A stretch of 30,518 nucleotides of DNA from Fastidiosibacter lacustris (lineage in GTDB: Bacteria > Pseudomonadota > Gammaproteobacteria > Francisellales > Francisellaceae), in contig NZ_QLIR01000020.1 in assembly GCF_003428155.1 (NCBI RefSeq), positions 1 through 30,518 of the forward strand. Reading direction: 5' to 3'. Below the pieces are notes generated by a model. The model saw only the letters and a list, made by a program, of their open reading frames with translations, made no database searches and was not told the DNA's origin. Of this stretch, positions 1-30,518 are shown piece by piece (within the stretch, counting starts at the first letter, position 1; each line of letters begins with the position of its first letter). A program made the translations under genes and the position numbers.

Positions 1-206
1 TCAAACATCCTTTAAAACCCTTATCCAGAGCCCTCTCACCAAACACTCTCAGTGACAACGAGTCGCCATTATACACACACATCAATTCCCCGCAAGCGCT
101 TTTTTTAACTTTTTTTTAATTTTGTTTGATCGTGTTTGAAAAATCATCAACAATTAATGCAATACAAGATAACTTTATTAGTTTACTTTTTATTTGATTA
201 TCGGGT

Positions 207-2099
207 TTACTGAACCTTTTCCAGTTCTTCATGCAAACTTAGCCACTCTAGTTCAGATTTTTCCAATTCCATCTGAATTTCAGTATGTGCTTGCAATATA
301 ATATTTAACTGCTGCTTATCCTGATATAACGCTTCATCTTGAAGCTGAATATCAAGCTTACTTTTTTGCTGTTGTAACTTAGCAATTATCTCTTCAATTT
401 TTTTAATTTTATCAGTTAATGGTTTTTGCTTTTCACGTAATTGAGTCCGCCGTTGACGTTCTTTCTTTTTATTCTCTTTACTTACAACGAACATCGAACC
501 TTCTTTCTCTTTAGTTTGAGATATTGTGGTTTTGGCTGACACATATTGATAATAATCCGTTAAATCGCCATCAAAAGCAGACACCTGACCTTGATCAACT
601 AACCAATACTCATCAACCGTGCTTTCTAGTAAATAACGATCGTGTGATATCAACACTAAAGCACCATCAAAAGATTGTAGTGCAAATGCCAAGGCTTCAC
701 GCACCTCAATATCTAAATGGTTGGTCGGCTCATCTAGAAGTAAAAAGTTAGGCTTTTGATAAACGATTAATGCAAGCGCCAAGCGCGCCTTTTCGCCTCC
801 TGAGAAGCCACCGACTGCCGATAATGCCATTTCATTACTAAAGTTAAATCGCCCCAAAAACTTACGTGCCTGCTCATCCGTAATTTTCGTATCTAAACGC
901 TTCATATGTGTCAAAGCGGAAGCATCAAAATCAAGTGCATCTAACGAATGTTGCGCAAAGTAACCTATCTTTAGATCAGGATGCTTTTTAGCTTCGCCTT
1001 GTGATAATTGCAAATCACCAACTAAGCCCTTCACAAAAGTTGATTTACCGGCACCATTTTTACCCAAAAGACCTATGCGCATCTCTGGCAAAATCATCGT
1101 GTTAAGATCACTCAAAATAACCTTGTCGCCATAACCCAATACGCCATTTTCAAGTGTCAACAAACTGCCTGTTGGCATTTTGACATTCTCAGCAAAACTA
1201 AAGCTAAAACTTTGCTTATCATGTACCGCCTCGATACGCTGCATTTTCTCGAGCATTTTAACGCGTGATTGAGCTTGTTTCGCTTTGGATGCTTTCGCTT
1301 TAAAGCGATTAACAAAGCTTTCTAAATGTGCGATTTTTTGCTGTTGCTTAACATGTGCCTTTTGTTGTAACAAGCGTTTTTCATGATATTGCTTTTCAAA
1401 AGATGAGTAATTACCGGTGTAACTATCAATGCCTTTATTTTCAATATATAACACACGCTCAACGACATTATCTAGAAAAATTCGATCGTGTGAGATAAGG
1501 ACGATCGCACCTTGATAATTTTGTAAATAACGCTCAAGCCACATCACTGCATCTAAATCCAAGTGGTTTGTTGGCTCATCCAATAGCAGTATTTCAGCTT
1601 GCTGTAGTAGAGCTTGTGCTAAGTTCAAGCGAATACGCCAACCACCTGAGAGCGATTTAACAGATTCATGCAGCTGCTTTGGCTCAAAGCCTAAACCATC
1701 TAACAGCTGAGCGGCTTGTGACTCCAGTTGATAGCCACCTAATGCTTCAAAATCAGCATGAAGTTGCGCATGCTCTTCATAAGCCTCATCAGTGAGCGCT
1801 TTCTCCATTGCCACCGTTAATTGATGTAATTCGGCATTGCCTTGCATGACATAGCGCACAACCGAAGCATCTAAATCATCGACTTCTTGTTTGACTGTCA
1901 CAATACGCGTGCCCTTGGCAATCTCAAGTTCACCTTGATCTGCTTGCAAGCCCTGAGCTAAAAGCATAAATAGCGAGGTCTTGCCAGCGCCATTAGCACC
2001 AACAAGACCGATTTTTTGCTTATCATAAATTGCGAAGCTCACATCATCAAATAATGTCTTTAAGCCGCGCTGTAATGAGATATTTTGTAATGTAATCAA
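207..2099 (-). CDS. yheS: ABC-F family ATPase (YheS-like; two ABC cassettes, no membrane domain, C-terminal coiled-coil tail)
   Basis: Two Walker A loops (GANGAGKTS, GKNGAGKST), two signature motifs (LSGGWRIRLNLAQAL, FSGGEKARLALALIV), inter-domain TGNYSSFEKQ, and a K/E/Q-rich tail. Colinear with E. coli YheS as I remember it. I set the start at TTG 2099: GGAG lies 8 nt upstream, it aligns with E. coli Met1, and it forms a TTGA overlap with the carB stop. The ORF-track start at 2126 is a GTG and is the alternative. Confidence 0.85.
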   Translation of the reverse strand: MITLQNISLQRGLKTLFDDVSFAIYDKQKIGLVGANGAGKTSLFMLLAQGLQADQGELEIAKGTRIVTVKQEVDDLDASVVRYVMQGNAELHQLTVAMEKALTDEAYEEHAQLHADFEALGGYQLESQAAQLLDGLGFEPKQLHESVKSLSGGWRIRLNLAQALLQQAEILLLDEPTNHLDLDAVMWLERYLQNYQGAIVLISHDRIFLDNVVERVLYIENKGIDSYTGNYSSFEKQYHEKRLLQQKAHVKQQQKIAHLESFVNRFKAKASKAKQAQSRVKMLEKMQRIEAVHDKQSFSFSFAENVKMPTGSLLTLENGVLGYGDKVILSDLNTMILPEMRIGLLGKNGAGKSTFVKGLVGDLQLSQGEAKKHPDLKIGYFAQHSLDALDFDASALTHMKRLDTKITDEQARKFLGRFNFSNEMALSAVGGFSGGEKARLALALIVYQKPNFLLLDEPTNHLDIEVREALAFALQSFDGALVLISHDRYLLESTVDEYWLVDQGQVSAFDGDLTDYYQYVSAKTTISQTKEKEGSMFVVSKENKKKERQRRTQLREKQKPLTDKIKKIEEIIAKLQQQKSKLDIQLQDEALYQDKQQLNIILQAHTEIQMELEKSELEWLSLHEELEKVQ

Positions 2100-5000
2100 G
2101 CACGAGTCTCCATAAACTCTCGCCACGATTTAACGTGAATGGGCGCATCATGCAATTCAGCCAACGAGCGCAACGTTAACTCAGCAATCTGCAAATTAGT
2201 AATCAGTGGAATATGGTGATCAACCGCTAAACGCCTAATTTTAAAACCATCTGAAAGATTATCATCACTTACATGTTGTTCTCTACGTGGAATATTAATA
2301 ATCAAATCCACACAGCGATCGGCAATGATATTTTCAACGTTTGGCGCTTCTGACTCACTGATTTTATAGGCCAGCTTTGTTTCAATACCAAACTCTTTTA
2401 AGTATTGACTAGTTCCTGTTGTTGTATAAATTTCCCAACCTAACTCGTAAAGCCTCTTTATCTCTGGTAAAAGCTTAACTTTCTTGTCACCTCCAATTGA
2501 AAGCAATACTTTTTTGCGTTTTACAAACATTTCTGTTGCCTGCCAAGATTTATAAAACGCATCCAATAAATCATAGCCAATACACCCCACCTCACCCGTT
2601 GAAGACATTTCAACATGCGCCACAGGATTGGCACCTTTTAATCGATTATATGAAAATTGTGATGTTTTTACACCAACGTAATCTAAGTCCAAAGTGTTAT
2701 AGCGTTTTTTGTTATATTTACCCATGATCACCTCAGCTGCGATCTCAATAAAATTATGCCCTGTCACTTTCGATACAAATGGAAATGAGCGTGATGCACG
2801 CAAATTACACTCAATCACTTTGAGGTTATTATCTTTGGCAATAAATTGAATATTAAAAGGACCTGAAATATTAAGTGCTTTAACAATTTTCTTGGTAATA
2901 CGCTTAGCACGACGAATCGTTTCTAAATACAAGTTTTGAGGAGGTAATACAATGGTTGCATCCCCAGAATGAACGCCTGCATTTTCAACATGCTCAGAAA
3001 TCGCATAAATAACGATTTCACCATTTTGAGCAACACCATCTATTTCTAGCTCTTTAGCATTGTTAATAAAATCTGAAATCACAACAGGATGCTCAGGAGA
3101 TACCAAAGCCGCCTCACGCAAGTATTGCTCAAGCGCATCTTCAGAATAAATTACGTTCATGGCTGCTCCTGATAGCACATAAGAAGGACGCACCAAGATT
3201 GGGTAACCAACTCTTTCTGCAAATGCTTTCGCATTTTCCAAAGTTGTCACAGACTCCCAAGCAGGCTGATCAATGCCAAGCTCATTTAACATATTCGAAA
3301 AAATTGCTCGATTTTCGGCACGATTAATGTTCTGAGGAGAGGTGCCCAAAATTGGATAACCCACTTTGGATAAAGGCACAACTAGGTTATTGGCGACCTG
3401 CCCACCTACTGATACAATAATGCCCTTCAAGTTTTCAAAATCAGCAATATCCTGAACGCGCTCAAAGGTTAACTGCTCAAAATACAATCTGTCCGACTCA
3501 TCATAATCGGTTGATACAGTTTCCGGGTTGGAGTTGATAATAATAGGTGACTCACCTAGTTTTTTGAGTGTATGAGCAGCAGTGACACCACACCAATCAA
3601 ATTCAACTGAAGATCCAATACTATACGGTCCTGAACCAAGGATTAAACTTGCAGGTATTTTAGATGGTAAAATGTCATGCTCAATTCCATGATAAGTCAT
3701 ATATAAATAATTGGTTTCTGCTTCAAATTCGCCAGCTAACGTATCTATCTGTTTAACGTAAGGGACGATCCCTTGAGCAATCCGCCAAGCACGTAAGGCT
3801 TGAACATCCATTTCACGAAATCTTGCGATACTCTTATCAGAAAAACCAAGTTTCTTAGCTTCTTTTAACAATGAGTTAGTTAAAGGAATCGCATGATTTT
3901 TCAAAGTATTTTCCATATTTGCAATCGTGTGCATATGATTTAAAAACCATTTATCTATACCTGATAGTGCATGCGCCTTATCAATACTACCCCCTTTAAC
4001 AAAAAAGCGATGTAGTGCAAAGATCCTTCTATCGGTTGCCCGCTCAATCTCAAGTTCAAGATCAGGAATATCAAAGGGATAATCCGTTAAATCCGCAGCC
4101 CCTATGTTTAACATACCTACCGCTTTTTGCAAGGCTTCTGAAAAAGAACGACCAATTGCCATAACCTCGCCAACTGACTTCATTTCTGTGCCAATAAAAC
4201 GTTCTGCTTTTTTAAGTTTATGTGTATCCCAACGAGGAATTTTAACAACAATGTAATCTAAAGCGGGTTCAAAGTAAGCACAAGTCTTCTTGGTTACTGC
4301 ATTTTGTAACTCATGTAAGTTATATCCTAAGATAAGTTTTGCAGCAATAAATGCCAATGGATAACCTGTTGCTTTTGAAGCTAATGCTGATGAGCGCGAT
4401 AAACGAGGATTAATCTCTATCACACGATAATCAGACGTTGCAAGATTAAAAGCGTATTGAATATTACATTCACCGATGATATTAAAATGATTGGCAACCT
4501 TAATCGCGATTTCACGCAAGCGGTGATATTCTTTATTATTTAATGATTGTGAAGGTGAAACAACAATACTTTCACCGGTGTGAATTCCCATTGGATCAAA
4601 GTTTTCCATATTGCATACAGTAAGCACGTTTCCTGCCATATCCCGAACAATTTCGTATTCAAACTCATTCCAACCCAATAGACATTCTTCAATTAACACT
4701 TGAGAAGTCGCATTCAGCACTTCAGTAACACGATGTTTAAGTTCATCTTTAGTTTTGACGATGCCTGAACCAAGTCCACCCAAAGAAAAACCTGAGCGCA
4801 TCATCAGCGGAAAACCAATTTCCTCAGCTGCAATTAAGGCTTCTTTTAACGTTGTAGCCACAAAACTTTTAGCTGTTTTAATACCAATCTCATCTAATTT
4901 ATTTTTAAAAAGTCCACGATCTTCCGCTTCCCTGATTGTCTGTACCGAGCTTCCTAACACTTTGACATCATGGAGTGCTAACACACCTTTTTCTTCAAGC

Positions 5001-5314
5001 TTAAGCCCCAAGTTCAAAGCTGTTTGCCCACCAAAGCTAAGCATAATCGCATCTGGCTTTTCTTTTTCAATAATTTTGGTGACATGTGCAAGATCTAATG
5101 GCTCAAAGTACACCTCATCAGCCATCCCAGGATCGGTTTGAATCGTTGCAATGTTAGGGTTAACCAAAATAATCTTGATTCCTTCCTCTTTTAGCGCCTT
5201 TATCGCTTGTGAGCCTGAATAGTCAAACTCACCTGCTTGAGAAATACGAATACCACCTGATCCTAAGAGTAAAACCTTTTTGATTTGTTTGAAAACGTCA
5301 CGATGATTAAGCAT
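2096..5314 (-). CDS. carB: carbamoyl-phosphate synthase large (synthetase) subunit
   Basis: 1072 aa, the canonical CarB length. Two ATP-grasp halves are present. First half: GSGGIRISQAGEFDYSGSQA, CNMENFDPMGIHTGES, NPRLSRSSALASKATGYPLAFIAAK. Second half: GSGPYSIGSSVEFDWC, HSGDATIVLPPQ, CNLRASRSFPFVSK. The C-terminus is an MGS-like allosteric domain (KKVLLSIGG, TTGTSQYL). No carA-like ORF lies on either side. Confidence 0.92.
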   Translation of the reverse strand: MLNHRDVFKQIKKVLLLGSGGIRISQAGEFDYSGSQAIKALKEEGIKIILVNPNIATIQTDPGMADEVYFEPLDLAHVTKIIEKEKPDAIMLSFGGQTALNLGLKLEEKGVLALHDVKVLGSSVQTIREAEDRGLFKNKLDEIGIKTAKSFVATTLKEALIAAEEIGFPLMMRSGFSLGGLGSGIVKTKDELKHRVTEVLNATSQVLIEECLLGWNEFEYEIVRDMAGNVLTVCNMENFDPMGIHTGESIVVSPSQSLNNKEYHRLREIAIKVANHFNIIGECNIQYAFNLATSDYRVIEINPRLSRSSALASKATGYPLAFIAAKLILGYNLHELQNAVTKKTCAYFEPALDYIVVKIPRWDTHKLKKAERFIGTEMKSVGEVMAIGRSFSEALQKAVGMLNIGAADLTDYPFDIPDLELEIERATDRRIFALHRFFVKGGSIDKAHALSGIDKWFLNHMHTIANMENTLKNHAIPLTNSLLKEAKKLGFSDKSIARFREMDVQALRAWRIAQGIVPYVKQIDTLAGEFEAETNYLYMTYHGIEHDILPSKIPASLILGSGPYSIGSSVEFDWCGVTAAHTLKKLGESPIIINSNPETVSTDYDESDRLYFEQLTFERVQDIADFENLKGIIVSVGGQVANNLVVPLSKVGYPILGTSPQNINRAENRAIFSNMLNELGIDQPAWESVTTLENAKAFAERVGYPILVRPSYVLSGAAMNVIYSEDALEQYLREAALVSPEHPVVISDFINNAKELEIDGVAQNGEIVIYAISEHVENAGVHSGDATIVLPPQNLYLETIRRAKRITKKIVKALNISGPFNIQFIAKDNNLKVIECNLRASRSFPFVSKVTGHNFIEIAAEVIMGKYNKKRYNTLDLDYVGVKTSQFSYNRLKGANPVAHVEMSSTGEVGCIGYDLLDAFYKSWQATEMFVKRKKVLLSIGGDKKVKLLPEIKRLYELGWEIYTTTGTSQYLKEFGIETKLAYKISESEAPNVENIIADRCVDLIINIPRREQHVSDDNLSDGFKIRRLAVDHHIPLITNLQIAELTLRSLAELHDAPIHVKSWREFMETRA

Positions 5315-5436
5315 TAAAATTTCACGTTGTTCGAGTTTACCTTATTCTAAAGTTTTTTCCGTGAAACGCAATTATATCGCTTAAATGATTCATAATAGTT
5401 ATAAAGTTATTTCTCTCAAGTCATCTAAAAGGGGCA

Positions 5437-6255
5437 CTACTGGATGCTAATTTGGCATTTATAACCTGCAAATTTTCGTACATTCATCACGCCAGTATCT
5501 AAGATAACATATTGCCCTTTCATTCCCATAAGCAACCCTTCAATAATTAGGGATTTATCCAAGTTATGTGCTTGTATTTTATTTGGGTATTCTAGCACAG
5601 GATAATGAATCTGCTGCTCAGACATTTTCACAATTTTTATTGATGCTTCACTATATTTTTCCTTTAAAGCATCAATAAAATGTTGCTCTTTTGCCAATAT
5701 TTTATTTTTATAATCTAATAAATCTAACTGATCAGGAGATGATTTTAGCATCGCCTGCCAATTGGTTTTATCAGTCACATGTTGTGCAAGCTTTACTTCG
5801 ATTAAACCTGATAGCAACCGCTCACTAACTTGAACAATTGGCAATGCCTGAGTTGCACCTTGATCAATCCAACGAGATGGAATATTTTTTTCACGCGTAA
5901 TACCCACTTTAATAACTGCCGTATTGGCAAGATAAATATAATGTGGCTTTATGCAGTGCGCCTTACCCCAACTACTATCACGGCATGTCCCTTCATGGTA
6001 ATGACATAATTCTGGCTTAATGATACAGGTATCGCATTCTGCTAAGCTTCTCAAACAAGGAAAACAATAGCCCTGATTAAAACTCTTTTTAGTGGACCGT
6101 CCACAGGCAACACAATTAATTTCCCCCAAAAATTTCAGAGTTATACGTTTACCAATAAGCGCATTCATTTTAAGCTCGCCTAGCTGATATTGAGCTATAT
6201 TACTTTCACTCAGGAAAGTTTGCATTTTTGACAAAGTGATTGTTTGTTCTATCAT
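5437..6255 (-). CDS. Cys-rich zinc-ribbon protein, DUF2797-like (function unknown)
   Basis: 272-aa ORF with a cluster of CxxC pairs (CVAC, CFPC, CDTC, then C-H-x-H, C, C) at aa 48-101. A conserved-looking block follows: HYIYLANTAVIKVGITREKNIPSRWIDQGATQALP. Length and pattern match my recollection of the DUF2797 family. The start ATG overlaps the stop of the upstream QueC-like gene (ATGA at 6252-6255). Confidence 0.6.
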   Translation of the reverse strand: MIEQTITLSKMQTFLSESNIAQYQLGELKMNALIGKRITLKFLGEINCVACGRSTKKSFNQGYCFPCLRSLAECDTCIIKPELCHYHEGTCRDSSWGKAHCIKPHYIYLANTAVIKVGITREKNIPSRWIDQGATQALPIVQVSERLLSGLIEVKLAQHVTDKTNWQAMLKSSPDQLDLLDYKNKILAKEQHFIDALKEKYSEASIKIVKMSEQQIHYPVLEYPNKIQAHNLDKSLIIEGLLMGMKGQYVILDTGVMNVRKFAGYKCQISIQ

Positions 6256-7082
6256 TTAACACTCTTTGCTTGTTTGCAGTTAAACTCAGCAATGACTTTT
6301 TGCGTATGCTCCTTAACAATTTTCCAACTTACAGGACCCAATTCATCTGCATATGCTGCTGGATCCTTTAGTTCCAAGGCTAAAAAGGCTTCAATTCGCC
6401 CAATTGAAGATGCTGACTTATAATCGCTATAAATCGTATTGTCATATTTAATAGGAATATATGAGGTAAACGTCATTCCATAGATCTCTTCATAGTCTAG
6501 TCCCAATGATTCACATGCACTTATTCCATCTTTTAATACATATGCTTTGTTATAATCAATATAAGGAAGATAATATTTCACACGCTCTGCATCCCAATTA
6601 CCCGCAACAAACGCTTCATAGTCTTTATCACGAAACAACTGACGACAATCTGGATAGGTTGCATGATCTCCAGCATGAACCCCCATTGCAATTAGAACCT
6701 CACAATCATTAGCTTTTGCAATTGACAATGCCACTGCTTGCAAAATTGAACTAAAGATTTTATTACGATTTGGCACCACCGTTAAGCGCATATTACTCTC
6801 GTGATAATGCCCTTGAGGCACATTATCTCCACCATTTATTAATGTGGAATGCAATAACTTTGCAAGTCCATCTATTTTAATTACTTGATGATGAAGCTTA
6901 AAGTTTTGTAGTTTAAGGTAATCAGCCAAGCTTCTTGCTTTATCTAATTCTACTTTATGCTTTTGACCATAATCAAAAGAGAGTGCTGTAACTTCATAAC
7001 CATCATCTAGTAAACGCAGCATCAATGAAGAGGAATCCATACCACCTGAAAATGACACTACTGCATATTTTCTTTTACTCAT
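6252..7082 (-). CDS. QueC-like PP-loop ATPase (7-cyano-7-deazaguanine synthase family, atypical: lacks the C-terminal Cys cluster)
   Basis: PP-loop SFSGGMDSS, FDYGQKH, VVPNRN and ATYPDCR match QueC landmarks (E. coli: FSGGQDST, FDYGQRH, FVPGRN, SGYPDCR). I set the start at ATG 7082 (MSKRKYAVVSFSGG), with GAGG 6 nt upstream. The ORF track begins at GTG 7094. Canonical QueC has C-x-many-CxxCxxC in the C-terminal region, whereas this protein reads TFTSY...KSASSIGRIEAF. Confidence 0.75.
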   Translation of the reverse strand: MSKRKYAVVSFSGGMDSSSLMLRLLDDGYEVTALSFDYGQKHKVELDKARSLADYLKLQNFKLHHQVIKIDGLAKLLHSTLINGGDNVPQGHYHESNMRLTVVPNRNKIFSSILQAVALSIAKANDCEVLIAMGVHAGDHATYPDCRQLFRDKDYEAFVAGNWDAERVKYYLPYIDYNKAYVLKDGISACESLGLDYEEIYGMTFTSYIPIKYDNTIYSDYKSASSIGRIEAFLALELKDPAAYADELGPVSWKIVKEHTQKVIAEFNCKQAKSVK

Positions 7083-7424
7083 TCTTGACCTCACTGCAAT
7101 TTAGAGTTTCAAATTAAAAAAGATAAACCAATTGAACTAAGTTTCAGCGTATTATCTGACTTTTTAACCCAGCAAATCACACATTACAGACATTAAAAAT
7201 TAGACCTGTTAATCCAAGTAGATTATACCGATAAACCAATCAACTTTATAAGTTATTTATGAAAATTTAACATGATAATTGCGTTTTAATCTATCTATAC
7301 ATCGCTTCAAAATAGGGTAGAAAAATTGCGAAGCCAACGTTGACTCAAACGTAGATATAATTACTTGCAGCTGAATAAGAATTCGCCTATAGTGCTAAAA
7401 AATTTTTAAAATATCTTACTACAA

Positions 7425-7892
7425 ATGATTTACCGAATTGAAAAATGTCTTGATGGCTTTTCCACTTGCTTTCGCCAATGGAACGCTATTCATTCACATT
7501 GCCGTTTTTTGCACGGCTATGCTATTTCGTTTCGCCTGCATTTTAAAGCAAATCAACTTGACCAACACAATTGGGTATGGGACTTTGGATGGCTAAAAGA
7601 TAAACAATTTTTAATTGATGGTATGACAACAAAAGAATGGTTTCACTATATGTTTGATCACACGATTGTTTTGTCTGAAAAAGATCCTGCCCTTAGTACT
7701 TTTAAAGCTCTTGAAGAACAAGGTCTAATTCAGTTACGTACTTTACCTTATTTTAGTTGCGAAGGTATTGCTGAGTTTGTGCTCAACAAACTAGGAAGTA
7801 TGGTTTTGACTCACAGTAATAATCGAGCACAACTCTATCGAGTAGATGTCATGGAAAACAATAAGAATCTAGGAGCTGCTGAAATTGAATAA
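7425..7892 (+). CDS. QueD/PTPS-family protein (6-carboxytetrahydropterin synthase-like, atypical)
   Basis: 155 aa. GFSTCFRQWNAIHSHCRFLHGYAISFRLHF aligns with E. coli QueD [39 protein letters not shown] aligns with LDHHYLN, and there is a C-terminal V-x-V-x-E. No obvious Shine-Dalgarno sequence precedes the ATG. Confidence 0.7.
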   Translation: MIYRIEKCLDGFSTCFRQWNAIHSHCRFLHGYAISFRLHFKANQLDQHNWVWDFGWLKDKQFLIDGMTTKEWFHYMFDHTIVLSEKDPALSTFKALEEQGLIQLRTLPYFSCEGIAEFVLNKLGSMVLTHSNNRAQLYRVDVMENNKNLGAAEIE

Positions 7893-8682
7893 CCTAGGAG
7901 GCGCATCACAACTTCGTGTCACCAATTATAATCAAATCCTACCTATAATCGAAATTTACCCTTGCTTACAAGGAGAAGGCTCTCGCCGTGGACATCCTTG
8001 TTTTGCGATTCGCACAACAGGGTGTACACACCGCTGCTATTTTGGTGAACAAGGGGACTGGTGCGATACGTGGTACTCAAGCATCCATGCGCAAAAAGGT
8101 AAGTTCTCATTTTATGACATCATCCAAATGATTGAATCTTCCCCTAACATAAAAGAAATCATGTTCACGGGTGGCGCACCAACTATGCACCCCGCTATCA
8201 TCAATGAAATCATGCACCTTGCATATCAACGTAATTTCTTTTTAACCCTTGAAACAGAAGGCTCACACTTTATCAAAACGGAGCATCCAATTCACCTCAT
8301 TAGCCTATCACCCAAGTTTAATAATTCGATTCCAAAGCTTGGAATACTTACACCTAAAGGCAAAAAGGTTGATCAAAAATTCATTGATCAGCATAACAAA
8401 TACCGCTTAAACCTTTATGCTATGCGTCAAATGATTGATTACCATCAAGATTATCAACTAAAGCCAGTTTGTGATGGAAGTCACGAAAATATCCAAGAAA
8501 TCAACTCTCTCATTGCTGAACTTAATATTCCTAGATCAAAAGTTTACCTCATGCCTGCTGGTAGAACTCGCAAAGAGATAATAAAAGCCTATCCAAAGAT
8601 CATTGAACTTGCACTTAAAGAAGGCTTTAAGTTTACAGGTCGCGATCACATTATCGCTTTCGATGACAAAATTGGCGTTTAG
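7885..8682 (+). CDS. QueE-like radical SAM enzyme (7-carboxy-7-deazaguanine synthase family, atypical cluster motif)
   Basis: LQGEGSRRGHPCFAIRTTGCTHRCYFGEQGDWCDTWY aligns with E. coli QueE [37 protein letters not shown], LETEG and LSPKF also fit QueE landmarks. The only in-frame start upstream of the QGEG motif is TTG 7885, with AGGAG at 7871-7875. It overlaps the QueD-like stop by 8 nt. Confidence 0.75.
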   Translation: MNNLGGASQLRVTNYNQILPIIEIYPCLQGEGSRRGHPCFAIRTTGCTHRCYFGEQGDWCDTWYSSIHAQKGKFSFYDIIQMIESSPNIKEIMFTGGAPTMHPAIINEIMHLAYQRNFFLTLETEGSHFIKTEHPIHLISLSPKFNNSIPKLGILTPKGKKVDQKFIDQHNKYRLNLYAMRQMIDYHQDYQLKPVCDGSHENIQEINSLIAELNIPRSKVYLMPAGRTRKEIIKAYPKIIELALKEGFKFTGRDHIIAFDDKIGV

Positions 8683-10151
8683 AGTTTGCGACTTAGGCGC
8701 CAAGATCCTACCGCCACAATGATCAAAATAATGACTCCAACACCCCATAAATAACCAGCTGCATAACCACCATAACCAGTTGCAATGTCTGTATAAACTT
8801 GTTTAACGAATAGTATTGTTAAAACCATCGGAATGATATAACTACATAAAAGTTTAAAACCTGTGTGTAATGCTTGTGAACCACCTCCTTGAAATAACTC
8901 ACCACTTAAGCGATTAATATCATACAACCAGGTAATTACAATCACTTCCGCTACCATGACGATAACCATCAAATAACCATTTATAAAATGATCAATTATA
9001 TCTAATAAATACAACCCATTTCCCATCGTATATAATAAGTTACAGATAAAAAGCAACACACATATTATAAATAAAATAGTTGCACGCTTAAGCTTTATTT
9101 TACTATCCATTAATGCCGCTAAAATTGCCTCAAATAGCGATACGATAGATGTAAATGCCAAAAAGAACACGGAAGCATAAAAAATAAATGAGAAAAACTC
9201 TTGTACAACTGGAAGTAAAGTTAGCGCATGTGGGATCACTACAAATGCAAGCCCGATACCTCCTGAAACAACTTCGTGCACGTCCTTGCCATCTATATAT
9301 GCAACATGTCCTAACACTGAAAATATGATCATACTGCAAATCATAGACGCTAACGTGTCACCAATTACAACAATTGTACAAGTTTTAGAGACATTCACCT
9401 CTTTATTTAATAATGCACCATAAGCAAACATGACACCAGTTGCTAATGAGATTGAAAAAATGACTTGTGTTGCTGCTGCAAACCATACTTTAGTATCTAA
9501 CAGCGTTGACCAAACTGGGATAAATAATTGATATAGACCACCTAAACTACCCGACAGTGTAATAGAGTTCCCCAATAAAATGAGTAATAAAATAAATGGA
9601 AGTGGAGTGATCCATTTTGCAACAAATGCCAAACCACTTGTACCTTTATATAGTGAAATATAACTTAACAGTAAAATCACCATAACACCTAAAATGATTG
9701 TCAGCTTAGGGACAGTAAAAGCACCAATCCCAGATGATAGCTCTAAGAATTGATTAAAAAAGTATGATTCACTATCTGCTTGCCACGGCATTTTAAACGA
9801 ATCTACCGCAAAATTAAGCACCCACGAAGCAATGACAATATAATAAGTTAAAACACCAAAAGCTACTAACACTGCAAGCCAACCAACTATTTTAAAGCGC
9901 TTAGCATGACCGATTAATGCCAAGGCCTCTGGCGCCCCTTTTTTAGAGGTTTTCCCCAAACCCACCTCCAAAATCAATAATGGCAAACCAATACAGAGCA
10001 AACAAATGATGTATGCCACGAAAAATGCTGCTCCTCCATGCTCATAAGCAAGGTAAGGAAAACGCCATAAGTTTCCTAAGCCCGCAGCAGACCCAATAGC
10101 TGCCAATATAAATATCCAAACTGAACTAAAGTCTTTACGTATTTGCCCCAT
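8679..10151 (-). CDS. neurotransmitter:sodium symporter (NSS/SNF) family transporter
   Basis: 490 aa and strongly hydrophobic throughout. N-terminal NSS signature GLGNLWRFPYLAYEHGGAAF. Strong SD (GGGAGGAAGAA) directly before the ATG. The gene is convergent with the QueE-like gene and overlaps its 3-prime end by 4 nt. Confidence 0.85.
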   Translation of the reverse strand: MGQIRKDFSSVWIFILAAIGSAAGLGNLWRFPYLAYEHGGAAFFVAYIICLLCIGLPLLILEVGLGKTSKKGAPEALALIGHAKRFKIVGWLAVLVAFGVLTYYIVIASWVLNFAVDSFKMPWQADSESYFFNQFLELSSGIGAFTVPKLTIILGVMVILLLSYISLYKGTSGLAFVAKWITPLPFILLLILLGNSITLSGSLGGLYQLFIPVWSTLLDTKVWFAAATQVIFSISLATGVMFAYGALLNKEVNVSKTCTIVVIGDTLASMICSMIIFSVLGHVAYIDGKDVHEVVSGGIGLAFVVIPHALTLLPVVQEFFSFIFYASVFFLAFTSIVSLFEAILAALMDSKIKLKRATILFIICVLLFICNLLYTMGNGLYLLDIIDHFINGYLMVIVMVAEVIVITWLYDINRLSGELFQGGGSQALHTGFKLLCSYIIPMVLTILFVKQVYTDIATGYGGYAAGYLWGVGVIILIIVAVGSWRLSRKL

Positions 10152-10310
10152 TTCTTCCTCCCATCATTAGCAATGAACCATTTTCATAATACTTTAAAAG
10201 TATACCATTTAAACTTAGCAATGTATCAACATATAATTAAGTTACATTAAAGATAAACCCAAAAGTTCCTATAAAAAATAAAGGGTAGCATACATTTACA
10301 CATAACTTTA

Positions 10311-12422
<2,112 letters not shown>

Positions 12423-12463
12423 TTAAGAAATGAGTTTAGTGACGAAATAAATAATTCTCGGAA

Positions 12464-15151
12464 TTACATCATATTTTTAAGAACAGTTTGCAAAATGCCA
12501 CCATTTTTCAAGTAGTCAACGTCAACATCGGCATCTAGACGCGCCAATGCTTCAAATATGGTTTTATGTCCACTTGGATGGATGGCTTCAACAATCACAT
12601 TTTGGCGTGGTTTAACATTGTCTAACCCCTTAATATTAAAGGTTTCTGTCCCATCTAACTCAAGCGATTTTGCACTTTGACCCTCAATGTATTGTAATGG
12701 TAATACACCCATACCGACTAAATTAGAACGGTGAATACGCTCATAGCTTTCAGCAATAACTGCCTTGACACCTAACAAGAAAGTGCCTTTTGCTGCCCAA
12801 TCACGCGATGAGCCTGTACCATATTCTTTACCTGCTAACACAATAAGTGGTATGTCAAGTGCTTTATATTTCATGGCGGCATCAAACACATATTGAATCG
12901 AGCCATCCAGATGATACTTCGTAACGCCACCTTCTATACCTGGTGCTAATAAGTTACGAATGCGAATGTTGGCAAAGGTACCACGCATCATCACCTCATG
13001 ATTACCGCGGCGAGAACCATAAGAATTGAAATCCTTCTTCTCTACACCATGTGCTTTTAGATATTGCCCTGCTGGATATTTTTCAGGAATGGATCCTGCT
13101 GGAGAGATGTGATCTGTTGTAACCGAATCACCCAACATAAGCAAGGTGCGCGCACCAAAGATATCTAAGGAATTTTTGCCAGAACTGGTAAAGTTCTCAA
13201 AGAAATTAGGACACTGGATATAAGTTGATTTCTTATCAAATTCATATAACTTACCTGAAGATGATGCCAGTCTCTTCCAATCTGGTGTCCCATCTAGAAC
13301 AGTTGCATAAGATTTCTCAAACATCTCAGCGTTGATCACGCGAGATTGCAACTGTGCTATATCATGACTACTTGGCCAAATGTCTTTTAAGAATACATTT
13401 TTACCATGCTGATCTTGACCAATTGGATCATGCTCTGGATCAAAATTAACCGTACCTGTAATTGCATAGGCAACAACGTGAATAGGAGAAGCCAGATAAT
13501 TTGCTTTCACATCGGGGTTAATACGCCCTTCAAAGTTACGGTTTCCAGAACCGACAGAAGTAACAACTAAGTTACCCTTGTTAATCGCATCAACAATTGG
13601 TTGGTCTAATGGACCTGAGTTACCAATACAGGTCGTACAGCCATAGCCAACTACATTAAATTTTAATTGTTCTAAATATTTTAATAAGCCAGACTTCTCA
13701 AGGTATTTTGTGACTACTTGTGATCCAGGGGCAAGCGAGGTTTTAACGTATGGCTTAACGGTTAAGCCTTTTTCTACCGCTTTTTTCGCTAATAATCCCG
13801 CCCCTAACAAGACTGAAGGGTTCGATGTATTGGTACATGAAGTAATCGCAGCAATCGCAACATCCCCATGCTTTAACTCACAATTCATGCCTGTGACCTT
13901 AACCGATTTTTTTACTTCTTCCGCACTTAAGCCAAAACCATGCAATCCTGCTTCATGCGTCAAACACTTTCCAAATGACGCCTTTAAGTCACGCATAGAA
14001 ACACGATCTTGTGGACGCTTAGGCCCTGCTAAGGTAGAATCCACCGTTGACATGTCAAGTTCAATGACCGTGGTATATTCTGGTTCTTCTGCTGGATCAT
14101 GGCGGAACAAATACTGTTCTTCGTAGACCTTTTTAGCCAAATCAACGTATTGAGCACGATTTGTTTGCTTAAAGAACTCTAATGTCACTTCATCAACAGG
14201 GAAAAAGCCCATCGTTGCACCATATTCTGGCGCCATGTTGGCAATGGTTGCTCGATCTGGTAAGGATAAATATCTTAAACCTGCCCCATAGTATTCAACA
14301 AATTTACCAACCACACCATGTTTACGAAGTAATTGGGTAATCGTCAACACAAGATCTGTTGCAGTCACACCTTCTCGTAATGCTCCTGTTAATTTAACGC
14401 CTATGACATCAGGCAAAACCATATAGTAAGGTTGTCCAAGCATCACAGCCTCAGCTTCAATACCACCAACACCCCAGCCCATTACACCAATACCATTGAT
14501 CATAGTAGTATGTGAATCGGTTCCAACAAGCGTATCTGGATAGGCCACTTTTTCGCCATTTTGTGCTTTAATAAGAATACCTTTTGCTAAATACTCTAAA
14601 TTAACCTGATGAATGATTCCCATACCAGGTGGTACCACAACAAAATCATCAAATGCTTTTTGTCCCCACTTAAGCAAAGAATAACGCTCACCATTGCGCT
14701 CAAATTCCTTGGCAACGTTTTTTTCTAACGAGTCTTTTGAGCCAAAATAATCGACTTGTACTGAGTGATCGATCACCATTGCTGTATCGACAAGTGGGTT
14801 TATCTTTTGTGGATTCCCACCTGCATCTTTAATTGCTTGACGCATTGCCGCTAAATCGACAACAGCTGGCACACCTGTAAAATCCTGCATCACTACACGA
14901 GCAGGCATATGAGGAATCTCAGGACGCACTTTTGCTTGAGGTTCCCAATTTAATACATTTTCAACGTCTGCAACTTTAACTTTATAGTTGTCGATATTAC
15001 GTAATTGGTTTTCCACCAACACTCGAATTGAATAAGGTAAACGCGTGATATCTTTAGCCGTTTCTGCTGCCAGCTTCTGCAAACTATAAGCTGTATATTG
15101 CTGCCCTTTTGAGTCAATCAGCACTTTAGTTAAACGCTTTAAATCCACCAT
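12464..15151 (-). CDS. acnA: aconitate hydratase A
   Basis: 895 aa. Motifs: GTDSHTTMINGIGVMGWGVGGIEAEA, ITSCTNTSNP, GCTTCIGNSG and NRNFEGR, plus the swivel domain GKEYGTGSSRDWAAKG. AAGGAG SD upstream of the ATG. Confidence 0.95.
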   Translation of the reverse strand: MVDLKRLTKVLIDSKGQQYTAYSLQKLAAETAKDITRLPYSIRVLVENQLRNIDNYKVKVADVENVLNWEPQAKVRPEIPHMPARVVMQDFTGVPAVVDLAAMRQAIKDAGGNPQKINPLVDTAMVIDHSVQVDYFGSKDSLEKNVAKEFERNGERYSLLKWGQKAFDDFVVVPPGMGIIHQVNLEYLAKGILIKAQNGEKVAYPDTLVGTDSHTTMINGIGVMGWGVGGIEAEAVMLGQPYYMVLPDVIGVKLTGALREGVTATDLVLTITQLLRKHGVVGKFVEYYGAGLRYLSLPDRATIANMAPEYGATMGFFPVDEVTLEFFKQTNRAQYVDLAKKVYEEQYLFRHDPAEEPEYTTVIELDMSTVDSTLAGPKRPQDRVSMRDLKASFGKCLTHEAGLHGFGLSAEEVKKSVKVTGMNCELKHGDVAIAAITSCTNTSNPSVLLGAGLLAKKAVEKGLTVKPYVKTSLAPGSQVVTKYLEKSGLLKYLEQLKFNVVGYGCTTCIGNSGPLDQPIVDAINKGNLVVTSVGSGNRNFEGRINPDVKANYLASPIHVVAYAITGTVNFDPEHDPIGQDQHGKNVFLKDIWPSSHDIAQLQSRVINAEMFEKSYATVLDGTPDWKRLASSSGKLYEFDKKSTYIQCPNFFENFTSSGKNSLDIFGARTLLMLGDSVTTDHISPAGSIPEKYPAGQYLKAHGVEKKDFNSYGSRRGNHEVMMRGTFANIRIRNLLAPGIEGGVTKYHLDGSIQYVFDAAMKYKALDIPLIVLAGKEYGTGSSRDWAAKGTFLLGVKAVIAESYERIHRSNLVGMGVLPLQYIEGQSAKSLELDGTETFNIKGLDNVKPRQNVIVEAIHPSGHKTIFEALARLDADVDVDYLKNGGILQTVLKNMM

Positions 15152-15327
15152 TAGGATAGCTCCTTCTTCTATGATTTATGAGGTTATTTCGGCGCTCATA
15201 TTAGCGGAATTGATTACCTTTGTACAGCTGCACTCAAGCACTCATAGGGCACTGGCATAAAAAGCTCATTACAGCTGTATTTTTTGGATTTACGATATTA
15301 TCCTTTAAAAATCACTTTCTCACAAAA

Positions 15328-17043
15328 TCATTTATCAAGTGTTATAGACGTAATCAAATACTCAGGTAACGGATGATTGGTTAGCAAAAAACGCTTAGGC
15401 GTTTCACCTAACAAATACCCCTGATACGGCTGACTCTTTTTAAAATAGAGGTTATAGTTATTGGCATCGGTAAAAACAAACACACGTTGATCACTCTTCC
15501 AAACGGACCAAAATTGCTCCGCTGTTCTTAGCGTTTTATCCGCACCTGAGTTAGACATTCTTGCTGTATTGGCAAGTTCACCTTCATTTGCCACAATCCA
15601 AGTTAAACGATCTAAGTAAAACTGAGCATCATAAAAATAACCACCATAATTGGCAACAATAGCATTCGGATAGGCTTTTAATAGTGGTGCTACAATATTA
15701 GTCAACGGTTTTACTGTTTTTTGTGCAAAATATTGAGAACCTGACCATCCCAAGTTAAGAATAATCATCATTGCTGCAACAAACCATAACATGATTGTTT
15801 TCAGGTTATCGCGTTTAAGATAAATACAACCCATAATTGCTGTAATGATTGCCACTACAGCACCCAACCAATAATAAACTGCGATTTTCAAAAAGAACAT
15901 TGAAAACTGTGGAATAAATGGCAAAATAACAAATGCAATTGCAATAGCTGCAAAAAAAACTAACGCCACAATAACACTTGCTTTAGTTGACTTTTTTAAT
16001 TTAACGTCATTCAAAACCTTATCGAGTCTACGCGCAATTAAAATTGCAAATGGCACAACAATTGGAATCAAATATCCTATCAAGATGGATTTTGAGAATG
16101 CAAAAAACAGCAAAATACTCACCCCCCAAACAAATAAGAACCATTCATTTTCGTGTTCTCTACGTGTTCTCCATTTAGTTAGCACTGATTTAAAAACTTG
16201 TGGTAGAAAACCAAACCAAGGGAAAAAACCAATAATGAAAATTCCAAAATAAGCAAACTTGCTCATTTGCCTACCTTGCTCATCGGTGGCATATCTTAAG
16301 ATCTGCTGCACAACAACATAGTAGTGAAAAAATTCAGGATGTTCGCTGTTAACTGCAATAATCCAAGGAATCGAAATCAAGACCACAATGACTAAGCCAA
16401 GGTACAAACGGTAATCTAAAAGTAATCGGAACTTACCAACAATAATTGCCCATAAACCAATAATCATCATAGGAAACACAATGCCAATAAGACCTTTGGT
16501 CATCACTGCTAAACCTGAAAAAATAAAGGCATTTAGCAACCACAGATTGTTTGTCCAGCTTTTTTGTTTATATTGCCTTGATGCCCAAAAAGACAACATA
16601 GTGACCGTAATAAAAAAAGCAACACCTGCATCTAGATTCAGATAACGCGCACCCCCCAAATACAAAATTGAAGTCCCAGAAACCAATGCTGACCATAATG
16701 CCACACGCCTTTTTTGATAGACAATCCGACAAACAACATATACAAATAACACACCAATTATCGATAATATCGGATTTGGCAATCTTGCTGCCCAAATATT
16801 AAAACCAAAAAACTTAAGCGATAAAGCCGTTAGCCAATAAATCATTGGCGGCTTTTCAAAATAAATCACGCCATCTAAATGCGGTACGACATATTCATTA
16901 TTCACAATCATCTCACGTGCAATTTCAGCATATCTGCCTTCATCTGGGGTGAATAAAACAGGCACACCATAAAGGCACAGCGCAACTGCCATAATCAAAC
17001 TCAATATTAATAAATCACACCCAAAAATACGATCCACTTGCAT
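15328..17043 (-). CDS. GT39-family (ArnT/PMT-like) polytopic membrane glycosyltransferase
   Basis: More than 10 hydrophobic segments. N-terminal loop motif TPDEGRYAEIAREM ... YFEKPPMIYW matches the E. coli ArnT pattern QPDETRYAEISREM ... YFEKPIAGYW. I set the start at ATG 17043, which puts about 32 aa before the DE motif as in ArnT. ATG 17076 and the ORF-track start at 17193 are alternatives. Confidence 0.75.
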   Translation of the reverse strand: MQVDRIFGCDLLILSLIMAVALCLYGVPVLFTPDEGRYAEIAREMIVNNEYVVPHLDGVIYFEKPPMIYWLTALSLKFFGFNIWAARLPNPILSIIGVLFVYVVCRIVYQKRRVALWSALVSGTSILYLGGARYLNLDAGVAFFITVTMLSFWASRQYKQKSWTNNLWLLNAFIFSGLAVMTKGLIGIVFPMMIIGLWAIIVGKFRLLLDYRLYLGLVIVVLISIPWIIAVNSEHPEFFHYYVVVQQILRYATDEQGRQMSKFAYFGIFIIGFFPWFGFLPQVFKSVLTKWRTRREHENEWFLFVWGVSILLFFAFSKSILIGYLIPIVVPFAILIARRLDKVLNDVKLKKSTKASVIVALVFFAAIAIAFVILPFIPQFSMFFLKIAVYYWLGAVVAIITAIMGCIYLKRDNLKTIMLWFVAAMMIILNLGWSGSQYFAQKTVKPLTNIVAPLLKAYPNAIVANYGGYFYDAQFYLDRLTWIVANEGELANTARMSNSGADKTLRTAEQFWSVWKSDQRVFVFTDANNYNLYFKKSQPYQGYLLGETPKRFLLTNHPLPEYLITSITLDK

Positions 17044-17420
17044 ACGTAAGCGACAATGACTTCCGTGTTTTATCATAACTTTTACCACATTAAACGGGAT
17101 AACATTAAAATAACCGAAATTATAACATCGAGAAATTATTTTGCGCCATTTTTTATCGGATAGGTTTCTGTGTACATGAAGAAAGGTTTGCAAAGTTTTG
17201 ACGGAAGCGTTATTTTTTCTTAATTTTCAAAACATGAGAAAAATACTTCAATCAGCTATCGCAGTTAAAGGTTTCAAATTGTGTTTGATAATTATACAAA
17301 GATCAGTTTAAGTGCAATTCAAATGAAAAAATTCTACTGTACAGAAAGAAAAGACTAAAAAATAGGGGACAAGCGCTGTACAATGCAAAAGCTTAAATCA
17401 CAGTAGATGGAGCACAAATC

Positions 17421-17801
17421 ATGCAACATAATAATGAATTTCTTAAATTGGTTAATGACGCCAAAACACGTATTCAAGAATGTGATATTTTTCACATTAA
17501 ATATTTAATGGACAATGGTACTTTAGATGGTGTATTGATTGATGTTCGCGAAGAATCTGAATATACACACGCACATTTACCAGGAGCCTATCATCTAAGC
17601 AAAGGTCTTATTGAAGTCAAAATAGAAACACTTATTCCCAATAAAGAACAAAAGCTTTACCTTTATTGCGGTGGTGGCTTTCGCTCTGCCTTAAGTGCAG
17701 ATAATTTACAAAAAATGGGATATCACAACGTTATCTCTATTGATGGAGGATTTCGTGCTTGGATTGCTGAACAATTTCCAGTTGTCATTAAAGGTGAATA
17801 A
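17421..17801 (+). CDS. single-domain rhodanese-like sulfurtransferase
   Basis: 126 aa. Active-site loop YCGGGFRS followed by GGFRAW. GGAG SD upstream. Confidence 0.8.
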   Translation: MQHNNEFLKLVNDAKTRIQECDIFHIKYLMDNGTLDGVLIDVREESEYTHAHLPGAYHLSKGLIEVKIETLIPNKEQKLYLYCGGGFRSALSADNLQKMGYHNVISIDGGFRAWIAEQFPVVIKGE

Positions 17802-17804
17802 GCC

Positions 17805-18284
17805 ATGTTTCGTATTGGTCATGGTTATGATGTTCATAAAATCAGCACTCAAAACAAACCACTAATACTTGCTGGAATTGAGGTTCTCGCCCCTTTTTCG
17901 TTAGAAGCACACTCTGATGGTGATATCGTTTTACATGCCTTAACCGATGCACTTCTTGGTGCTGCTGCTTTAGGGGACATTGGACAACACTTCCCTGACA
18001 CCGATCCAGCACATAAAAACAGAGCAAGCAAAGATTTTTTATTGCATGCGCAAAAGAACGTGGTTAGTTTAGGCTATCAAATTTCCAATATCGATATTAC
18101 AGTTGTAGCACAAGTACCGAAGCTTGCTCCCTATATCAATGAAATGTGTCAATCGATTGCTTCACTGTTGCAGCTTAAATTAAATCAAGTTAACATCAAA
18201 GCCACTACAACTGAAAAGCTTGGGTTTATCGGCAGAAAAGAAGGTCTTGCCTGTTACGCCGTAGCTCTGATCTATCAACCTTAA
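17805..18284 (+). CDS. ispF: 2-C-methyl-D-erythritol 2,4-cyclodiphosphate synthase
   Basis: 159 aa. Motifs: FRIGHGYDVHK, HSDGDIVLHALTDALLGAAALGDIGQHFPDTD, TTTEKLGFIGRKEG. Starts 3 nt after the rhodanese stop. Confidence 0.95.
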   Translation: MFRIGHGYDVHKISTQNKPLILAGIEVLAPFSLEAHSDGDIVLHALTDALLGAAALGDIGQHFPDTDPAHKNRASKDFLLHAQKNVVSLGYQISNIDITVVAQVPKLAPYINEMCQSIASLLQLKLNQVNIKATTTEKLGFIGRKEGLACYAVALIYQP

Positions 18285-18293
18285 GGAGAAGTT

Positions 18294-18656
18294 ATGGTAA
18301 TCGCTCTTATTTTAAGCATGGTTGCTGCTTTATTAATTGGAATCCTTATCGGTTTAAACTTGCGCAAAAACAGTAAAGCTTTAAACACCGAGCTGGAAGA
18401 GACAAAAAAATTATTAACGCATTATCAAAATACGGTTAACGAGCACGTCCATAAAACACATGAAATCATGGAAAGTATCTATCAACAGTTTGCTGAGCTC
18501 CAAAAGCACTCACAAGAATATAGTGTAAAACTGAATCTAGATCCTTCTAGACAATCTCTTTTGCAACCCAAAGTGTATATTGATAAAAAAACTAATCAGC
18601 CACTTTCCGCTCCAAATATACCAAAAGATTATGCAAACGGATCTGATGAAAAATAA
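18294..18656 (+). CDS. yhcB: YhcB/ZapG-like inner-membrane protein (DUF1043 type)
   Basis: 120 aa. N-terminal TM helix, then a coiled-coil-like region, then a C-terminal PKDYANGSDE that echoes E. coli YhcB PRDYSEGASG. AAGGAG SD upstream. Confidence 0.65.
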   Translation: MVIALILSMVAALLIGILIGLNLRKNSKALNTELEETKKLLTHYQNTVNEHVHKTHEIMESIYQQFAELQKHSQEYSVKLNLDPSRQSLLQPKVYIDKKTNQPLSAPNIPKDYANGSDEK

Positions 18657-18774
18657 CGCAATATATAGGTACTCTCAAGCAGGTTTGAAGCTTTTATTTA
18701 CCAGCTAGTGCCCCTTATACGACTTCTTTAATCAGCACACACGAGTGCAAGCAAAATTAAACGATGGAAAGAAC

Positions 18775-19974
18775 ATGGAATCACATTACAAAATTGCCAT
18801 TATTGGAGGTGGTATTTCAGGAATAAGCTTTGCCCATTTTGCCGCTTGGAAAAATCATTCCTCTATTGTCATCGAAGCAAGGGATAAAATCGGTGGCTGT
18901 ATTGAAACTTATTACAGTACAAAGGCGCACGATTTTTGGTTAGAGCTTGGTACTCATACCGTCTACAACTCTTATCAACACCTAATTGATTATTGCAACC
19001 AAAAGGGGCTATTAGAACAACTCCAAAAACGAAACAAATATCCTTTTAAGCTTCTTATTAACAATAACATCTGTTCGATTATACCTCAGCTTAACCTTAT
19101 GCGTGCAGGATTGGGTTGGCCATTATTTAAATTCACCACTGCCAAAGATAAAAGTGTTAAGGAATACTTTAGTTTTGTATTTGGCAAACAAAACTATAAT
19201 ACAATCTTACGTTATTGCTTTGATGCCGTGTTATGCCAGAATAGTCGTGATTTTCCAGCTGATTTTTTATTTAAAACACGCAAAAAAAATAAAAATTTAC
19301 CCAGAAGCTTTACTTTCAAAAATGGCATGTCCAGTTTGTTTAATAATTGCGAAAACGAGGTTTTCACGATTCGTACCAATACCACATGTAACGGTATTTA
19401 CTATCAAAACAACACTTGGCATATTAAAACTAACCATAGCGAATTAACGGCAGATAAGCTTATCTTGGCAACACCTTGGGATATTACCCAGAAACTTCTT
19501 AAAGATATAAACCATCCACTTGCAGACTTGCCACACCAGCCAACATTATCAAACCTCATAACGGTAGCACTTATTGTCGATCAGGATAAAGTGAAACACA
19601 TCAAGCCGCTTAATGGGTTAATTGGTGTGAATCAAAGCTTTTATTCAATAGTAAGTCGCGATGTTATTGATCATGAAAAATACCGTGGATTTACCATTCA
19701 CTTTAAACCAGAAAATCACGACATAATAAGTTTGATAACGAAGTTTTTAGCCAAGCTCAATATCCCTAATGATGCACTTATTGATACTTATATCAAAACA
19801 AATAGCTTACCATGTTACCAGACTCACCATTCAAGGTTCTTAACCTCTCTTAACAAGCGTCTTGTTCAAGATAATAGCCTTTATCTTACAGGGAACTACT
19901 TAACTCGCCTGGCAGTAGAGGATTGTGTTAAGCGATCTTATGAAGAATTTTTGCGTTTAGTATCTACAAGCTGA
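18775..19974 (+). CDS. FAD-dependent oxidoreductase, protoporphyrinogen oxidase (HemY/amine-oxidase) like
   Basis: N-terminal dinucleotide fold KIAIIGGGISGISFAHF...IEARDKIGGCIET and a C-terminal LYLTGNYLTRLAVEDCVKRS, typical of the HemY/PPO family. I set the start at ATG 18775 (MESHYKIAIIGGG). The ORF-track start at 18745 is a GTG. Confidence 0.6.
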   Translation: MESHYKIAIIGGGISGISFAHFAAWKNHSSIVIEARDKIGGCIETYYSTKAHDFWLELGTHTVYNSYQHLIDYCNQKGLLEQLQKRNKYPFKLLINNNICSIIPQLNLMRAGLGWPLFKFTTAKDKSVKEYFSFVFGKQNYNTILRYCFDAVLCQNSRDFPADFLFKTRKKNKNLPRSFTFKNGMSSLFNNCENEVFTIRTNTTCNGIYYQNNTWHIKTNHSELTADKLILATPWDITQKLLKDINHPLADLPHQPTLSNLITVALIVDQDKVKHIKPLNGLIGVNQSFYSIVSRDVIDHEKYRGFTIHFKPENHDIISLITKFLAKLNIPNDALIDTYIKTNSLPCYQTHHSRFLTSLNKRLVQDNSLYLTGNYLTRLAVEDCVKRSYEEFLRLVSTS

Positions 19975-20061
19975 TTATGTGTGTTTTCGAGATTTTCTTA
20001 ACACTAGTCCAAATCTGTTGATGAAAATATTCAACAGACCTTTAAATCATCAAAATGTAAG

Positions 20062-21591
20062 CTATAAATCACGCATAAACCATGCTTCCAAAGCTGCAAC
20101 CTGTTCTTTTGTCAACCACAAACCAAGCTTACTTCGCCGCCAAATGAGTGCATCAACATCAGTAACCCATTCTTCTTTTACTAAGTATTCCAGTTCCTTT
20201 TGGTAAAAGTTATAGCCAAAACATCGTCCCAAATCATCATATGATTTTGCATCTGTTAGCACATCAAAACTCTTCATCCCATAAGATGCGGCAAATCGAT
20301 AAGCGTGCTTGGCTTCAAGCCACGGGTACGTTTTTTTGAGTTGTTGCATAATTTCGCTAAAAGAATGTGCATTTCCACCTGCTGTTGGAACGCGATCCGT
20401 TACACAAGAGCCCATATTAGGGAAATAGGGCTTTAATTTATCAACCACATGTTGTGATAAAGTGCGATAAGTTGTAACCTTACCACCAAAAACAGATAAT
20501 ACAGGTAGCTTACCGTTTTGATCTTCTAACTCAAGATGATACTCCCTTGTGATCTTTGATGGATCAACTGAGTGATCATCATACAGTGGACGCACACCCG
20601 CATAACTCCAAATGACATCTTGCGAAGAAATATGTTTTTTAAAATAACCATTAATTAATTTACATAAATAATCTGTTTCTTCTTCACTAATCTCAATATC
20701 TCTTGGATCGCCCTCATAATTTAAATCAGTTGTACCAATTAAAGTAAATTCGTTTTCGTGTTCAGAGACAAAACCATACGGCAAGGCAAACACAATTCTG
20801 CCATCTTTATTTTGCAAAATATACGCATGATCACCGTTATAAAGTTTAGGCACAACAATATGACTGCCTTTTATTAATCTTACTCCAGATTTTGAGTTCG
20901 TTTCCAGCACATCATCAATAATATTGGCAACCCATGGTCCACCTGCGTTAACAATTGCCTTTGCATTAACCAAAACTTCTTTGTTACTATTATCCAACAG
21001 CTTGACTTGCCATTTTTTACCTTGCCTTTTTGCTTCTACACAACGATAAGGTATTAAGATCTTCGCGCCATTGTCTTTTGCTTCAATAGTATTAAATACC
21101 ACCATCCTGGAATCATCAATTCGGCAATCTGAATAAGCAAATCCAACTTTAAATTCATCAACTAATTGCTGACCTTCTTTGCTACCCACAAGCGAGATTT
21201 TTTGTGATTTTTTAAGTGACATTTTACCTGCTAGAAAATCATACAAGAACATGCCTATGCGAATCATCCATACTGGGCGCAAATGCTTAGCATGCGGTAA
21301 AATAAAGCGAAGCGGATGAATAATATGTGGTGCTTTTTTCAGCAGAATTTCTCGCTCCTTTAATGCCTCTTTAACGAGTTTAAATTCATATTGCTCAAGG
21401 TAGCGCAAGCCTCCATGTACAAGTTTACTACTTGCAGATGAAGTGGCTGAAGCTAAGTCTTTTGCTTCACATAGTACAACGCTTAACCCTCTTAAGCTTG
21501 CATCAAGCGCAATACCTGTTCCATTAATACCACCACCAATAACCAATAAATCTGTTTCCATCTCGTTATTTTCTTGCAATTGCATAATCAC
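20062..21591 (-). CDS. glpD: aerobic glycerol-3-phosphate dehydrogenase
   Basis: Colinear with E. coli GlpD: DLLVIGGGINGTGIALDA, ATSSASSKLVHGGLRYLEQYEFKLV, IKGSHIVVP, GGKVTTYR. The start is ambiguous between GTG 21591, ATG 21585 and ATG 21561. The last gives METDLLVIGGG and aligns best with E. coli. Confidence 0.92.
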   Translation of the reverse strand: MIMQLQENNEMETDLLVIGGGINGTGIALDASLRGLSVVLCEAKDLASATSSASSKLVHGGLRYLEQYEFKLVKEALKEREILLKKAPHIIHPLRFILPHAKHLRPVWMIRIGMFLYDFLAGKMSLKKSQKISLVGSKEGQQLVDEFKVGFAYSDCRIDDSRMVVFNTIEAKDNGAKILIPYRCVEAKRQGKKWQVKLLDNSNKEVLVNAKAIVNAGGPWVANIIDDVLETNSKSGVRLIKGSHIVVPKLYNGDHAYILQNKDGRIVFALPYGFVSEHENEFTLIGTTDLNYEGDPRDIEISEEETDYLCKLINGYFKKHISSQDVIWSYAGVRPLYDDHSVDPSKITREYHLELEDQNGKLPVLSVFGGKVTTYRTLSQHVVDKLKPYFPNMGSCVTDRVPTAGGNAHSFSEIMQQLKKTYPWLEAKHAYRFAASYGMKSFDVLTDAKSYDDLGRCFGYNFYQKELEYLVKEEWVTDVDALIWRRSKLGLWLTKEQVAALEAWFMRDL

Positions 21592-21668
21592 TTCATTAAT
21601 TTAGACTGTAGACCGCGGTGTATTGTAGCTGATTCCAAATGATTTTTCTAATCATTAAAATCACGGTG

Positions 21669-21697
21669 TTGACATATCAGCCAAATCAGTTCAAAAT
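21669..21697 (+). promoter_or_regulatory. candidate sigma70 promoter for rpsT
   Basis: TTGACA (21669-21674), 17-nt spacer, CAAAAT (21692-21697), about 118 nt upstream of the rpsT start. Confidence 0.4.
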
Positions 21698-21814
21698 GTG
21701 CTGCATTTTAAAATTTGACAGTCATTCCTATCCCAGAAAAGCGTGTCCATTTCTTGGTTTAGCGAACTGTAACCTAAAGAATTTAAGAAATAAAAAATAA
21801 GCTGGAGAACAACA

Positions 21815-22087
21815 TTGGCTAATACTAAACAGGCTAAAAAGCGTATAAGACAAGCGGAAAAAAACCGTCAACATAACATGGCTCGTCGCTCAATGATGAG
21901 AACGTTTATGAAGAAAACCATTAAAGCAATTGAAGCACAAGATCTTTCTTTGGCGAAAGAATGCTTTGCTAAGCTTCAACCTGTACTAGATCGTTATGCG
22001 ACAAAAGGTCTTATTCACAAGAACAAAGCGGCACGTCATAAAAGTCGTATCCATGCCAAAATAAAGGCTTTGTCACTTGCTGCTTAA
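21815..22087 (+). CDS. rpsT: 30S ribosomal protein S20
   Basis: 90 aa, [23 protein letters not shown] start at 21815 with GGAG at 21804-21807. E. coli rpsT is also known to use a UUG start. Confidence 0.95.
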
Positions 22088-22124
22088 TAAAAATTTGCTC
22101 CTCAAGATTTAAATTAAGCCTAAA

Positions 22125-22150
22125 AGCTCCTATCATGGGGCTTTTTTTTT
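22125..22150 (+). terminator. rho-independent terminator of rpsT
   Basis: Stem AGCTCC (22125-22130) pairs with GGGGCT (22137-22142), including one G-U pair. The loop is 6 nt and is followed by a run of nine T (22142-22150). Confidence 0.75.
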
Positions 22151-22222
22151 AAAATAAAATATAAGGTCTTTTATTGCAAAATAATTTGGTGATCAGCACC
22201 TATAACCTCATAAGGATGTAAC

Positions 22223-23245
22223 ATGTACTCACTAAAAAAAATTGCCCAAATTCTAGGCGGACATGTACACGGTGATGAAGCCATTACTGTATCTCGCCTT
22301 GCAACGCTCAAAAATGCACAACCTGGTCAGCTTTCTTTTCTTGCTAATAGCAAATACCTTTGTGAATTAAAAACTACCCAGGCCTCTGCAGTTTTACTCA
22401 CTAAGGAAGCACTAGCACTTTGCCCAACTAATGCTGTCGTGCTTGATAACCCTTACCTTGCATTTGCAAAAGTAGCACAGTTATTTGATAAAGCTCCAAA
22501 GGCGCAACCTGGTATCCACTTATCCGCAGTGATTGCAAAAACAGCGATCATCGCAAATAATGTAAGTATTGGTGCAAACGTTTTGATTGGTGAGCATGTC
22601 GTGATTGCTGATGGAGCTATCATTGGTGCGAATTGTGTTGTTTTAGACAATTCTAGCATTGGTAAATACACCGAAATTAAACCAAACGTTACTATTTATC
22701 ACGGCGTTGAGATAGGTGAAAAGTGTATTATTCATGCTAATTCTGTCATCGGTTCCGATGGCTTTGGTAACGCTAAAGATGAACAAGGCAACTGGGTCAA
22801 AATTCCTCAAATTGGTGGGGTCACCATTGGAAATAATGTAGAGATAGGCGCCAGTACTTCAATTGATCGTGGTGCGATAGATGACACGTTTATTGGCGAT
22901 GGTGTTAAAATCGATAACCAGATTCAAATTGCGCACAACGTTGTCATTGGGGAAAATACAGCGATTGCAGGTTCATCGGGTATAGCAGGTTCTGTCACCA
23001 TCGGCAAAAACTGTCTCATTGGCGGACAAGTTGGCATCAGTGGTCATTTGTCAATTTGTGATGATGTGATGCTTGCTGCTGCATCTAACGTTAGTAAAAG
23101 TATTGATACACCGGGCTTTTACACAGCAGCCTTCAATGCACGACCACACATGGAATGGAAACGTACCAGCGCACGCATTTTTAGGCTAGATAAACTTGAG
23201 AGTCGTGTTAAAATGCTCGAGAAAAAATTGCAAGACGACAAATAA
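22223..23245 (+). CDS. lpxD: UDP-3-O-(3-hydroxyacyl)glucosamine N-acyltransferase
   Basis: 340 aa. N-terminal domain with [11 protein letters not shown], a long run of hexapeptide repeats, and a position at the head of the lpxD-fabZ-lpxA-lpxB block. Confidence 0.92.
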
Positions 23246-23267
23246 AAAACTTTAAGGCACCTCACTC

Positions 23268-23720
23268 ATGCAGCTTAATATTCAACAAATTAAAGAAATT
23301 TTACCCCACCGATATCCCTTTTTATTAGTCGATAAAATCATCGATATGGATATTGGCACAGGTACTGTTGTAGCACAAAAGAACGTCACTGCAAACGAAG
23401 AGTTCTTTAATGGTCATTTTCCAAATCAACCTATTATGCCAGGCGTACTAATTGTTGAAGCAATGGCACAAGCGATTGGTATTTTAGGTGTTAAAATGAT
23501 GGTATCCAACCAAGAGCAACTTGACCATAAAAAGCTATTTGTTCTTGCTGGAATTGATAACGTTCGGATTAAGCGTCCTGTGGTGCCAGGAGACGTATTA
23601 AAACTTCATGCTTCTATAGGTAAAATTAAACGTGGCATGTGTAAAAGCCATGCCGAAGCTTATGTAGATAATGAACTTGTTGCTAGCGCTGATTTTATTG
23701 CTGCCTATAGGGAAGTGTGA
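23268..23720 (+). CDS. fabZ: 3-hydroxyacyl-ACP dehydratase
   Basis: 150 aa. LPHRYPFLLVDKI and GHFPNQPIMPGVLIVEAMAQ. Confidence 0.95.
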   Translation: MQLNIQQIKEILPHRYPFLLVDKIIDMDIGTGTVVAQKNVTANEEFFNGHFPNQPIMPGVLIVEAMAQAIGILGVKMMVSNQEQLDHKKLFVLAGIDNVRIKRPVVPGDVLKLHASIGKIKRGMCKSHAEAYVDNELVASADFIAAYREV

Positions 23721-24493
23721 AAGTGATCGACTCAAGAGCAGTTATTCATGAAACGGCAGAAATTGCCGAGAATGTCACCATTGGTCCTTATGCCATCATT
23801 GGTGAAAATGCCAAAATTGGAGAAGGGTGTAACATTTCTGCTCATGCAGTTATTGGTAAAAATGCCATTGTTGGCAAAAACAATCGCATATTTCAATTTG
23901 CCTCAGTTGGAGAAGAGCCAATCGACCATAGTTTTCATGGCGAATTTTCACAACTGATCTTAGGTGATAATAACATCATTCGAGAATGTGCAACCATCCA
24001 CGCAGGTACTGCCAAAGAAGATGGAACTACCCGAATTGGTAACAACAACCTCATCATGAACTATGTCCACATTGGTCATGACTGTCAAGTTGGGAACAAG
24101 GTCACCTTGGTTAATAATGCTGCTCTTGCTGGACATGTTCGTGTGGATGATTTTGCCACTATCGGCGTCAATAGTGGGGTCCATCAATTTTGCCGAATAG
24201 GTGCTTACTCTTTTATTGCACATATGGCACTTATTACTCAAGATGTGCCTCCTTACCTCATGGTTGCTTCCTCTCCAACTTCTCCTTGCGGCATTAATAT
24301 AGAAGGGCTTAAGCGGGCCAAGTTTTCTACACAAGAGATCCGAGCCATCCGAGAGGCTTATAAAATAATTTATCGCCAAGGTTTACGACTAGTTGACGCC
24401 ATTGAAAAACTTAAAGTGATGCAAAAAGAAATATCTGCCATTGAACGTTTTGTTACTCTATTAGAAAACTCAAAACGTGGAATTATCCGTTAA
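23717..24493 (+). CDS. lpxA: acyl-ACP--UDP-N-acetylglucosamine O-acyltransferase
   Basis: 258 aa. Hexapeptide repeats plus a C-terminal helical domain (NIEGLKRAKFSTQEIRAIREAYKIIYR). The GTG start overlaps the fabZ stop (GTGTGA). Confidence 0.92.
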   Translation: MKVIDSRAVIHETAEIAENVTIGPYAIIGENAKIGEGCNISAHAVIGKNAIVGKNNRIFQFASVGEEPIDHSFHGEFSQLILGDNNIIRECATIHAGTAKEDGTTRIGNNNLIMNYVHIGHDCQVGNKVTLVNNAALAGHVRVDDFATIGVNSGVHQFCRIGAYSFIAHMALITQDVPPYLMVASSPTSPCGINIEGLKRAKFSTQEIRAIREAYKIIYRQGLRLVDAIEKLKVMQKEISAIERFVTLLENSKRGIIR

Positions 24494-25623
24494 TGAGAAT
24501 CATGCTCGTAGCAGGTGAGCTCTCAGGGGATCAACTAGGAGCAGGTGTCGTACGTCTATTAAGACAACATTATCCAAATGCAATTATTGAAGGCATTGGT
24601 GGCACTCAAATGCTTGGGGCTGGGCTAAACGGTCTATATCCTATTGAAATTTTATCGGTTATGGGTATTATCGAAGTCATTAAACATTTGCCTTCAATTT
24701 TGAAAGTTCGCCGTGGAATATTACAGCATTGTAAAAAGAACCCTCCTGACATTTATATTGGCATTGACGCACCTGATTTTAACTTACCTATTGAAGCAAA
24801 ACTCAAGGTTTTAGGTGTCAAAACGGCTCACTATGTTAGTCCTTCTGTTTGGGCATGGCGTGAAAATCGTATCAAGAAAATTAAAAAAGCGACTGACATT
24901 GTATTTGCAATTTTACCATTTGAAGAAACCTTTTATCAGAAGCACCAGCATAAAGCCATTTTTGTCGGACATCCTTTAGCCAATAAAATCCTTCTCACAG
25001 AAGATACACAAAGCGCACGAACCTATCTTGACATTACAAGCGAACACAAAATTATCGCTCTTTTACCAGGTAGTCGCATCCAAGAGCTTATAAGAATTCT
25101 ACCTATTTTCTTAGAAACATTATCCAAAATTAAACAAAAAGGATATCAATTTAATGCTTTACTCCCAGTTGCTAAAAAAAGTCTTTATACGGAACTAGAC
25201 AGATATAAAGAACAATTTGATGTGCTAAACATAAGACTCATTGATGGTCAGGCACACCGCGTTTTGCAAGCTTGTGATTTTAGCTTAGTAGCTTCAGGTA
25301 CCGCTACACTTGAAACGATGCTCTATAAAAAACCAATGGTTATTGGCTATAAAGTATCAAATATTACAGCTACTATTGTAAAGCATATGCTTAAAACGCC
25401 ATTTTTTGGCTTACCAAACATCCTAGCCAATGAAGAAGTTGTTCCTGAATTTATTCAGCAAAATTTCACCTCTGAAAATTGTGCTGGTGCTTTACAGCGC
25501 TATTTTGACGATGAGCATAAAGTCAATACAATCAAACAGCGGTTTACTGAACTTCATAAACTACTCATCCAAGATGCAGATTCAAAAGTAACTATTGAGA
25601 TTATAAAATTATTAAATTCCTAG
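24493..25623 (+). CDS. lpxB: lipid-A-disaccharide synthase
   Basis: 376 aa. N-terminal VAGELSGDQLGA. The ATG overlaps the lpxA stop (TAATG). Confidence 0.92.
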   Translation: MRIMLVAGELSGDQLGAGVVRLLRQHYPNAIIEGIGGTQMLGAGLNGLYPIEILSVMGIIEVIKHLPSILKVRRGILQHCKKNPPDIYIGIDAPDFNLPIEAKLKVLGVKTAHYVSPSVWAWRENRIKKIKKATDIVFAILPFEETFYQKHQHKAIFVGHPLANKILLTEDTQSARTYLDITSEHKIIALLPGSRIQELIRILPIFLETLSKIKQKGYQFNALLPVAKKSLYTELDRYKEQFDVLNIRLIDGQAHRVLQACDFSLVASGTATLETMLYKKPMVIGYKVSNITATIVKHMLKTPFFGLPNILANEEVVPEFIQQNFTSENCAGALQRYFDDEHKVNTIKQRFTELHKLLIQDADSKVTIEIIKLLNS

Positions 25624-25696
25624 CGCTTTTGCCTTTTTAATTGAGCATTGATTGATTAGAATAAACTATCGTTGAAGATTGACCTATTAAAATAAA

Positions 25697-26449
25697 ATGA
25701 CCAAAGTCCAACTCATACTCCTTCTTAGCATCATCATCGTTATCCTGTTACTTATTGACACATTTAGACGAAGTAAGCGTAAAAGATATAAACGTGAAAT
25801 GGCTGAGCTTACAGCTATACAAGAACAAGAAAAAACTGCCAAAGTAACCACTAAAGAAAAACATAAACAATCAACCAAACTTCATCAAAATCCCAAACAA
25901 GGTACTGCCGTTACAAAGGTTGAGTTAGAAGAAGACATCAAAGTCGATCCTAAATCTCCCTTAATCATCAGTGATTTTGAACAAATACAAACAACCTATC
26001 CTAAGCTTGAGAAAGGCATTGCTGTTTACTATATCAGTGCACCACGAGGTTATATTTTTAATGGCGAAGACTTAGCTTGGCTTTTCACCCAAAATGGACT
26101 CATATTTAACTCAGAACTTAAACGCTTTGAATTATTGACTGAAGATAAAGACGTGCTGTTTTTCATAGAGGCAGATGAAGAAACCCATGGTTTTGATCTA
26201 ACAAACTATAAAACAACCGATTACACTTGTCTTTTATGTGCCTCAAACTTATTAGAATTATCGCAATACTACGATGTTCCTATGTGCTTTGAGTATTTTA
26301 GCAATAGCATTAATCAGATAAATCAACGTCTAGGTGGTACCTTACTAAATGAACACAAACGCCGTTTTACCAGCCATGATGAAAGCGGATATAAAAGCCA
26401 TTTAAAAAATTTAAAGGTAACTGATCAAGTTACAAAGGATTCACAATAA
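25697..26449 (+). CDS. zipA: ZipA-like cell-division protein (N-terminal TM anchor, charged linker, ZipA C-terminal-like domain)
   Basis: TM helix LILLLSIIIVILLLI, then a K/R/E/Q-rich linker. The C-terminal roughly 140 aa follow the pattern of the E. coli ZipA FtsZ-binding domain: GEDLAWLFTQNGLIFNS...F, then LGGTLLNEHKRRFT against GGVVLDDQRRMMT. This is recognised by eye only. Confidence 0.55.
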   Translation: MTKVQLILLLSIIIVILLLIDTFRRSKRKRYKREMAELTAIQEQEKTAKVTTKEKHKQSTKLHQNPKQGTAVTKVELEEDIKVDPKSPLIISDFEQIQTTYPKLEKGIAVYYISAPRGYIFNGEDLAWLFTQNGLIFNSELKRFELLTEDKDVLFFIEADEETHGFDLTNYKTTDYTCLLCASNLLELSQYYDVPMCFEYFSNSINQINQRLGGTLLNEHKRRFTSHDESGYKSHLKNLKVTDQVTKDSQ

Positions 26450-26475
26450 AAGTAAAATACCTAGCTTAATATGAT

Positions 26476-27198
26476 TTATAATCCACAACCATAATCCCAG
26501 CTACAGGTTTTGGCGAATTCATCGTAGTAATTATTGTTTTTTTCAAGGTTTTTAAGATAGTTTCTAAAATTTTGTTGAAACATCGTCTGCTTGAGTCTAG
26601 TTTCTAAATCGATAACCCTTGCAGTATCTATATCACTTAATGTCATAATATCCCGTTTAGTGAAATGAATACATGGCTGACATTCTAATGAACGATGCTT
26701 AAGTGGAGTTTGAAAGGGTGTTTTTGCAATGAGCTGATCACGCTGTTCTTCAGTCACATTTGCCAATAAATACTGTACTTGACGACTGTCATAACGATCA
26801 GATTCTTTGACTCTATCTGGTAAATCTGCTTGAACTTTACTCATGCTACGACGATTTGCCAATAAAATAATCGCATCTAACGTCTCATCGTGTTCTTCTA
26901 ACCAATTTAATATTGTAATACCTTTTAAAAACCCAGCACACCAGTGAAATTGTTGTGACGGAAATTGTCTACGCGTTTCAACCAATTTACTAAAGCCATG
27001 CTCTGCTTTAAGCTTATGATGACTAAACCCTAAAGAAGTTATCCAAGCACTTGCTTTTTCAACGCGCGCTTGCCAACTTTGTGCCTGCCAAGCTGTATCA
27101 ACTGACAATACTACAACGTCCTTAAACTTTAACTCATAGATTTTTTGAATTAAGGCTATGCTATCATCACCAAAGTTCGCAATAATGCAATACATCAT
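26476..27198 (-). CDS. PAPS-reductase-family (PP-loop-like) protein, function unknown
   Basis: 240 aa. Degenerate N-terminal PP-loop position (ANFGDDS), then RRQFPSQQFHWCAGFLKGITILNWL, resembling the R-x-FPS..WC...LK..P..WL block of PAPS reductase/DndC-like proteins. A later ECQPC recalls the ECG(L)H catalytic Cys region of CysH. The ATG overlaps the trpS stop (TAATG). Confidence 0.5.
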   Translation of the reverse strand: MMYCIIANFGDDSIALIQKIYELKFKDVVVLSVDTAWQAQSWQARVEKASAWITSLGFSHHKLKAEHGFSKLVETRRQFPSQQFHWCAGFLKGITILNWLEEHDETLDAIILLANRRSMSKVQADLPDRVKESDRYDSRQVQYLLANVTEEQRDQLIAKTPFQTPLKHRSLECQPCIHFTKRDIMTLSDIDTARVIDLETRLKQTMFQQNFRNYLKNLEKNNNYYDEFAKTCSWDYGCGL

Positions 27199-28220
27199 TA
27201 AAGACCGCTTTGTTGTTTAAGCTTATTCAACAATGCTTTTGCTTGCAGTCTTGCTTTTTGTGCACCCAACTTAAGATGCTCATCAATAATTTTTTTATTT
27301 GCAAGTAGATATTCATATTTTTCGCGCATAGGAGTAAGCACTTCATCCATTTTCTCAAATAACAGCTGTTTAGCTTCACCCCAACTAATGCCTTCATGAT
27401 AACGTTTTGCTAAAACGACAATTTCAGCTTCAGTTGCAAAATGGCGATATAGTGAGAATATCGTACAATTTTCTGTTGATTTCGGTTCTTCTGGTAATTG
27501 AGAATTGGTAATGACCTTCATCACTAATTTTCTAAGCTGTTTAGTTGTTGCAAAAAGCGGAATCGTATTATTATAACTTTTAGACATCTTGCGTCCATCT
27601 AAGCCTGGAATCGTTTGCGTTGATTCATCAAACATTGCCTCAGGTGCTTTAAGTAAATTACATTTATAGATATGATTAAAACGATTAGCAATATCACGCG
27701 CAATTTCAATATGCTGAATCTGATCTTTGCCAACTGGAACCAAATCAGCATTAAACATGATAATATCAGCAGCCATCAACATTGGATAATTAAAAAGCCC
27801 CATTGTAATCCCTGCATCATTATCTTTTTCACCATCTGCAATATTTCTATCTACCGCTGCTTTGTAAGCATGCGCACGATTTAACAGACCTTTTGCCGTC
27901 ACTGAAGTCAAAATCCAATTAAGCTCCATAATCTCAGGAATATCAGACTGGCGATAAAACATAACTTTCTCTGGATCAAGCCCTAATGCAAGCCATGTTG
28001 CGGCAATTTGATAAATATATTGCTCACGCAATTTTTTATCCCAAAGTTTAATAAGAGAATGGTAGTCTGCAATAAAGAAGTAGGCGTTAAAGTCTGGGTT
28101 TTTTGCCATTTCAAGTGCTGGTTTAATTGCACCAATATAGTTGCCCATGTGTGGCGTTCCAGAGGGTGTAATTCCAGTAAGCACAATTTTTCTATCTGCT
28201 TGTTTTATATTTTGCTGCAT
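27198..28220 (-). CDS. trpS: tryptophan--tRNA ligase
   Basis: 340 aa. TGITPSGTPHMGNYIGA (HIGH-type motif) and KMSKS. Confidence 0.95.
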   Translation of the reverse strand: MQQNIKQADRKIVLTGITPSGTPHMGNYIGAIKPALEMAKNPDFNAYFFIADYHSLIKLWDKKLREQYIYQIAATWLALGLDPEKVMFYRQSDIPEIMELNWILTSVTAKGLLNRAHAYKAAVDRNIADGEKDNDAGITMGLFNYPMLMAADIIMFNADLVPVGKDQIQHIEIARDIANRFNHIYKCNLLKAPEAMFDESTQTIPGLDGRKMSKSYNNTIPLFATTKQLRKLVMKVITNSQLPEEPKSTENCTIFSLYRHFATEAEIVVLAKRYHEGISWGEAKQLLFEKMDEVLTPMREKYEYLLANKKIIDEHLKLGAQKARLQAKALLNKLKQQSGL

Positions 28221-28357
28221 GATGAATTAGTTATAATTTTAAGAGAGCTATAAGTTTAACAGAAAGCATATATAAGCGTAAATCTTAAATACTTATCTAC
28301 TTGATCAATAGCTTTTGACTATACTAACAGCGAATTCACAATAAAGGAGTATCAAAC

Positions 28358-28516
28358 ATGCCAGGAATTCTAATTACATTTATCTTACTGCTTATCAGCG
28401 TGATAAGCTCGTGGTTTTATCGTAAACTCAGCATAATTTTATTTTGTCTGACGCTAATTTTCATGGGGTTTGTATTCTTACATCACGCTACCGACAACCT
28501 TGGACTATATTTTTAA
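28358..28516 (+). CDS. small (52 aa) two-helix hydrophobic membrane protein, unannotated in the ORF track
   Basis: MPGILITFILLLISVISSWFYRKLSIILFCLTLIFMGFVFLHHATDNLGLYF. AAGGAG lies 7 nt upstream of the ATG. Its TAA stop is embedded in the SD (TAAGGAG) of the next gene. Confidence 0.45.
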   Translation: MPGILITFILLLISVISSWFYRKLSIILFCLTLIFMGFVFLHHATDNLGLYF

Positions 28517-28526
28517 GGAGAAAACC

Positions 28527-29108
28527 ATGCAACGTTCACAAATCAATAATGTTGTTAAATGCTTTAACGCCATTGAAATACTAGGAGTTACATTTATTAT
28601 TGCTATTGCATTTGCGTTTCAATTTATTTTTAGAGAACTGCCTTGCCCACTTTGTTTATTGCAACGCCTTGGACTATTAGGAATTGCCTTTGGCTTTCTT
28701 TTAAATGTCCGTTATCATGTACGCCCTGCTCATTATAGCCTGTCTTTATTATCGGCTGTCCTGACTTCTTTTGTCGCATTGCGCCAAATTGCATTACACA
28801 TCACTGATCCTGATGGCTATGGTTCTGCTATCTTAGGAATTCATATGTATACATGGGTATTCATATTTTGTATTGTTGCTATTATTTACATCGGACTTAT
28901 TATGACCATCACCCAGCAATATGAAATTGAACAGGATAAAAAAGAAATTGCTGAAGCTAGAGGCAAAAAAATTCGCATTTTTAGCCACATTGCTTTCATT
29001 ATCTTTGTATTGATCATTGCTGCCAACATCATTTCAACATTAACTGAATGCGGTTTGTCCGAGTGTCCAGATAATCCTGTATCCTATATTTTGCTCTCAA
29101 AAGTATAA
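28527..29108 (+). CDS. DsbB-family disulfide oxidoreductase-like membrane protein
   Basis: I set the start at ATG 28527 (MQRSQINN), with AAGGAG 7 nt upstream. The ORF-track start at 28470 overlaps the small ORF. It has the LPCPLCLLQR motif after the first TM (E. coli DsbB: PCVLCIYER), about 5 hydrophobic segments, and a second Cys pair TECGLSEC near the C-terminus. Confidence 0.65.
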   Translation: MQRSQINNVVKCFNAIEILGVTFIIAIAFAFQFIFRELPCPLCLLQRLGLLGIAFGFLLNVRYHVRPAHYSLSLLSAVLTSFVALRQIALHITDPDGYGSAILGIHMYTWVFIFCIVAIIYIGLIMTITQQYEIEQDKKEIAEARGKKIRIFSHIAFIIFVLIIAANIISTLTECGLSECPDNPVSYILLSKV

Positions 29109-29136
29109 CTTGACTTGTAGCCAAGTAATGGGTCTT

Positions 29137-29463
29137 TCAATTTCTGATGCTCTTCACCTGCTTATGCTTAGGGTAGCCGATGAACACCGTTTGCTTTTGT
29201 TGATGATTTCCTTTGTTTTTAATGAATACCCAAAACAAAGCATTTGTTTCATCTTCACTCAACGTACTTCTCACCTGAATGTAGATAGTCTTTTCACTCT
29301 GAGGTACAGGATCAAGAAATATTGTATCGGACATTTTTGAGTTTACTTCAAGATTGCGATGTTTAATTGCCGTACCAATCGCAGCACAGCCTGAAAGCGC
29401 TAACAATGATGCTGCCATTGATGCAGTTATTGATAATTTTAGGATTTTTCCTTTTTCTTTCAT
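29137..29463 (-). pseudogene. traT: traT-like surface-exclusion/complement-resistance lipoprotein gene, 5-prime fragment
   Basis: The first ~62 aa (LLALSGCAAIGTAIKHRNLEVNSKMSDTIFLDPVPQSEKTIYIQVRS) are colinear with F/R100 TraT ([45 protein letters not shown]), including the lipobox. The ORF is 108 aa against about 240 aa for TraT. Similarity fades after aa ~62, and the ORF abuts the DsbB-like stop. Confidence 0.65.
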
Positions 29464-29504
29464 GTTTTTTCCTTATTGGTTGGTTGAGAAATGTATACAA
29501 AAAC

Positions 29505-29557
29505 TTGCTAGTATCTCAATTGAGATATATAATAAGATGACACTGCTAAATTGAGAT
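29505..29557 (+). promoter_or_regulatory. toxin-antitoxin promoter with palindromic operator
   Basis: TTGCTA (29505-29510), 17-nt spacer, TATAAT (29528-29533). The spacer holds a perfect 14-bp palindrome ATCTCAATTGAGAT (29513-29526). A third half-site, AATTGAGAT, repeats at 29549-29557, just before the antitoxin ATG. Confidence 0.55.
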
Positions 29558-29563
29558 GTTTCT

Positions 29564-29857
29564 ATGGCTAATACTTCGATGCTCCACGTTCGAGTTGATA
29601 ATGAACTTAAAGCGGATGCAGCAAAAAAACTCGCTAATCTTGGTTTAACCGTTTCTGATGCGGTGCGTATTTTACTCACACGCATTACGAAAGAAGGAGG
29701 CATGCCAGCAGGGCTAACAATGGAACCGAAGGAGTATGACGCTTGGTTTCGTACTAAAGTTAAAGAGGCATTAACTGATCCAAATCATGTAATTTCTCAT
29801 CAAGAAATTATGGATGAGGCTCAAACTTTGATTGATAAAAAACGCCGCCATGTCTGA
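29564..29857 (+). CDS. RelB/DinJ-family type II antitoxin
   Basis: 97 aa. The N-terminal ribbon-helix-helix MLHVRVDNELKADAAKKLANLGLTVSDAVRILLTRITKEGGMP aligns with E. coli DinJ VRARIDEDLKNQAADVLAGMGLTISDLVRITLTKVAREKALP. Confidence 0.8.
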   Translation: MANTSMLHVRVDNELKADAAKKLANLGLTVSDAVRILLTRITKEGGMPAGLTMEPKEYDAWFRTKVKEALTDPNHVISHQEIMDEAQTLIDKKRRHV

Positions 29858-30137
29858 GGTAAAATGGTCAACCCATGCACGTACCGATCTCTTGGCAATA
29901 GTGGACTATATTTCAGACGATAATCCAGATGCTGCATAACGTTTGAAAGACGACATTGAGTTAAAGGTAATAAGATTGCTGGATTTTCCGAAAATGGGAC
30001 GATCTGGACGAGTAAAGGGAACCAGAGAGCTGGTTACATGGGCAAACTATATTATTGTTTATCAAGAGAATGACAATACTGTAAGAATACTTCGTATATT
30101 ACACGCAGCACAGCAATGGTCTGAAATTAAGATTTGA
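29850..30137 (+). pseudogene. RelE/ParE-family toxin gene interrupted by an in-frame TAA
   Basis: ATG 29850 overlaps the antitoxin stop by 8 nt. The frame reads MSEVKWSTHARTDLLAIVDYISDDNPDAA, then TAA (29937-29939), then RLKDDIELKV...FPKMGRSGRVKGTRELV...YIIVYQENDNTVRILRILHAAQQW. That is one continuous ParE/RelE-like sequence in a single frame. The ORF track sees only the distal part, from TTG 29943. Confidence 0.75.
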
Positions 30138-30205
30138 TTGTGTTTTACCCCATTTTACGTTAGGTTGCTCAAAGAGCAAAAGTTAATAAAAACAAGGACA
30201 ATGCT

Positions 30206-30415
30206 ATGAATGATAAGCAAAAAGAAAGACTTTTAAAAATCGCTGAAACTCACCCTGAATTGGCGAAAGAAATGATCGATATTTTCAAAACTGAAAAATC
30301 AAACAACCAAGAACCCATTGCCGTGAAAATGGTGAAGTCAGAAGAAGATAAAATAGAAATTACTGCGGAGCAGAAGAAGTATGCGATTAGGTGTATAAGT
30401 TTAGACTTGACCTGA
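30206..30415 (+). CDS. hypothetical small acidic protein
   Basis: 69-aa ORF with a weak AAGGA SD 7 nt upstream. No recognisable motif. A hairpin GGTTGA/TCAACC (30453-30469) followed by a T-rich stretch lies downstream. Confidence 0.35.
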   Translation: MNDKQKERLLKIAETHPELAKEMIDIFKTEKSNNQEPIAVKMVKSEEDKIEITAEQKKYAIRCISLDLT

Positions 30416-30518
30416 CAGTTGCCTATTTTTCAAACGCGATTTTTGTCAGATATGGTTGAGCAATTCAACCTTCTCTTGCCAGTGCGTTTTCCCATCAGTA
30501 AAAGTTGCTATTGGTGTT

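Follow-up and report, generated by a model that had tools for sequence, protein, structure and literature searches.

The window, i.e., the entire stretch of 30,518 nucleotides of Fastidiosibacter lacustris DNA that was analysed, contains a block of four genes arranged divergently around one intergenic region (Table 1). An earlier note, prepared from the sequence alone, had described this divergon, and its coordinates, strands and overlaps were all reproduced. The stop codon of the QueC-like gene and the start codon of the DUF2797 gene overlap as ATGA (6252-6255). The QueD-like and QueE-like genes overlap by 8 nt, a figure that depends on TTG being the start of the latter; besides this TTG, there is no later in-frame start upstream of the conserved sequence. 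For the QueC-like gene an alternative start, a GTG at 7094, would add four codons.

Table 1. Genes and intergenic region of the divergent block, in positions of the window.
Feature	Position	Strand	Length	Remark
DUF2797 gene	5437-6255	-	272 aa	function unknown
QueC-like gene	6252-7082	-	276 aa	with ATG at 7082
Intergenic region separating the two divergent operons	7083-7424	.		
QueD-like gene	7425-7892	+	155 aa	
QueE-like gene	7885-8682	+	265 aa	from TTG start

Both divergent promoters are presumably located within the intergenic region, where a promoter scan revealed no convincing sigma-70 consensus. An Rfam scan of the same region returned no match, even at E<=10, in agreement with the earlier report that a preQ1-riboswitch-like element is lacking. 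Across related genomes the length of this spacer varies from ~80 to 620 bp. The partner genes of queuosine biosynthesis had also been reported as absent from the window, and tblastn searches with E. coli and Francisella queries indeed produced no match for Tgt, QueA, QueF or FolE. The left end of the window coincides with the end of the contig, and the 7.7 kb to the right of the window contain no queuosine genes. In a search for QueF homologs, no named Fastidiosibacteraceae protein occurred among the best 120 matches, which were marine proteins.

Variant forms of QueC, QueD and QueE

Profile HMM matches agreed with the gene families originally proposed (DUF2797, QueC and PTPS, with QueE equivalogs as the best matches of the QueE-like protein), and the deviations from canonical motifs that had been pointed out in all three enzymes were seen in alignments with E. 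coli QueC, QueD and QueE. The QueC-like protein is readily recognized by Pfam QueC (3.6e-36; PF06508, 125 bits versus a cut-off of 22), and a PDB search matched it over its full length to a true QueC (2pg3, 7e-17). The PP-loop (SFSGGMDSS, residues 15-23, with the SGGMDS motif) and the YPDC motif are both kept. It scores, however, below the NCBIfam equivalog cut-offs (TIGR00364 and PRK11106; 120 bits versus 150.3 and 80 versus 378, respectively) and has no C-terminal Cys4 zinc site, reading TSY...YSDYKSASS where E. coli QueC has TCY...CGHCAAC; a tail of ~40 aa follows this altered region. The Cys4 site is missing from every QueC of the variant subfamily examined, a subfamily for which 567 matches were confirmed in species-representative genomes. 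The protein is likely a variant-type 7-cyano-7-deazaguanine (preQ0) synthase and would catalyze the ATP-dependent conversion of CDG to preQ0.

The QueD-like protein belongs to the PTPS family (2.9e-11; PF01242, 43.8 bits versus a cut-off of 22.4) but falls well short of its equivalog model (TIGR03367, 21.6 bits versus 89.25). In the alignments, the catalytic residues Cys26, Asp78-His79 and Glu144 are in register and invariant. Two of the three zinc histidines of the canonical H...C-x3-H-G-H pattern are replaced, the first by Phe16 and the third by Tyr32. An invariant His25 adjoins Cys26, and an alternative alignment places this residue near the zinc site. The protein is likely a variant-type 6-carboxy-tetrahydropterin (CPH4) synthase. 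Since two canonical zinc ligands are missing, the detail of the chemistry may differ. The possibility that it is a paralog of the DpdL decarboxylase was rejected.

In the QueE-like protein the three cluster cysteines are all present and invariant (C47-x3-C51-x8-C60), although their spacing is not canonical (CxxxCxxC or Cx14CxxC), with an insert of six residues between the second and third cysteine. All five QueE equivalog models are its top NCBIfam matches, the best at 51 bits versus a cut-off of 206, and the Pfam Radical_SAM score (26.1) is just under the cut-off of 29.5. Its PDB matches comprise only QueE structures (6nhl, 5tgs, and 4njg), and it matches the QueE-like PHROG at 6e-40. It is likely a variant-type 7-carboxy-7-deazaguanine (CDG) synthase, a radical SAM enzyme.

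The same motif variants occur in phages immuto (QueC, QueD, and QueE) and phiST (QueD and QueE). Identities to the immuto proteins are 52-57% for QueC, 42% for QueD and 56% for QueE, and those to the phiST proteins are 47% for QueD and 49% for QueE. LC-MS has revealed that the DNA of both phages is fully substituted with 7-deazaguanines, with 345,000 fdPreQ1 and 302,000 dDG per 10^6 nucleotides and disappearance of the dG peak (PMC10516641). Phage immuto, the DNA of which contains a preQ1 derivative, encodes QueF in addition to the variant-type QueC (PMC10516641). The variant set spans the Francisellales and many phages, and its QueC is also found in archaea and Planctomycetes. A large and coherent subtype of these enzymes shows the motif deviations without exception, and in it the canonical zinc sites (the Cys4 site of QueC and two histidines of QueD) seem to have been dispensed with or rearranged. 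The activities of the three variant enzymes are those suggested by the DNA chemistry of the phages and by gene context.

Gene context and comparison with known systems

Orthologs of the variant QueC occur together with folE, queD, queE, and queF, of which only queD and queE are present in the window. Two loci of marine Francisellaceae (L180 and L181) have a divergon in the order QueE<-QueD<- ->QueF->QueC, encoding proteins with 57-63% identity and the same motifs as those of the window; two further loci have the orders QueD<- ->QueF-QueC (L029) and QueF-QueC (L026). A Francisella chromosome (L032) contains a queE-queD-folE-queC(variant)-queF operon, and Marine Group II archaea possess folE-queE-queC(variant)-queD clusters. 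The identification of the cassette as a 7-deazapurine (preQ0) pathway, as put forward in the earlier note, is supported. Compared with the known bacterial preQ0/preQ1 genes (queC, queD, and queE with folE and queF), the same three families form a compact cluster in which the PP-loop of QueC, the catalytic Cys/Asp-His/Glu of QueD and the three cysteines of QueE are retained, whereas queF, folE, tgt, and a preQ1 riboswitch are absent from the window.

The clusters of the immuto/phiST type comprise the same isoforms and motif variants (overall identities of 52-57% for QueC, 42-47% for QueD, and 49-56% for QueE) but differ in their partners; they contain the DNA transglycosylase DpdA3, FolE, and phage replication genes, none of which is found in the window, where DUF2797 is present instead. 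The block might be a recently acquired phage-derived module with a use other than tRNA queuosine, such as modifying DNA together with a DpdA whose gene lies elsewhere, or providing preQ0 for a resident prophage or a defence system. Phage genes are indeed the closest relatives outside the Francisellales (QueC 58-63%, QueE 54-56%, and QueD 42-47%), and PHROG scores are better than bacterial equivalog scores. However, the base composition at 5-9 kb resembles that of the surroundings, the remaining genes of the window are housekeeping genes, no DpdA-like gene is located nearby, and the block has been conserved by vertical descent in several genera, with the QueF-containing divergon of the Francisellaceae as its ortholog. 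We consider such an origin very unlikely.

Dpd and phage DpdA systems encode a TGT-like transglycosylase alongside the preQ0 genes, whereas the window encodes none. The QueC-like proteins of QatABCD and type IV CBASS (Cap9) share the PP-loop ATPase N-terminal region with the QueC of the window, but the matches are weak or partial (Cap9 in the PDB, 2.5e-4 over residues 11-47; the PADLOC QueC model, 1e-13 over residues 7-69). No QatA, QatB, QatD, CD-NTase or Cap10 gene lies beside it, its partners being QueD and QueE. PADLOC matched QueC only in part, over the PP-loop, and its neighbours not at all, and the reading as a defence system was rejected.

The DUF2797 protein and its position downstream of queC

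The protein encoded downstream of queC is a full-length, typical member of its family (PF10977, 1.8e-95, 319.5 bits, profile positions 1-226 of 227), with 52-69% identity to hundreds of gammaproteobacterial proteins; over 7,800 homologs are known from the searches, mostly from Gammaproteobacteria. It has an N-terminal beta domain and an invariant, Cys/His-rich, zinc-ribbon-like segment (CxxC...CxxC...CxxC...C/H); its conserved core bears the motif YxYLAN..KVGIT..R..E. The literature mentioning DUF2797 assigns no function to it. Its AF2 model (pLDDT 93) is composed mostly of beta strands with few helices and has no significant fold match in the PDB. In an HMM search of PDB sequences the sole match, zinc-ribbon-like in character, was ribosomal protein S14 (E 1.4), and Pfam searches with the isolated domains matched DUF2797 alone. 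Weak Foldseek matches were obtained with Slx1 (probability 0.11) and with viral GIY-YIG, T5orf172, and Hef-like proteins (best E 4.6e-3). On the basis of these matches and the core motif, a nuclease of the GIY-YIG/T5orf172 type was considered, but hhalign against YhbQ-type GIY-YIG proteins gave a probability of only 0.1. An analogue of DpdA/TGT was rejected, as comparison with DpdA3 of immuto, phiST, and metagenomic phages yielded E ~1 and the model is not barrel-like.

These properties bear on the proposal of the earlier note that the cassette is a non-canonical 7-deazapurine system making a deazapurine-like moiety or attaching it to an unknown acceptor. In such a system DUF2797 would be the transfer or recognition component. 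The proposal would fit with all three enzymes scoring under the NCBIfam equivalog cut-offs, with the lack of tgt, queF, and dpdA nearby, and with a DUF2797 fold that is confidently predicted yet unmatched, its weak matches being to nucleic-acid enzymes of the GIY-YIG, T5orf172, and homing-endonuclease type. The motif deviations, however, are subfamily-wide; they recur in QueF/FolE clusters as well as in phages with standard bases derived from CDG and preQ0 in their DNA (PMC10516641), and they are not supported as a mark of such a system. DUF2797, for its part, is unlike DpdA3, its predicted secondary structure does not resemble the TGT barrel, the idea of a GIY-YIG enzyme failed the profile-profile test, and the protein has neither a PADLOC nor a PHROG match. 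Its gene context across the family is unrelated; queuosine genes accompany it in one bacterial family only, and its presence is likewise unsupported as a mark of such a system. In our view this proposal is highly improbable.

DUF2797 is found downstream of queC exclusively in the Fastidiosibacteraceae. The order QueC->DUF2797 is kept in the window, in five Cysteiniphilum, two Caedibacter, and one Facilibium genomes, and in GCA_000379445.1, which retains this pair alone. Three related Thiotrichales genomes lack the pair, as do the Francisellaceae, and in F. philomiragia DUF2797 occurs alone, without queuosine neighbours. None of 80 other DUF2797 loci (971 kb) contained any tested Que, Tgt, or FolE gene; the usual neighbours at these 80 loci are pepN (28 of them), a ~100-aa protein, a rhomboid-like protein, and NAD kinase (PMC12804078). 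The conservation of the four-gene arrangement, which was checked in other genomes, extends to at least four genera with entirely different outer flanks. Synteny alone would lead one to expect less conservation than this, and a functional link may be real. It had been suggested that QueC is translationally coupled to a zinc-ribbon protein; the overlap exists here, and DUF2797 is probably co-transcribed with queC in this genome, but coupling as such is not conserved, the spacing ranging from a 7-nt overlap (-7) to ~+440 nt in Cysteiniphilum.

DUF2797 could be a genuine, lineage-specific accessory of otherwise ordinary preQ0/queuosine synthesis, either as a zinc-ribbon partner stabilising or regulating QueC or as an enzyme that has the same pool of tRNA or nucleotides as its target. 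The gene order persists although the flanks differ, an overlap of the pair is seen in two genomes, and a QueC devoid of its own Cys4 site is paired with a protein that has an invariant Cys/His-rich segment. On the other hand, phages, Francisellaceae, archaea, and Planctomycetes carry the variant QueC without an adjacent DUF2797, thousands of genomes have DUF2797 without a queuosine neighbour, and in Cysteiniphilum the gaps between the two genes are as wide as ~440 nt. On balance, an accessory role seems unlikely.

A probable variant route to preQ0

Since the variant enzymes also occur in phages with 7-deazaguanine DNA and in orthologous clusters containing queF or folE, the cassette is best read as ordinary preQ0 synthesis by variant enzymes, the product of which most likely feeds tRNA queuosine and in which DUF2797 has no proven part. 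We put the probability of this reading at roughly 0.75. QueD would convert H2NTP to CPH4, QueE would form CDG from CPH4, and QueC would turn CDG via ADG into preQ0. From there, we infer, preQ0 would be carried on to queuosine in tRNA by the products of queF, tgt, and queA, genes that would lie in other parts of the genome. DUF2797 would simply have come to lie downstream of queC in the Fastidiosibacteraceae, a role in deazapurine chemistry being unsupported.

The analysis has a corrective side. In the case of QueC, QueD, and QueE, low scores against the equivalog models and the loss of ligand motifs are not enough on their own to indicate a new system; such deviations rather mark an isoform set for standard 7-deazaguanine synthesis that is found in phages, Francisellales, Planctomycetes, and Marine Group II archaea. 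The conserved, lineage-specific adjacency of a member of the large DUF2797 family to queC is, in addition, cheaply testable. That the DUF2797 protein of the Fastidiosibacteraceae has been enlisted to work with the QueC lacking its zinc site, or with the preQ0 pathway, is in our estimation quite doubtful; such a partner might serve as a zinc-ribbon module or act on a tRNA or nucleotide substrate. If true, this would be the first clue to what a family with thousands of members, as yet without a known function, does.

Gene block, surroundings and motif deviations

The four ORFs of the block (see table), the ATGA in which the QueC stop overlaps the DUF2797 start, and the 8-nt QueD/QueE overlap were read directly from the sequence and are as the earlier note described. 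The public QueC-like protein of the contig has 276 aa and an ATG start at 7082. For QueE, the sole in-frame start is a TTG at 7885 with GGAG in front of it, and a stronger AGGAGG lies within the ORF. Because the ATG of the Cysteiniphilum ortholog aligns with a CTT codon at 7912, a shift of the start site in this genome seems to have taken place.

Coordinates of window features and of related loci
Feature	Sequence	Positions	Strand	Remark
DUF2797 gene	window	5437-6255	-	Pfam 1.8e-95
QueC-like gene	window	6252-7094	-	Pfam QueC 3.6e-36
QueD-like gene	window	7425-7892	+	Pfam PTPS 2.9e-11
QueE-like gene	window	7885-8682	+	TTG start; Radical_SAM slightly under Pfam threshold
Internal AGGAGG	window	7896-7901 (in 7885-7925)		Within QueE ORF
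240-aa ORF	window	26476-27198	-	No Pfam match
TrpRS-like gene	window	27198-28220
TraT, RelB/ParE, TraG_N	window; locus L097	~29137-30518; 5150-9084
DpdA3-like + variant QueC	phage locus L007	4497-8899
DpdA3-like + variant QueC	phage locus L009	5216-8019
DpdA3-like + variant QueC	phage locus L011	4145-6828
queE-queD-folE-queC(variant)-queF	L032, uncultured Francisella sp. chromosome OZ251217.1	7590-11693		Co-directional

The other window genes are housekeeping genes (ABC-F, CarB, SNF transporter, FadH-like reductase, aconitase, ArnT-like protein, IspF, an LpxD-FabZ-LpxA-LpxB cluster and TrpRS), and the left end of the window is the contig end. Homology searches of the window returned no Tgt, QueA, QueF or FolE homolog and Rfam no family match, in line with the reported absence of the usual partners and of a preQ1-riboswitch-like element. 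Directly downstream of the TrpRS-like gene, with a one-base overlap, comes the 240-aa ORF. At and just beyond the right end are TraT, RelB/ParE (a toxin-antitoxin pair) and a TraG_N protein, which look like a leftover or the margin of a conjugative element next to housekeeping genes.

The three enzymes belong to the QueC, QueD and QueE families but score far below the NCBIfam equivalog cut-offs (120 vs. 150, 21.6 vs. 89 and 51 vs. 206 bits, respectively). Alignment with the E. coli proteins bore out the motif deviations. In QueC, the Cys4 zinc site TCY...CGHCAAC reads TSY...YSDYKSASS, with a tail of ~40 residues. QueD keeps Cys26, Asp78-His79 and Glu144, with Phe16 and Tyr32 at two expected zinc-histidine positions, and QueE keeps all three cluster cysteines, spaced C-x3-C-x8-C. 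Catalytic residues and variant motifs are conserved across the variant subfamily. Throughout the variant QueD family (window and loci L007, L009, L011, L029 and L178-L181), the canonical PTPS zinc histidines are replaced at two of three positions, and an invariant His25 immediately precedes the catalytic Cys26. The metal site may be lost or rebuilt; this feature appears to be undescribed so far, although phages with fully substituted DNA use the enzyme. We found no in vitro characterisation of the variant QueC, QueD or QueE in the literature.

Relatives in phages

Phage families fit all three enzymes far better than bacterial equivalogs do (PHROG: QueC-like 8e-37, QueD-like 1e-35, QueE-like 6e-40). 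Outside the family, the nearest relatives of QueC (58-63% identity) occur on phage contigs of 65-170 kb, which also encode DnaB, ribonucleotide reductase, DNA polymerase B, a 154-aa PTPS, a 257-aa radical SAM protein, FolE and a ~262-aa protein. Among cultured phages, immuto has the whole trio (QueC 52-57%, QueD 42% and QueE 56% identity to the window) and Cellulophaga phage phiST the variant QueD (47%) and QueE (49%), with motif variants identical to those of the window. The dG peak is gone from the DNA of both phages, which holds 345,000 fdPreQ1 (immuto) and 302,000 dDG (phiST) per 10^6 nucleotides (PMC10516641); this is indirect in vivo support for the formation of CDG and preQ0 by the variant enzymes. 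The window QueD-like protein was also considered as a Cys-less DpdL paralog, which was rejected; its counterpart is phiST QueD.

In large uncultured phage genomes, DpdA3-like proteins (33-39% to immuto DpdA) are encoded directly upstream of variant QueC, in L007 together with a phosphoribosyltransferase and FolE. L007, L009 and L011 probably represent further phages with heavily 7-deazaguanine-modified DNA.

Cellular relatives and the pathway

With each species represented by one genome, a scan yielded 567 confirmed relatives of the window QueC type, in Fastidiosibacteraceae, Francisella, a Legionella MAG, Entotheonella, Marine Group II archaea and Planctomycetes (Mariniblastus, Pirellulaceae), and 80 retrieved loci were screened with E. 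coli reference proteins and Pfam. Orthologs are co-located with QueF and FolE: QueF adjoins variant QueC in L026, L029 reads variant QueD <- -> QueF-QueC, and the archaeal loci read FolE-QueE-QueC(variant)-QueD. Two marine Francisellaceae contigs (L180, L181) carry QueE<-QueD<- ->QueF->QueC, i.e., the window divergon plus QueF and minus DUF2797, and all three of their Que proteins are 57-63% identical to the window's, with equal motifs. Francisella locus L032 combines variant QueC with a canonical HGH-type QueD (181 aa) and a 292-aa QueE-like protein bearing a ~30-residue insert between cluster cysteines two and three; variant QueC therefore pairs with differing QueD and QueE types.

The zinc-site-less QueC is also the QueC of FolE-QueE-QueC-QueD clusters in Poseidoniales archaea and is common in marine Planctomycetes. 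Loci L035-L091 cover Marine Group II archaea, Planctomycetes and Entotheonella, and this distribution suggests that the type spread either ecologically (in marine, possibly low-zinc settings) or through phages.

The sole substrate of QueF is preQ0. Since QueF adjoins variant QueC, gene context strongly argues that the latter is a true queuosine-pathway preQ0 synthase. The earlier proposal of a non-canonical 7-deazapurine system is largely unsupported, as the variants occur in QueF/FolE clusters and in deazaguanine phages. We consider it likely, at roughly three in four, that the window holds an ordinary preQ0 cluster of variant, phage-shared isoforms plus a lineage-specific neighbour of unknown function. 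In this bacterium, QueD would form CPH4, QueE CDG and QueC preQ0, which would enter tRNA queuosine through queF, tgt and queA encoded elsewhere; DUF2797 would be co-transcribed with queC.

The DUF2797 neighbour

The DUF2797 family has >7,800 matches, chiefly gammaproteobacterial. The four-gene arrangement recurs in the nearest named relatives of the window, Cysteiniphilum (n = 5 genomes), Caedibacter (n = 2) and Facilibium (n = 1), and GCA_000379445.1 has the QueC-DUF2797 pair by itself. Because the outer flanking genes of the window were all missing beside the blocks of these relatives, the block is steadier than its surroundings. However, three related Thiotrichales genomes (L023-L025) have a QueE-QueD/QueC divergon without DUF2797, and in Francisella (L001, L032) QueC and DUF2797 are unlinked. 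QueC-to-DUF2797 spacing ranges from a 7-nt overlap to ~440 nt, and 80 further metagenomic DUF2797 loci (971 kb) contained none of the Que, Tgt or FolE homologs tested, of either type. These results, like the recurrent neighbours described below, argue against a functional link, and a role of DUF2797 in the preQ0 pathway is not supported.

AlphaFold modelled DUF2797 with confidence (pLDDT 93), but the model matched no solved structure significantly. Among viral models it weakly matches homing-endonuclease, GIY-YIG and T5orf172 proteins; the GIY-YIG-type link was not borne out by a profile-profile test. The Cys-rich segment of DUF2797 resembles a zinc ribbon only loosely. No match was found in PHROG or PADLOC, and kinship with DpdA3 was dismissed for lack of similarity.

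In 28 of the 80 metagenomic loci (L098-L177), aminopeptidase N adjoins DUF2797 on the same strand, after it; other recurrent neighbours, often preceding it, are a ~100-aa protein, a rhomboid-like membrane protein and NAD kinase. Neighbour associations noted previously (PMC12804078) agree with the present loci. This aminopeptidase N/rhomboid/NAD kinase context is a possible lead to the real function of DUF2797.
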